DNA of 64,000 nt, from the NCBI GenBank assembly GCA_964549615.1, contig CAZJVP010000030.1:1-64000 (forward strand), written 5' to 3'. Position 1 is the stretch's first letter. The number at the start of each line of letters is the position of its first letter. Positions 1 to 64,000 of the stretch are shown piece by piece. Made by a program: the position numbers and the translations under genes. The notes under the pieces were generated by a model that worked only from the letters and a program-made list of their open reading frames with translations, was not told the origin of the DNA and ran no database searches. This DNA is from an uncultured Thermococci archaeon. GTDB taxonomy: Archaea > CAYQAE01 > CAYVLA01.

Positions 1-1104
1 CCTGGCGTTACTCCCTACATACACATGAAGGTCGAGCCGCTGCTCGAGGTCACCCCGGTTCAAGCATCCACGCTACACTATGCGGGAATCTCCTCGGATG
101 ACATCAGAAGGGCCATCCGGGTCTACATGCCTCGGACCTACCGTTCGCTCGTTGAGTCCTACGATGTCGTGATCATCAGCGATGCCAACACCGGCAGCTT
201 CACCTCGGACCATCACAGGTGGTTTAAGGACAGCGTATCGGAGGGGATGGGCCTCGTGATGGTGGGCGGGTATGAGAGCTTCGGCGGGGTGGCCAACTAC
301 CCGAGCTGGGAGAACAGCCCGGTGGCGGACGTGCTGCCCGTGACGGTCGTCCCGGGACTCTACTGGGGAGGTCCCATGACGATAGTCAACGGGGAACACG
401 TCTTCATGAGGAGCCTCCCGTGGAGCCCCAACCTGGAGTTCATGAGAAACTACGAGAGCAACATCGTGAAGCTCAGGGATGGGGCCGATCTGCTTGCCGT
501 TGTGACGATAGGTTCCTGGGGAGGCAGGTACTACGCTGGGTACGAGAACCCCTTCTTCTCGACTTGGACATATGACAACGGAACGGTCTTCGCAATGACG
601 GGGGACTGGACCCCTGCGGGAGGGTGGGCGTTCCTTCGGTGGGACTACCTGCCCGACTTCGTCACCAACCTCATGCTCTACTGTGCGAAGCGCCCCGTCC
701 CCCAGGACCTGAGCCTCGTTCACACGCTGAGAAAGCAGGTAGCCATGCTGGGCTACCGGAGGCTGATAGCCGCGTCCCTTGTGGACTTCATCGAACGCTT
801 CGGAGCAGATGCCAGGAAACTCCTGGTTGCGCTGGACGAGGTCGATTCGGCAAGGGACAGGGCCGCGGCCCTCTACCTGGATCTGAACTACGCCGAGGCA
901 CTCGAAGCGGCGAATGACGCGCTAAGGCTCATGGAGGAGGCCGAGCTGGTCGCGGAGAGGAGCAAGAGGGAGGCTCTCTTGTGGATCTACCTCTCGGAAT
1001 GGCTCGTCGTGCTCTCAACATGCCTAATCTGCGGGTTCGCAGTCTGGGCGCTCATGGTCCGACACAGGCTGTATCGCGAGGTCGGGACCACCCGCTTTCA
1101 ATGA
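1..1104 (+). CDS. Membrane-anchored protein with class I glutamine amidotransferase-like (GATase1-like) domain; 5'-partial; paralog of the next gene
   Basis: Frame is open from base 1. Motif YDVVIISDA...GMGLVMVGGYESFGG..W..SPVADVLPV resembles GATase1-like domains, followed by a helical region and a C-terminal TM helix with basic tail (RHRLYR). Confidence 0.6.
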   Translation, partial: PGVTPYIHMKVEPLLEVTPVQASTLHYAGISSDDIRRAIRVYMPRTYRSLVESYDVVIISDANTGSFTSDHHRWFKDSVSEGMGLVMVGGYESFGGVANYPSWENSPVADVLPVTVVPGLYWGGPMTIVNGEHVFMRSLPWSPNLEFMRNYESNIVKLRDGADLLAVVTIGSWGGRYYAGYENPFFSTWTYDNGTVFAMTGDWTPAGGWAFLRWDYLPDFVTNLMLYCAKRPVPQDLSLVHTLRKQVAMLGYRRLIAASLVDFIERFGADARKLLVALDEVDSARDRAAALYLDLNYAEALEAANDALRLMEEAELVAERSKREALLWIYLSEWLVVLSTCLICGFAVWALMVRHRLYREVGTTRFQ

Positions 1105-1213
1105 GTCATAGAGGACAGCTGGCTTGAGCGGACGTAAGCCCTTCGCCGTCCGAAGTTGGATTGGTCACGGAAGGTTTAAGACCGGCCGCAACCTTCCTAT
1201 GTGGGAATGTGAA

Positions 1214-2491
1214 GTGGGTGGCCAACGAACCCTTACACTTCTCGCCTCGGCGCTGGTCGGTGCATGCCTTATCGGCGAATGTCGGTGCCTAGAGGCATCC
1301 ACGCCGCAAGGATTGAGGGTTCTGCTGATGGGCGTGGTGGACCGAAGCATAAACCCGCTCTCTGACTGGCTCTCCGCGGAACCCGGGACCACGTTCTCGG
1401 TGGTGCCGTCAAGGCTTTACAAGGGAAGCTGGCAGGATAGCCACGGGGAAGCATTTCAGGATGAGATAAGGCGCTTCATCAGGATATACTTCCCCCGGTC
1501 ATTGGACGATCTCAGGAGCTACGACGTGATACTGTGCTCGTCGATCCTCGTCACAATGTATACCGTTTCCCAGATAGACTGGATGGTCAAGGCCATCCTG
1601 GACGGGACATGCGCGATAGCGGACACGGGAGGGATGATGGGCAAGAGCGTGCTGATGTACCTTCCCTGGGCCGAGAGTGCCATATCCGAAGCGTTCCCGT
1701 GCGACGCCGACGCCACAGCCGCCCTGTTTGGCCTGGGCGACGCGCCCAACCTCGGAGAGTTTCGCGTCAGGCTGAACCGGAACATCTCCGACCCGGTATT
1801 CACCCCCTTCATACCTTTTGGCATCGAGAGGTGGAGGGGATCATCCGGCAGGATCATGATCCCCCAAGCCGGATCGACCGTCTGGGGCTGGATGCACCTG
1901 GAGAAGGAGGTGTATCCCTGGGTCCTGTCTTGGCGCTACGGAAAGGGAATCACGTGGTCCGTCGCCGATGCGCCGAGATACCCCTTCTGGAGCAGGTACG
2001 AGGTCGGCTGGAGCGACAACGACTTCGGCATGGACATGTGGTTCAACATGATGTACTTCGGGACGCGACGGAAGCTCGTCACGGACGTCCCACTGGTCCA
2101 CTCCGCCAGAGAATCTTTCGGGCTATTCCGCACCCAGGTTGAGACGGTCACGAACTTCCTGGATTTCGTTGAGACGTTCGGCGCGAACGCCCAGCCCCTG
2201 TTCAACGAGATTGCGAAGCTTGAGCCGGTTGTCGGCAAGGCGCAAAGGGAGTACGTAGCCCAAGAGTACGAATCCGCCTTGGACACGATGGCGCAGGCCT
2301 TGCGCTCCCTGACGCAGATCTCCCAGCGAGGAGCTACCTTGAGGACGAAGGCGTTGATGTGGGTCTACGTTGCAGAATGGACGGCGATCACGGGAGTCGC
2401 GTTGGTGTCCGGGCTCGCCCTTCATTCGCTCATGATCAAGAGGCGTCTCTACGCAGAGCCCAGCGTATCGAGACATCGGGCGGTCAACTGA
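1214..2491 (+). CDS. Secreted/membrane-anchored GATase1-like paralog (start may be 1199 or 1214)
   Basis: Signal-peptide-like N-terminus. Shares motifs with the upstream gene (RRFIRIYFPR/RRAIRVYMPR, FVETFGAN/FIERFGAD, WVYVAEW/WIYLSEW, KRRLY/RHRLY). TTTAAG box near 1175. Confidence 0.6.
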   Translation: MGGQRTLTLLASALVGACLIGECRCLEASTPQGLRVLLMGVVDRSINPLSDWLSAEPGTTFSVVPSRLYKGSWQDSHGEAFQDEIRRFIRIYFPRSLDDLRSYDVILCSSILVTMYTVSQIDWMVKAILDGTCAIADTGGMMGKSVLMYLPWAESAISEAFPCDADATAALFGLGDAPNLGEFRVRLNRNISDPVFTPFIPFGIERWRGSSGRIMIPQAGSTVWGWMHLEKEVYPWVLSWRYGKGITWSVADAPRYPFWSRYEVGWSDNDFGMDMWFNMMYFGTRRKLVTDVPLVHSARESFGLFRTQVETVTNFLDFVETFGANAQPLFNEIAKLEPVVGKAQREYVAQEYESALDTMAQALRSLTQISQRGATLRTKALMWVYVAEWTAITGVALVSGLALHSLMIKRRLYAEPSVSRHRAVN

Positions 2492-2722
2492 CGGCGGATA
2501 TATGCCGCTAGCACCGCCGTCATCTTGTCGAGCTGTTCGACAGTTCAAATAGGCATGACCCTCGACCACCTCGGCATGGCACCCCGCCCTGCCGACGGGC
2601 CTAGGTTGAAGGCTAAAGACGAACTACGGTCCGTGCAGTCCAACCGCGCCCAGGCCGAGAGACGCAAACGAATTCCAGCGTGAGAGCAACACTGATCAGC
2701 TCATGCACAATGCACACGGGCG

Positions 2723-3469
2723 ATGGGAATGCAGTCTTCATACCTCGTCGAGGGCCTCAACTTCTCACGCGCAGTGGTGATGGATGCCGGAACTGGGGCG
2801 GGCAATACCACCATTCTTCTCGCAAGAAAGGTTGCCCAGGCCGGAGGGAGAGGCAGGGTGGTGAGCATCGACACGGACCCTTCGGCCTTCGCGAAAGCCC
2901 GGCGGAGGCTGGGTGACCTAGAGCCCTTTGTTCAGTTCGTCCAGGCGGACCTGACCGACATGCCACAGATCGGGTCGGAGTCCTTCAACATCGTCGTCTG
3001 CACCGGCGCCCTATGCGCGACGAACGACCGCCCCCTGAGAGCACTGAAGGCGCTGGGCGAGTTCCACCGCGTGCTCAAGGACGGCGGCAGGCTCGTCATC
3101 GGCGAGGAGTATCCGTTGCCCAAGCCCACCCGACCCGAGGAGGATGTGCAAGCCTTGCGTTGGAACCTCTATAAGGCAGTATCGGAGCTAACGGGCAGGG
3201 GCCACTACACAGAGATCTACCCGGAGGAACTCGAGTTCGCCTGCGCGCTGGTGGGCTTCAGGCAAATCGAATGGCGAAGGTTCGACGGGGGGCCCATCCC
3301 CATGGCGACGATGGAAGAGTGGCGACAGGTCATGACTTCGCTGTCAAACCAGATCGAGGACGGAAGGACCCGGGAGGCCATCCTCAAACTCGTCTCATCC
3401 ACCCATTCGCGTTACCTGAAGAGCGGCGGAAGATGCCCACCGACCTATGTGATGAAGATGAAGAAGTAG
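2723..3469 (+). CDS. Class I SAM-dependent methyltransferase (UbiE-like)
   Basis: VMDAGTGAG motif I, VVSIDTD, FVQADL, EFHRVLKDGGRLVI. Confidence 0.85.
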   Translation: MGMQSSYLVEGLNFSRAVVMDAGTGAGNTTILLARKVAQAGGRGRVVSIDTDPSAFAKARRRLGDLEPFVQFVQADLTDMPQIGSESFNIVVCTGALCATNDRPLRALKALGEFHRVLKDGGRLVIGEEYPLPKPTRPEEDVQALRWNLYKAVSELTGRGHYTEIYPEELEFACALVGFRQIEWRRFDGGPIPMATMEEWRQVMTSLSNQIEDGRTREAILKLVSSTHSRYLKSGGRCPPTYVMKMKK

Positions 3470-3634
3470 TTGACGATCGGGCTACCCGAGGCTCGTCTCA
3501 GCACGGATTTCACCACCCTGCGAGTAGCTTGCCAGCATGCGAATCCAAGCCACCCGAAGAAGCGGACTGCTCAAGGACCGGTATGGCCGAATGACGATAA
3601 GCTTTATCCCGACACGGAACAGCACGGATGCCAG

Positions 3635-4783
3635 ATGCAGGTACGCATGGTCCACCCCTACCCGGGCGACATCCTATATGATAGTGATGGCAAGACCACC
3701 CGTGCCGGCCTTCGCATCATTGCGGCGGTGGACGGACCCGCCAACGGCATGGTCTATCTGAACGGTCAGCAGCCCTTTCGTTCCGAGCCTAGGGCCCAAG
3801 GCACCAAGAGGTACTTTTTCCGCATCACCCTCTCCGACACGATCAGCCGCATGGTGGCGGAGGCGATCGCCCCGGGAGGCGCCGCCCTTGATTCTGCAAC
3901 CCTGCTGTGGGATCGGGACTCATTCAAGAGGTATCGTTTCTCCGTCGATGACAACATCCTTTTTCTGAAGGATCTAGCCGAGACTCCCCATCGATCGATC
4001 TTTGACCATTGGTACATGGCGTTCTGGCTCCGCATGCATCGAAGGTACGGCGTCAAGGTGCACTTCAACATTTACTTCAGGACGGAGGGTTTTGATCTCA
4101 CCCAGATGCCCGACCGCTACAGGACGGAGTGGCAGAGGAATGCGGACTGGATCCGCCTAACATTCCACGGCCTTCAGGATGAACCACCCAGGCCCTACAT
4201 CGATGCCTCCTATGAGAAGATGAAGAGAGATTTCCTCTTGGTGACCAACGAGATCAAGCGTTTCGCGGGGCAGGAGCTGCTGAGCCCCTTCACCACCATC
4301 CACTGGGGCGAGGCACCGGTCAACGCGTGCCGGGCCTTGAGGGACAATGGCATCAGAGGACTGGTCGGCTACTTCGAGCTCGATCCGGGAACGGGAAGGC
4401 CGATCGTCTCCTACTACCTGGACAAAGAGAAGGTCCTTCACCTGAACGGTCGCGACTGCTGGTATGACGCGGATGAAGGCCTGTTGTTCGTCAAGCATGA
4501 CCTGGTCGTCAACGCGGTTCCCCTCAAATCCATTGCGCCTCACCTCGAATCGGTTGCGTCCGACCCACACAGGAGCGAGGTGATGGAGGTGATGGTCCAC
4601 GAGCAGTACTTTCGCCCCGAGCTTGGCTACTTCCAGCCAGACATCGAGGAGAGGGTGGCCGCTTCGCTGGAATGGCTGCGGGCGCACGGATATAGGTCCG
4701 TCTTCTACGACCAAGGACTCCTTGGCGCGCCATCCCTCCCGGCGAACTGGTGGTCGGCTCTGCAACCTGGGTCCAGGCCTTAG
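3635..4783 (+). CDS. Hypothetical protein with polysaccharide deacetylase/NodB-like domain
   Basis: RFSVDDN, LTFHG, TTIHWG and VMVHEQYF motifs. TATA-like CTTTATCC near 3602 supports a start at 3635 rather than 3470. Confidence 0.55.
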   Translation: MQVRMVHPYPGDILYDSDGKTTRAGLRIIAAVDGPANGMVYLNGQQPFRSEPRAQGTKRYFFRITLSDTISRMVAEAIAPGGAALDSATLLWDRDSFKRYRFSVDDNILFLKDLAETPHRSIFDHWYMAFWLRMHRRYGVKVHFNIYFRTEGFDLTQMPDRYRTEWQRNADWIRLTFHGLQDEPPRPYIDASYEKMKRDFLLVTNEIKRFAGQELLSPFTTIHWGEAPVNACRALRDNGIRGLVGYFELDPGTGRPIVSYYLDKEKVLHLNGRDCWYDADEGLLFVKHDLVVNAVPLKSIAPHLESVASDPHRSEVMEVMVHEQYFRPELGYFQPDIEERVAASLEWLRAHGYRSVFYDQGLLGAPSLPANWWSALQPGSRP

Positions 4784-4906
4784 GCCAGCCCGCTTCGCCC
4801 AAGCAGCCATCCCCTTCGCCGCTGGCAAGAGTTTTGAGGTGGCAGGCAACCGTCCTGCGGCGAACCTTGTTCTGATCGCAAGCTCATCCCAGCCTGAAAG
4901 TTCGAC

Positions 4907-5610
4907 GTGGGGAGAACTCGCGGCCACATGTCTGCGGCAGGGAGCATAGAGTTGAGATCACCGACATCGGGGACGGGCTGCCGGGAACCCCCCATGTGCC
5001 TAGATCTGGAACACTGCTACTCAAGCTCTTGCCGCAACGACCGATTCGTCCCGCGCCGGAAGGCAAAGGCGTCATCGGTTTCCGTCAAAGACGCGGTTTT
5101 GGTGACGATCGGTCCGCACGAGGATTGGCAGGTGCAAACGAATGCCACGTTCAGGGTCTTGGACAAGCCTGCCGTCGAGGCGTCCTACAGGTTTCCGCTC
5201 CTTCAGATCGTTCCGGGCCCTTGGGTTCGACCGAATCTTGCCGACAACGGACGCGGGCTCTTGGCACGAGACCTTGCGCAGGCGGACAACATCCGGGCTG
5301 TCTACGCGGAGAATTGGCAGGGGCCGACATCGAGCTGACCACCGACGAAGGCTTCTATGACTACCCTCTCATGGTGACTCCCGTTGGCAACAAATCAACC
5401 ATCCTACCCGTCGCCGATTCCGCGTGCTGCTCGAACCTCCCGCCGAACCGCCGGCGGAATACGCACGACCTCTCACCGCTCGCCGGGGACGTCAAGGAGG
5501 GAGGGGAAGCCTCGTCCCGTACGTGGCTAGCGCGCTGCGACCTTGGTTGCCTTGATGATGCGATCCAGCTCTGTGAGGAGCCACAAGTCGAGAGGCCGCC
5601 GAGCGATGAT
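4907..5610 (+). pseudogene. Probable degraded gene split over two frames
   Basis: Protein-like sequence in ORF 4907-5338 (..AVYAENWQG) continues in another frame (ADIELTTDEGFYDYPLMVTPV..), with the shift at the G-run near 5320. Boundaries are approximate. Confidence 0.4.
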
Positions 5611-5656
5611 CTGGCGCCATCAACGATCGTCCCAAAGCCGCCGAAAGCCATTCGAC

Positions 5657-6667
5657 CTACGGAGACTGCTCGCCGTACCTCACCGTGACCTTCCTGATTA
5701 TCACCCAACAGCCCATGAGCAGCAGGATCCCGGACAGCACCTGGGCGATGGTCAGCAACTCGCCCAGTATGAAGTAGGCGAAGACGATGGTGAGAAGGGG
5801 CTTGAAGGTCATGATGTTCGCCGGGAGCGTGGCCCCGAGATGCCTGATCGCCACGTAGTTGGTCACGTTGCCAAGGCCAACGCAGACTATCCCAGACCCC
5901 ACGAGAAGAAGATTCACCGCCCATCCCACCGAGGCGACCCTGGTTATGTCGCCGAAAAAAAGCACTATGGGGAGGAACACCGCCGAGGCTAGAAGCTGTA
6001 CGATGGGCATGGCAGCCAGCGCCTCGAAATCGTTGACTATCTGTTTGATGCTGACAACGTAGGCTCCCCAGAAGAAGGCCGACACTATCGTCAAGATGAC
6101 GCCCATGTTGAACTCAAGGTTCACTTCAGGTGCCCCTAGCACGAGGCCGAACACCCCCGCCACGATGAGGAAGTTGGCGAGGACGAAGTACCGCGACCTC
6201 ATCACCCTTCTTTCCGACTCAAAAAAGATGTACGATAGCACGACGATGAAGGCCATGCTCATCCTGTTGACCAAGCCTGCCAGGCTGGCGTTGGTCATAT
6301 ACACCCCCGCCACGCTGGTCATTTGAAACAGCGAAACTAGGATTGCTGGAATCAATAGCAGCCTGATCCTGCTTACTGCCCTGACCAGGGCATCCCTCAT
6401 CAACAGGAAGCACAGGGCCCCCAAGAACGCGCCGGAAGCAAGATAACGGTAGAAGCTTTGTGTGAAGATGTCGAAGTCGCTGGCGAGAATCTTGATGAAT
6501 ATCGTGGGCCATGCCCATATGAATGCCGTCACCATCGTTGCGGCCAGCCCGAGCGTTTTGCCCTGGCTGCTCACGTCGTGCGGCAAACGGTCACCGGAGA
6601 ACGAGGCGGACACGGGCATGATGGGTTCATTTATCCTTCCTTGTCCAGTCAGGACAGGCAAGGGCAT
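5657..6667 (-). CDS. DMT/EamA family transporter (true start likely somewhat downstream)
   Basis: About 10 TM helices in two EamA-like halves; C-terminal PLLTIVFAYFILGELLT..GILLLMG. Confidence 0.85.
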   Translation of the reverse strand: MPLPVLTGQGRINEPIMPVSASFSGDRLPHDVSSQGKTLGLAATMVTAFIWAWPTIFIKILASDFDIFTQSFYRYLASGAFLGALCFLLMRDALVRAVSRIRLLLIPAILVSLFQMTSVAGVYMTNASLAGLVNRMSMAFIVVLSYIFFESERRVMRSRYFVLANFLIVAGVFGLVLGAPEVNLEFNMGVILTIVSAFFWGAYVVSIKQIVNDFEALAAMPIVQLLASAVFLPIVLFFGDITRVASVGWAVNLLLVGSGIVCVGLGNVTNYVAIRHLGATLPANIMTFKPLLTIVFAYFILGELLTIAQVLSGILLLMGCWVIIRKVTVRYGEQSP

Positions 6668-6799
6668 GCAGGCCCCCTTCTGCCTCGGCCCAAGCCGGCT
6701 CTCAAGTTACTGGCGTAGGGAGACGAAGGTACGGCCCATGCACGGTCGACAGGTGGCTCAGGGTCGGGCGGATTCGCATTGCCTTGTGGTGCCGTGGGG

Positions 6800-6979
6800 C
6801 TAGCTGAAGCCCTTGCGAAAAGAGCCCTTGAATTGCTTGATGTTGGCCCTCTCCACCTTCACCAATACCTGCCTGTGCTGCTCTCTAGCGTGCGTCCTGA
6901 GCTTCTCCTCCACCGTTGCCCAGTCCGAACCTGTGAAGGTTTCCTGGCAAAGGGAGCACGTGGCTTGCCAAAAGGTCAT
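6800..6979 (-). CDS. Small C2H2-type zinc-binding protein, 59 aa (DUF1059-like); absent from the ORF track
   Basis: Manual translation MTFWQATCSLCQETFTGSDWATVEEKLRTHAREQHRQVLVKVERANIKQFKGSFRKGFS*, with CxxC...HxxxxH. Confidence 0.7.
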   Translation of the reverse strand: MTFWQATCSLCQETFTGSDWATVEEKLRTHAREQHRQVLVKVERANIKQFKGSFRKGFS

Positions 6980-7221
6980 GCGGCGACGGTTGGACCGCTC
7001 AGAGAAAAAGCTGACGTTCTAGAACTCAAGGATCGTGTCCTCAGTGGCTCCTTGCGGTTTCCTCGTAGGGAAGGTTGCGCCCAAAGGGGAATCTGGATGG
7101 CGTCCACGGCCGCTGCAAGTCCTCAGCATCGGGAACCCGAGGCGCTGAAGAAGACCACTAGAGCATCGCCGACCGCGGATGGCGCCATCTTGGTGCGCAG
7201 ACTTCCGACGTCTACGACGAA

Positions 7222-7337
7222 CGGGCCCGTAGGGATTTGAACCCCAGACCTATCCCCGAAGGCGAGATCCTTCCATGGGTTAAGAGCCCATCGCTGTTGA
7301 TTCCCAAGCGGGAACTACCAGACTAAGCTACGGGCCC
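7222..7337 (-). tRNA. tRNA-Lys(CTT) with two non-canonical introns (7296-7314 in the D-arm; 7252-7274 at the anticodon-stem/variable-loop junction)
   Basis: GGGCCCGTAGCTTAGTCTGGTAG[TTCCCGCTTGGGAATCAAC]AGCGATGGGCTCTTAACCCAT[GGAAGGATCTCGCCTTCGGGGAT]AGGTCTGGGGTTCAAATCCCTACGGGCCCG. The spliced product is a 74-nt cloverleaf with no encoded CCA. Confidence 0.93.
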
Positions 7338-7360
7338 GAGAGCCTTTCCCCCTGAAAAAA

Positions 7361-7377
7361 CCTTATATATCTTTTCG
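7361..7377 (-). promoter_or_regulatory. BRE-TATA promoter of tRNA-Lys, overlapping the dph5 stop codon
   Basis: Minus strand CGAAAAGATATATAAGG about 25 nt upstream of the tRNA 5' end. Confidence 0.7.
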
Positions 7378-8154
7378 GCTGCGCCGGCTGCGCCCGACCC
7401 GTTGGCCAAGCACGACTTCGAGCGCCTCGCGCTCGGCGAAGTGGAGCCTCCCAGGCACGACCAGGCAATGTGGCGGGGGCCCGAAGTCGAACTGGACGAG
7501 ATCCCGAACCCTTCCCGCCCTCACCATCTGATCCGGCGAGGACACTCTCGCAAGGCCCACGGCCAGCGTGCTGCGTCCGATCAGGCCTAGGCATCTTTTG
7601 CCCTCGGCCGCCAGAAGGGATTGCAGGGCCTGTCCTATCGACATGTGTCTGCCCCGCTCCGAGTCCACATCCAGCAGGAATAGCGTGTGCAGCCCCCGTG
7701 CCCTGTTTTCCTTAAGGACATCGTAGGGCTGTTGGGACGGAAGAAAGGAGATTGTAGCCATCCTGCCGAAGCGCGTTGCCAAAAGACAGCTCTCCCCGAT
7801 CGCCGCAGACAGTATGGATGAGGAGTGGATGACTCTGCTTGTATGTCCGGCCCTAGCGGCCTGCACCCTGAGCGAAATGTGGGTTGTCGAGATCATTGGA
7901 TCCCCCGGCACGAGAAGGGCCACGTCGCCCGCTGACAGAGAGTTCATGATTAGGCTACCGTCCTCAACCTGCTCGCGGTTGAGCATCTCCACCCTCCGGG
8001 CAAAGAGATCGGCAAGGGACGAGGGTTCCAGGCCCGGCATCGGGCTGGTGTAGGTTTCGCAAAAGACGCGGCTGCACCTCGCGACGACGTCCAGCGCCCC
8101 CCTCGTGGTGTCGTCAGGGCTCAGACCCATGCCCACCAGAAACAGACATGCCAA
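7363..8154 (-). CDS. dph5: Diphthine synthase (diphthamide methyltransferase)
   Basis: LFLVGMGL, ETYTS, VALLVPGDPMISTTH, RFGRMATI, ENRARGLHTLFLLD, DFGPPPHCLVVPGRLHFAE. Confidence 0.92.
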   Translation of the reverse strand: MACLFLVGMGLSPDDTTRGALDVVARCSRVFCETYTSPMPGLEPSSLADLFARRVEMLNREQVEDGSLIMNSLSAGDVALLVPGDPMISTTHISLRVQAARAGHTSRVIHSSSILSAAIGESCLLATRFGRMATISFLPSQQPYDVLKENRARGLHTLFLLDVDSERGRHMSIGQALQSLLAAEGKRCLGLIGRSTLAVGLARVSSPDQMVRAGRVRDLVQFDFGPPPHCLVVPGRLHFAEREALEVVLGQRVGRSRRSRKDI

Positions 8155-8206
8155 GGCGCTGTGGTTCCTCACAGGATGCAAGATATATCTATCCTACAGC
8201 CCTGGG

Positions 8207-8641
8207 ATGAAGCCGAAGAACTTGACCTTCCGCTACCTTGAGCACACGGCGGACATAGGCGTCGAGGTGGTCGCGCCAAGCCTTCCGGCCGCCTTCTCCG
8301 AGGCCGGGGTCGCCCTTTTCGGAATCATGACCGACATCTCGGGCTTCAAGCCGGCCCACCCAGTCGGGATCACGGCAACCGGCCACGATATGAAGTCGCT
8401 GCTTTACGCGTGGCTCGAGGAGCTGATCTACATCTTCGACACCTCCCGGATGGTCTTCGTCAGGATAGACGTTGAGAAGCTCTCGCTCGATCCCCCGTCC
8501 ATCGAGGCGACGGGCTGGGGCGAGGCTTTCGATCCGGCACGGCATGAGCCGAGGACTGGCGTCAAGGCGGTGACTTATCACCGAATGAAACTTGACGAGA
8601 GGGAGGGCCGCTGCATTCTCACGTACTTCGTCGACATATAA
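8207..8641 (+). CDS. Archease (RtcB activator)
   Basis: FRYLEHTADIG, WLEELIY, VKAVTYH, C-terminal VDI. Confidence 0.93.
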   Translation: MKPKNLTFRYLEHTADIGVEVVAPSLPAAFSEAGVALFGIMTDISGFKPAHPVGITATGHDMKSLLYAWLEELIYIFDTSRMVFVRIDVEKLSLDPPSIEATGWGEAFDPARHEPRTGVKAVTYHRMKLDEREGRCILTYFVDI

Positions 8642-8926
8642 GCCGGGACGTTGGGACGGCAATGGGTCCGGTCTTTAAGGCGCCGGGATCCGGACATTCG
8701 ACCATTTTTGGTCGGTCGCTCCTGGGAAGGCGAAGACGCCGTTAAGACCTCAGGCAGACATCAAGGCGAGGATCTCCTCTCCTCCGATGCCTCCTTTGTT
8801 TGCGGTTCTCGTGCACTTCTCTCCGCCGAAGCCAGCGCCGATCTGGACTCATCAAGCACCTTCACAGAAACATTCATCTAGTGCCGGCCTCCATGCGAAG
8901 CGGGTGTGAGGGGCGAGGGAGGGTTC

Positions 8927-10180
8927 ATGAAAGCCGCCGGAGGGGGGCACGATGCCAGATCCTGGCTACTCCTCTCGGCCGTCCTTGCCCTGGCTTGGTC
9001 GCTCTTCTTCGGCCTTTCCTTTACAGGTATTCAGGGAGAGAAGCGGCTCGGCCTCGCCCTCCAGTTTCTGTTCGTAGGCGTGGTCGCGGTGTCGATCATG
9101 ATGCTTGCACTCGGCACGCCGACGACATCCAAGGCTGCATTTCGGTTCCTGGCAATCTGGGGCGTCTCCCTACCGTTGACCGTAACCTATCTCTCGCCCA
9201 TCGCGCACAGGGGCGCCCTCCCCCTAGCGGCCAACGCCATTTTCATCGCCCTCGCTCTCGCGTGGGCGAACTGGACCGCCGCTAGCCTTGATCGCCAGGC
9301 CATGCGCACTCGTCTATCGGCACTCGGGACGGGATGCCTCACGGCTGGCGGAGCCCTGGGGATCTGGGCCTGGGGATCTGCCACGGCTGGGGAGTGGCCC
9401 ATGGAACCGTATCTGACCTACATGTCCCAACAGCCTCTCCTCTACGCGGGCCTGTTGCTTGTGGGCATAGGGGCGATCCTCCGGATCCTTGCGACGCCCC
9501 GAGAATTGGCATGCTTGTCAGCGGTACTTCCGCGGCTGCATCGGGCCCTGCTGAGCAGGCTCAAGGGACTCGTCATCTTGGCGCTCGTTCTAGTCGTCTT
9601 TGTCGGTGTCGTCGTCCTGTGCAAGGTCTTCGCCGTGCCGTTCCCAAAGGAATTCGAGAGGGTGGACGCCACGCACGGGGCAGGGAAAAGCCTGATCAGG
9701 GCCGCAGAGAGACTCGACCTCTCGAAGTTCTTCACAGCAACAGGGAGCCAACCGCCACCTCGCTACCAAGAGCCACCTCCCTACGTGGACGGACGCATCC
9801 TGCGGCAATATGTTGCGAGATCTTGGAGATTCAGGCTCCGCGTACCCGACAATCCGGGCTTCCGTGAGAACGGGTGGCTCAGGTATGGCGCGAAAGTCGA
9901 TTTCTTCAATGGGACCGTGGCGCGCAAAGGACCGGGCCTCATGGTCGCCAGCGCCGATCTATCCACAGCAGTGAGGGCGCCAGGAGCCTACTGGTATAGG
10001 GAGGTGAACGAGACCACGATACGGGAGGGATTCGTCGTCAGGATGTCTCTTTCATACGGGGAGGTATATGCCAATCTCGGCGGGAAAGGCTTCGACCTGG
10101 ATGACCAGTACTTCATCTTCGACGAGCAGAGGCAGCTTGTCGCGATCCTAGCTCCGCTCATCCGCATCTGGCGGGCCTAG
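8927..10180 (+). CDS. Hypothetical multi-pass membrane protein with C-terminal soluble domain
   Basis: About 7 hydrophobic segments followed by a ~170-aa polar, beta-rich domain. Confidence 0.55.
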   Translation: MKAAGGGHDARSWLLLSAVLALAWSLFFGLSFTGIQGEKRLGLALQFLFVGVVAVSIMMLALGTPTTSKAAFRFLAIWGVSLPLTVTYLSPIAHRGALPLAANAIFIALALAWANWTAASLDRQAMRTRLSALGTGCLTAGGALGIWAWGSATAGEWPMEPYLTYMSQQPLLYAGLLLVGIGAILRILATPRELACLSAVLPRLHRALLSRLKGLVILALVLVVFVGVVVLCKVFAVPFPKEFERVDATHGAGKSLIRAAERLDLSKFFTATGSQPPPRYQEPPPYVDGRILRQYVARSWRFRLRVPDNPGFRENGWLRYGAKVDFFNGTVARKGPGLMVASADLSTAVRAPGAYWYREVNETTIREGFVVRMSLSYGEVYANLGGKGFDLDDQYFIFDEQRQLVAILAPLIRIWRA

Positions 10181-10273
10181 CGGCGGGCCAATAATCCAAG
10201 ACTCCAGGTCAACCAGCACAACGATGGCCGATGTCGCCGAAGACACGAACGGGCCCACGATGCAGGGATGCAG

Positions 10274-11416
10274 CTACGGCCTGAAACTGGGCATCGGGGG
10301 TAGGTCCTCTGGCCTCCGTGCCCTAGCCCGGATGAGATAGGCCTCCAGCCACCCCCTGTTCCGGTCGGGCGCCCCGACGCTCTTCACGATCTTCTCGTGG
10401 TCAAGCGAGTTGATCCTGTCGTTCGCTGCTCTCAGCGCATCCATGCAGTTCTTCAACGCCTGTTCGACCGGGATGCGCTCGGGGTTGATGTCGATGCCGA
10501 AGTAGCCCCTGTAGCCGTGCATCTTGAGCACGTAAAGCGCGGCCTCGGTCTGCTCGGGACCTATCACCCCAACGTCCAGGTCCTGGTCGTAGTTACCCAG
10601 GGGCTGGCTGTTCCAGTGGGTGTGGGCGAGCTTCCCGTACTCCATCGCGAGGCTGAAGGCATAGGGAAGATCTTCGTAGCCCATCAGCACATGGCCGACC
10701 TCCGGGTTGAGGGTCACTAGGGAATGCCCCTTCTCCAGAAGCTTGCGGTTCTCCTGCGACTTGAGCATCGACTCAACCTTCTGGGCCATTAGTATGCCCT
10801 CGGCCGTCGTTCCGTACAGGATCTTGCCCCTAGGCTCGTACGGCTTGGGTTCCTCGGCCACCCTCACCCCGGGAACCGCGTCCATGGCCTCTGCAAGTCC
10901 GGAGGCGAACCTGTCCCTGGCAGCCATGAAGTCGATTCCGAACGGGTTCTCGTAACCATCGATCCCCGGCCAGACTATAGCGAAGTCCGTGCCCAGTTCC
11001 TTGTTCAGCTCAAGGGTCCTCTTCGTCCTCTCTATGGCGGCCTGCCTGGCCTTGGGCAGGGGCGAGGAAAGCGCCCCGAACTCGAACTGCTTCTCGTAGA
11101 AGAGGTTGGGCACTATCGTGATCAGCCTTATTCCCGACGACCTTTCGAGGTCCTTGAAGAGGTCCAAGTTCGCCTCGTTAACCTCGTTCGGGTAGTGGGC
11201 CTCCAAGCCCTTGAGCCCATAGTCGGCCAGCGCCGCCGCCTTCTCTAGGCGCTGCTCCATTGTTAGGTCGTCCACGTATCTCTCGTGGAACCGCCCCCCG
11301 CCAGGCGCGAAAAACCAGACGCCTGCCGAGAACTTGAGATCCAGCTTAAACTTCTCCAAGTGCTCTATCATCTCAGCCGGAGTGCGCCTCGTCATCTGAT
11401 CCCTAAGATCGATCAT
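10274..11416 (-). CDS. Xylose isomerase-like TIM-barrel sugar isomerase
   Basis: WPGIDG, EPKPYEPRG, LNPEVGH, HTHWN, DQDL metal-binding motifs; GAGG SD before ATG 11416. Confidence 0.8.
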   Translation of the reverse strand: MIDLRDQMTRRTPAEMIEHLEKFKLDLKFSAGVWFFAPGGGRFHERYVDDLTMEQRLEKAAALADYGLKGLEAHYPNEVNEANLDLFKDLERSSGIRLITIVPNLFYEKQFEFGALSSPLPKARQAAIERTKRTLELNKELGTDFAIVWPGIDGYENPFGIDFMAARDRFASGLAEAMDAVPGVRVAEEPKPYEPRGKILYGTTAEGILMAQKVESMLKSQENRKLLEKGHSLVTLNPEVGHVLMGYEDLPYAFSLAMEYGKLAHTHWNSQPLGNYDQDLDVGVIGPEQTEAALYVLKMHGYRGYFGIDINPERIPVEQALKNCMDALRAANDRINSLDHEKIVKSVGAPDRNRGWLEAYLIRARARRPEDLPPMPSFRP

Positions 11417-11605
11417 GCGCGCAACCTCGGGCCGTGAAGCATCGTCTGGACTATTTAGATCTTCCCCGAGGCTGGCTTCCGTTCGCGATCCGGCCTGAGG
11501 AGCGGCTACCAAGCTAGATTGGACAAAAGAGTTTTCAAATGCCGGACCGACCGGAGCATGGCCGCCCGCGACTCACGTCTTTCTGGTCGGCAGGTGTTCT
11601 GAACG

Positions 11606-13051
11606 ATGCACAGGGACCTGAAGAAATTGTCGGAAGAGATCTACGAGGTTCCCCTGGGTTATAAGCCCGGAATGAAGGTGCCCGGAAGGATCTATGCAGA
11701 TGAGACCCTATTCAAACAAATCGAGGCTGGCACCATCGATCAGGTGGCCAACGTCGCCTGCCTGCCGGGCATACAGAGGTACTCGATGGCCATGCCCGAT
11801 GCTCACTTGGGTTACGGCTTCGCCATAGGCGGTGTTGCCGCGTTTGATATGGAGGAGGGGGTATTGAGTCCAGGCGGCATCGGCTACGACATCAACTGCG
11901 GGGTCAGGCTGCTCAGGACGAATCTTGATCGCTCGTCGGTGGAGCCGAAGCTGGAGGCCCTCATAGAAGCCGCCTTCAGGAATGTTCCCTCGGGCCTGGG
12001 GAGCGAAGGGAAGATCAAGCTCTCCCAAAGGGAGATCGACGAGGTCCTGGAGGAGGGCGCCGCATGGGCAGTGAGGCACGGATTCGGGTGGGAGCGCGAC
12101 CTAGAATATATGGAGGAGAAGGGAAGGCTGCCCGAAGCCGATGCGTCGCAGGTGAGCAGCAAAGCCAAGCAGCGCGGCATACCGCAGCTGGGAAGCCTCG
12201 GGTCCGGAAACCATTTCCTGGAGATACAGTACGTGGACAAGATCTACGATGAGGATGCAGCGAAAGTGATGGGCATAGACCGCGTCAACCAGGTCACGAC
12301 GATGATCCACACCGGCTCTCGAGGATGCGGCCACCAGATCTGCTCCGACTACCTGCGGGTGATGGAGTCCGCGGCGAGGAAATACGGCATATCCCTGCCG
12401 GACAGGGAGCTTGCATGTGCCCCGGTCGAGTCGCCGGAGGGACGGTCGTACTTCTCGGCGATGTGCGCGGGAGCAAACTTCGCCTGGGGAAACAGGCAGA
12501 TGATCATGCACTGGGTCCGGGAGTCGTTCGAGAAGGTCTTGGGACAGAGCGCGGAGAGCCTCGAGATGGAGCTGATCTACGATGTTGCCCACAACATCGG
12601 GAAGAAGGAGAGGCACGTCGTGGATGGCCGGAAGGTCGAGCTCTGCGTGCATCGAAAGGGTGCGACTAGGAGCTTCGGCCCCGGCAGCGAGGCGATCCCA
12701 TCCGACTACGCCAGAATAGGGCAACCGGTGATCATCCCCGGGGACATGGGGACCGCCTCCTACCTCCTGGTAGGCACCGAGAGGGCCATGGACGAGACCT
12801 TCGGCTCCACCTGCCACGGCGCTGGCAGATCGCTCAGCCGGGCCGAGGCAAAGAGGAGGTTCTACGGCGAGAAGGTGAGAAGCGATCTCAGGGCAAGAGG
12901 GATAATCGTCAGGGCGGCGAGCATGCCCGTGGTCGCCGAGGAGGCCCCCGGCGCCTACAAGGACATAGATAGGGTTGTCGAGGTCTGCCACAGGGCGGGC
13001 ATAAGCAGGAAGGTAGCTAGGCTGCGGCCTATGGCTGTGGCCAAGGGGTAA
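11606..13051 (+). CDS. rtcB: RNA-splicing ligase RtcB
   Basis: [56 protein letters not shown]; no intein. Confidence 0.97.
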
Positions 13052-13070
13052 GCCGCCCGGAATCTTTGAG

Positions 13071-13982
13071 GTGATGGAAGTGTTCAAGTTCGCCGTCGAC
13101 CAGGTCGAGTACGATATCTGCGGGCTTAGGATCGGGGGACAGCCAGGGGTTAACCCCACGGTGGGCATACCCAGCATCTTCTTCACCGGCCACAGCATCG
13201 TGACCGACGATAGGAAGGGCATCTTTGAGGAGAAGAAGGCCGAGAAGCTCGTCAACGAACTCGAGGTGCTGAAGGATCAGACGGGCATACCCTACATGTT
13301 GGACGTCGTCGGCAACTACCCCGAAGCCCTGCGGAGGTACGTCGATTGGGTGGCCGATAAGACCGAGGTTCCCTTCCTTTTGGATGGGATCACTGCATCC
13401 GTCAGGGTTCCGGTTGCCAAGCACTGCTCGGAAGTTGGCCTGGCGAAGAGGGCCATCTACAACTCCATCTCGCCCGACCACACGGAGGAGGAGGTCAAGG
13501 CCCTCAGCGAGCTGGATCTCGAGGCGTGCGTGCTGCTGACTTTCGATAAGCGGGTCATGTCCGCGGCCGGCAGGCTCGACGTCCTGGAAAAGGATCTGCT
13601 TCCCCTAGCGAAGAGGATCGGCTTCAAGAAGTTCCTGGTCGACACCATGGTTCTGGACGTACCGAGCATTGGGACGGCGAGCAAGGCATGCTACATGGTC
13701 AAAGAACGGTTCGGCCTGCCGGTCGGCTGCGGAGCCAGCAACGCGACCACCCAGTGGGAGAAGGTGAGGTCGGATCGCGATGTCTACAGGTCGGCCCACA
13801 TTGCCTCAACGATCACATCGGTGGTGCTGGGAGCAGACTTCGTCATGTACGGCCCGGTGGGCTACGCACCGTGGGTGACGTGGGCGATCGCCGCGGTGGA
13901 TGCGTTCGCTGCCTACCAGAACAGGTGGGAGTATAACACCAGGGCGTCGCCCGGCCATCCTCTGACCAAGATCTTCAGATAG
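13071..13982 (+). CDS. mtrH: MtrH-family methyl-pterin:corrinoid methyltransferase (stand-alone)
   Basis: FKF..DQ...DICG.RIGGQPG.NPTV...SIF..GH.IV.D..KGIF, AIYNSI, FGLPVGCG..NA, GADFVMYGP, C-terminal HPL.KIF. Confidence 0.88.
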   Translation: MMEVFKFAVDQVEYDICGLRIGGQPGVNPTVGIPSIFFTGHSIVTDDRKGIFEEKKAEKLVNELEVLKDQTGIPYMLDVVGNYPEALRRYVDWVADKTEVPFLLDGITASVRVPVAKHCSEVGLAKRAIYNSISPDHTEEEVKALSELDLEACVLLTFDKRVMSAAGRLDVLEKDLLPLAKRIGFKKFLVDTMVLDVPSIGTASKACYMVKERFGLPVGCGASNATTQWEKVRSDRDVYRSAHIASTITSVVLGADFVMYGPVGYAPWVTWAIAAVDAFAAYQNRWEYNTRASPGHPLTKIFR

Positions 13983-13996
13983 GAGTTCGCTGGGAG

Positions 13997-14812
13997 GTGG
14001 CGAGCTTGGATCAAAAGGCGGGGTTCGGAGACAGGGATATTGGCATATACTATTGGGCGAAAGGAAGGAAGCTTGCGCAGATCTCCATGATCCTCAAGGA
14101 CGTGCCGGGTGCCCAGAGCAGGGTTCTGTCCATTCTCGCCGAGCACGGGATCGACCTGAAGCTCGGTTGGTTTGACACCACGGAGCGCGGGGTGAAGGGC
14201 AGGTACAGCGCGTTCGTGGACGTCACAGGGTCGGACGCCGACGTCAAGCAGATCCGCGAAGAGATCATGGCGACCAAGCTCGTCTATCAGATGGAAATCC
14301 AGACGGCCAAGGATGTCATCTTCGATGCTCACTTCAGGGGGCTACGCATGACCGATCGCGACATCTTCCCCATCGGCCTGAGCGAGTGGTCGGAGATGAA
14401 ACGCAACGTCAACCCAAAGGTGCTCAGGAACATGGGACGATCGGTTGGCGAGGTCATCGTGGACTACTGGCTCGACGTCATAGGCGACCTGAGCAACAGC
14501 CTTTCGCTCTGGGAGCGAATACTGGAGTCAAGATCGATAGGGGATCGCGTGACGATAGACGTCAGCAAGGGGTTGGTGGTGATCGAGAACTGCTTCGCCT
14601 CCCGGGAATACCGGGCCGGCCGGCCGTCCTGCTACGAGGTGTGCGGCATACTGGAGGCTATACTCTCCCACATCCTGGTGGAGAAGGTGAAGGTCGAGGA
14701 AGTCGAGTGCCTCGCCAATTACCAGCAGAGATGCGTTTTCAAGATGGATCTAACCTCGACCAAGAAACTGAGGGAATTCGAGAAGATAAGTGAAAGGCTG
14801 GATAGCCTGTAG
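13997..14812 (+). CDS. ACT + V4R domain protein
   Basis: N-terminal ACT-like KDVPGAQSRVLSILAEHGIDL; C-terminal V4R ENCF...SC...GIL...VEEVECLA....CVF. Confidence 0.75.
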   Translation: MASLDQKAGFGDRDIGIYYWAKGRKLAQISMILKDVPGAQSRVLSILAEHGIDLKLGWFDTTERGVKGRYSAFVDVTGSDADVKQIREEIMATKLVYQMEIQTAKDVIFDAHFRGLRMTDRDIFPIGLSEWSEMKRNVNPKVLRNMGRSVGEVIVDYWLDVIGDLSNSLSLWERILESRSIGDRVTIDVSKGLVVIENCFASREYRAGRPSCYEVCGILEAILSHILVEKVKVEEVECLANYQQRCVFKMDLTSTKKLREFEKISERLDSL

Positions 14813-14817
14813 GTGAG

Positions 14818-16116
14818 ATGATGCGCACCATCAACATAGGCATGGTGGGCCTGGGCACGGTGGGGGGCGCCACATACTCGATCCTTCAGGGCCAAAAGAA
14901 ACGACTGGAGTCAAGGATAGGGGCAGGCCTTGAGGTCAGGAAGGTGGCGGACAAGAGGCCCGAGACGAGGGCGAAGTTCGACGTCCCGAGAACCGTCTTC
15001 ACCACGGACGCGCAGGACGTCCTTGACGATGAACGGATAGACATAGTCGTCGAGCTCATCGGAGGGCTTGAGCCGGCAAGATCCTTCATGATGAAGGCGC
15101 TCGAATCCGGCAAGACGGTGGTGACGGCTAACAAGGAGGTGCTGGCTCGAAGCGGGGCCGAACTCGTCGCCCTTGCCCGCCGGAACGGCGTGGGGCTCTA
15201 CTTTGAGGCTTCCGTTTGCGCCGGCGTTCCCCTCCTGCGCGGCATACATCAGGGGCTTGCCGGAAACAATATCTCGGAGATCTACGGGATCGTGAACGGA
15301 ACCACGAACTACATCCTGAGCAAGATGAGCTTGGAGGGCATGGAATTCAGCGAAGCGCTCAGTAAAGCGACCAAGATGGGATACGCAGAGGCCGACCCGT
15401 CCTACGACATCGACGGGCTGGATGCGGCCCACAAGATCGCCATCCTAGCGTCCATAGCATTCGGCAAGTGGGTTACCGTCGACATGGTCTTCAAAGAGGG
15501 GATAAGGCACGTTGCCCAGAGGGACATAGGGTACGCTAGGGAACTGGGCTACGCCATCAAGCTCCTCGCCATCGGGAAGAAGACGGCCAAGGGCCTAGAG
15601 GTCAGGGTACACCCGACCCTGATACCCAAGGACCATCTGCTCGCCTCGGTCATCGACATATACAACGCAGTCTTCGTCAACACCGATTGCGCCGGGCCGA
15701 CGGTCTTCTACGGCACGGGCGCCGGAGGCCCAAGCGCGGCGAGCGCGGTCGTTGCGGACATACTCGACGCGTCAAGGTCCATCCTCTCCAACTCGAGGAT
15801 GGGCTTTGAGAGCGGACTTGGGATCGAGGCCACGAACGACGTCGTCGATATAGGAAGCCTCGTGACGAAGTACTACATCAGGCTCAGGGTCATCGACAGG
15901 CCGGGTGCCCTAGCAAGCATAGCCGGCGTCTTCGGCCAGGAGAAGATAAGCCTTGCAAGCGTGCGGCAGACGGAGGAGCGGAAGAAGGTGGTTGACCTGG
16001 TCTTCATGACCCACGAGGCCCTTGAGAGCAACGTGAGGAAGGCCTTGGCGCGCATAGCCGATCTCGAGGTCGTAAAGGAGGTCAGCTCTTGCATGAGGGT
16101 CGAGGACCGGATTTGA
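14818..16116 (+). CDS. hom: Homoserine dehydrogenase with C-terminal ACT domain
   Basis: [54 protein letters not shown]. Confidence 0.95.
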
Positions 16117-17207
16117 AGGGGACCTGGGCGGGCGTCATAAGGGCCTACTCTAGCTTCCTTCCCGTCACCGATTCGACCCCAGTGATAACCCTCAACGAGG
16201 GCAACACGCCGCTTGTTCCGTCGGTCTACCTCGGCCCCCGCGCAGGCATCGATCTTTACTTTAAACTGGAGGGGCTCAACCCGACGGGGTCATTCAAGGA
16301 CCGTGGCATGACGGTTGCGGTCTCAAAGGCGGTCGAGCAGGGCTCGGACATGGTCATGTGCGCCTCGACCGGGAATACCTCCGCGTCCGCGGCCGCCTAC
16401 GCGGCGCGGGCCGGCATCCGCTGCGCCGTGTGCATCCCGAAGGGTGCGATAGCGAAGGGGAAGCTGGCCCAGGCACTCGTGCACAATGCAACCGTGATCG
16501 CGGTCGACGGAAATTTCGACGATGCGCTCAGGATCGTGCGCGCCATCACGGACCAGTATCCCGTGACGCTGGTCAACTCCTTGAACCCATTCAGGATAGA
16601 GGGCCAGAAGACGGGGGCCTTCGAGGTGTGCGACCAGCTCGGTCGCAACCCGGATGTGCTGTGCATCCCGGTGGGAAACGCCGGCAACATAACCGCCTAC
16701 TGGAAGGGCTTCAAGGAGTACATGGCCGCCGGGAAGGTGCAAGGCCGGCCCAGGATGCTAGGGTTCCAAGCGGCAGGCGCGGCACCGATAGTCCTGGGCA
16801 GGATCGTGGAGAAACCAGAAACGATCGCGACCGCCATAAGGATCGGCAATCCCGCGAGCTGGAAACAGGCCACGGAAGCGGCCCGCGAGTCGAACGGGTC
16901 CATCACAGCGGTGACGGATGAGGAGATAACGAAGGCCTACAAGGCTCTCGCCTCCAAGGAGGGGCTTTTCGTCGAGCCGGCCTCAGCCGCATGCGTCGCA
17001 GGGGTGGCAAAGGCGTTGGAACGAGGCGAGATCGAAAGCGGGGCCACCGTGGTCTGCGTGCTGACGGGGCATGGGCTCAAGGATCCGGACATGGCGATCA
17101 CCATCATACCGGAGCCCAAGATCCTTCCTCCGAGCGTCGAGGAAGTCGCCCAATACCTTGGCCTCCGTGATCGGAGAGTCATGCATCGGGCAGCTGATGC
17201 AACCTGA
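16113..17207 (+). CDS. thrC: Threonine synthase
   Basis: [47 protein letters not shown]. Confidence 0.95.
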
Positions 17208-18594
17208 ACTCCCGGTGGATGGACAGAACGACCCTAGCGGAGTCCTGCTTTCTGACCAAGAAGGAGATATTCATCTCCGATGAGCCCTGCGCAATCATGA
17301 TCACGCTCGCGCCAGCGTCCGCAACCGCCTTGAAGACTCGGGCTGCGACGCCCGGGGTGCCCTTCATCCCGGAACCGACGACCGACACTATCGAGACATC
17401 CTCGTCGAAGGCGATCTCCCTTACGGCTGCATCGCCCCTGAAGGCGGAAGAGAGAATCCTGCGGCAGGCAGGTATGTCCGACAGCTTGACGGCTATGGTT
17501 ATGTTGGTCTCCGAGGAGCTCTGGGAGATCATCATCACGTTCACCTTCCCCCTCGCGAGCGACTTGAAAACCTTGGCCGCGACGCCGGGCAGGCCGACCA
17601 TGCCGGTGCCCGAAACCGATATCAGGCCGACGTCGTCCATGCTGGTCACGGCTTTGACAGCGCCCGGGACCTGCGTCGTCCCGTTGCTGATGAGGGTCCC
17701 GCTTCGGTCTGGGGCCGTTGCGTCCTTCACCCTGATCGATATCCCAGCCTGCATCGCAGGCCCCATGGTCCTAGGGTGGAGGACCTTCGCGCCGAAGTAG
17801 GCGAGCTCGGCAGCCTCCGCGTAGGAGATGAAGGGTATCGTCTTTGCCTCGCTCACGACCTTTGGATTGGCGGTCATTATGCCTCCTACGTCCTTCCATA
17901 TCCAGATCTCGTCGACCCCAAGGCATGCACCAAGGATGGATGCCGTATAATCCGACCCACCCCTGCCGAGGGTCGTGATCGCGCCGGACTCGTCCTGGGC
18001 AGCGAACCCGGTTACGACCGGGGTGATGCCCTCTGAAATGAGGGACTCCAAGCGGCTCTTGATGGTGGTCCTGCAGACATCCATCTTCGGCATGGCATCC
18101 CCGAAGTTGGAGTCGGTCACTATCCCTGCCTCGCCGCCGGTCAGGTCAACGGCTCGAACGCCCAAAGACGACAATGCGGCGGCAAAGATGGGGGTTGAGA
18201 GGCGCTCGCCCATCGACGCTATCCTGTCCATCGTCCTAGCCGAAGCATCCTTCCCAGCGATGTGCGCAAGATCCGTCTTCAGGAGCGCAACGAGACTCCT
18301 CAGCTTCGACGAGATCTCCTTCGCACCCGGATCCGCTACCTCCCTTGCCACTGAGATGTGATCCTCCAGAAGGCGATCGCAGAACTGGTCGATCACCGCT
18401 CGCGCGTCAGATCGCTTGGCCGTTTCGAGATCCTTCGCCACCTTGAGGAGTCGGTCAGTAATGCCCGAGAGGGCCGAGGTGACGACAACGACCTGGTCGC
18501 CGCGCTCCACCTGCCTCTTCACCAGTCGCGCGCACTGCTTGATGCTGTCCGCCGAATTGAGCAACCCGCCACCAAACTTCATGGTCAACTTCAT
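17179..18594 (-). CDS. lysC: Aspartate kinase with two ACT domains
   Basis: [45 protein letters not shown]. Confidence 0.93.
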
Positions 18595-19817
18595 TCTTTT
18601 CCCTCCAGTTCACGCAGCTCTTCCTGGAGCGCTGGCAGGAAGACGCCTACGTCCGATACGACGCCAAGCACCTGGGCCGACCCCCGATCCAGAAGTTTGG
18701 TGACGGCCGACGTGCTGATGTCCACACAAACCGTCCTGACCGCGGATGGCAGGAGGTTGCCGACGGCGATGGAATGGAGCATCGTAGCGAACATCATCAC
18801 CATCTCGGCTCCCCTGAGTGCCTCCCTCATCCTCTTCTGGGCCTCCATCACGTCCGTCACCACATCGGGCAGGGGGCCGTCATCCCTTATGGAGCCCGCC
18901 AGTACGAATGGCACGTTGTTCCTGACGCATTCGTACATTATGCCGCTCTTCAGGACCCCGGCCTCCACGCAGGCTCGAAGGCTTCCATGCTTTCTGACCT
19001 CGTTTATGGCCATAAGGTGGTGGCTGTGGCCTCCCTTGTGTCTCTCCGCAGTCGAGATGTCGGTGCCAAGCGAGGTCCCGAAAAGCGCACACTCGACATC
19101 GTGGGCCGCCAGCGCATTCCCGGCCAAGAGACAGCCGACGAACCCACGCCTTATCATCCAGGCTAGGGAGGGTGCCGCGCCGGTGTGCACGACCGCCGGT
19201 CCGGCAACGACGACGACCTTTGCATTACGGCTGCGCAGCTCGTAGATATCCCGGGCTAAGCGCGAGACAACGGTGGCCACGGGCTTCTCCGAACTGGCGG
19301 TGCTCGTCATGAACTCGAATATGCCCGTCGACTGCCTCGGACGCTCGGGCGGTATGACCCTGACCCCCTGGTTCCCGACCACAACCCGATCGCCCTTCTT
19401 GACGTCCGACATGGGCACGCACATGGCCTTCCCGTCCTTGAGGACTATGGCACAGTCCATCTCTATGTCGGAAGCCTCCACCCACCGGCCGCCGAGGTTG
19501 ACGAAGGTCGCGTGGTTGGTCGTCGAGTAGAACCCTGACGGCAAGACACCGTCGCGGGGAGCTGGCTCGGTCCTCACGGGTTCCATCTCCGGCAGCGCGG
19601 CACCGAGTTCCCTCAGCTCGCTCAGCAGTCTGTCAAGATGCTTCCGATCCCTTCCCTTGATCAGCATCCTGACGAATGATCTCTCCGTCTTCTTCTTGCC
19701 GACGTTGAACTCCAGGAACTCGAAGTCCCCGTCAAGGTCCATGATAAGGTCCAATGCCTTGGGAAGGATCCAGCTATCGATTATGTGGCCTTCTAGGACG
19801 ATCTCCTTGACCTCCAT
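18591..19817 (-). CDS. TIGR00300-family LOR/SDH protein (archaeal ornithine cyclodeaminase type)
   Basis: LEGHIIDS, FYSTTNH, MDCAIV, GPAVVHTG, GNALAAHD, LAGSIRDDGPLPD, LHSIAVGN. Confidence 0.88.
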   Translation of the reverse strand: MEVKEIVLEGHIIDSWILPKALDLIMDLDGDFEFLEFNVGKKKTERSFVRMLIKGRDRKHLDRLLSELRELGAALPEMEPVRTEPAPRDGVLPSGFYSTTNHATFVNLGGRWVEASDIEMDCAIVLKDGKAMCVPMSDVKKGDRVVVGNQGVRVIPPERPRQSTGIFEFMTSTASSEKPVATVVSRLARDIYELRSRNAKVVVVAGPAVVHTGAAPSLAWMIRRGFVGCLLAGNALAAHDVECALFGTSLGTDISTAERHKGGHSHHLMAINEVRKHGSLRACVEAGVLKSGIMYECVRNNVPFVLAGSIRDDGPLPDVVTDVMEAQKRMREALRGAEMVMMFATMLHSIAVGNLLPSAVRTVCVDISTSAVTKLLDRGSAQVLGVVSDVGVFLPALQEELRELEGKE

Positions 19818-19818
19818 T

Positions 19819-21087
19819 CTACTCGCCTCGCAGTCGTTGGGTGAGCATGGCTATCTCCGCATCGGCCATGCCGAGTGATCTGAGCATTGACTCAGCCATC
19901 TCCGGACGCTTGTCGTGGATGACTTTTAGATACGGCATGAAGTCGGAAAGCACGGTCCTCGTGGACATGTGGCATCTCGCCCCTATCGTCCGAAGCGCGT
20001 CCATGACAGAGGCTTCGCCCTCCGTCACCTTCGCCTGGGCAAGAGACGCGAGCACGGACATCCTTGCCCGGTGTTGAACGTACGCCCGGGGCGGAACGTA
20101 CCGGTACGGCCCGAGGGATCCCCGCCCCGCCTCCGCGATTGACCCGACGCCCCGGGTCATGATGTCCGTGGCGTATCCCCAGAAGCCCCAATGCATCCTG
20201 CGATACACTCGCGCGAGCTGGATGTCGGCCAACGACGCCATCTCGTAGGCGTAAGCGCGGCTAGCGTCGTCGGCGTAACGCACCGGGATGTTCTCAGCTA
20301 TCCATTCGAGCAGCTGCTCGGGCGGAAGGTCAAGGTCCCTCGCGTACTCCGCTGCCTCACGGTAGCCGTCGAAGATCATGTCCAAGGCCCGGAAGATGCT
20401 GCCTTCGCCTTTCCTCTTCTGCGGCACGCGCACGGACTCCCTGGAGACCTTTCCATCAATCGACACCGCCTCCAGGTCATTTATCGCAGACCGGAGGTCT
20501 CCCTCTGCCCTCTCGGCCATCAGGTTGAGGGCTAGGAAGTCCGGCTCAACACCTTCCTTGCGCGAGATCTCGCGCAGCACTGCCGCTATCGCGTCCTTCC
20601 TCGTCTTGCCGAACTGGATCGGCTTAGCCATGCTCCTTAGATACCTGAGCTTGGGTGAGTAGAGATCGTTGCAGATCAGGATGATGGGATTGACCGTGTT
20701 CCTCACCATCTCGCACAATGCCCGAACACCGCCCTTGTCCTCGGTTCCGCTCATGCCGTCGACCTCATCGATGACGTAGAGCTTCAGCGGCTTGCCTGAG
20801 AAGCTGTACCTGGTCCTGCACGACCTGGACACCTCCTCCAGGCTTGACTGCGACCTCTTGTCGCTCGCATTGATCTCCAAGACGTCCCAGTTCATCTCAG
20901 CTCCCAGGGCCAATGCCGCCGTCGTCTTCCCGGTTCCCGCTGGTCCGAAGAGTAGGATCGCCTTCTGTCTGGGAGTCCCCTTTGACCATTCCTTGGCCCA
21001 CTTCCGCATCTGGGCGACTGCCTCGTCCTGTCCCCGAACCTCGGAGAGAAGCCTCGGCCGGTGCTTCTCAGCCCACAATTCATTCAC
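19819..21087 (-). CDS. rfcL: Replication factor C large subunit
   Basis: WAEKHRP, GPAGTGKT, EINASDKR, IDEVDG, GDLRSAINDL, WIAEN, ADIQL.R...W.FW.YA. Confidence 0.92.
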   Translation of the reverse strand: MNELWAEKHRPRLLSEVRGQDEAVAQMRKWAKEWSKGTPRQKAILLFGPAGTGKTTAALALGAEMNWDVLEINASDKRSQSSLEEVSRSCRTRYSFSGKPLKLYVIDEVDGMSGTEDKGGVRALCEMVRNTVNPIILICNDLYSPKLRYLRSMAKPIQFGKTRKDAIAAVLREISRKEGVEPDFLALNLMAERAEGDLRSAINDLEAVSIDGKVSRESVRVPQKRKGEGSIFRALDMIFDGYREAAEYARDLDLPPEQLLEWIAENIPVRYADDASRAYAYEMASLADIQLARVYRRMHWGFWGYATDIMTRGVGSIAEAGRGSLGPYRYVPPRAYVQHRARMSVLASLAQAKVTEGEASVMDALRTIGARCHMSTRTVLSDFMPYLKVIHDKRPEMAESMLRSLGMADAEIAMLTQRLRGE

Positions 21088-22046
21088 CCGAGCGAGCAGA
21101 TCTGAGCGACCAAGCTCTCACACTGCAACAGATCGTTGCTCCCCTCAACGAGCCTGAACTCGTACTCGGCCAACAACTTCAGAAGGTCTGCCAGCTTTTC
21201 CCTCTCGATCTCCATCCGCAGGGCCTCGCGGTGCATCTGGCTCACGAGATCCACCCCCGACAGCCCCTGTTCGATCATGATCGTCCTCAGCTGCTGCCGC
21301 GCCTTGTCGAAATTGCCCTGCAGGCTCAGGGCGAGGAGGTGCCTTATGTCGCCCGGATTGGCCTCTCCGGATATCTTGTAGATCATCTCGCTAGTGATCC
21401 TTTCCCCAAAGGAATGGGCCGCCTGCAGCAGGTTGGTCGCCTGCCTCATGTCGCCCTGGGAAACGTAGAAGATGGCATCCAGCGCGGCTTCGTCGACATC
21501 CAGCCCTTCCGCCATCGCTATGCGCCTGAGAACCGGGATCAAGTCTTCGCGTTTGAGGGGGGTGAACCTCAGGATGACGCACCGCGACTGGATGGGGGGA
21601 ATGAGTTTGCTCGAGTAGTTGCACGAGAGTATGAATCTGCTCGTCGCAGTGTACTGCTCCATTTCCCTCCGAAGGGCGTGTTGGCTGTCGCTCGTGATGT
21701 TATCAACCTCGTCGAGAAACACTATCCTGAACGGAGAACCACCCAGAACCATCGAGCGGCAGAAGGTCTTGATCTTGGTGCGGACGACGTCGATCCCCCT
21801 CTCGTCTGACGCGTTTAACTCAAGGAAGTTGTTTCTCCAGTCATCGCCAAGGATCTTCCGAGCGAGGATCAGGGCGCACGTGGTCTTGCCGACGCCGGCC
21901 GGCCCCGCGAATATCAGGTGCGACATCCTTTTTTGAGACACGAATGAAGAGAGGATCCGCACGACATCGGCCTGTCCGGCGACCTGCGCGAGCTCTGTAG
22001 GTCGGTACTTCTCGATCCAAGGCAGCTCGCTCTGCAACTGCATCAC
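21084..22046 (-). CDS. rfcS: Replication factor C small subunit
   Basis: PWIEKYRP, GPAGVGKTT, LELNASDERGIDVVR, LDEVD, SCNYSSK, IQSRC; no intein. Confidence 0.95.
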   Translation of the reverse strand: MMQLQSELPWIEKYRPTELAQVAGQADVVRILSSFVSQKRMSHLIFAGPAGVGKTTCALILARKILGDDWRNNFLELNASDERGIDVVRTKIKTFCRSMVLGGSPFRIVFLDEVDNITSDSQHALRREMEQYTATSRFILSCNYSSKLIPPIQSRCVILRFTPLKREDLIPVLRRIAMAEGLDVDEAALDAIFYVSQGDMRQATNLLQAAHSFGERITSEMIYKISGEANPGDIRHLLALSLQGNFDKARQQLRTIMIEQGLSGVDLVSQMHREALRMEIEREKLADLLKLLAEYEFRLVEGSNDLLQCESLVAQICSLG

Positions 22047-22246
22047 CCGGGCCGCGGACTCTTGGGCGGCCCAAATAAAAATGGGTCCCGTCATCTTCCA
22101 ACCGGGTAGCCGATTTGAGGCCCCTGCCGCGGGCGAGGATGTCCCACACCACTCCAAGAACGCATGAGCAGGGCTCTTGGGAAGGGTACACCGTCCTCCC
22201 GCGGCGCTGCAATATTAAAGAGCCAGCCAATGAGAGCCGTCGCGGT

Positions 22247-23509
22247 GTGAAGTTGCAGTACAAGGTGAAGAACCTTCGTCTCTCGAAGGCGGGCGATCTC
22301 TCCGTGGAGTGGGCCGAGAGGAACATGCCCGTCTTGCGGAGCATATCTTCCGAGCTTCAATCCAAGAAGTCCCTAACCGGGATTCGCATTGCCGCTTGCC
22401 TGCACATCACCAAGGAGACCGGGGCCCTCGTGCTCGCCCTTCAGAGCGGGGGCGCCCAGGTCTCTCTCTGCCCCTCCAACCCGCTCAGCACCCAGGACGA
22501 TGTGGCAGCCTCGCTGGCGAGACGAGGCATCATGGTCTATGGCTGGAAGGGACTGAGCACGAGCGAGTACTACCGTTGCATAGACCGAGCATGCAGGATA
22601 CGCCCACACATACTGCTGGACGACGGAGCCGATCTGATATCGTACGTGCACAGGGTCAGCCCTTCCTGGATGGGGGAGGTGATGGGGGGACAGGAAGAGA
22701 CGACGACGGGCGTGATCAGGTTTAGGTCCATGGAGGCGAAGGGAGTGCTGAAGTTCCCGGTCATAGCCGTCAACGACGCGAAGGTCAAGTGGGAGATGGA
22801 CAACGTTTTCGGCACAGGGCAGTCGGCCCTGCACGGGATCCTCAACGGAGCGAAGATCCTCATCGCGGGAAAGACCGTGGTCGTCTGCGGCTACGGGCAC
22901 TGCGGAAGGGGGATAGCGATGAGGGCGAGGGGGCTGGGAGCCCACGTCGTGGTGACGGAGGTGGATCCACACAGGGCGCTTGCCGCTTCGCTTGAGGGCT
23001 ACAGGGTCATGCCGATGGAGGAGGCCGCCGCGCTGGGGGACGTCTTCATCACGGCCACGGGCAACAGGGACGTGATCAGGGCAGCCCACATGGAGAAGAT
23101 GAAGGACGGGGCGATCCTGTGCAACGCAGGCCACTTCAACGTCGAGATCTCCCTCCCCGACCTTGAATCGCTCACCGAGGCGCGGCGCGAGATACAGCCG
23201 ATGGTTGAGGAGCGGACGCTGGCAAACGGCCGAAGGGTGATCCTCCTAGCGGAAGGTCGATTGGTGAACCTTTCCCTAGCGTATGGGCACCCCAGCGAGG
23301 TCATGGACATGAGCTTCTCGGTCCATGCCTTGACGGCGGTCTGGCTGAAGGAAAAACACTCCGAGCTTGACCGCGGACGCGTCCACAGAGTACCTCAAGA
23401 GATCGATGACGAGGTCGCGCGCCGAAAGCTCCAGACCATGGGGCTGAGGATCGACGAGATGACCGAGCAGCAGAAGGAGTACATGCGTGCCTGGGAGCTG
23501 GGGACCTAG
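22247..23509 (+). CDS. ahcY: Adenosylhomocysteinase
   Basis: WAERNMPVL, CLHITKET, NPLSTQDD, DDGADL, EETTTG, GYGHCG.G, NAGHFN.EI, GRLVNL, GHPSEVMDMSF. Confidence 0.96.
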   Translation: MKLQYKVKNLRLSKAGDLSVEWAERNMPVLRSISSELQSKKSLTGIRIAACLHITKETGALVLALQSGGAQVSLCPSNPLSTQDDVAASLARRGIMVYGWKGLSTSEYYRCIDRACRIRPHILLDDGADLISYVHRVSPSWMGEVMGGQEETTTGVIRFRSMEAKGVLKFPVIAVNDAKVKWEMDNVFGTGQSALHGILNGAKILIAGKTVVVCGYGHCGRGIAMRARGLGAHVVVTEVDPHRALAASLEGYRVMPMEEAAALGDVFITATGNRDVIRAAHMEKMKDGAILCNAGHFNVEISLPDLESLTEARREIQPMVEERTLANGRRVILLAEGRLVNLSLAYGHPSEVMDMSFSVHALTAVWLKEKHSELDRGRVHRVPQEIDDEVARRKLQTMGLRIDEMTEQQKEYMRAWELGT

Positions 23510-23812
23510 AGGGACCTGAAATCTCCCGGCCACTTAGGTCCGGACGAGCTCATCAGGCACCCGGCAACCTTCATGGCCTCCCAAACGAGAATCCCTTGCG
23601 AACTGGATGCCAGCCCAAAAGTAGGCCAAAGCCTCGTCCAATTCCCGACACGATTGCCCACGAGACATCGTTGGAGGCCACGGTGAGCGTTCTTGCATCT
23701 AGGTTTTGGGAAACCGTCTCAGCGAGTCGCGGAAGGCAGCTAAACTCTTTATCAATCGGACGGCAATCCGTTGACGCACCATAATCCATGCTTTCGCACC
23801 CGTACATCTAGG

Positions 23813-24616
23813 ATGAAGGGCTACCTGCCGTCCGGCATACCCAAGTTTGATGAGTGGTTCAGGATTCCGTCCCCCGGATACACGGTCTTCTGGGTCATGC
23901 CAGAGACCTCCGCCGACCCCGCATCGTTCATCGCCAACTGGATAATCTCATCCATCCCCAAGGCAAAGTCCTTCCTCGCTCACTGCACGCGTTCCAACAT
24001 CGACGGATTCATGAAGGGGCTGTCGTCCCTTAACCCCCGCTGTGCATCCGGCCTACTGTCCCTTGGACCCAACATGCATTTCTTGGACTCATACTCGGTC
24101 AAGCTGGAACTTTTCGGCGAGCCTTTGAAACACTACAACTCCTTGGACATCCGGTACGTCACGGACGTCTCCAACCTCAGGGGCGCAGGAACCGTTTCCT
24201 ACGTCCTCAGGGAGCTGCGGGAGGAGTGCTCGCTCAACAACTTCGTGGGCATCGAGAACAGCCTCACTGACCTCGCAATGGACATGGGCGAATCCCAGCA
24301 CATCAGGCTTTTCTCGGAGATTGTGTCGAAGGTCGTATCCAGGCACGGCACCATGATCGGAATCGCGGACTGGTACTCCCATGGGGAGATCTACAAGGCC
24401 AACATAATACACATAGCGAACGCGTCGATACTCTGGGGGATCACGTCGGGAAGCAGCAAGACGAAGTACCTGCTGCCCATCAAGAGGGACGGCGTTTGCC
24501 CGGCTTCCCTCTACGAGCCACAGCCCTACGATGTGGGCCCATCGGGGCTGCGGATCCTTGAGGTCAAGCCAAATGCTCAGAGGGTACCGGAAGATCCTGG
24601 CAGCTGCTACCTCTGA
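23813..24616 (+). CDS. RAD55/KaiC-like RecA-fold protein with degenerate P-loop
   Basis: SGIPKFD N-terminus, FLDSYS, IENSLTDL, C-terminal KYLLPIK..PYDVGPSGLRI; no GxxxxGKT. Confidence 0.55.
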   Translation: MKGYLPSGIPKFDEWFRIPSPGYTVFWVMPETSADPASFIANWIISSIPKAKSFLAHCTRSNIDGFMKGLSSLNPRCASGLLSLGPNMHFLDSYSVKLELFGEPLKHYNSLDIRYVTDVSNLRGAGTVSYVLRELREECSLNNFVGIENSLTDLAMDMGESQHIRLFSEIVSKVVSRHGTMIGIADWYSHGEIYKANIIHIANASILWGITSGSSKTKYLLPIKRDGVCPASLYEPQPYDVGPSGLRILEVKPNAQRVPEDPGSCYL

Positions 24617-24774
24617 GCTTCCTTCTTGCTTCCAAGGTCCACAAGCCGCACGCTATGGATCGATCCGTTCACGCCACACCACGCATGCGGGAAGCTCACG
24701 TGGGCAAGGCTGCCAGAGGTTAACCGCCATAAGTCCTGAACCATTTATATCCGCCAATCGGCGGTGGCTGCCGA

Positions 24775-25128
24775 ATGCCCGCCCAAGACGGTCATTACAT
24801 TCGGAACTACAAGGAAGCCCCTCTCTTCAGGCCGGGCGGCTCGCACAGACAGATGCTGTCCCATGTCTGCCTAGGTCAAAAGACGGGCTGCGAGAGGCTC
24901 ACGATCGACGTGCACAGGTATGGGCCGGGCGCGCATTCGGTCACGAACGTCCACACCAACTGCGAGCAGGTCTACTTCGTGATGGGAGGCGAAGGCGAGG
25001 CAACCGTAGGGCAGGAAACACACAGAGTGCGAAAAGGATCCGTGGTCTTCATACCCCGAAACGCACCCCACTCGATCAGGAGGACCCGAGGCGAGCTTAC
25101 CCTCCTCTTCGTCTCGGTTTCTCTTTGA
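24775..25128 (+). CDS. Cupin domain protein
   Basis: HTNCEQVYFVMGGEG...GSVVFIPRNAPHSI; TATA TTTATA near 24745. Confidence 0.85.
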   Translation: MPAQDGHYIRNYKEAPLFRPGGSHRQMLSHVCLGQKTGCERLTIDVHRYGPGAHSVTNVHTNCEQVYFVMGGEGEATVGQETHRVRKGSVVFIPRNAPHSIRRTRGELTLLFVSVSL

Positions 25129-25208
25129 GCACCCGTGGCGTCAACCCCTTTTGCTCCGAGCGCCGGGCGCTTTAGCCGTCAAACGCCCCCGCAAAGCCGA
25201 CGACCATA

Positions 25209-26852
25209 CTACGGTGGCCCGACCTGCCAGATCTCATCGTATCCATGTATCGGTCGCAGCGATGCCCTTGCAACGATCTTGTAGGAGGAAATGCCCTTCC
25301 CGAAACTCATCGTGACGCGGAAAGTCTTGCAGTTCGCAGGCCAGCTGGAAATGTCCTCCAAGATCGAACCATAGCCATAGATGCAGTCCAGAGGCTCAGC
25401 CCAGTACTCCAGGAACATGAACATCGGCGTATCCTTCGTGCTGACGCAGACCTTGACGTCGGCAGAGACGACCGAGGGCTTCCCGCAACTCCTCGAGATC
25501 ACCGTCACATTAGCGATCTCCAAGCGAAGGCTTATGTTCGCCAACCCCTGGTAGAGGGCTTTCCAGCGTGCAGCCTCCGCCAACGCATCGTCCAACTCGG
25601 ATTGGCGAGCCAGATAAAGGGTCCTCCAATAGTTCACCTCCGACTGGCATTCCGACAGGTGGACGTTCACCGTCTGGTACAGCAGGATCCAGGCATCCCT
25701 CTCCGACCGAACCCGGGCGAGCACGGCACTGAGGTTTTCGTACATCGATCTCCAGTACCTTGCATCCTCCACCGACGCGTTGTACCTGAGATGGAGGGCT
25801 TGGTATGCGGTCCGCCAGCGGTCCAGGTCCGCTGTCATCGTTTCCAGGTCCGCGGCGAGACGATCGTAGAGGCTTCTCAGTTCCCTGTAGTCCAAGTTGC
25901 TCTTGTTCAGTGCGGCAGCGAGCCTTTCGCACCTTGATCTGCACTCTTCCATCTCCCTCAAGGCTTGCTCCAGCCTACGAACCTCCTCCTCATAGAGACC
26001 CTTGTACCTCTCGACCAAAGCGCGGCTCATCTTCAGCTCGCAGAGGAGGTCATTGTAGGAGGTTTCCAGCTCCCGGAACCGCACCACCCAGGCATCCCTC
26101 TCGCTGGTCATCTGACGAAGATCCGAGCTTGAGACCTCCAAGAGGCACGTGAGCCTGATGATCTCAATGGTCCTGTTCATGAGTTCCTTTTCCAGAATCT
26201 CCCTGTCGGCGGCTGTCTCGTTGAACCGCCTTTTCAGCTCTTCGAGATCATCCTTGAGACCGGCGTACATTATCTGGAGGCAGTCCAAGCTACTCTTGGT
26301 CGCAAAGTACTTCCACTTCCAGTCCTCGCTTTCATTCCTGGCGTTGTCGAGCTCCATCTCCAACGCCTCCTTCTGCGAAACCGTCAGGTTCAGGACGAAC
26401 TCCGTCCGCCAGTACTTGGATTCCCATTCCGCGCTCCTCTTCGCCGAAAGCTCCAGTTCGGAGCTGCACCGGACGAGATCCTCCGAACACGACTCGGCCT
26501 TGGCCTTCCAGGCATCAGCCTCATCCCGCGTCTTGTTCAGAAGCTCGGTTCTATTCCGGTAGAGAGCCCAAAGCCGGTCGTACTGATCGGCCTTGTCCCT
26601 GTACGCGCGGCGCCAAGGGGCCTTCTCGCCTTTCACGGTTCCGAACAGTCCCGACAGGTATGCGAGATAGAGCAGGGCTGCTAGTGATACCAGGGCGACG
26701 ACCACCACAAGGCAAGTTCGAAGCCGACTCCGGGCCCGCCTTGGCTTGGAGACGTGAACTGGAACACTTGGAGCCAGATCACCCGGCCGGGCGCGCCTAG
26801 CCTCTATTTCGCGCATGATCTGGAGAAAGTCAAGATCCAGTTCGGAGGCCAT
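25209..26852 (-). CDS. Membrane-anchored long coiled-coil surface protein with C-terminal globular domain
   Basis: Single N-terminal TM helix, about 370 aa of heptad pattern, more than 10 N-x-S/T sequons, beta-rich C-terminus. Confidence 0.75.
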   Translation of the reverse strand: MASELDLDFLQIMREIEARRARPGDLAPSVPVHVSKPRRARSRLRTCLVVVVALVSLAALLYLAYLSGLFGTVKGEKAPWRRAYRDKADQYDRLWALYRNRTELLNKTRDEADAWKAKAESCSEDLVRCSSELELSAKRSAEWESKYWRTEFVLNLTVSQKEALEMELDNARNESEDWKWKYFATKSSLDCLQIMYAGLKDDLEELKRRFNETAADREILEKELMNRTIEIIRLTCLLEVSSSDLRQMTSERDAWVVRFRELETSYNDLLCELKMSRALVERYKGLYEEEVRRLEQALREMEECRSRCERLAAALNKSNLDYRELRSLYDRLAADLETMTADLDRWRTAYQALHLRYNASVEDARYWRSMYENLSAVLARVRSERDAWILLYQTVNVHLSECQSEVNYWRTLYLARQSELDDALAEAARWKALYQGLANISLRLEIANVTVISRSCGKPSVVSADVKVCVSTKDTPMFMFLEYWAEPLDCIYGYGSILEDISSWPANCKTFRVTMSFGKGISSYKIVARASLRPIHGYDEIWQVGPP

Positions 26853-26957
26853 GGAGAGTTACACCCTCGATCTACTCGGACGCGGCCCTTTTCGTTTAAG
26901 TCTATCCCCGGTTCGCCCAACAAGGATTCCAATGGTTGACCATCGCCGTCCGAAACC

Positions 26958-27317
26958 TCAAACCTGAGACGATCCCGCTGGCCGGGGCAAAGAACGTTCC
27001 GATCCTTGGAGATTCTCCTCGATCACATATTCCGCGCGGTAGCCCATCGTTCCCGAGGGTTGGAAGGAGTGCAACCTGACCTCGACGCCTAGCAAGTCGG
27101 ATGCCTCGATCGCGAAGTCCTCCATGTGGTCGTATGAGCCGCAAGACCTGCATGAGCTTCCCCGGAAGGATACGACGAGCTGCCTGCCGTCGAGCCTTTC
27201 CAACCGAGCAACGATCTCGGGTCTCCGATAGCGATTGTAGCGCAGAATGGCCGCCCTAACGCGTTCCGACACGGAACCCGCCCTTCGTCTTGTTCGCAAC
27301 GCCGGCCTCCTTAGCAT
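26958..27317 (-). CDS. Small archaeal hypothetical protein with CxxC (start may be 27272)
   Basis: YNRYRRPE...VVSFRG.SCRSCG.YD..EDF; co-oriented with the neighbouring operon. Confidence 0.65.
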   Translation of the reverse strand: MLRRPALRTRRRAGSVSERVRAAILRYNRYRRPEIVARLERLDGRQLVVSFRGSSCRSCGSYDHMEDFAIEASDLLGVEVRLHSFQPSGTMGYRAEYVIEENLQGSERSLPRPAGSSQV

Positions 27318-27326
27318 ACTATCGTC

Positions 27327-27680
27327 TCAGATCCGCGGCCGAATCTTGGAAAGGATCTCGCCCAATGGAATCGGTCGCCTCAGGACTTCCCCAAAGCTCT
27401 CAAGCTCGGATGGAATCTGGCCCCGCGCCCCAGCGATGAAGAATAGGGGACACCTGTCCGACAGATCCTTAATCCAGCCCAAGTTCTCGGGATTCGTGGT
27501 GTCCCTGGAGATGTCGATGATCGTGGCGGAAGGAACGCGTCCCCCTAGATGGATCCAGTGGCATGCATCCCTGATGGCCTGAAACGAGTGAACTTGATAT
27601 CCCTCCCGCGCTAGCCGTGCCTTCAGACTCGACCATGCGGCCGCATCGCGGCTGATCACGACGACTGCCTTTCCCGCCAT
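27327..27680 (-). CDS. Atypical receiver (CheY-like) domain protein
   Basis: AVVVISRD..L...L..EGYQV, PSATIID, LRRPIPLGEIL; abuts the upstream gene. Confidence 0.55.
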   Translation of the reverse strand: MAGKAVVVISRDAAAWSSLKARLAREGYQVHSFQAIRDACHWIHLGGRVPSATIIDISRDTTNPENLGWIKDLSDRCPLFFIAGARGQIPSELESFGEVLRRPIPLGEILSKIRPRI

Positions 27681-28490
27681 CTACCCCACCACCACAATTC
27701 CACGCCTGCTGCACTCCCTCTGGATCCTCGTAGCCGCCTCAGAATAGATGCTTGGGTCAGGACTCAAATAGGCTTGCTGAAGCTCGGGGAAGCGGGACAA
27801 AAGGAAGGGCCTCAGCCGGGCCCAGATGCCCGGCTTGGGCCGAAAAGGGTCGAAGCCCACCTTCTTGATCCCCGCTGCAGCGAGCTTCTCGATCAGGATC
27901 TCCAGTTCCCCCGGCCGCGTGGTGATGCCGGGCATGATGGGAGCTATGAAGGCCCACGGTCGAAGGCCGGCGTCGCTGGCTTGGGCCATTGCCCTCAGCC
28001 TATCATCGAGGGACGATGCTCCGGGTTCCATCTCCCTGCGGATGCTCTCGTCTGAGCACGTGATGCTGAAGCCCAGCTCGAACTCCGAGAATCGCTTCAT
28101 CAGATCATAATCCCTGGTCACCAACGCCGATTTGGTGAGAAGCGATACTGGCACGTCGGCCTTCGCCAACTGCTCCAAGCACCTGCGGGTCAGGCAGTAT
28201 TTTGCCTCAGCTGGCTGGTAGGCGTCCGTGACGCTCCCCAGCCAGACCGGCCCTTTTTCCTTTCTTGCCAGTTCCCGCGCGAGGACGGTCGGCATATTGA
28301 CTCTCACGTCCACGAAGCTGCCCCAGGTCCTCTCCTCCCTGAGGACGGCGGGCGAGTAACAGTAGACGCACCCGTGCTGGCAGCCTCTGTACGGGTTCAC
28401 GGAGTACCTGAAGCCGGCTAGGCCACAGTGCCCAAGTCCGCTCCGACTCGTGACCTCCCGGATGATCGTGCCCGCCAACCTAGTGCTCAT
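27681..28490 (-). CDS. Radical SAM protein, SplB/spore-photoproduct-lyase-like
   Basis: SVNPYRGCQHGCVYCY, GSVTDAYQPAE, LTKS.LV.RD, EPGA. Confidence 0.85.
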   Translation of the reverse strand: MSTRLAGTIIREVTSRSGLGHCGLAGFRYSVNPYRGCQHGCVYCYSPAVLREERTWGSFVDVRVNMPTVLARELARKEKGPVWLGSVTDAYQPAEAKYCLTRRCLEQLAKADVPVSLLTKSALVTRDYDLMKRFSEFELGFSITCSDESIRREMEPGASSLDDRLRAMAQASDAGLRPWAFIAPIMPGITTRPGELEILIEKLAAAGIKKVGFDPFRPKPGIWARLRPFLLSRFPELQQAYLSPDPSIYSEAATRIQRECSRRGIVVVG

Positions 28491-28515
28491 CCGTGATCAA
28501 GGTTTGGGGCGACGC

Positions 28516-29100
28516 TCATTCGAGCAGGAGCGCTTCCCTCAGAGCGGGGGTCAGCGACTTGAGAGGGATTACAGCCTCTCCGGAGATGAGCACGTGCTCG
28601 GTGGCCAAGAGGGGTCCCAGCATGCTGGCGGCCTGGGGCTTCCAGCCCGTGGACATCCAAGTCACGAAACGCTTGGATCCGTATTCTCCCACCTTCGGCA
28701 CCAGGTCCGGAAAGTCCTTCAACAGGGTCTCTCCCTGCTTCCGATACGTCTCCAGCACCGGGGGAACCTGTTTCCCGGACTCAACAAGCCCGGCGATCAG
28801 GGCACAGCGGTGAAGCTCGAGTCTCTTGGACAGCTTTCCGACGAGCTCATAGTAGATGTTCTTGCCAACCGGCGAGTCCGTCTCCGTCTTCAGGACGTCC
28901 CCCTTGAGAACCAGTATCTTGATGTAGATCCTGTATGTGCGGCTTGACAGCACGAGCGGCTCTGCCCTCCATCGGTGCTTTCTGCCGCACACCTCGCCCT
29001 CTAGAACATCGCTCCTCACCCTGCCCCCAAGGCGAAAGAGGGCATCCCTGATCAGCGCGTACTTGTCCTCAGGTTCCAGAATCTCCTCCATTTTCGACAC
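28516..29100 (-). CDS. Hypothetical protein, possible N-terminal winged helix
   Basis: Fills the gap upstream of the radical SAM gene; GAAGG SD and TTTATAA box near 29152. Confidence 0.55.
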   Translation of the reverse strand: MSKMEEILEPEDKYALIRDALFRLGGRVRSDVLEGEVCGRKHRWRAEPLVLSSRTYRIYIKILVLKGDVLKTETDSPVGKNIYYELVGKLSKRLELHRCALIAGLVESGKQVPPVLETYRKQGETLLKDFPDLVPKVGEYGSKRFVTWMSTGWKPQAASMLGPLLATEHVLISGEAVIPLKSLTPALREALLLE

Positions 29101-29296
29101 CTGGCGCCTTCCTTTTCCGATCGGCTCCGTGCACCGCTCACCCCTTGCCGCTTATAAATCGCTGTCCCAGGGATCCAGCCCATCGCTTGAGGTCGCGTCG
29201 CGTCTCGGGCGTATTCCGGCCTTGGACTGGGAATTTGGCCCGAGCAAAGGTTGTCGTCGTTCACCAGCTCTTCAGCCCAAGACGGGCAAGCCAACC

Positions 29297-29941
29297 ATGG
29301 AGATCGACGACCATTTATCTACATCGAACCGACCACATCTGCCGGTCACCTTGACGCTGCTAAAGGATCTGGGAATGCCGGCATTCCACGCCGAAGGATG
29401 GCCCAAGATCGATCCGGCGACCTGGAGGCTGAAGGTTTCGGGGCTCGTAAGGGATCGGCGGGTCTTCACCATCGAGGAGGTCAGAGCAATGCCATCCGTG
29501 ACCGTGGACGCGCGGCTGACGTCGGTCAGCGGCTTCTCGGTCAGGGCGCCCTGGGACGGCGTGGCCTTCTCCGAGTTTCTCAAGCGGATCGAGCCCCTCG
29601 AATCCGCTTCGCATGCCACCTTCAGGAGCGTCGGCGGCTACGAATCGACCGTCAGCCTGGAGAACCTCCTGAAGCCGCGGGTAATCCTGTGCTACGGCGT
29701 CGAAGGACAGCCGCTAGAGCTGGAGTACGGAGGGCCCCTTAGGCTGCTGGTGCCGCACCTGTGGGGATACAAGAGCGTCAAGTGGCTATCTGAGATCGAG
29801 CTGACAGACCGGATGAAGGGTGGCTACTGGGAGGACCGCGGGTACAGCCGGGAGGCTGAAATCGAGCCTGGATACACCTTCGACATGAACACCCGAAAAA
29901 GGAGGCCGATAAGGGGCGGCGGGGAGGTCACGGAGTTCTGA
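29297..29941 (+). CDS. Sulfite-oxidase-family molybdopterin-binding oxidoreductase (YedY/YuiH-like)
   Basis: WRLKVSGLV, WDGV, GGPLRLLVP.LWGYKSVKWL..IEL, GGYWEDRGY. Confidence 0.85.
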   Translation: MEIDDHLSTSNRPHLPVTLTLLKDLGMPAFHAEGWPKIDPATWRLKVSGLVRDRRVFTIEEVRAMPSVTVDARLTSVSGFSVRAPWDGVAFSEFLKRIEPLESASHATFRSVGGYESTVSLENLLKPRVILCYGVEGQPLELEYGGPLRLLVPHLWGYKSVKWLSEIELTDRMKGGYWEDRGYSREAEIEPGYTFDMNTRKRRPIRGGGEVTEF

Positions 29942-30052
29942 CGCTATGGAGGGTGTCGGCCCGCCCATCACAAGTCATCGAGTAGATCTCCTCCGCTGTA
30001 GGCGTCCTCATCCACCCAACACACCTGGCGGTTAGCAGCTTATTAATCTCAC

Positions 30053-31222
30053 ATGAAGGGAAGCATTATGACGATTCTTCTCGTGGGGATATCGGTCAGG
30101 GCAGCCGCGGAATCGGCCGTACGGTCGGGCTACGAGGTGAGCGCCCTCGATGTCTTCGGCGACACCGACCTGCGCGCAACGTGCCCCACCCTTTCCCTGA
30201 CGGACGAGCTTCGCCACCTTTACCCCGATGTCAGGTCGCAGACCATGCGCCTTTTCCTGTGCAGCAAGTTGTTGGACTTCGACGAGGTCGTCTACGGGTC
30301 CGGGTTCGAGAATCACCCGGAGTGCGTTCGCGAATGGGAGTCGATGGGCAAGACCGTCATAGGCAACGAGTCGGAGTCCTTGGCAGCGGTCAGAGACTGG
30401 CAGAAGCTCTTCGATTTTCTCGATTCCCGAGGCATCGACCACCCGGAGACGTATGTCGTGAGAGACGTATCGAAGTTTAACCTTGGATCGATCGACGCTC
30501 ACAAATTCATAGTGAAGCCCACGTCAAGCGGAGGAGGGCACGGGATACGGTTTCTCGACGAGATAGCTGCATCGCCGAATGCGTGGGATGAATGGTGTGA
30601 AAGATCGGTGCTTGTTCAAAGGGTCCTTCAGGGCACCCTTGCATCGGCCTCGTTCGTCTCGGGAGATCGGGGCTTCCGCCTGCTTTCCACGACCCGCCAG
30701 CTTGCCGGAACCGCCTTTTCTGCCTTCCGGTACGTCGGCAACATTGCGCCCCTCGACGCGCCCCCTGCGATCAAGAGAAGGATGGAATACGTTGCTAGGG
30801 CAATCGCGACGGAATTCGGCCTCAAGGGTTCCAACGGCGTTGACTTCATCATAGCCGGTGGGCGCGTCAACGTTTTGGAGGTGAACCCGCGCATCCAGGG
30901 AAGCCTGGAGGTCGTGGAGAGGGCGTCCGGCGTGGGGGTTTTCGATGCGCATGTGAGGTCTTGCAGGGGGCAGGGGCCACCGTCCGTGCGTGCCGCCCCT
31001 GGATTTTGGGGACGCAGGATAGTCTACGCTCCCCGCGACCTGATATCGGGCGAACTGGGGGCACTTGGCTTCACCAAGGACATCCCCCGACCCGACACCC
31101 CCCTGCGAGCCGGAGCCCCGGTGTGCACCGTTCTGGCCCACTCACGCTCCAGCCGCTGGTGTGCAAGTCTGCTCAAGCAGAGGGAGAAGAGAGTTATTAG
31201 CCTTTTGCGGCCTCCAAGCTGA
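30053..31222 (+). CDS. ATP-grasp fold protein (COG2232-like carboligase)
   Basis: SVRAAAESA, DVFGDTDL, GSGFEN, IVKP..GGG.GI, GSNGVDFI, LEVNPRIQGS, DIP...PVCTV. Confidence 0.8.
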   Translation: MKGSIMTILLVGISVRAAAESAVRSGYEVSALDVFGDTDLRATCPTLSLTDELRHLYPDVRSQTMRLFLCSKLLDFDEVVYGSGFENHPECVREWESMGKTVIGNESESLAAVRDWQKLFDFLDSRGIDHPETYVVRDVSKFNLGSIDAHKFIVKPTSSGGGHGIRFLDEIAASPNAWDEWCERSVLVQRVLQGTLASASFVSGDRGFRLLSTTRQLAGTAFSAFRYVGNIAPLDAPPAIKRRMEYVARAIATEFGLKGSNGVDFIIAGGRVNVLEVNPRIQGSLEVVERASGVGVFDAHVRSCRGQGPPSVRAAPGFWGRRIVYAPRDLISGELGALGFTKDIPRPDTPLRAGAPVCTVLAHSRSSRWCASLLKQREKRVISLLRPPS

Positions 31223-31888
31223 GTGCAGTCGCTGCCCTTCATCTTCGCATCGGCCTTCGTCATCGGGCTTACGGGCGCGATGATGCCGGGGCCGGTTCTC
31301 GTCGCAACGATAAATCGATCGGCCAGGATCGGCTTCAGGGCCGGTCCGCTCGTCGTCCTTGGCCATGCGATCATTGAGGCGGCGCTCGTCATAGCCGTGA
31401 TCCTAGGCTTGGGCGCGGCCCTCCAGAAGCCGCTGCTGATCAAGCCGATAATGCTGGTGGGGGGGTCCGTGTTGATCGTCCTGGGCGCCAACATCCTGAA
31501 CGAGGTAAGGACGGGCAAGGCCGCCCTTCCTGGGGGGCCGGACCCCTCGTCCCGGCAGGTTCAGGAATCACTACTTAGGCCCGTCGTGGAAGGAATCGTG
31601 CTGAGCGCCTCAAACCCCTATTGGACGCTCTGGTGGGCGACCATAGGCTTGACCTACATCGCGATAGCGAGCCAGTCGGGGCCGCTTGGGATCCCCGCTT
31701 TCTACAGCGGACACATACTTTCGGATCTTGCCTGGTATAGCGCTGTGGCGGCGGGCGTAGTCGTTGGCACAAGACGCGTTACAGGCCTGGGCTATAGGTT
31801 GATACTGGCCGGGTGCAGCATTTTCCTGATAGCGCTTGGCTTCCTTTTCGCGTGGCGGGGTACCTCGGGTTTGGCCGCGATGCTGTGA
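31223..31888 (+). CDS. LysE family translocator
   Basis: GAMMPGP, GPLVVLGHAIIE, NPYWTLWWATIG, GHILSDLAWY. Confidence 0.88.
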   Translation: MQSLPFIFASAFVIGLTGAMMPGPVLVATINRSARIGFRAGPLVVLGHAIIEAALVIAVILGLGAALQKPLLIKPIMLVGGSVLIVLGANILNEVRTGKAALPGGPDPSSRQVQESLLRPVVEGIVLSASNPYWTLWWATIGLTYIAIASQSGPLGIPAFYSGHILSDLAWYSAVAAGVVVGTRRVTGLGYRLILAGCSIFLIALGFLFAWRGTSGLAAML

Positions 31889-31964
31889 TGGGGCCTGTGC
31901 ACTCAGCCGAGGTGCAACAACCCGGGGGGGCAATTTTTATGTCTCCTTCCGCTATCAACAACGA

Positions 31965-33269
31965 GTGAACCCGTCCGATCGGAAACTCATAGTCCTCGAT
32001 CCCTTCAGCCGCGAGGCCCGCGAGTTGGCCAAGAAAACGCCACCGCTAGATGCCCTTGGGCAGAGGTACATCCAAGCATGCAGAGAGAGGATAGAATGGT
32101 TCGCCTCCCCGTTTCTGGAGAAGGACGGCATCCCGGTGCAGATCGAGAGATCGCCTCCCGATGTCCTGATCGAGCCGCCCGATCTTCAGTTCGACATCTC
32201 GGTTTTCTACCTCCTGATGCAGTCGTGCGCCGCCTGCTTTCCGCCGGGGTCCTTTGAGGCCAGGACCGTCATCTCAGCGAACCGAGAGATATTTCGGAGG
32301 AGGCTCAAGGCCTGCTACGCCGAGACGCAGGAAGCCATCCTCGATCTGCTCCCTGACATCGGAGTTGCCAAAGCCGGCCCCGATGAGATACCGCGGCAGG
32401 ATCTCTACAAGATCATGGCACTGCGAAAGTTCGCTGAGATGCGCAGTGCGTCCGTCACCTCCTCAACGCTCCACGAGATCAAGTTCAAAGCCAACTGGAC
32501 CCGCATACTTCCAACCACCTACGATCTGACCGATTTCTACATAAAGGACGGCTGGGCGTACCTGTCCGCAAATGACCTCTTGGAACTATTATCCCAGGAT
32601 ATCGGGCGCAGAATGGAGCTATACATGTCCCAAGTCAGGCAGAAGATGGACGCAGCCAAGGTCAAGCCCCATCCGACGTTCAGGAGCGTTGGAAAGATCA
32701 TCTCGGATCTGTCATCCAAGAGCCATGAGGATCTAGTCGGCATGGGCGGAGAGCTGAGGGAGGAGTTCTACCCGCCCTGCATCAAACAGGCTGAACAGGG
32801 CGTGGACGCCGGAAGTCGGAACTACGCCGTAACGGTTCTCTTGACGTCCTTCCTTTCGCATGCAAGGATCTCCCCCTTTGCGGGCGATGCCAAGATATCA
32901 GACTTCATCGATGACATGTCAGTTATCACGTCTGAGATCTTGCCTAGGATATACGAGGCAGGGGCGAGATGCAACCCGCCCCTCTTCGATGATCAGCCGG
33001 TAGAGAAGGCCAACATCATGTACCATCTTGGGTTCGGGCTGATCGAAAACCCGCGGCTTGAGGACTCAGGAAACTCGACTTGGTACATACCCCCTAACTG
33101 TGAGAAGATACAGCGCGAGGTGCCGATGCTCTGCAAGCCGGATGCTCTCTGCCGCAGGATCAAGAACCCGATCATTTACTACGTCATCAAGGCGAGGGGC
33201 AGCGAGAGACCGAGGGAAAGCACCTCTAGCCTGGCGGGAATCGCGCAAGCGCGCGATCGACGAAGCTGA
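31965..33269 (+). CDS. priL: DNA primase large subunit
   Basis: LDPFS.EA.EL, YIKDGWAYL, FYPPCI, G.RNYA..LLTSFL, CNPPLF, WY.PPNCEKI, LC.PD..C..IKNP..YY (Fe-S cysteines). Confidence 0.88.
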   Translation: MNPSDRKLIVLDPFSREARELAKKTPPLDALGQRYIQACRERIEWFASPFLEKDGIPVQIERSPPDVLIEPPDLQFDISVFYLLMQSCAACFPPGSFEARTVISANREIFRRRLKACYAETQEAILDLLPDIGVAKAGPDEIPRQDLYKIMALRKFAEMRSASVTSSTLHEIKFKANWTRILPTTYDLTDFYIKDGWAYLSANDLLELLSQDIGRRMELYMSQVRQKMDAAKVKPHPTFRSVGKIISDLSSKSHEDLVGMGGELREEFYPPCIKQAEQGVDAGSRNYAVTVLLTSFLSHARISPFAGDAKISDFIDDMSVITSEILPRIYEAGARCNPPLFDDQPVEKANIMYHLGFGLIENPRLEDSGNSTWYIPPNCEKIQREVPMLCKPDALCRRIKNPIIYYVIKARGSERPRESTSSLAGIAQARDRRS

Positions 33270-33660
33270 ACCTATCCAGGAGTTCCAGATTCCTTTTCTT
33301 TACCAGCGCCACGATGCGCCCTTCCTCGTCGACCACGCCGAGGCGGGAGGTTCCGGTTTGCCTGAAAAGCTGAGCAACCTCCGTCAGCGAAGCATCCTTG
33401 GGAACGGTATGGATTGGCTCAAGCTTCAGGTCCCCGACTTTGGCGGAGAGCAGGTCGACGCCGGACTCTATTGCGCGAAAGAGGATCTCATCGGTGACGA
33501 TGCCGACATGCCTTTTTCCGTCCATCACTATCAACGACCCTATCCCTCGCTCGCGGAACTCCCGGGCTACCTTCCGGACTGGGTCTTTGACATCGCAGAA
33601 CACCAGTTCCTTTCTGCCTATGTCGTAGGCCGTCCCAAGATCGTATGCAGTCTTCACCAT
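33226..33660 (-). CDS. CBS-domain pair protein
   Basis: RGIGSLIVMDG.RHVGIVTD; SRLGVVDEEGRIVALV. Confidence 0.85.
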   Translation of the reverse strand: MVKTAYDLGTAYDIGRKELVFCDVKDPVRKVAREFRERGIGSLIVMDGKRHVGIVTDEILFRAIESGVDLLSAKVGDLKLEPIHTVPKDASLTEVAQLFRQTGTSRLGVVDEEGRIVALVKKRNLELLDRFSFVDRALARFPPG

Positions 33661-33674
33661 TCAAAAGTCCCCTT

Positions 33675-34028
33675 CTAGGTCAGATACGCGCCCAGGAACA
33701 AGAAGAACCCGATCCCAAACGGCAGAACGGCCGCCTGGAAATGCCTTGAAAAGCCCAGCAACCTCAGCGCGGGGCGCAACACGCCGTATATCACTAACAA
33801 TCCGAGCGAGTACAGCCCAAACAGCGCTGTGCCGAGGAGCTCGACATCCACCCGTAGGAGAATTAGGACGGCGCCGAGCGCTCCAGACGCAAGGACGAGA
33901 TTCGCAATCGGCGCGGCCAATGTCGCGGCGACCGTGAGTTCAGTTCCCAAGCTTCTTCCTGACACCAACCCAACCTCAGCCAGCAGATGCCACGTCGCTG
34001 CGCGCGCCATCCCACCCATCTGGCGCAC
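33675..34028 (-). CDS. Small membrane protein, about 3 TM helices
   Basis: Hydrophobic ORF between atpD and the CBS gene; start uncertain. Confidence 0.5.
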   Translation of the reverse strand: MRQMGGMARAATWHLLAEVGLVSGRSLGTELTVAATLAAPIANLVLASGALGAVLILLRVDVELLGTALFGLYSLGLLVIYGVLRPALRLLGFSRHFQAAVLPFGIGFFLFLGAYLT

Positions 34029-34070
34029 AAAAATGTTACGAGACCCTTCAAGTGATGCACGGGGCGCTGA

Positions 34071-34718
34071 CTACGCGGACTCGGCAACCAGCATTGCCTT
34101 GATCTTCTTCAGCCTCGAGAAGTTCTCCCTCTCCAGTTCCTCCAACCTATCCTCGATCAAGCGGATGGAGCCTTGGAGCTTGGGCACTACGACGTGGTCA
34201 AGCGCGCTCACACGGCGCCTCGTCTTCTCCAGTTCCGCGGCGACCCTCCTCGCACGTTCCTCCACCGAGGCCAGGACCAGAACCGCATCCAGCGCCTTCT
34301 CGAACGCCGAGGCAGCATCGTCAAGCAGGCTCGAACCGCCGACGAAGGAGTACCCGCGTCTGGTTGCATCCCTCTCGGCCGAGGTGAACTCCAGCACCGG
34401 CACGACGACCCCCATGATGTTCCTCGAACTGACCGAAAGGCTTATTTGACCTTTCGTGTAGGTCGATACCTGCCTCGTCTCGGCCGTCCCCATGGCCGCG
34501 TAGCAGATCGAGAGGGCGCGATGAGCTCTCTCCACCGCCCCGTTGGCCGAATCCCTGGCTTCCTTCACCATGCGCATCACCTCGAAGAACTCGTTTACCA
34601 GCGCATCCCGCTTCTGCTTGAGGAGGTCCCGCCCCCTCTCGGCCAATCTGACCCTTTCCTTGAGCTTGATGAGCTCCATCCTCGTGGGCTTCAGGCCCTC
34701 GATCAGCTGTTGAGGCAC
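34071..34718 (-). CDS. atpD: A-type ATP synthase subunit D
   Basis: KPTRMELIKLK...LAERG..LLKQKRDAL; ELEKTRRRVSALD; LEELERENFSRLKKIK. Confidence 0.95.
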   Translation of the reverse strand: MPQQLIEGLKPTRMELIKLKERVRLAERGRDLLKQKRDALVNEFFEVMRMVKEARDSANGAVERAHRALSICYAAMGTAETRQVSTYTKGQISLSVSSRNIMGVVVPVLEFTSAERDATRRGYSFVGGSSLLDDAASAFEKALDAVLVLASVEERARRVAAELEKTRRRVSALDHVVVPKLQGSIRLIEDRLEELERENFSRLKKIKAMLVAESA

Positions 34719-34734
34719 GGTGGCCCTCCCTCAC

Positions 34735-36120
34735 CTAGGTTTTCCCGGGCACGTAGTACTTGGCTATGAAACGATCCTCTATCCTCTTGAGCTCGTCGCG
34801 GGGCAGCGTGGAGAGTATCTCCCAGGCCTTCGATAGGGTGGTCTCGATGCTGCGGTTCTCGTACCTGCCCTGGCTCAGCAACTTGGTCTCAAAAAGGTGG
34901 GCGAACTCAAGATACGTGCGATCCCTAGGCGTGAGAGCCTCCTCGCCAACCACCGCAACTAGGTCGCGCAGATCGCGGCCCTCGGCGTACGAAGCGTAGA
35001 GTTGGTTCTGCACGTTGGAGTGGTCCTCCCGCGTGTGCCCCTCGCCTATTCCTCGCTTCATCAGCCTGCTCAGCGAGGGAAGCACATCGATCGGCGGGTA
35101 GATGCCCCTCCTGTGCAAGGCCCGGGACAGGACTATCTGGCCCTCGGTGATGTACCCGGTCAGGTCCGGTATGGGATGCGTGATGTCGTCGTCGGGCATG
35201 GTCAAGATCGGTATCTGGGTTATGCTGCCCTTCTTGCCCTTGATCCTGCCCGCCCGCTCGTAGGTCGTCGCAAGGTCCGTGTACATGTAACCCGGATATC
35301 CCCTGCGGCCTGGGACCTCCTCCCTTGCCGCGCTGATCTCGCGGAGGCTTTCGCAGTAGTTCGTCATGTCCGTCCTGATCACCAGGACGTGCATGCCCTG
35401 CCGGAAAGCAAGGTACTCTGCAGCGGTCAGAGCCATCCTGGGCGTGATTATCCTCTCGATGGCTGGGTCGTCTGCCAGGTTGAGGAACATCACGATCCTC
35501 TCGATCGCCCCCGTCCTTTCGAAGTCCCTTCGGAAGAAGCTTGCCTCCTCGTAGGTTATCCCCATGGCAGCAAATACGACGGCGAACTCTTCCTCTTCGC
35601 CCAAGACCGTGGACTGGCGCGCGATCTGGGCCGCGATGTCGTTGTGCGGCAGGCCCGACGCTGATAGGATGGGAAGCTTCTGCCCCCGCACCAGCGTGTT
35701 CAACCCGTCTATAGCGGATATGCCGGTCTGTATGAACTCCTCGGGGTATTCCCTAGCGACCGGGTTCATCGGAGCACCGTTTATGTCGAGCCTGTCCTCG
35801 GCCACGACCTCCGGGCCGCCGTCCAACGGCCTCCCCATGCCGTCGAAGATGCGCCCGACTAGTTCCATCGACACGGGCAGCATCAGGCTCTCGCCCGCGA
35901 ACTTCACGCTCGTGTGCCTCGTGTCCAAGCCCCCGGTGCCCTCGAACACCATTATCACGGCGGCGTCCTTGCTGACCTCGAGGACCTGGCCGCGCCTTTC
36001 CTCCCCCGAAGGCATCCTTATTTCCACAACCTCGTTGTACCCAACGCCCTTGACGGCCTCGACGACGATCAGAGGTCCCGATATCTCCGCCACCGTGTTG
36101 TAGATCACGTCGCTACTCAT
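34735..36120 (-). CDS. atpB: A-type ATP synthase subunit B
   Basis: [60 protein letters not shown]. Confidence 0.97.
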
Positions 36121-37871
36121 GTGGCCACCCCCTCCATCACCCGGCCGAACTCATCCTGCATCATCCTCTCGATCCTCCGCGACTCGGCCTCGAACTTGTC
36201 CGACGGTATCAGTTTCATCCTGGCAAGCTCAGCACGGACCTTCATCTCCCTTATGCGGTCCACGCCCACGCCCCTATGCACGGCATCCATTGCGCGATCG
36301 TAGAAAGCGAGCACCAACCTAAGCATCCCCATCTGCTTCTCCAACGGGCAGTAGGTGTCGACCTCGTCGTATGCGAACTGCTGCAGGAAGTCTTCCCGTA
36401 TGATGCGTGTACATTCCAGGAGGAGGCGTTCGTTCTCTGGGAGCGCGTCAGGGCCGACCAGCTGCACTATCTCCTGTAGCTCCTTCTCTCGCTGCAGAAG
36501 TTGGAGGCTTCTCGATCGCATGCCCACCCAGTCTCCGACCCTCTTTGAATACCAGTCTGCCAACTGGTCGACGTACAGAGAATAGCTCGTCAGCCAGTTG
36601 ATGGCCGGGAAATGCCGCCGTTGGGCCAGGTTGGAATCCAAGGCCCAGAAGCACTTCGTGATCCTGAGCGTGTTCTGCGTGACGGGTTCGGAGAAGTCGC
36701 CCCCGCCCGGGGAAACCGCCCCAACGATCGATATCGATCCTTCCTTTCCCGAGAGGGTGATTGCCCTTCCGGCCCGCTCGTAGAACTCGGCGAGCCGGGC
36801 TCCCAGATAGGCCGGGAAACCCCTTTCCCCCGGCATCTCCTCGAGGCGGCTTGAGATCTCCCTCATGGCCTCCGCCCATCTGGAGGTCGAGTCAGCCATC
36901 AGTGCAACGCCATATCCCATGTCCCTGTAGTACTCCGCGAGCGTGATGCCGGTGTACACGGATGCCTCCCTTGCCGCAACGGGCATGTTCGAGGTGTTTG
37001 CGATCAGGATGGTCCGTTCCATCAGGGGAACCTTGTGCCTAGGGTCCTCAAGCCGGGGGAAGTCCTTGAGGACTTCTGCCATCTCGTTCCCGCGCTCCCC
37101 GCAGCCAACGTAGACCACTATGTCCGCGTCGCTCCACTTGGCGAGCTGATGTTGCGAGACGGTCTTCCCGGTCCCAAACCCTCCTGGGATGGCCGCGGTG
37201 CCGCCCTTGGCTATGGGAAAGAATGTGTCGAAGATCCGTTGTCCGGTCACCAGGGGCACGGTCGGGTCCAACTTCCTTTGGATCGGCCTCGGACGCCTCA
37301 CCGGCCATGTCCTCAGCATCGCAACCTTGGACCCGCCGATGGTCGCTATGGCCTCCTCGATTCGATACTCGCCCTCGGGCGCTAGCTCCTCCAACTTGCC
37401 CGAGACGCCGATGGGAACCAAGACGATGTGTTCCACTATCTTCGATTCCTGAACCTTTCCAAGCTGCTGCCCCTCAGCCAACACGTCGCCCTCCTTGGCC
37501 GTGGGGATGAAACGCCACTTCCTCTTCCGATCAAGGGAGTCGACCGAGACACCCCGCCTCACGAAGTCGCCTGCATGCGTCCTCAGTGCTTCAAGGGGCC
37601 TCTGGACGCCGTCGTAGATGTTGCCTATCAACCCAGGCCCAAGCTCGACTGATAGGGGCTTCTCGGTACAGAGCACCCTGTCGCCGGGCTTGACGCCCGT
37701 GGTCTCCTCGTAGACCTGTATCACGCAATTGTCGCCGGCAAGCCTTATGATCTCGCCTATCAGCTTGTCTTCCCCGACCATTGCAATATCGTACATCTTG
37801 GCTCCGACCATGCCGCCCGCCTTCACCACGGGACCGGCCACGCTCACGACACTTCCCTCGATCATCGTCAA
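36117..37871 (-). CDS. atpA: A-type ATP synthase subunit A
   Basis: [51 protein letters not shown]; no intein. Confidence 0.97.
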
Positions 37872-38194
37872 ACCTCCAAAACCATGTCCGTCCCCACCAC
37901 CCGCCGAATCATCTTGCGAAGACCGTCATCGTATTCAAGGGGACCCCCCTTGTCGGGGATCTCCACTATGATGGGCTCGACGCGCCCCTTCTCCCTCCTG
38001 AGTCTGTCAACGAAGCCCGGGATCTGAGCCGCAACAGCATGCGTTATCACCACGACTCCAACGTTCTTCGTCATCATGTCGCGGATGAATGCTTCCGTTC
38101 TCGCGGGGTCGGAGTGCACGTGCGTTCGGACAACGCCCGCTAGGCGGAATCCTACAACCGTATCCTCATCTGCAATCACGGCGATCTCACTCAA
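37868..38194 (-). CDS. atpF: A-type ATP synthase subunit F
   Basis: [33 protein letters not shown]. Confidence 0.93.
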
Positions 38195-39311
38195 GCCTAG
38201 CCGACCTCAACAGGATGCGTTTCATCTCGACGCTGGGCACCCGATCCGCTATCCCCCTGGCCAATACCCTGATGTTGCGCACCTCAGCGTGCTTGGCATA
38301 GAGGTAGGCCAACGGCGTGGCGATCGTCAAGGGTTTGAACACCGAGACGCTCTTGCAGAAATCAAGCAGCGACTCATCAAGGAGTTTCTCTGCATATGCG
38401 ATGTCCTCCCCTGCGGACGAAAGTATGGGAATCAGGATCGACTTGAGGCGCGTCCCGGACAACGAATTCCTCACGCCTTCAAGCGTCTCTGACCTCGCGC
38501 ACTCACGCAGGACGCTGAGGCTGACCTCGGCTTCGATGGGGATTAAGTTCTTGAGTATGAGATCCGGCTCAACTCCCAGGCGCTTGAGCCTTAGGATCAG
38601 CTTGACGTTCGTCAAGTCCACCTCCCTGCCGAGAATGTTCTTGGCTATCCTGCAGTTCGCTCTGCCCAAATCGCTCGCCCTCTTCCACACTGCGGCGTAG
38701 TAGGACTGCTCGACGGCTCTCATCAGATCAAGCGGGTCATACTCGCCGGGTTCCAGGTATTTCTTCAGCTGCTGGTAGTACTCCGTCTCGCTGAGCTGCT
38801 TGATCAAGTCCTTGATGCTTTCGCTCCGAGCCATCACCTCAAGCCGCGCCTTCGAGAAGATCATGCCGGCACCGAGATGGGCTATGGCTAGGTCACGTTC
38901 CACCAGCCCGGATGCGGCCCTGATCACCAACTTCAAGTTGGCCAGATCCAGCCTCTCCGCGAACTTCTTCAGAAACGGCACGCATTGCTTGGGTGCTATG
39001 CTGAAAAGCTCCTCGTACGCGCCGAGGAGATGACGATTCAAGGCAGATTCCAGTTGCTCGACGCTTTCGACGGATTCCTTCAGCTCTGACTCGTAATCAG
39101 TGCCCCTAAGGCCAAGCGCAAGGGACTGTAGCGAAGCCGACTCTAGAAGCGTCTCGATCTTCGACTCGTCCAGCATCCTAGCCTCCCAGGCGCGGATCTT
39201 GGCCATCGGGTACGCGTAGGGCGCAACGCGGCGCGCGTTGTTTGCCACCGCCGCCGCCCCGGCCGCCACGATCCCCAGCACCGTCGCCAAGATCTGGTAC
39301 TCCGCTATCAC
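38187..39311 (-). CDS. atpC: A-type ATP synthase subunit C
   Basis: PYAYPMAKIRA, DLANLK, EVD..NVK..LR.K, EVRNIR.LARG; operon position. Confidence 0.9.
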   Translation of the reverse strand: MIAEYQILATVLGIVAAGAAAVANNARRVAPYAYPMAKIRAWEARMLDESKIETLLESASLQSLALGLRGTDYESELKESVESVEQLESALNRHLLGAYEELFSIAPKQCVPFLKKFAERLDLANLKLVIRAASGLVERDLAIAHLGAGMIFSKARLEVMARSESIKDLIKQLSETEYYQQLKKYLEPGEYDPLDLMRAVEQSYYAAVWKRASDLGRANCRIAKNILGREVDLTNVKLILRLKRLGVEPDLILKNLIPIEAEVSLSVLRECARSETLEGVRNSLSGTRLKSILIPILSSAGEDIAYAEKLLDESLLDFCKSVSVFKPLTIATPLAYLYAKHAEVRNIRVLARGIADRVPSVEMKRILLRSARLE

Positions 39312-39928
39312 TCGGGGATTCCTCCGCTCAGCAGCTGGGCCAGCTTTGGCCTTAGCAGGGGCTTCAGCTTCCGGATCTTGGCCTCGTAGGTTCGATCCAA
39401 GACCACCCTCCGCTCAGGGTCGGAGAGCTCGAAGCCGCCGATGCAGTCCATGCCCCGTCCCAGGATCAGTCTCTTACGGAAGCCATTTGCAGCGAGGGTA
39501 CTTTCGATCTCCTCTTTGAACCCCGCTATCGCGTCCAGGTCCCTCGGGTTGGCATCCACCCTGAACTCATCGCTGTCAAGGAGCTTGGCTGTGTCGATGA
39601 CCAGTTCTTTCATACGAACTTTGTATTCATTGGTACGCACGTAGCTCCTCAGCCTCTCCATGGCCTGCGCCCAGGCCTGCTCTATGAGTTCCTCCCTCGC
39701 AACCAACATTCTTCTCCTCAGATCCGTCCGGATGGCGCCGAGCCTCTCCTGGTATCGCAGCTCCGCTTCGGCCTTCGCCTCTTCAAGCATCCGGGAGGCA
39801 AGGATGCTTGCCTCGCGCCGCGCCTCCGTGAGCCTTCGGGCCTTCTCGTCGGAGGCTTCCTTCACAAGCCTCGCCGCTTCGCGCATGGCCTTCTCCAGTA
39901 TGCTGTTCTGGATGGCTTGGAAGCTCAA
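39308..39928 (-). CDS. atpE: A-type ATP synthase subunit E
   Basis: N-terminal coiled coil; CIGGF.L....RVVLDRTYEA. Confidence 0.88.
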   Translation of the reverse strand: MSFQAIQNSILEKAMREAARLVKEASDEKARRLTEARREASILASRMLEEAKAEAELRYQERLGAIRTDLRRRMLVAREELIEQAWAQAMERLRSYVRTNEYKVRMKELVIDTAKLLDSDEFRVDANPRDLDAIAGFKEEIESTLAANGFRKRLILGRGMDCIGGFELSDPERRVVLDRTYEAKIRKLKPLLRPKLAQLLSGGIPE

Positions 39929-41994
39929 GGTTTACCCCCGCCCATGCTTGCCTTGGTCAGCAACCTTTTGGACTTGAAGGGCGCGAACTCCTCGCCGCCT
40001 CCCTCGTAGAACTTGCCGAAGTACTCCGCGAAATGCAGCCTCATCGTGTGAACGAACCCGGAAAGGCAACTCAGCCCCATGTTGGCTAGGTGTAGAAACA
40101 CGAAACCTATCACAAGCGCGGTGCAAACCAGCACGACGGTCAGGACCCTCAGGGGCGAGGCCCCCGCTGAGAGGCCGGGCCAGGCCGTCCCGATGATGAT
40201 GTAGTCGATGAGCATGGCGTTGACCGAGCTCGCAATTCCCAGAGCCAAGAGCCTTGAGTAGGATATCACATCGGCTGTGTGTGAAAGGATGCTGTAAATG
40301 AACTGTACCGGTGCACCAAGCCGCATCAAACCCTTTCTCTCCCAGACCCCTCCCAAGATTCCCATCGCGATGCCTATTGCCAACCCCCACGTGCTGAGGG
40401 TCCGCCAGGCAGGAGATGTGTTTTTCGTTATCTCTAGGTACCAGAGGACGAATATGGATCCGAACCCCAGGGTAAAGCACCAACCCAAATGGGTCACAGC
40501 TCCTTGAGCCAGCCTTCCTTTGCGTGCGGCAGTGAGTATGGCGGTGATGTGCCCCAGCATCAAGTGCATGACCCCCATGGTGAGCGCGAGGGCAAGAAGG
40601 CTTGTCGGGCTCTCCAGCGGGTTGCTCCAAGCCGCTCGGAAGAAGGCTATCCGGGGCCCATATTCCCGGTTGAAAAGGAAGTCGCCAAACCATCCTCCCA
40701 TCAGCCAACCCATCAGTATCGTTGCGAGGCCGCAAATGGTGAAAGCCCCGCCCAGTTTCTCTCCCCACAACCTACGCAGTAGGAAGAAGCTTATCAGGGT
40801 CAGCACGATTCCATACCCGGCATCGGTTAGGCAGGTACCAAAGAAGACCGCGAACGTGGGGAGGACGAAGGGCGTCGGGTCTACCTCGCCGTAATTTGGC
40901 ATCCCGAACATCTTAACGATCCATTCGAAGTTGCTGAAAGGGCTAGGGTTGGCTAGGCTGACTGGCACCCGGGCCAGATCGTCGTCCGTCGGGTCGCACG
41001 TTCTGAGGACGTAGCGGCCGCGCGTGCAAGACGCGATCGCCTCGTCCAACCTCCCCACGTCCTGCTCCCGAACCCAACCGCTGAGAAAGACGGTGTTCTC
41101 CGTTCGGGCAAACAGCCTGAACGCCCTGATCCTTTCCAACTCGATCGCGAGGGCCTCATGCATGACCCTGAGCATGCCGAGATGCTTCTCCGCGATCAGC
41201 GCGATCCGATCCCTCGTCTCCCTGATCTCGCCCTCCAGCCGGGCTTTCTCGCTAAGCACGTGCTCCTCAGCCACTCGGGGCACCTGGTCATACGGTGGAA
41301 GCTCCACCAGCTCTCCCTCGAAGCGGTGCACCTGGGTCAAGAGCTTGGTCCTCTGGCCGGCCAAGCACATCGCCATGACAAGCTTCAGGGCTCTGCCCGA
41401 GATCACGGACACCTGAACTGGGTCTACCTCCTCCTTGCAGGCGCGGGAGAAATCCGCCACGCGGTCCTCCGGGAGATAGAAAAACAGCGTACATGTAAGC
41501 TCGGACCTGCGGAAGCTGCTCAGAGGCACGTTGAGCGGCGAAAGATCCCGCAGTAGCCGCAGGTGCTCCTCCAGCTCGGACATCCTCTCGGTATCCTTGC
41601 CAAGGGTCGCCGCAAGCTGGTCGAGCTCCTTGGACACGGAGTCGACCTCTCCGCTGCACCAAGCCATAAGCTCCTCGCCCCATGCCTCGCCCAGATCGAC
41701 GGGCTCCGGGGCAGGCTTCTCCCTCAGGAGGCCGGCAATCCTGCCGACGAGGCTCTTGGCTTCACCGCGTGGCGTTGAGGCCTCCTCTAGGAGTGAGATC
41801 ATGCTGGCAAGCCTTGATCCAATTCCTTCCGCCTTCCTCTCGAACTCCTCCAAGGCCTGTCTCTGCAGAGGGAGGGCCGGGGGCGGCTCGGAAAGCTGCA
41901 TTATTCCCTCCTCGTGGAGCACTCGGGTTAGCGTCTGGAGGTCCTCGTCCAATACGAGAGCGTTGACCCTCTTCATCCGCACCGGCCTGAACAT
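39925..41994 (-). CDS. atpI: A-type ATP synthase subunit I
   Basis: MFRPVRM, P.YGEVDPT, DAGYG, DVISYSRLLALG, HTMRLHFAEYF.KFY.GGG..F.PF. Confidence 0.95.
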   Translation of the reverse strand: MFRPVRMKRVNALVLDEDLQTLTRVLHEEGIMQLSEPPPALPLQRQALEEFERKAEGIGSRLASMISLLEEASTPRGEAKSLVGRIAGLLREKPAPEPVDLGEAWGEELMAWCSGEVDSVSKELDQLAATLGKDTERMSELEEHLRLLRDLSPLNVPLSSFRRSELTCTLFFYLPEDRVADFSRACKEEVDPVQVSVISGRALKLVMAMCLAGQRTKLLTQVHRFEGELVELPPYDQVPRVAEEHVLSEKARLEGEIRETRDRIALIAEKHLGMLRVMHEALAIELERIRAFRLFARTENTVFLSGWVREQDVGRLDEAIASCTRGRYVLRTCDPTDDDLARVPVSLANPSPFSNFEWIVKMFGMPNYGEVDPTPFVLPTFAVFFGTCLTDAGYGIVLTLISFFLLRRLWGEKLGGAFTICGLATILMGWLMGGWFGDFLFNREYGPRIAFFRAAWSNPLESPTSLLALALTMGVMHLMLGHITAILTAARKGRLAQGAVTHLGWCFTLGFGSIFVLWYLEITKNTSPAWRTLSTWGLAIGIAMGILGGVWERKGLMRLGAPVQFIYSILSHTADVISYSRLLALGIASSVNAMLIDYIIIGTAWPGLSAGASPLRVLTVVLVCTALVIGFVFLHLANMGLSCLSGFVHTMRLHFAEYFGKFYEGGGEEFAPFKSKRLLTKASMGGGKP

Positions 41995-41995
41995 C

Positions 41996-42310
41996 CTAGC
42001 CCTCCTCGAGGATCGAGCGAACGATGAGATCGACGGCCGCCTTCATTCTCGATGCGGCATGCCGCCTCATTTGCTCAATCCGGCCCTCGTACTCTGAGGT
42101 CAGCCGTTGACCCACCTCGGCCGCCTCGGAGGTCCTGCGCGAAATCAGATCCTCAGACTGCTTCTGGGCTTCCTCCCTTGCATTCTGAATGAGACGCTCC
42201 GCCTCGACCACGGCTTCGGCTTTGAGACGGCTCGCTTCCCTCTGAGCCCTCGCCAGTATCTGTTTGGATCTTTGCTCTGCTTCAAAGACGAGCTTAAGCT
42301 CATCCTCCAA
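41996..42310 (-). CDS. atpH: A-type ATP synthase subunit H/G (peripheral stalk)
   Basis: EAE...A..EA coiled coil; C-terminal AVDLIVRSI; directly upstream of atpI. Confidence 0.8.
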   Translation of the reverse strand: MEDELKLVFEAEQRSKQILARAQREASRLKAEAVVEAERLIQNAREEAQKQSEDLISRRTSEAAEVGQRLTSEYEGRIEQMRRHAASRMKAAVDLIVRSILEEG

Positions 42311-42346
42311 TCGTTCACCCTCGCCATTGCAGTCACGGGTTGGCGC

Positions 42347-42844
42347 CTATACCCCCCAGATCCCAAGTCCGATCAGCAGCAGGAATGTGCTGAGGAATCC
42401 GAGGATGGCGTAGGTCTCGACCATGATGGCCAACAGCACACAATTACCGAAGGTCTCCTCCTTCTTCGCTATTGACGAAACCCCCGCCGTCGCCACCAGA
42501 GCTTGGTAGTATGCGGTGAAGCCCTGGAGGATGGCAGGGATCGCGGCAACGATCACGGTGATGCCCATCCCGGCCACCACCGAGGGTTGCTTGGTCAGCA
42601 TCTTGGTCGCAATCATGATGAGCATGCCCGATATGAACCCGTAGAATCCCTGCGTGCCCGGAACGATCTCAAGAATGAAAGCCTTCGAAAACTTCTTGGG
42701 ATCCTCCGACACAAGCCCTGCGGCGGCGACGCCGGTCATCGAGACGCCGATGGCCGCCATTATGCCTGGGACGGCGACCGCAAGAGCTATCGCGAGTCCG
42801 ACCAAGGCTATTTCAGGAATCAATAAGGTGTCCTCCGAACCCAC
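42347..42844 (-). CDS. atpK: A-type ATP synthase proteolipid subunit K/c (two hairpins, NtpK-like)
   Basis: Four TM helices; EDPKKF, PGTQGFYG, YYQ, MVETYAILG. Confidence 0.92.
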   Translation of the reverse strand: MGSEDTLLIPEIALVGLAIALAVAVPGIMAAIGVSMTGVAAAGLVSEDPKKFSKAFILEIVPGTQGFYGFISGMLIMIATKMLTKQPSVVAGMGITVIVAAIPAILQGFTAYYQALVATAGVSSIAKKEETFGNCVLLAIMVETYAILGFLSTFLLLIGLGIWGV

Positions 42845-42855
42845 GCAGGGATGTT

Positions 42856-42873
42856 GCCTTTTTAGTCTTTTCT
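42856..42873 (-). promoter_or_regulatory. Putative BRE-TATA promoter of the ATP synthase operon
   Basis: Minus strand AGAAAAGACTAAAAAGG. It ends only about 12 nt above the GTG at 42844, so the true atpK start may lie further downstream. Confidence 0.4.
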
Positions 42874-42889
42874 AGACCGAGCCCGCCCT

Positions 42890-43488
42890 TGTGTTATGGT
42901 AGGGTTTTCGAAGATCCCCCAGGCGATGACCTTCCTGCAGGCGTCGTCCTGAACCGTTATAAGCCATTCACCAAGCCCTGGATCGATCTTCTTCACCTCG
43001 CACCAGTCCAGATGCCCCAGCGACATGGAGTGTTTGCGCTCGTACCTGATCCACCCGCGCCTCTTCTGTTTGCGAGGCTCTCGGCATCCGTGTGGTGTTG
43101 TGAGGGATCCTTGGGTTGTGTTCTTTCTGGATGAGGTGTTCCAGTATGACTGCGCAGACATGGTGCTTGTTCCAGGCCTACAAGACCGGCTCTTCCTGTT
43201 CTGGGTCGTGCATTTTGCAGGGTCTGCCCGGTTTGCGGAGGGTGGGCATCTGTCCGGTGGATCTGTAGAGGACCTGTCATCGGTAGCGGATCCGTAGGGA
43301 TCTGTAGCGGGCCCACGGCTGTTGGAGTCTTTTGTGCTGATCTGGTAGACCCCGGCGATATTTCCGTTGGTCATCCTGCTCTTCCCGCCCTCCTCCTAGC
43401 GCCGCATCATCCACCGGATCTTTGAGTCGGTTAGCTTGGCCACCGACACGCCCAAAACAGGGCGGCGAAAGGATTTTCGGATAATACA
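42890..43488 (-). mobile_element. Internally deleted IS481-family element with transposase pseudogene
   Basis: Ends TGTATTAT/TGTGTTAT. Flanking direct repeats AGACCGAGCC(C)GCCCT at 42874-42889 and 43489-43503. Transposase from GTG 43443 (MAKLTDSKIRWMMRR*) has an internal TAG and frameshifts, then WIRYERKHSMSL.H.DW and DDACRKVIAWG.FENPT, and is truncated. Confidence 0.82.
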
Positions 43489-43510
43489 AGACCGAGCCGC
43501 CCTCTCCCCT

Positions 43511-44197
43511 TTAGGTGGGGCCCAGGAACAACTTCCTAACCTTGTTGGATTCCTCGGTCTTGCAGAAGATCAGAACGGTCATGTTCGGTCTCATGGTGGT
43601 GTCGCCGTGCGGTATCACCGTTTCACCGTCCTCGACCACCGCAAACACCGTCGCGTGAGACATGTCCCCCATCGCCGACACCTGGGCAAGGGTCTTCCCG
43701 ACAACGGGCGACTTCGCATCTATGTGTAGCTCGAGCATCTCGCCCCTGACCCCCGTCAGGCCCGCAACGTCGACGACCCCGGGGCTCCTTATTAGGCGGG
43801 AAATGTACTCGGCAGCCGCCTTCTCCGGACTGATGACCCGGTCGATGCCAAGCTCAAGAAACGGCTTCTCCATCTCCAGGCTGGAGACCCGGGCGATCGT
43901 CATCAGGGGCCTCTCCCTCTTGGCATCTGCAACAAGCCTCTTGGCGACGAGGCAGGACGTCAGATTGACCGCCTCATCACCCGTCACCGCCACGATGGCA
44001 TCTGCCGTTTCGACGTTGAGGGACTGCAGCTGGGCTGGGTTTGTGCCTGAGCCATGGAACACGAATGCGTCGAGGGAGCTGACCTCGCGAACCCTCCGCT
44101 CGTCCTTTTCGACCAGGGTGACATCGTTCCCGGCTTCGATGAGCATCCTCGCGAGATTGTACCCGATCCTGCCCGCCCCTATGATTATGACGTACGT
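43511..44197 (-). CDS. trkA: TrkA-family potassium uptake NAD-binding subunit; apparent ACG start
   Basis: (T/M)YVIIIGAGRIG, VTLVEKD, ADAIVAVTGDE.VNL, GIDRVISPE, RCK-C domain SPVVGKTL...IPHGDT. Confidence 0.88.
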   Translation of the reverse strand, partial: TYVIIIGAGRIGYNLARMLIEAGNDVTLVEKDERRVREVSSLDAFVFHGSGTNPAQLQSLNVETADAIVAVTGDEAVNLTSCLVAKRLVADAKRERPLMTIARVSSLEMEKPFLELGIDRVISPEKAAAEYISRLIRSPGVVDVAGLTGVRGEMLELHIDAKSPVVGKTLAQVSAMGDMSHATVFAVVEDGETVIPHGDTTMRPNMTVLIFCKTEESNKVRKLFLGPT

Positions 44198-44202
44198 TCA
44201 CA

Positions 44203-46335
44203 TCACCTCTCGATGAGATACCTCACCATTCTGCCATATGCGGGCCTGGTTATCGTAATGCCAGCCAAGACCCCCACGATCGTCATTATCGCAAAGCCGC
44301 GTAGCCGGCCGAGCCCCACGTAGGCCAACGGAACCATGGCGATTATGGTGGTTGCGGCAGCCGTGAAGACTATGAAGAAAGCGCGCGATATTCGCGTGGA
44401 CATCACGAGCCTTCTCTTTCCCTGCCCCTGGTATAGGGCTTCGTCCGTTATAACTATCTGCTCGTCCACCCCTGTTCCGATTGCCGCGACGATGCCCGCG
44501 ACGCTTCCTAGGTCGAGGTACTGCCGGATCAGCACCGAGAATCCGAGCATTATCAGTACCTCGCTCAAGCTCACTCCCATCACCGCGGCCACCAATTTCG
44601 GCCTTCGGTACCTTAGATATATCACCGTCAGCACCCCGATCACCGCTGCCGCCCCGGCAGAAGCTACCTGTCTCGCGAAATCCCTGCCCAGGACGGCCGG
44701 AATCTGCCCTTCGCCGGCCGTCCTCAGCTTCGTGGGGAAGGATGCCTCCAAGTTGATGTAGAGTTCCTCAGCCCTCCTCCTGGCCTGGTCGTTATCCCTG
44801 GGACCGCCCGTGATCGCCAGAAAGCTGACCACGGCTTGCTCCCTCATGCTCTCCGCGAGATCGGCGGAGAAAGATGCATTGTACACTTCGATCCCGTTGA
44901 AGAACATCCCGAGGGGGTGTTTCCGCCGAACGCTCTCATCTGGGTCTATCGCGCCGTGAAGTAGGGCGAGGTCGCGCAGCCGCTCCGCCGCTGGTTTCTT
45001 AAGCGTCATTGGAACCGCCCAACCACCCGCCTCGGAAGCATAGTAGTAATGGTCAACCCTAGCGACGTCTTCCGAGGTGAACGCCCTGACCGTGATGTTG
45101 CCGGATGTCCAGAGGCGCGCCTCGAAGTCGAGGGGTTCAAGGACGGAGCTGTTGCCGGCGATCCTTTCCGGGGATTCCACGATTATGTACTCGCCCCCCG
45201 CCCTCTTTATCCTGAGGTCGGACACGCCCATGAAGTCCGCCCTTGACTCGATCATCTTCTCCACCTCGCTCATGGTCTCTGCAGAGACCTTCGTCTCATA
45301 GGAGAGGATCTTCAGATACCTCCCAAAGGCTGCCTCGAGCTCTTCCCTGGTCGCCTCGGAGCCTCTGCCCTCGACTTGGAAGATCCCGGACGATTCGCTG
45401 CCCCCTACGATGTCGTATCTCGTGGGGAAGCTGAGGTTCAGGACCGCCTCGAGGGCATGGTAGTTGGTGGCATTCAACACGAGCTCGGAGGTTTCGTTTC
45501 CGAAGACGAAGGATATCTTGCTCAGGCTCGAATACGTCGAGAAGAAGTCATCGACGGCAAGCTCCATCAAGTAGGCATTTGCCCCCATGGTCGCGATCTC
45601 GACGGTCAGGAGTCCCGCCTCCCCCTTGTCTTTCAGGGTGACCGTCGTGTTCAGGAACTGCCCCAGAAGGGCCTGCGTGACGTTCCCGGCGTCAACCCTG
45701 ACCGTGAAGGTAACCCCGACGGGCTTCACGTTGTAATAGAAGCCGCCCACAAAGTCTATCCCGAACTTGAGGTTCGTCCTAAGGCTCCGCGGGGTGTTGA
45801 ACTTCACTATCCTTGCCGAAGTTCCCAAGAACTCCTGCAGCTCAGCCTGGTCGAGCCTCTTATCGACCACCATCGAAATCGAGCTCCCAAGAACCTCAAC
45901 GTAGGTGACCTTGCCCTTCGGCCCCAGGGTGCTTTCGATCAGCGTGACGATGCAGTCCCTGTCGGTGACCGTCACGTTCGCGCGAACGAAGGTACCGTTC
46001 AAGACGGTGACCTCGGGCGGAATGCCCCTGGGTATCATGCCCGCCAACTTGGCCTTCAATTCGCTGACGATCGTCTCGTTTTCCCTTGGCGTCACAACCG
46101 AGAAGGAGAATCTGTGAACCCACAAACCCTCATCAAACGTCGACGATAGGCGTGACACGTTCTGGTAGCTGGCCTTCAGCATGCGTTCAACGATCTGTGA
46201 GGAGTTCACGTCCTCAACCGTCAGCTCAGTGGTAGACCTAGTGACCATCGGCATGAGCAGAACCAGCGCACCGATATCTATCAAAATGAGGAGTTGGATT
46301 CGCCAGTCCCTGAACAGATCGGTTGGCAGCCTCAT
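44203..46335 (-). CDS. secD: Protein translocase subunit SecD with enlarged extracellular region
   Basis: DWRI.LL, LKFGIDFVGG, IPAVLG..F, LDL.SVAGIVAAIGTGVDEQIVITDE, LRGFA, ITRPAY; ATGA overlap with secF. Confidence 0.88.
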   Translation of the reverse strand: MRLPTDLFRDWRIQLLILIDIGALVLLMPMVTRSTTELTVEDVNSSQIVERMLKASYQNVSRLSSTFDEGLWVHRFSFSVVTPRENETIVSELKAKLAGMIPRGIPPEVTVLNGTFVRANVTVTDRDCIVTLIESTLGPKGKVTYVEVLGSSISMVVDKRLDQAELQEFLGTSARIVKFNTPRSLRTNLKFGIDFVGGFYYNVKPVGVTFTVRVDAGNVTQALLGQFLNTTVTLKDKGEAGLLTVEIATMGANAYLMELAVDDFFSTYSSLSKISFVFGNETSELVLNATNYHALEAVLNLSFPTRYDIVGGSESSGIFQVEGRGSEATREELEAAFGRYLKILSYETKVSAETMSEVEKMIESRADFMGVSDLRIKRAGGEYIIVESPERIAGNSSVLEPLDFEARLWTSGNITVRAFTSEDVARVDHYYYASEAGGWAVPMTLKKPAAERLRDLALLHGAIDPDESVRRKHPLGMFFNGIEVYNASFSADLAESMREQAVVSFLAITGGPRDNDQARRRAEELYINLEASFPTKLRTAGEGQIPAVLGRDFARQVASAGAAAVIGVLTVIYLRYRRPKLVAAVMGVSLSEVLIMLGFSVLIRQYLDLGSVAGIVAAIGTGVDEQIVITDEALYQGQGKRRLVMSTRISRAFFIVFTAAATTIIAMVPLAYVGLGRLRGFAIMTIVGVLAGITITRPAYGRMVRYLIER

Positions 46336-47228
46336 CTTCTCCTCGCCCTCTCCTCCAGGAGCCTGTACTTCTTGCTGAGATAGCCGCGCATGACCCCTGT
46401 GTTGAAGAACCAAGTATTGACGATGTCCGCGCTCATCCCAAGTATGAGGACGATGGAGATGTCCCTCAGGACATCGGATGTCGTGAAGGCGTAAAGGGCG
46501 ATCAGGGCACACAGCGTCGTCATGGTCATTGTGAGTCCGGTTTTCATGCTGTCCCGGATCCGCTCATTCAACTCCTCCCTTCTCTTGAGGAGCCTCGTCG
46601 TCAGCATGATGTTGTCGTCCACAGAATACCCTATGAGCATGAGCAGCGCCGCAACGGTCGCAAGGGAAAGCCTGACGCCCAAGGCCGTCATGAATGCCAC
46701 AGCCGCAAACATGTCCAGAAACGCCGTGGCTCCGACGAGCACCGATGGCAAGAACGACCTGAACACCACGTAGACCACGACGAACATCCCAATGTACGCG
46801 GCAACCAGAACGGCGGGCGCCTGGCGTTTGAAGGTCACGGCAAGGGGCACATCGAGCGCCGTTGTCGTGCCCTCCTTTCCGTATTCTGCCTTCATATAGG
46901 CAAGGATGTCATCCGCCTTTCCTTGGGTCTCGACGCTGAGAACCCCGCCGCCCTTCTTCACCGATATCTCCTTGATCGCAAATTTCTCCCTGAGTTTCGC
47001 CTCGATCTCTTGCGCAGACAGGTCGTATGACCCGGGAAAGCTGATCAGGGTGCCGCCCGTGAAGTCGATTCCATAGTTGAACAGGCTGCCCGTCTTGGCG
47101 GCGTTCCAGGCTAGCAGGGTAGCACAGACGAGAAGCAACGCCAAGGGTACGACGAGCATCTGCTTCCAAGATAGACGCGTGACGTCCAGGAAAGAAGGGA
47201 GACTGCCCGGGGTCGTTCCTTGTCGCAA
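46332..47228 (-). CDS. secF: Protein translocase subunit SecF
   Basis: GIDFTGGT, AALLMLIGYSVDDNIMLTTR, TGLTMT.TT, DIVNTWFFN. Confidence 0.92.
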   Translation of the reverse strand: MRQGTTPGSLPSFLDVTRLSWKQMLVVPLALLLVCATLLAWNAAKTGSLFNYGIDFTGGTLISFPGSYDLSAQEIEAKLREKFAIKEISVKKGGGVLSVETQGKADDILAYMKAEYGKEGTTTALDVPLAVTFKRQAPAVLVAAYIGMFVVVYVVFRSFLPSVLVGATAFLDMFAAVAFMTALGVRLSLATVAALLMLIGYSVDDNIMLTTRLLKRREELNERIRDSMKTGLTMTMTTLCALIALYAFTTSDVLRDISIVLILGMSADIVNTWFFNTGVMRGYLSKKYRLLEERARRR

Positions 47229-47411
47229 GTGTTCACCGCCAGGGTCAAGAGGTACGATGGCTTTGCCTTGCTTGGTTTCGCTGGCCTTCCCTGGCCATTT
47301 AGCGCCAGTTCCATAATTGGCCTCTTAAATACTTTCGTCTCGCCGTCCCGCAGCCCCCGTCCCTTCCGGACCCCGGCTCCAACCCCCTTCCTGGGCCGAA
47401 GCGCGTGGATG

Positions 47412-49463
47412 TCACAGATGGAACTTCAGTATGAGCGGAACGAAAAGCAGCGCGGTGATCGACATCAGTTTGATGAATATGTTCAGGCTGGGGCCGGAGG
47501 AGTCCTTCATCGGATCACCCACGGTGTCCCCTATCACGGCTGCGGAATGCGCCAGGCTTCCCTTGCCGCCCAGGTTGCCCGCTTCGATATACTTCTTCGC
47601 GTTATCCCAAGTGTTTCCAACATTGCCTTGGAAGAGCCCAAGAAGCAGGCCGCTCGCGATCGACCCCGCCATCATGCCCACCAGAGCGTCCGGGCCGATG
47701 ACGAATCCAACTAGAAGCGGGGTTGCTATCGCGAGCGTCCCGGGCAAAACCAGATGTCCGAGCGCGTTCGATGTGACCAGGGATACGCACTTGGCGTAGT
47801 CGGGCTTTGCTCGTCCCTCCATCAAGCCTGGAATCTCCCGGAACTGCCTCCTTATCTCATCCACGGTCGCGTAGGCGCCCTTTGTCACAGCTTGTACCAC
47901 GATGGCTGTGAAGAGGGGGGGAAGCGCCGAACCGATGAGAAGGCCTGCGAAAGTCCTGGGGTTCAGGAGGCTCAAGACCTTGTCCAGCCCACCCACCTTT
48001 CCAGCATATGTGACGAACGCCGGTATCCGGGTGATAGCGACGAAGAACGCTATCGCCGTGAGCGCGGCCGAGCCTATCGCGAAACCCTTGCATACGGACT
48101 TCATGGTGTTCCCGACCGAGTCCAACCTGTCCGTGATGTCCCTGACCTCCTTCGGCAGCCCGGCCTGCTCGGCTATTCCCGCCGCGTTATCGACTATGGG
48201 CCCGTATGCGTCTGCCGCCACTATTACCCCCGCGATCGAGAGCATGCCGACTGCCGAGATGGCAACGCCGTAGACCCCTGCCGCCTGGAAGGAGATGAGG
48301 CCGGCCACGGCAACGCACACGATGGGCACGAAGGTGCTGTAGAACCCCATCGAGAAACCCGCAAGCAGCCCTAGGGCAGGGCCACCCTGATCTGAGCTAG
48401 CCACAGTCCTTGCGGGGGAAAACCTGCTGGAGGTGAAATAGTCCGATGTCTGGCCGATCACGACCCCCACCGCGAGTCCGCACAGCATGGCCGTGTAGGG
48501 CCCGGGCCAGTCCGGTCCCATGAGCGCGGAGGCAGCGAAGAGACAAGCGATGGCTGCGATCACGGTCCCAATGACGCTTGCTCGCGTGAGGGCTCTTTCC
48601 GGCTCGCCCCTAACGGTGAACGAGGTCGCGATCGATGCCAGTATGCCTATCCCCGAGATGACGAGCGGCAAGAGAACCCAGTTGAGTCCGTCTGCACGCT
48701 CGCCGTAGACTGCAGCCCCCAGTATCATGGTGGAGATCATCGCGCCGACATAGGACTCGAACAGGTCGGCGCCCATGCCCGCCACATCGCCTACGTTGTC
48801 CCCGACGTTGTCGGCTATGACCCCCGGATTCCTTGGGTCGTCCTCAGGTATGTTCCTCTCGACCTTGCCCACGAGGTCTGCCCCGATGTCGGCTGACTTG
48901 GTGTATATTCCGCCTCCAACCCTGGCGAACAACGCTACCGTGCTTGCGCCGAAGCTGAACCCCGCGATGTCGCTGACGACGTCCAAGGCCCTTCCAAGAT
49001 CCATGCCACCATACGCCAGGTAGAGCAGCACGACCCCAGTCAGCCCAACCCCGACGACCCCGAAGCCTAGGACGCTTCCCCCCTTGAATGCGATGTCCAG
49101 AGACTTGCCCAGACCTTCCGTTCTGGCAACGTTCGCGGTCCTTGAGTTGGCCCTTATTGCGATGTGCAGGCCGATGAACCCGGCAATCGCGGAACAGGCA
49201 GCTCCTGCCACGTACGCTAGAGCAACGCGCGGCCCGAGGAAGACGCCGATTGCAACCGAGACAATGGCAACTATGGCTGCGATCAACCTGTACTGCTTGC
49301 TCATGTAAGCCTTGGAGCCCTCTCTGATGTACGACGAGACCTCCTTCATCCTGTCGGTTCCCTCGCCAACGGCAAGGATTCGCCTAGCGAGGTATCCTAG
49401 GTAGGCAATTGAGAGGAGCCCCGTTGCCAGTGGCAAAGCGATTGAGAGGTCTGACATAACCAA
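47412..49463 (-). CDS. hppA: Membrane-bound ion-translocating pyrophosphatase, probably K+-independent
   Basis: GGGIYTKSADIGADLVGKVE.NIPEDDPRN, ADNVGDNVGD, DAYGPIVDNA, GNTMK (Lys at the K+-dependence position), WDNAKK, GDTVGDP.KD. Confidence 0.93.
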   Translation of the reverse strand: MVMSDLSIALPLATGLLSIAYLGYLARRILAVGEGTDRMKEVSSYIREGSKAYMSKQYRLIAAIVAIVSVAIGVFLGPRVALAYVAGAACSAIAGFIGLHIAIRANSRTANVARTEGLGKSLDIAFKGGSVLGFGVVGVGLTGVVLLYLAYGGMDLGRALDVVSDIAGFSFGASTVALFARVGGGIYTKSADIGADLVGKVERNIPEDDPRNPGVIADNVGDNVGDVAGMGADLFESYVGAMISTMILGAAVYGERADGLNWVLLPLVISGIGILASIATSFTVRGEPERALTRASVIGTVIAAIACLFAASALMGPDWPGPYTAMLCGLAVGVVIGQTSDYFTSSRFSPARTVASSDQGGPALGLLAGFSMGFYSTFVPIVCVAVAGLISFQAAGVYGVAISAVGMLSIAGVIVAADAYGPIVDNAAGIAEQAGLPKEVRDITDRLDSVGNTMKSVCKGFAIGSAALTAIAFFVAITRIPAFVTYAGKVGGLDKVLSLLNPRTFAGLLIGSALPPLFTAIVVQAVTKGAYATVDEIRRQFREIPGLMEGRAKPDYAKCVSLVTSNALGHLVLPGTLAIATPLLVGFVIGPDALVGMMAGSIASGLLLGLFQGNVGNTWDNAKKYIEAGNLGGKGSLAHSAAVIGDTVGDPMKDSSGPSLNIFIKLMSITALLFVPLILKFHL

Positions 49464-49628
49464 CCCAAATCCGCCCGCGCAGGGTGCTTAATTAGCCTTT
49501 CCCAGATCGGCCGGAACGGCGTCCGGACCCAACTGTGGCTGAGCCGTGCTGATCTAGCCCCAGTGGGATAAGCCGGCCGGCACGCTCCTCGGCTCTCTGC
49601 CGATCCCTACGAGAAGGCCGGGTCGGAA

Positions 49629-51623
49629 TCAAACCTCTGGCCGGGATAGAAGTTCCCGGTCGATGATCTTCTTCACCTCGCTGACGACCTCCGGGTTGCC
49701 CAGCGTGGTGATGTCCCCGGTGGGCTCACCCCTCACCATGTTGGATATGACGCGCCTCATGATCTTGCCGCTTCTAGTCTTGGGCAGATCCGGCACGAAG
49801 ATGACATAATCCGGCCGCGCTATCGGGCTGATCTCCTTCGAGACGTGTCTGATGAGCTCCTGTTTCAATGAATCCGTCGGCTCCGTGCCGTGCACGAGTA
49901 TGACGAAGGCCGTTATGGAAGAGCCCTTGACGGGGTCGGGCTTTCCGACCACGGCGGCTTCAGCGACCTTGGGGTGCGAGACGAGCGCCGACTCAACCTC
50001 GGCCGTGCCTATTCGGTGCCCGGCAACCTTGAGCACATCGTCCGCCCTGCCCTGAATCCAGAAGTACCCGTCCTCGTCAACACGCGCAACGTCCCCAGCA
50101 AGATATACGCCAGGGAATCTTGACCAGTAGGTTTGCTCGTACCGCTCCTTCTGCTTGTACAATCCAACGAACATGCCTGGCCACGGTCTGGTGAGTACTA
50201 GGTTTCCTCCCTGGCCGATGACCTGCTTGCCGGTGTCGTCGTAGACGGCCGCCTCAAGGCTCGGGAAGGGGAAGGTTGCGGACCCGGGCTTCAGAGGCGT
50301 AACGGGCAGAGGCGTGATTATGAAATGGCCGGTCTCGGTCTGCCACCATGTGTCCATGATCGGACACCTCTTGCCGCCGATCACCTCATGGTACCAGACC
50401 CATGCCTCCGGGTTTATCGGTTCTCCCACCGATCCGAGGAGGCGCAGAGAACTCAGGTCGTGCTTGGACGGCCATTCCTTGCCGAAGCGCATGAAGAGCC
50501 GGATTGCCGTGGGAGAAGTGTAGAAGACGGAGACCTTATATCTCTCGACTATCTGCCAGAACCTGTCGGGCTCGGGATAGGTCGGCGCGCCCTCGTAAAG
50601 AACCGACGTAACGCCCAGCATCAGGGGCCCGTAGACTATGTATGTATGGCCCGTGATCCAGCCGATGTCCGCAGCGCACCACCAGACGTCATCGTCCTTG
50701 AGGTCGAAGACCAGCGAAAGCGTTGACGCGGCCCCGACCTGGTACCCTCCGTGCACGTGCATGACGCCCTTTGGCTTTCCGGTCGTGCCCGAGGTGTACA
50801 TAATGAAGAGCAGGTCGTTGGAGTTCATGACCTCGGTCTTGCACTCATCGGGTTGACCCTTCGTGACATCCTCCCACCAGTAGTCCCTGTCCTTGACCAT
50901 GTTGACCTTGATCTTGTCGCCCAGCCTCCTCACCACTACCACCTTCTTCACCGTGGGTGACGCGGCCACGGCCTGGTCTGCCATCGCCTTCAGATTGAGA
51001 GGCTCGCCCTTTCGGTAGTAGCCGTCAGCCGTGATGAGTGCCACACACTCGGCGTCCACCAGACGCTCCTCCAGCGCCTTGGAGCCGAAACCCGAGAAGA
51101 CCACGGAATGCACAGCCCCGATCTTCGCGCACGCGACCATGGCTATGGGAAGCTCGGGTATCATGGGGAGGTAGATGCCAACCCTGTCGCCCTTCTTTAT
51201 CCCGAGGCTCTTCAGGGCGTTGGCCAACCGGTTGACCTCCTTGTACATCTCCCGGTAGGTCATCTTGCGAACCTCGCCCAACTCGCCCTCCCAGATGTAG
51301 GCGACCTTGTCCGCCCTACCATCCTCCATGTGTCTATCCAAGGCATTGTAGGCGATGTTCGTTCTTGCGCCTTCAAACCAGACGAAGTAGGGGGCTTTGC
51401 CGGAGAGAACCGTCTTCCACTTTCGGTGCCAGTGGAGATCCTTTGCTAGTTCTCCCCAGAACCATTCCTGGTCCTTTGCCCTCTCGTAGAGCTCCTTCAC
51501 GGTCCTTATCTTGTGCTTGTCCATGAACTTCTTGACGTTGCTCTTCTCCACCAGTTCCTTGGGGGGCTCGAACAACCTCTTCTCCTTCATCAGGGCTTCT
51601 ATAGTGGCAGACATGATGCTCAC
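49629..51623 (-). CDS. acs: Acetyl-CoA synthetase (AMP-forming)
   Basis: [57 protein letters not shown]. Confidence 0.96.
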
Positions 51624-51630
51624 CAGAGAT

Positions 51631-52179
51631 CTATACTGGGATCACGGTGCGGCCGTAAAGCTGGTTCCACACGCTGGCGATGGCAACGTAGATCGCCGAG
51701 AACCCACACACGATGCCCTCGATTCCTGTGATCGTGTGGAAGACCTCGGACTCCACGAACTCCCCCACGGCCAACAGGAAGAACAGGACCGTTAGGGTGC
51801 CGAACACGACCTGGAGCCCGCGGCTGAGCTTGAGGGTCCCGACGAACATCCATCCCGTGAAGAATCCCCACATCGCGAGGTAGGCTGCCATGCCAGCGGC
51901 ATCGGGGGCATCCGCCCACCCGAGCTTTGGGAATACGAGGAGCCCCACGAGCGAGAGCCAGAAAAGTCCGTAGCTCGTGAAGGCGGTCGTCCCAAAGGTG
52001 TTGCCGTTCCTGTACTCCATGATGCCGGCTATGACCTGGGCTAGGCCACCGTAGAACACGCCCATCGCCAGGATCATGCTGCTCAATGGGTACAGCCCCG
52101 CGTTGTGAAGATTCAGCAGGACGGTGGTCATGCCGAACCCCGTAAGCCCAAGCGGCGCAGGATTTGCCGTGTCTGCCAT
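51631..52179 (-). CDS. satP: Acetate uptake transporter (SatP/GPR1/FUN34/YaaH family)
   Basis: [34 protein letters not shown]. Confidence 0.93.
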
Positions 52180-52466
52180 ACGCCATCCTTTGGGTCCTTG
52201 CCGCAGATGGATGGTTGATAAACGTTTCCGGGAGCGGCGCGCGCTGCCGCCGGGTTTCATCACGAGTTCGTCACCAGGCCGCCAAAGGCGTGGCTCGGTG
52301 GCACGACTCTTCCACCCGAAGAAGATCCCCAGACCGTGGTGGATCGGTAACGCAAACCTATTTCTTTAGCGCTATCCTGCCATGGACGAATGCCGAGTCC
52401 CCGCGTTCGTTTGGCCGCCGCACGCCGATTTCAAACGGTGCTGCTAGCATCGGGGAGGGGAGGGCA

Positions 52467-53225
52467 GTGGAACGCAGGCTGGTGATCGTGGACGAGCGAG
52501 GCAGAAAACATCTCGCCGTCCCGGGCGACAGGTTGGAGACGGACCTCGGCATCTTCAACCTTCCTCGCAGGTACGCCTCCGGAGAGTTGCTCCGAAGCCA
52601 TCTAGGGCACGAGGCATTCGCCCTGGAGCCCAACGTGCGCGACTATGTTGAGAAGATGGCACGGCCCACCTCGGTCCCGTACTTTGAGGATATCGGCTTC
52701 GTGCTGGCCCTCGCCGGGCTCCGCAGCGGACAGACCGTGGTCGAGGCGGGAACTGGGAGCGGCGCGTGCGCGCTTTATTTCTCCCAAGCAGTCGGGCCGG
52801 CCGGGAAGGTGTACTCGTTCGAGATTCGCGCCGACATACACGGCATAGCGCTCGCAAACCTCAAAGGCTTCGGATGCCGCAACGTCGAGCTCATCAACGA
52901 TGACGTCCGCAACATCGCCGAAGACATCAAGGCAGATCTTTTCTTCCTCGACCTTGCCTCGCCGTCCAAGTACATCCAGTCTGCCTACTCCTCTATGAAG
53001 CCAGGGGGCATGATCTGCGCCTTCGTCCCCTTTCTCGAGGAAGGTGCACGCTGCGTGAGGAAGCTCAAGGCGCTCAAGTGCTTCGACGTCCGGATGGTGG
53101 AGGTCTCACACCGGGACTACGAGGTCTCAAGCCACGGCACGCGTCCAAGGACGACGCAGACCGTCCACACGGGATACATCGCGTTGGGAAGAGCTCTTCC
53201 AGCGCGCCCGGAGAAGGTCGATTAA
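52467..53225 (+). CDS. trmI: tRNA (adenine-N1)-methyltransferase
   Basis: DIG..L..AG...G..VVEAGTGSG, VYSFEIR, FLDL..P, TRP....HTGYI. Confidence 0.88.
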   Translation: MERRLVIVDERGRKHLAVPGDRLETDLGIFNLPRRYASGELLRSHLGHEAFALEPNVRDYVEKMARPTSVPYFEDIGFVLALAGLRSGQTVVEAGTGSGACALYFSQAVGPAGKVYSFEIRADIHGIALANLKGFGCRNVELINDDVRNIAEDIKADLFFLDLASPSKYIQSAYSSMKPGGMICAFVPFLEEGARCVRKLKALKCFDVRMVEVSHRDYEVSSHGTRPRTTQTVHTGYIALGRALPARPEKVD

Positions 53226-53258
53226 CATTTTTGAAGGTTCCCCCGGGGGTGCAGCCTG

Positions 53259-53678
53259 ATGAGAAGTACCCTGGCAGCCGTATGCATATTCCTGTTCCTC
53301 GTAACCAGTTTCCTCTGTATGTACCAGATCGGCGGAGGGGGAGGGTTCCTGAGAGGCGGGTACCTGACCATGTCGGCCTACTATCGATCCGCATACGGGG
53401 ACAGCCCGACTGCCTTCATCCTGGCGGACAAGAGCATCCGCAGCGACTACGCAGTAACCCTCCTCATCCAGGACGCAAGGAGCATGCGCTTTTTCAAATC
53501 TCGGATAGATTCGAGCCAGATCACTTCATACGGGCAGAGCGCCTGGATCGTCCGCGGTGTCTCGCAGAGACAGTTCTTTGGCTACCTGCAGGAAATGGAG
53601 CTGGGGATCATCGCCACCGGATCGGCGATGGTGGCAAGCCTATTCGTGCTCTACTACTACGACTCCAAGACCCCCTAG
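53259..53678 (+). CDS. Hypothetical membrane protein with TM helices at both ends
   Basis: Hydrophobic N- and C-terminal segments; GGGGTG SD. Confidence 0.55.
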   Translation: MRSTLAAVCIFLFLVTSFLCMYQIGGGGGFLRGGYLTMSAYYRSAYGDSPTAFILADKSIRSDYAVTLLIQDARSMRFFKSRIDSSQITSYGQSAWIVRGVSQRQFFGYLQEMELGIIATGSAMVASLFVLYYYDSKTP

Positions 53679-53754
53679 AAGGGCGCAGAGCCGAGCCGGG
53701 TCCAAAGATTTTTCTTGTTCGTAAGACCTCCCCTCAATCGGGAAAGGGTTCAGA

Positions 53755-54162
53755 TTGCCACCCGTGGGGACCATGGAGATCCTGGTCATCCTCATCGCGG
53801 TGATCCTTTTCGGCCCAAAGAGGATACCCGAGATAGCTCGCACGCTGGGCGCCGCCCTAAACCAACTCAGGTCAGCAAGCGATGACCTCATGCGAGAGCT
53901 GACTAAGGAGGTCGACCTGGAGAAGCCCCCCCTTCCCAAGAAAGCCCAAGAAACTCAACTGTCACCACAAAGGGGCCATCCGGCCGAGAAGCCCGCCGGG
54001 GAGGAGGTCAAGGCCCTCACCCACGAGCAGTTGGCTGAGGCGGCAAGGAAGCTGGGCCTGAGCGTTGAGGGCAAGACCGAGGACCAGTTGCGCGCCGAGA
54101 TAGTCTCGAGGGTGAGCTTGGACGGAGCCCGATCGAGCGCCTCTGGGCAGAAAGCTGGGTGA
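53755..54162 (+). CDS. tatA: Twin-arginine translocase TatA/TatB-family subunit
   Basis: EILVILIAVILFGPKRIPEIARTLG; C-terminal AARKLGLSVEGKT motif. Confidence 0.88.
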   Translation: MPPVGTMEILVILIAVILFGPKRIPEIARTLGAALNQLRSASDDLMRELTKEVDLEKPPLPKKAQETQLSPQRGHPAEKPAGEEVKALTHEQLAEAARKLGLSVEGKTEDQLRAEIVSRVSLDGARSSASGQKAG

Positions 54163-54290
54163 TGGCCCTCCGCCAGCGGTCTGAGCCGGTCGTGATCCCG
54201 CAGTCGGTTGGGCGGCCGGAAGGCTGGCTGGCGGTGCCTGAACATGCCAGATTTAAGGCCCTTGGGCATCCGATTTCCTTGATCTGGGCC

Positions 54291-55013
54291 TTGGCCAAGG
54301 AGATGTCCTTCTTCGATCACCTCGAGGAGCTTCGCCGTCGGCTGATCGTCTGCATAATCGCCGTGGGCGCGGGGTTCGTTCTCGGGTGGGTTTACCTAGC
54401 AGAGAAGATACTGCTGGCCATAGAGGCAAACATGCTGGGCGGCATGAAGCTAACGGCGCTGACGCCGCTCGCGGCTGCGCTGGCTCGCATGAAGATTTCC
54501 CTTGTCGTCGCGGTGGCAGTTGCATCCCCCGTGATTGCGTACGAGGCGCTCGCCTTCTTAATCCCAGCTCTCAAGCCTAAGGAAAAGAAGATGGTATTCA
54601 AGCTGGCGCTCCCGGCGGTTGGACTCTTCCTGGTTGGCCTTGCCTTCGGCTACTACGTGATGGTCCCATTCACGATGGACTTCCTCAAAACCGTCGTCAA
54701 TGAGGACCTCATCGTCAACTTGTGGTCCGTCGACCAGACCGTCTCCTTCGTCTTCCTCATGCTTCTGGTCTTCGGGCTGATCTTCGAATACCCGCTTCTG
54801 GCGACGCTGCTCTCCAGCATAGGACTAGTGTCGCCGCAATTCTTCAGAAAGAACCGCGCCTTGGCCTTGATCGCGATACTCATCATAGCGGCAGTGATTA
54901 CGCCGGACCCCACCATGGTGAGCCAGATAATCGTTTCGATCCCGATGTACCTGCTCTACGAGGTAGGGATCATCTGCTCCTCGCTCGTCTACCCGAAGGA
55001 GAAGGCTGGATGA
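54291..55013 (+). CDS. tatC: Twin-arginine translocase TatC
   Basis: EMSFFDHLEELRRRL, F..PAL.P.E, FGLIFEYP, AAVITPDPT..SQ, LLYE. Confidence 0.93.
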   Translation: MAKEMSFFDHLEELRRRLIVCIIAVGAGFVLGWVYLAEKILLAIEANMLGGMKLTALTPLAAALARMKISLVVAVAVASPVIAYEALAFLIPALKPKEKKMVFKLALPAVGLFLVGLAFGYYVMVPFTMDFLKTVVNEDLIVNLWSVDQTVSFVFLMLLVFGLIFEYPLLATLLSSIGLVSPQFFRKNRALALIAILIIAAVITPDPTMVSQIIVSIPMYLLYEVGIICSSLVYPKEKAG

Positions 55014-56316
55014 AATCCCTATAGGCCGTTCGGAAATCGCGGCCCGGGTACCTGGCCCTCTCCCCTAGCTCCTCCTGTATCCGCAGCAGCTGGTTATACT
55101 TGGCTGTCCTTTCGGACCTGCAGGGGGCCCCCGTCTTTATCTGGCCAGCGTTCAGCCCAACTGCGATGTCGGCTATGGTCGTGTCCTCCGTCTCACCGCT
55201 CCTGTGGCTTATCACCACGCCGTAGCCGTTCTCCATGCACATCCTCGCCGACTGGATCGCCTCCGTAAGCGTTCCTATCTGGTTCACCTTCAGCAGCAAA
55301 GCGTTGCAAGCCCCCATCTTGATCCCCGTCTCCAGCCGCGCGCAGTTAGTGACGAAGAGATCGTCCCCAACGATCTGGACCTTCTTCCCCAGCCGCTGCG
55401 TGATCTGGACGAACCCACCCCAGTCATCCTCCGACATGGGGTCCTCTATGGAGGTTATGGGATAGGAGTCCACCAGTCGGGCGTACAGGTCGATTAGCTC
55501 CCCGGCGCTGTGGGGCTTGCCTTCCACCGTGTAGCTACCTGCCGAATAGAACTCGCTCGCCGCCGGATCCAAGGCGATCGAGACCTCCTTTCCCGCAACA
55601 TAGCCGGCCTTCTCGATGGCTTGGACCAGCGAATCCAACACATCGGTTACCCTGTCTATCGGACCCGAGAAGCCCCCCTCATCTCCCACATTCCTCATGG
55701 AGATCCCATACTTTGAGACGAGCACGCTCCTCAGCTGTTGGTAGATTTCGGCTATCCACCTCAGCCCCTCGGAGAAGCTGGGCGCGCCGACCGGGTGAAG
55801 CATGAACTCTTGGAGCTCCAGCTTCCCGCCGCCATGCTTGCCGGCGTTGACGACGTTGGACATGGGCAGCGGCAGGAGATACTCGCGGAAAGATCTCCCG
55901 AAAGCGATCTTGGCGATGTGCTCGTAGAGCGGTACATCCAGCGAATCGGCGGCGGCCCTGCAACAAGCCAGCGACGCCCCGAGCACGGCATTGGCGCCGA
56001 GCCTACACTTGTTTGGAGTAGAATCCAGCTTCAGCAAGAGGGAATCGATCCCGTTCTGGTCCGCCGAATCCTTCCCCACGATTGCGGGCCGGATGATCTG
56101 GTTCACGGATTCAACTGCCTTGAGCACCCCCTTTCCGGCGAAACGCCTCGGATCTCCGTCGCGGAGCTCAAGCGCCTCGTGCCGGCCGGTGCTAGCGCCC
56201 GATGGGACGGCCGCCCGCCCGAACCCTTTCCTCGTGCGAACATCCACCTCGATCGTCGGGTTGCCTCTCGAATCGAGGATCTCCCTAGCCTTAACCTCGG
56301 TTATACACGTATCCAT
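54970..56316 (-). CDS. eno: Enolase
   Basis: REILDSRGNPT, VPSGASTG.HEA.ELRD, VGDEGG, VGDDLFVTN, KVNQIGTLTE, SHRSGET, QIKTGAP. Confidence 0.97.
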   Translation of the reverse strand: MDTCITEVKAREILDSRGNPTIEVDVRTRKGFGRAAVPSGASTGRHEALELRDGDPRRFAGKGVLKAVESVNQIIRPAIVGKDSADQNGIDSLLLKLDSTPNKCRLGANAVLGASLACCRAAADSLDVPLYEHIAKIAFGRSFREYLLPLPMSNVVNAGKHGGGKLELQEFMLHPVGAPSFSEGLRWIAEIYQQLRSVLVSKYGISMRNVGDEGGFSGPIDRVTDVLDSLVQAIEKAGYVAGKEVSIALDPAASEFYSAGSYTVEGKPHSAGELIDLYARLVDSYPITSIEDPMSEDDWGGFVQITQRLGKKVQIVGDDLFVTNCARLETGIKMGACNALLLKVNQIGTLTEAIQSARMCMENGYGVVISHRSGETEDTTIADIAVGLNAGQIKTGAPCRSERTAKYNQLLRIQEELGERARYPGRDFRTAYRDFIQPSPSGRRARSR

Positions 56317-57490
56317 CTTCCGCACCTCTAGGCTCCAGACTTAGTTTCCTTTCTTTGAGCGTCCTCAGGACCTTCTTCCGGATCTCGCCCACGGTGGGCA
56401 GCCTGGACACCTCTCCTTTCTGGATCAGCGGCTCAAGGAGGCTGACCATCTGCGTCCCGCACTCACATCTGGACTCGCGAGCAAGGGTCACACTCCTCCT
56501 AAAGCATGACGGACACTCCAGGACGTTCTTGGCTCCCGAGAGCTTCCCGCGTTTGCATATCTTCCTGCCCTCGACCTCAACGATATCCATCGCCAGGTCC
56601 ACAGTGCGCGCCGAGCTGATCCACGTTCCGACGCCGAAGGCATCGGCAACGCCCGAGAGCTCGGACAGCGATCGTTCGTCCAGACCGCCGGAAACGAAGA
56701 TCTTGACATGGTCATACCCCTCCACGTCGAGCTTCCAACGAACCTCCTGCACGATCCGCTTCATATCGCCCCTGCGGCTTCCCGGGGTGTCCAGCCTGAC
56801 CGCGTACAGCCTCTTGCCGAGGGTCCGGGCCGCGGACAGGGATTCCACAACCTCGTCTGAAAACGTGTCGACCAGCATTATCCTCGGCACGCTTTCCTCC
56901 ACCACCTCGTCAAAGGCTTTCCACACGGCCTCCCGGTCCCCCACGAGTACGATGAGGGCATGAGGGATCGTGCCCGAGGGCGAGATGCCGATGAGCTTCG
57001 CACCCGATATGCCCGACACGCCATCGCAGCCGCCGAGGTAGGCGGAGCGATCTATCATTGGAGACAAGGCTGGATGCATCCTCCTTATCCCGAAGCTGTA
57101 GACAGGCTTGAGCCCGGCCGCGATCTTGCACCGTGCCGCCGCGGTTGCGATCCCTGAAGCCTGGCAGGTGAGCCCGAGCAAGGGGGTCTCCATTTCACAG
57201 AATTCGGAGTACATCCCCTCGATCCTGATGACCGGCTCCATCGGGTAGAAGATGCTCCCCTCCGGCATCGACAGCACGTCCAGGTCCCTTCCCCGGAGAA
57301 GCTCGGCCACCTCCTCGATCCCCGAAAGGACCGCCCATCCCCATCCTTTGGGAAAAGATGAAGCCGAAACCTCAGCAACGACCTTCGCATCCCACTTCTT
57401 CTTCGTGACTATCTCATGGGCGCGCCGGAAGTATATGTCGGTCGTGCCGCCGCTCCTTATCTCCGACTCAGAGGCAATGTGGAACGCCAA
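56291..57490 (-). CDS. pncB: Nicotinate phosphoribosyltransferase
   Basis: TDIYF.R, SFGIRRMHP, GTIPHAL, LVDTF, VRLDTPGSRRG, IFVSGGLD, DAFGVG, KRGKLSG. Confidence 0.92.
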   Translation of the reverse strand: MAFHIASESEIRSGGTTDIYFRRAHEIVTKKKWDAKVVAEVSASSFPKGWGWAVLSGIEEVAELLRGRDLDVLSMPEGSIFYPMEPVIRIEGMYSEFCEMETPLLGLTCQASGIATAAARCKIAAGLKPVYSFGIRRMHPALSPMIDRSAYLGGCDGVSGISGAKLIGISPSGTIPHALIVLVGDREAVWKAFDEVVEESVPRIMLVDTFSDEVVESLSAARTLGKRLYAVRLDTPGSRRGDMKRIVQEVRWKLDVEGYDHVKIFVSGGLDERSLSELSGVADAFGVGTWISSARTVDLAMDIVEVEGRKICKRGKLSGAKNVLECPSCFRRSVTLARESRCECGTQMVSLLEPLIQKGEVSRLPTVGEIRKKVLRTLKERKLSLEPRGAEDGYVYNRG

Positions 57491-57524
57491 GCCTTGCCCC
57501 CTCGGGTCGACCTGCTGCCTCCAT

Positions 57525-58238
57525 TCATCGTCTTAAATATCTCGCCAACCATCCCTGCAGATCCAACCGATCGACGATCAAGAGCGTCAAGAGCAGAAGA
57601 GGAACGGACGCGATGCAGTCGATCAAGAGGTGGTTGCCTGACGATGTCACGGCCAGCAGCATCAACGCGGGATAGGCAAGGGCGAGCAATCTGAGGAGCC
57701 TGGCACGGGATCTAAGGTAGATGAAGCCGCCAACTATGAGGGAATAGCCCATGTGGACGCTCGGCATGGCTGCATACGGGTTCACCAACCTACTGAGGAA
57801 TCCGGTCTCGTAGTCCATTCCGGGACTCTGATCCCCGGTGTCAACGAAGCCATACTCGCGCATGATCCGCGGAGGTGCAAGGGGATATAGCCAGTATATT
57901 AGAAAGGAGATGAGCGAAAAGCACACCAAGATATTGCGCACGCGCGCGTACTCCCCCCTCCCTCTGAGGAAAAGCACCAAGACGAAGCCCAGCACTATCA
58001 TCGAATGGAGGAGAAAATAGAAGACGTTTACCAGTGCAACGAACGGCGTCCTCAAGAGCATTCTCTGGAGATCCAGCTCGACGAAGATGCCGAGTCGCCT
58101 CTCCAGCGAGGCGAGATCGTGAAAATGAGCGATCGCCGCCTCCCGGCGGTCTGAGCTTCCAAGGGCGGCGGAAAAGTAGGCCATGAGGAGGACAAGCGCG
58201 ACGACCGACTCCTTTCTCCATGCTTCCCTCGGATTCAC
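57525..58238 (-). CDS. PAP2-superfamily membrane protein (inositol phosphorylceramide synthase-like)
   Basis: YPLAPPR, NPYAAMPSVH.GYS, GNH...D. Confidence 0.85.
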   Translation of the reverse strand: MNPREAWRKESVVALVLLMAYFSAALGSSDRREAAIAHFHDLASLERRLGIFVELDLQRMLLRTPFVALVNVFYFLLHSMIVLGFVLVLFLRGRGEYARVRNILVCFSLISFLIYWLYPLAPPRIMREYGFVDTGDQSPGMDYETGFLSRLVNPYAAMPSVHMGYSLIVGGFIYLRSRARLLRLLALAYPALMLLAVTSSGNHLLIDCIASVPLLLLTLLIVDRLDLQGWLARYLRR

Positions 58239-58549
58239 GGGTAGTCCCTTGGGGATCGCCTTTGGAGGTAAACGAGAAAGGCATGCTGATAAGTATAATC
58301 AGGCCCTTGCTCCAATCCGGCGTTCTCCTAGAGCCAAGGGGCATCGGGTCCTCCTGTCTCCCCCTAGACTTCGGCCCATTTCGGTTTCCCGGCGAAGAAG
58401 CTCGCATCCATGCGAAGATGCACCGCAGGCACGCATGGTGCGACTCCATGCTGGGGTTGTTCAAACCAAAGGAGCATGCTGCACTCCGACGAGAACGTCC
58501 AACCGCGCGGCTTCCCCTCAGGCGGCAACCCTATCTGGGTCGCGCAATC

Positions 58550-58567
58550 AGACCAATTTTTATTCTC
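58550..58567 (+). promoter_or_regulatory. Putative TATA promoter of carB
   Basis: AGACCAATTTTTATTCTC, followed by SD GGAGGA at 58605-58610 and TTG at 58620. Confidence 0.5.
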
Positions 58568-58619
58568 ATTTTCTAGCGCACCGCCAGAACGACCGAGATC
58601 CCACGGAGGAGCAACAGCC

Positions 58620-61600
58620 TTGCCCAAGAGAGAGGATATCCACAAGATCCTCGTCATCGGATCCGGGCCGATTGTGATCGGACAAGCCGCCGAATAGGGA
58701 TTTCCCTCGGAATCGACTACTCCGGTTCACAGGCCTGCAGATCACTGCGCGAGGAGGGATACCATGTAGTCCTAGTGAACTCGAACCCAGCGACGATAAT
58801 GACGGACACCGACATGGCCGACGTTGTGTACATGGAACCGCTGGTGCCGGATATCGTCACGAAGATAATCGAAAAAGAGAGGCCCGACGGACTGCTGCCG
58901 ACGATGGGCGGCCAGACCGGGCTAAACCTTGCGGCCCAGCTCGGGATGCTGGGCGTGCTGGAGAAGTACGACGTCGAGCTTCTGGGAACGCCGCTTGAGA
59001 CGATCCAAGCAGCGGAGGACCGAGACAAGTTCAGGGCGTTGATGCTGGAGATAAACGAGGCGATACCGAGGAGCCGCGCGGTGGCCACCGTGGAGGAGGC
59101 CGTCTTCACGGCACAAGAGATCGGGTACCCTGTGATCGTGCGTCCCGCCTACACGCTCGGCGGAACCGGAGGGGGCATGGCCTATAATGAGACCGAGCTG
59201 CGGAAGATAGTGGATCGCGGCCTGCGCTCAAGCATAGTCAACCAGGTTCTCGTCGAACAGTCGGTGATCGGCTGGCAGGAGATAGAGTACGAAGTCATGC
59301 GCGACGCCGCCGACAACTGCAACATAGTGTGCTCCATGGAGAACGTCGATCCCATGGGCATACACACCGGCGACAGCATCGTCGTCGCGCCCGTTCAGAC
59401 GCTGAGCGACCCGGATCATCAGAAGCTTAGGACGGCCTCCATCAAGATAATCCGGGCGCTGAAGATCCAGGGCGGTTGCAACATACAATTCGCAATGAAC
59501 AAGGACACCGGGGAGTACTACGTCATCGAGGTCAACCCCAGGGTCTCCAGAAGTTCCGCCCTGGCCTCCAAGGCAACAGGTTACCCGATAGCAAGGATCG
59601 CCGCGAAGATTGCGGTGGGGATGACCCTTGACGAGATACCAAACAGGGTCACTCGCACGACGCCGGCCAGTTTCGAGCCGGCACTGGACTACATAGCGGT
59701 GAAGATCCCCAGGTGGCCGTTCGACAAGTTCCGCACCGCCGAGCGCCAGATCGGGACCCAAATGAAGGGAACGGGCGAGGTCATGAGCCTGGCGCGGACC
59801 TTCGAGGAGGCCTTCCAGAAAGCGATAAGAAGTCTGGACATCGGCAGGGCCGGCTTCGGCTGCGAGGCAAAGCAGGCCAACTTCGCCAAGGCGACGGAAG
59901 AGGAGCTTCTTGAGGAGCTGGCACGGCCGACGGATCAGAGGATCTTCTACATCCACGAGGCACTGCGGAGGGGATACTCGCCTGAGAGGATCTACCAGCT
60001 GACCAAGATCGACAGGTGGTTCCTGTACAAGCTCAAGAACCTTCTGCAGATCGAAAGGAGCTTGGTCCGACAGTCAGGAAAGAACACGATCTCACGGTCT
60101 CTGCTTCTCCGATCCAAACGGGCTGGCTTCTCAGACGCGCAGATTGCCTATGCCTTGGGCAAACGCGAGGACGAGGTCAGGAAGATGAGGAAGGAGAAGG
60201 GCGTACTACCATCCTACAAGATGGTTGATACCTGTGCGGCCGAGTTCGAGGCCAAGACGCCCTACTACTACTCGACGTACGAACCGAACTCAGACAAGGC
60301 CCTGATGACGACCGAAAGCCCCAAGAAGAAGGTCCTCATCATCGGCGGCGGACCGATAAGGATAGGCCAGGGCATAGAGTTCGACTACTGCACCGTCCAC
60401 GCCGTGACCACGCTGAAGGAGGAGGGACTGGAGGCAATAGTCATCAACAACAATCCTGAAACGGTCTCCACCGATTTCGACATCTCGGACAAGCTCTTCT
60501 TCGAGCCGCTCACATTTGAGGACGTCATGAACGTAGTTGACCTGGAGAAGCCCTGGGGGGTGATCGTCCAGTTCGGCGGCCAGACCCCCATAAACCTCGC
60601 CTCAAGGCTCGCGAAGGCGGGAGTCAACATCCTAGGCACGCCGGCCGAAAGCATTGACAGGGCCGAGGACCGCAGGTCGTTCACGAAGCTCCTAAGCAAG
60701 CTGAAGATCCCTCAAGCACCGTACGGCACGGCCATGGATCGCAAGGGCGCTCTCAGGGTCGCCCGGAGGATCGGGTTCCCCGTCCTGGTCAGGCCAAGCT
60801 TCGTCTTGGGCGGACGAGCGATGGAAATAGTCCACGACGAAGCGGAACTCAAAGAGTATGTGGACATAGCAGTATCCGTGTCGCCCGAGCACCCCATACT
60901 CATTGACAGATTCCTAGACAACGCGATCGAGCTGGACGTAGACGCCGTTGCCGACGGACGGGATGTCTTCATAGGCGCGATCATGGAGCACATAGAACAG
61001 GCAGGCGTCCACTCGGGCGACGCGGCAATGGTCATCCCAACGTGCTCGTTGGACAAGGAGACCATCGCCACGGTCGAGGAGTACACGAAGGCAATTGCCC
61101 TGGAGCTAAAGGTCGTCGGCCTGATTAACGTACAATACGCGGTGAGGAACGGGGTGGTCTATGTGCTGGAAGCAAACCCCAGGGCGTCCAGAACGATACC
61201 CTACGTGGCAAAGACGATGGGGATCCCGCTCGCCAAGATCGCGACCAAGTTGATGGTGGGCCATACGCTGAGGGAGCTTGGCCTAGTCGGCCGCCGGGAG
61301 ATCAAACACTTCTCTATCAAGGAATCTGTCTTCCCCTTCATCAAGCTCCCGGGAGTGGATCCCAAGTTAGGGCCCGAGATGAAGTCGACCGGCGAGGTCA
61401 TGGGGATCGATGATGACTTCGGCCTGGCGTTCTTCAAATCGCAGGTCGCGGCCGGCATGGCTCTTCCGACGTCGGGCAGGGTGCTGATCTCGGTCAAGAA
61501 GGAGGACTTCGCCGAGATCCCGGAGATCGCCAAGAAGTTCCACGAGCTTGGATTCGAGCTTTTGGCGACCGACGGCACGGCCGCAGCGATCCAGGCGAAG

Positions 61601-61897
61601 TACCCCAACATACCAATCAGGGTCGTTCGCAAGATATCCGAAGGGAGCACCGAGATACTAGAGATGATGTGGAGGCGCGAGATCGACATGATCATAAACA
61701 CGCCGACCAAGGGCGGCAGTGCCTTCAGGGATGGCTACAAAATCAGACGCCAAAGCGTCGACCTGTGCATCCCGTACGTGACCACCCTGGCCGGAGCTCG
61801 CGCCTCGGTTAGTGCCATCGAGAAGACCAAGAAAGGGGCTATCCATGTCGAGTCTCTGGCATCCTACCTGAAGGGGGTCCAGACCGTAGCGACCTAG
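58620..61897 (+). CDS. carB: Carbamoyl-phosphate synthase large subunit, join(58620..58695,58713..61897), 1086 aa after removing a 17-nt intron
   Basis: Exon 1 [25 protein letters not shown] plus exon 2 (F)[19 protein letters not shown]; duplicated ATP-grasp halves and MGS domain; spliced length 3261 nt = 1087 codons. Confidence 0.93.
58696..58712 (+). other. Candidate 17-nt BHB-type mRNA intron in carB
   Basis: AGCCG-CCGA-AT^A-GGGATTTCCC-TCGG-AA^T-CGACT: 4-bp helix CCGA/TCGG flanked by two 3-nt bulges; excision gives GAA TTC GAC (E-F-D). Confidence 0.85.
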
Positions 61898-63585
61898 CTG
61901 TGAGCGTACCTGAAAACCGGCGTGCCTGCGCGGCGGGAGTCGAGCCTGCAGAAGCCAAAGCGCACGAACTGCACGAGCGCCCCGATCTCAAGGCCCTCTA
62001 CCCCGGGGTCGGCAATTCCCATCACCCTGGATCCATCCGGCATGATCACCTCAACCTTGACGTTGGGAACGGAAACCCACTGGACCTTGGGGATCGAGGG
62101 CGAAAGATCGGGTTCCAGATGCTGAGCCGTCTCGCCCAAGAGCACGTTGCCCAGTTCCTTTAGCCTGACCTCCTGACCCTTGAAACGCCGAAAGTCTTCC
62201 CCGTCCACGAATATCGAATCCATCGAGACAGGTACTGGTCGCGATCCACGGTCCTCAAAGTCCGGGTGGAGCTTCAGCTTGACGGAATCGATCTTAGGTC
62301 CTCCTGCGACCGCCACCCTGACGGGATCCCTGACGAAGTTGTAGCGATTGGCGATGGGATCTATGAGACGACGGTTCTCGGCGTAGAGGCTTTCCACCGG
62401 GACTTGCACATCCGTAAGGGTCAGGCCACACGAAACGATGAAAGACCTGATCGCCTGGGGCTGGATCCCGCGTGCCCTCAACGACCCGATCGTCCAGGTC
62501 CTGGGGTCGTCCCAGCCCTCGTACTCGCCGGACTGTATCCTCCTCCTGCACTCCGAGCTGCTGATCTTGGCCCCTGCGATGCTGAGCATGCCGTGGTGGA
62601 CGATGACCGGCTCCGGCCAGCCGAGGAGCTTCCACATAAAGCGCTCCATCTTGTCCTCCATCATGAGGTCCTTGCCACGCAGGATGTGCGTGACCCCCAG
62701 CAGATGATCATCCACCGCCCACGAGAACTCAAGCATCGGCCACACCCTGTATTTGGTCCCGACCCTCGGATGGGGCCTTTCGCTGATCCTCAGAAGGACC
62801 CGGTCCCTGAAGGCCAGATCCGGATCCTTCATGTCCGTCTTCAGCCGCACGGTCGCCTCTCCCTCGGAGTAGTGCCCGGAGAGCATCCTGTTCCATTCTT
62901 CCAAGTTCGACCCGGGCGACCTTCCCCGACATGCACACTCCTTGCCGGCAGACCTATTTCTCCTCAGGTCCTCCGCCTTGCACGTACATACGTATGCCCA
63001 ACCCCTCTCGATGAACTGCCTAGCGTAGGAGTAGAAGAGCTCAAGCCTGTCCGATTTGTACACGGTCTGGTGGACCCGGATGCCCAGCCACTCCATGTCC
63101 CTAGGAAAGCTCTCGTACGCCTCCGCTATCGGTATCTTGTCAGCGGACCCTGCGGTATCATCCACCACCAAGATGAGTTTTCCCGAATATCGCTTCACAT
63201 ACTCGTCGTTGAGGATAGCCATCCGGGCCCTTCCAAGGTGTAGAGGGCCTGAGGGATAGGGCGCCAGCCGCATGACCACGCCTCCCTTCACGGCCCCGGG
63301 AAGGTCCGGCAACGTGTATCTGCCCTCCTCCCTGCGAAGCGTTGGCAGCTCGAGGGTGCTCAGTTCCTTCCTCTGTTCCTCCGGGCCCATCGCGTTGACC
63401 TGATCGACGATTTCGTTGACAAGCCTCGCCACCTCGCCAACGTTCGCCCGGGCCTCCGGCCTTGCCGAGAAGACGGCCCCTAGAACCGAGGATGGCCTTG
63501 CCTGCCCGCCGTGATCGAGCGCGTTCCGGAGCGCGAGCCCCCTAACAAGCTCCTGGAGCGATATCTCTCTCGCCATTTCACCCAT
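61894..63585 (-). CDS. gltX: Glutamate--tRNA ligase, archaeal type (start may be 63576)
   Basis: RLAPYPSGPLHLG, DDT, AYVCTC, FRDRV..RI...HP, WPM.EF..AVDDH..G.TH..RGKD, GWDDPR. Confidence 0.95.
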   Translation of the reverse strand: MGEMAREISLQELVRGLALRNALDHGGQARPSSVLGAVFSARPEARANVGEVARLVNEIVDQVNAMGPEEQRKELSTLELPTLRREEGRYTLPDLPGAVKGGVVMRLAPYPSGPLHLGRARMAILNDEYVKRYSGKLILVVDDTAGSADKIPIAEAYESFPRDMEWLGIRVHQTVYKSDRLELFYSYARQFIERGWAYVCTCKAEDLRRNRSAGKECACRGRSPGSNLEEWNRMLSGHYSEGEATVRLKTDMKDPDLAFRDRVLLRISERPHPRVGTKYRVWPMLEFSWAVDDHLLGVTHILRGKDLMMEDKMERFMWKLLGWPEPVIVHHGMLSIAGAKISSSECRRRIQSGEYEGWDDPRTWTIGSLRARGIQPQAIRSFIVSCGLTLTDVQVPVESLYAENRRLIDPIANRYNFVRDPVRVAVAGGPKIDSVKLKLHPDFEDRGSRPVPVSMDSIFVDGEDFRRFKGQEVRLKELGNVLLGETAQHLEPDLSPSIPKVQWVSVPNVKVEVIMPDGSRVMGIADPGVEGLEIGALVQFVRFGFCRLDSRRAGTPVFRYAHS

Positions 63586-63729
63586 CAGCTCCGGGATGCG
63601 CTATATATGTTGCTCCGCGGCCGGACGACTGCATTATTGCGCCGTGGCAAGGACCCTCGCATAACAGCACCTCACGGCCCTACATCGCGAAGAAACTTTT
63701 TTATCCATCAGGGGCCGGAAGGATCGCTG

Positions 63730-64000
63730 ATGCCGCTGGGGTTGGGCCGAAAGAAGGCGGAGGAAACCGAGCTCCGAGAGCTGACCGCGGGCGACATCTT
63801 GGCCAAGCTTGCCGATGTGACCGAACAGCTGCTCAAGGCCCGACAGGACTACCAAACGCTGCAGAGCATCTTCCTGAGGCTGGACGAACGAACGACGGCC
63901 GTGGACCAGATGACGTCTGAGATGAAGGCCCAGCTCGAGGAAATGAGGAATAGGGTTGCCGCGATGGAGATCGCGGTGAATGAGATGGGTTCCAAGCTCG
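63730..64000 (+). CDS. Coiled-coil protein, 3'-partial
   Basis: MPLGLGRKKAEETELRELTAGDILAKLADVTEQLLKARQDYQ... open to the window end; GAAACTTTTTATCC promoter-like box near 63692. Confidence 0.55.
   Translation, partial: MPLGLGRKKAEETELRELTAGDILAKLADVTEQLLKARQDYQTLQSIFLRLDERTTAVDQMTSEMKAQLEEMRNRVAAMEIAVNEMGSKL

Follow-up and report, generated by a model that had tools for sequence, protein, structure and literature searches.

The carB locus and its interrupted reading frame

The DNA analyzed here (hereafter the window) is a 64,000-nucleotide stretch of contig CAZJVP010000030.1 from an uncultured Thermococci archaeon. Toward its 3' end lies carB, whose reading frame is interrupted shortly after its start; in this hot-spring archaeon the gene encodes the large subunit of carbamoyl-phosphate synthase, which is central to the synthesis of arginine and pyrimidines. 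The features to which the text refers, all on the forward strand, are:

8228-8638, forward: archease gene (RtcB cofactor), PF01951 match, E 1.4e-40
11741-13048, forward: RtcB RNA-splicing ligase gene, PF01139, E 1.8e-182, model 1-426, uninterrupted and without stops; presumed exon joiner
58557-58564, forward: TATA-like A/T-rich box TTTTTATT, about 55 nt 5' of the carB start, possibly an archaeal promoter (read by eye)
58605-58609, forward: GGAGG, a putative Shine-Dalgarno-like motif 10 nt 5' of the TTG start (read by eye)
58620-58695, forward: carB exon 1, with TTG start, 25 codons, and T (base 1 of the split Phe codon)
58674-58730, forward: whole predicted splicing structure, from the RNAalifold consensus (alignment A1) and the single-sequence MFE fold
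58695-58697, forward: TAG, the stop codon encountered without splicing (translation)
58696-58712, forward: putative 17-nt bulge-helix-bulge (BHB) intron, comprising bulge 1 base 3, inner hairpin GGG-AUUU-CCC, TCGG, and bulge 2 bases 1-2
58713-61897, forward: carB exon 2, with TC (end of the Phe codon), 1060 codons, and stop

Translation of the locus confirmed an earlier, sequence-only reading in which carB proceeds through ...GQAAE into a TAG and resumes in another frame as DYSGSQAC. The first frame opens with TTG, spans 58620-58697, and comprises 25 codons ending in ...GQAAE before the TAG; the frame at 58715-61897 encodes an open 1060-aa CarB with DYSGSQAC at its N-terminus. The motif GQGIEFDY, placed by the same reading in the second half of the protein, was indeed found there, and exon 2 encodes CPSase_L_D1, D2, and D3 domains together with an MGS domain (Pfam). 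In alignments with the sister-family CarB, whose gene has no intron, exon 1 corresponds to residues 1-25 (80% identity) and exon 2 starts at residue 27; the Phe of GQAAEFDYSG is thus the only residue not accounted for.

The codon for this Phe is split, with T on the 5' side of the insert at 58696-58712 and TC on the 3' side, and only one 17-nt excision yields a GQAAEFDYSG product. Both the length and the coordinates originally proposed for the insert were thus upheld. Moreover, exon 1 (76 nt) and exon 2 (3185 nt) sum to 3261 nt, equal to 1086 codons and a stop, in silico arithmetic that agrees with the proposal that cutting restores Glu-Phe-Asp and a 1086-aa CarB. Judged from the reading frame, unspliced carB mRNA would give merely a 25-residue peptide ending at the TAG.

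Predicted bulge-helix-bulge fold and the splicing machinery

The predicted structure at 58674-58730 consists of a 9-bp distal exon-exon helix, a 2+2 bp outer helix, a 4-bp central helix, and an inner hairpin. The outer helix AGCCG/CGACT (CGACU in RNA) forms four of five pairs, with one mismatch, and runs on into the 9-bp exon-exon helix, and the central helix CCGA/TCGG is paired at all four positions. Two 3-nt bulges, ATA at 58694-58696 and AAT at 58711-58713, lie on opposite strands, each 3' of its central-helix strand. With flanking helices h and h' present on both sides, the geometry of the insert is that of a canonical hBHBh' motif. These outer and central helices and both bulges had been described from the sequence beforehand, and all of them were located by ViennaRNA and RNAalifold. 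The inner hairpin had been drawn as GGGA-TT-TCCC and requires correction, as a 2-nt loop is sterically unlikely and the programs instead fold GGG-AUUU-CCC, with 3 bp and a 4-nt loop; across intron alleles, the inner helix has 3-5 bp.

An unconstrained ViennaRNA MFE fold of 58676-58730 gives the BHB structure, and RNAalifold, applied to 14 related sequences, independently recovered the structure seen in the window. The folding energy of 58676-58730 did not differ significantly from that of shuffled sequences (z = -1.5, with 14 of 200 shuffles equal or better), and single-sequence z-scores around the carB site ranged from -0.5 to -1.5, a span in which the fold is not separated from shuffles. The weight of the fold evidence consequently lies with the modeled geometry, the energy alone being unremarkable. 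A search of the whole genome on both strands (~6.4 million positions) for a strict BHB of length 17 returned 215 matches, corresponding to ~3e-5 per fixed site and length. Each predicted cut follows the second base of its bulge, which matches the description of EndA cleavage as falling between the second and third bulge residue in the available part of an earlier study (PMC2738675), and application of this rule removes exactly 58696-58712.

In the mechanism that we propose, the two exons of the pre-mRNA would pair both with one another and with the intron, generating the two 3-nt bulges around the 4-bp helix, and EndA would cut after the second base of each bulge. RtcB together with archease would then join the exons, and the joined exons would rebuild the Phe codon of GQAAEFDYSG, producing an mRNA for the 1086-aa CarB. 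Besides the RtcB and archease genes within the window, the genome contains genes for two EndA paralogs, one of 393 aa with two endonuclease units and the other of 403 aa.

The tRNA genes of this genome are unusually interrupted, with introns in 16 of the 25 tRNAs (ARAGORN with introns allowed finds only 25). As a check on geometry, we used tRNA introns at the canonical position; those in tRNA-Gly(TCC) (18 nt) and tRNA-Leu(GAG) (21 nt) were caught by the same BHB scanner and show the bulge and helix layout of the carB fold. With intron length left free, strict-BHB matches inside tRNA genes were not above chance (8 in 18 genes, 8.3 expected). One tRNA lies in the window itself; it is not reported by ARAGORN with default settings, but was found by Rfam and by ARAGORN with introns allowed. 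The cbf5 gene of this genome encodes a TruB_N domain without a stop or break.

A genome-wide screen for further mRNA introns combined 30,781 strict-BHB matches with ORF-joining and coding-score tests. The number of candidates was close to that in frame-shifted controls in the first version (2530 compared to 2503-2541), as well as in later versions (483 compared to 439-465, and 445 compared to 389-412), and in the strictest set (32 compared to 30-36) the candidates resembled ordinary adjacent genes. The screen, being ORF-based, misses carB itself because exon 1 is short. It is without power and says nothing on other introns in the genome.

Conservation of the insert and alternative explanations

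The presence of the insert in DNA was checked against contigs of three hot-spring metagenome runs; the sequencing runs listed for this DNA included no RNA run. A 35-kb contig from one run (X1) is identical at the carB insert and is probably the source of the window sequence. A 151-nt contig from a separate run (X2), covering 58686-58836 and the insert within it, is also identical, and a 239-nt contig from a different study (X3), covering 58643-58881, differs by six substitutions and has no gap.

The phylum-level group to which the window belongs is represented by only five species genomes. A species of the same genus (G001) carries an 18-nt insert at the same carB site, which is in frame and still contains the TAG, and a species of the same family (G002) carries a 20-nt insert whose central helix is paired at all four positions; the comparison does not include the fourth family member (G003), in which the 5' end of carB was not assembled. 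In the G001 copy, an A-G mismatch reduces the central helix to three of four pairs and the MFE fold is without a BHB; going by this model, if the copy is spliced it needs an enzyme with relaxed motif requirements. In the sister family, carB reads through an uninterrupted GQAAEFDYSG, equal to the predicted spliced junction. The intron is absent from carB of G004, G019, G036, and G038, the last three of which are distant archaea that lack exactly the 17 nt. The comparison with related genomes suggested at the outset thus turned up both an intron-less allele with the predicted junction and BHBs at the same site that contain a covarying pair.

Metagenome contigs were scanned with a pattern in which the exon motifs flank a gap of 9-39 nt, with no structure required. 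Every one of the 21 matches proved to be an interrupted carB gene, and in 20 of the 21 the central helix is fully paired (4/4) in the frame-restoring register. Inserts of the window type (type I) account for 11 of these matches, have lengths of 18-21 nt, and contain the bulges and the 4-bp helix in all 11 cases. An alignment of 14 type-I sequences, 10 of them distinct (alignment A1), showed that the BHB elements are all invariant and that the loops vary freely in length and sequence, with 96.3% of cells paired. The fourth inner pair (29-36) is CG in four of the distinct sequences, GC in two, AU in one, UA in one, and unpaired in two. The covariation score of the alignment was reached by none of 500 shuffles; within the family it derives from this single pair, all other pairs being invariant and hence uninformative either way. 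Third-codon positions vary at 1 of 10 paired sites (an A-U to G-U change that still pairs) compared to 4 of 6 unpaired sites (Fisher p = 0.036), a result that is supportive only, given that the structure was predicted from the same related sequences.

Interruptions at this point in carB extend beyond the lineage of the window. Three further types of insert were found in other archaeal lineages, within one nucleotide of the same Glu|Phe boundary. Type II (CTGA...TCAG) occurs in a Nanoarchaeia MAG, a MAG labeled Methanosarcinales, and three metagenome contigs; type III (GCGG...CCGC), whose inner helix has 8-9 bp, in four contigs and a Bathyarchaeota MAG; and type IV (GCCG...CGGN), whose inner helix has 4-11 bp, in three contigs. 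Between types I and II, a synonymous exon change from GCC to GCT is accompanied by a change of the intron partner from G to A. A Promethearchaeota (Asgard) MAG has a 30-nt insert at the carB boundary that departs from the canonical BHB model. Among 400 other archaeal genomes sampled, the N-terminal matches listed were contiguous except for those of the window's family and one at a contig end. A pattern scan of genome contigs gave 60 matches, of which six were real and 54 were chance matches in unrelated, mostly bacterial DNA. One row, L085, contains an N. Because the pattern required a CAA glutamine codon, this census of interrupted carB genes is a lower bound. In a short tree of 86 columns and 55 of 58 rows (L134, L140, and L146 were dropped because the match was too short), each of types I, II, and III groups as a single clade, surrounded by lineages without an intron; the backbone is unresolved and does not settle whether all four types go back to a common origin.

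Based on these data, we tentatively raise the idea that the Glu|Phe boundary of GQAxEFDYSG may be a pan-archaeal intron hot spot, harboring four BHB types of 17 to 33 nt, each in its own carB clade (records labeled Hadarchaeota, Nanoarchaeia-like records, Bathyarchaeota, and further lineages). If so, either the intron would be older than the split of the major archaeal phyla, or BHB introns would have been gained site-specifically, possibly when the EndA/RtcB reaction ran backward at a near-palindromic exon sequence and the product was then copied into DNA. CarB production in many archaea would in that event depend on the tRNA-splicing machinery, and recurrence at one codon boundary across phyla would offer a concrete system for studying BHB intron gain.

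Several other explanations for the interrupted frame were weighed. The window derives from a metagenome-type assembly of 104 contigs, which raises the question of an assembly or sequencing artefact. The insert is, however, also found in X2 and X3, in the genomes of two other species, and in 11 metagenome contigs, and its occurrence in independent assemblies and relatives' genomes shows that the 17 nt are genomic; we regard an artefact as refuted. A pseudogene or split gene, with CarB being absent, bypassed, or truncated with a start inside exon 2, would account for the outcome of plain ORF calling, in which the gene appears broken and the longest ORF starts at GTG 58775, and carA and carB are unlinked. 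However, carA is intact, and carB was found in single copy in a genome estimated to be 99.5% complete, with no second copy elsewhere. Furthermore, dN/dS among three species is ~0.1 on both sides of the insert, ranging from 0.03 to 0.13 in exon 1 (25 codons) and from 0.09 to 0.125 in exon 2, at a synonymous divergence of 0.4-0.64, indicating from sequence comparison that both exons are under purifying selection. Single copy number together with purifying selection argues that this carB is not a decaying copy, a scenario that had been named as one that would overturn the intron reading. At least 10 distinct sequences from this lineage also retain the interruption and have an open frame beyond it, and a CarB initiated at 58775 would lose the conserved glycine-rich N-terminus (residues 1-46 of relatives). 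Loss or truncation of CarB thus appears highly improbable.

Translational recoding, in which the ribosome hops over the 17 nt or shifts frame at the TAG, is a further alternative to splicing. Bypassing of the T4 gene 60 type involves matched take-off and landing codons, and the carB site bears a superficial likeness to gene 60 in that the TAG directly follows a Glu codon, a hairpin comes next, and a second GAA lies at 58710-58712. A ribosome landing on this GAA would nonetheless read on as TCG ACT..., which is not the frame of DYSG, and would omit the conserved Phe, and what is conserved is the two-bulge motif rather than a take-off and landing pair. In addition, inserts of 17, 18, 19, 20, and 21 nt represent each of the three frame classes with no change in the BHB elements, and one frameshift or read-through event cannot serve all of these lengths. 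We therefore consider recoding very unlikely. The BHB might instead be an EndA site for destruction or regulation of the mRNA without ligation, or the insert might be removed by another route. Other EndA substrates, according to the portion of that work available (PMC7714728), include BHBs of rRNA precursors and of a Haloferax 5'UTR, and ligation of the carB exons is a proposed step. On the other hand, ligation at the cut sites restores the invariant motif and the frame in four intron types, a register for which a pure degradation signal has no reason, and RtcB and archease are both present, making this explanation unlikely as well. Taken together, it is highly probable (roughly 0.85) that the sole carB gene of this archaeon contains a genuine BHB mRNA intron, formed by the 17 nt at 58696-58712. 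The structure, conservation, junction, selection, and enzymes lead us to infer that the carB mRNA is cleaved and ligated in vivo.

Two other classes of element were considered and rejected. A group I or group II self-splicing intron does not fit an insert of just 17 nt, and at the gathering threshold Rfam finds only a tRNA in the window. A mobile mini-intron associated with a homing endonuclease was set aside in that no such gene occurs in the 14 kb upstream of the locus or the 2 kb downstream of it. From 44203 to the end of the window, ORFs either have no Pfam match or belong to housekeeping genes: SecDF, H+-PPase, acetyl-CoA synthetase, tRNA methyltransferase, TatA/C, enolase, QPRTase, PAP2, and GluRS. 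No second copy of the carB intron sequence was detected in the genome.

Relation to known bulge-helix-bulge introns

A search of the main text of openly available papers found no published carB intron, in line with the sequence-only reading, which knew of no described case. Within the sections available, a 2020 paper names cbf5 as the sole other mRNA BHB intron beside that of a Haloferax 5'UTR (PMC7714728), a 2025 paper cites only the cbf5 papers for pre-mRNA (PMC12397907), and introns in other protein genes are described as predicted but never confirmed (PMC2738675). The carB gene would accordingly be a second coding-region host beside cbf5. Such a conserved and covarying micro-intron in a gene of core metabolism would imply that production of a metabolic enzyme can depend absolutely on the tRNA-splicing enzymes. 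At 17 nt, the intron would be among the smallest workable introns, and it is placed inside a codon. It would also explain truncated or frameshifted carB calls in these genomes, by which metabolic reconstructions are distorted.

One close parallel is the BHB intron in the pre-mRNA of cbf5, the gene for a pseudouridine synthase, described in Desulfurococcales and Sulfolobales (Watanabe 2002; Yoshinari 2006; Yokobori 2009, PMC2738675, the last as far as its available text goes). As described in that text, the cbf5 intron shares with the carB insert a BHB within coding sequence, the same predicted cut, restoration of the frame, and a patchy distribution among relatives (PMC2738675). The two differ in host gene, an enzyme at the core of arginine and pyrimidine synthesis here as opposed to cbf5 of Crenarchaeota, and in lineage, with sister records labeled Candidatus Hadarchaeota for carB compared to Crenarchaeota for cbf5. 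They also differ in motif, which is strictly canonical in carB, whereas the accessible part of the cbf5 work calls the cbf5 motifs unconventional (PMC2738675). Set against the cbf5 intron, the carB intron is only 17 nt long and its splicing is predicted.

The Haloferax volcanii HVO_1309 5'UTR contains a BHB intron that is, in the available part of the report, an mRNA substrate of the archaeal splicing endonuclease (PMC7714728). This intron lies in an untranslated leader, whereas that of carB would split a codon, such that its excision must be exact to the nucleotide. The introns at position 37/38 of archaeal pre-tRNAs resemble the carB insert in hBHBh' geometry and size class, and EndA, RtcB, and archease presumably process both. 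Unlike these introns, the carB insert resides in an mRNA, without a tRNA body to aid recognition, and its exon helices are built from codons, which constrains synonymous sites. In eukaryotes, splicing of HAC1 and XBP1 mRNA likewise entails a short intron, an endonuclease, a tRNA-type ligase, and a change of reading frame; there the endonuclease is IRE1, and splicing is triggered by stress.

Exon context and neighbourhood of the interrupted gene

In the window, carB is flanked by a PAP2-family gene and a glutamyl-tRNA synthetase gene, and it is unlinked from carA in the whole genome (G000), where the two genes lie on separate contigs.

C101, 84059-84448 (-): carA, encoding the small CPSase subunit, intact

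Reading of the sequence at 58690-58719 of the window further indicated that, in carB of type I (the kind of insert carried by the window), joining the two exon ends on either side of the insert would yield a palindrome of 8 bases with the junction at its centre. The intron-less carB allele of the sister-family genome G004 displays no palindrome at the corresponding junction. Exon sequence that is nearly palindromic may make it easier for a BHB to form here, or for an intron to be gained.

Interruptions of carB in other records

An insert at the same carB codon boundary was also observed in a Promethearchaeota MAG.

L110, 290-367: 30-nt insert in carB

In the register that restores the reading frame, none of the four central pairs (0/4) forms in this insert, indicating that it does not fit a canonical BHB; its predicted fold is instead a long hairpin, different from the canonical structure. 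The interrupted carB of L081, a contig from a MAG labelled Methanosarcinales, was compared with L137 and L124; it clusters with the type-II sequences of Nanoarchaeia, and is identical to that of the metagenome contig L137 over the compared stretch. Given this grouping and this identity, it is possible that the L081 contig is misbinned.

tRNA introns and EndA paralogs

The window carries an intron-containing tRNA gene, identified by Rfam (44.5 bits) and by ARAGORN with introns allowed, and undetected by ARAGORN at default settings.

Window, 7221-7338 (-): tRNA-Pro(TGG) gene, intron of ~43 nt

The archease and RtcB genes are close neighbours of this gene. With introns allowed, ARAGORN reported only 25 tRNA genes in G000 (estimated to be 99.5% complete), 16 of them with introns, some of implausible length. 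Many further tRNAs are probably masked by multiple or non-canonical introns.

Two EndA paralogs are encoded in G000, on separate contigs.

C88 (L012:1456-2637, -): EndA paralog, 393 aa, two endonuclease units
C90 (L013:1195-2406, -): EndA paralog, 403 aa, one clear unit with N- and C-terminal extensions

With its two endonuclease units, the predicted 393-aa paralog resembles the two-unit dimeric EndA enzymes.
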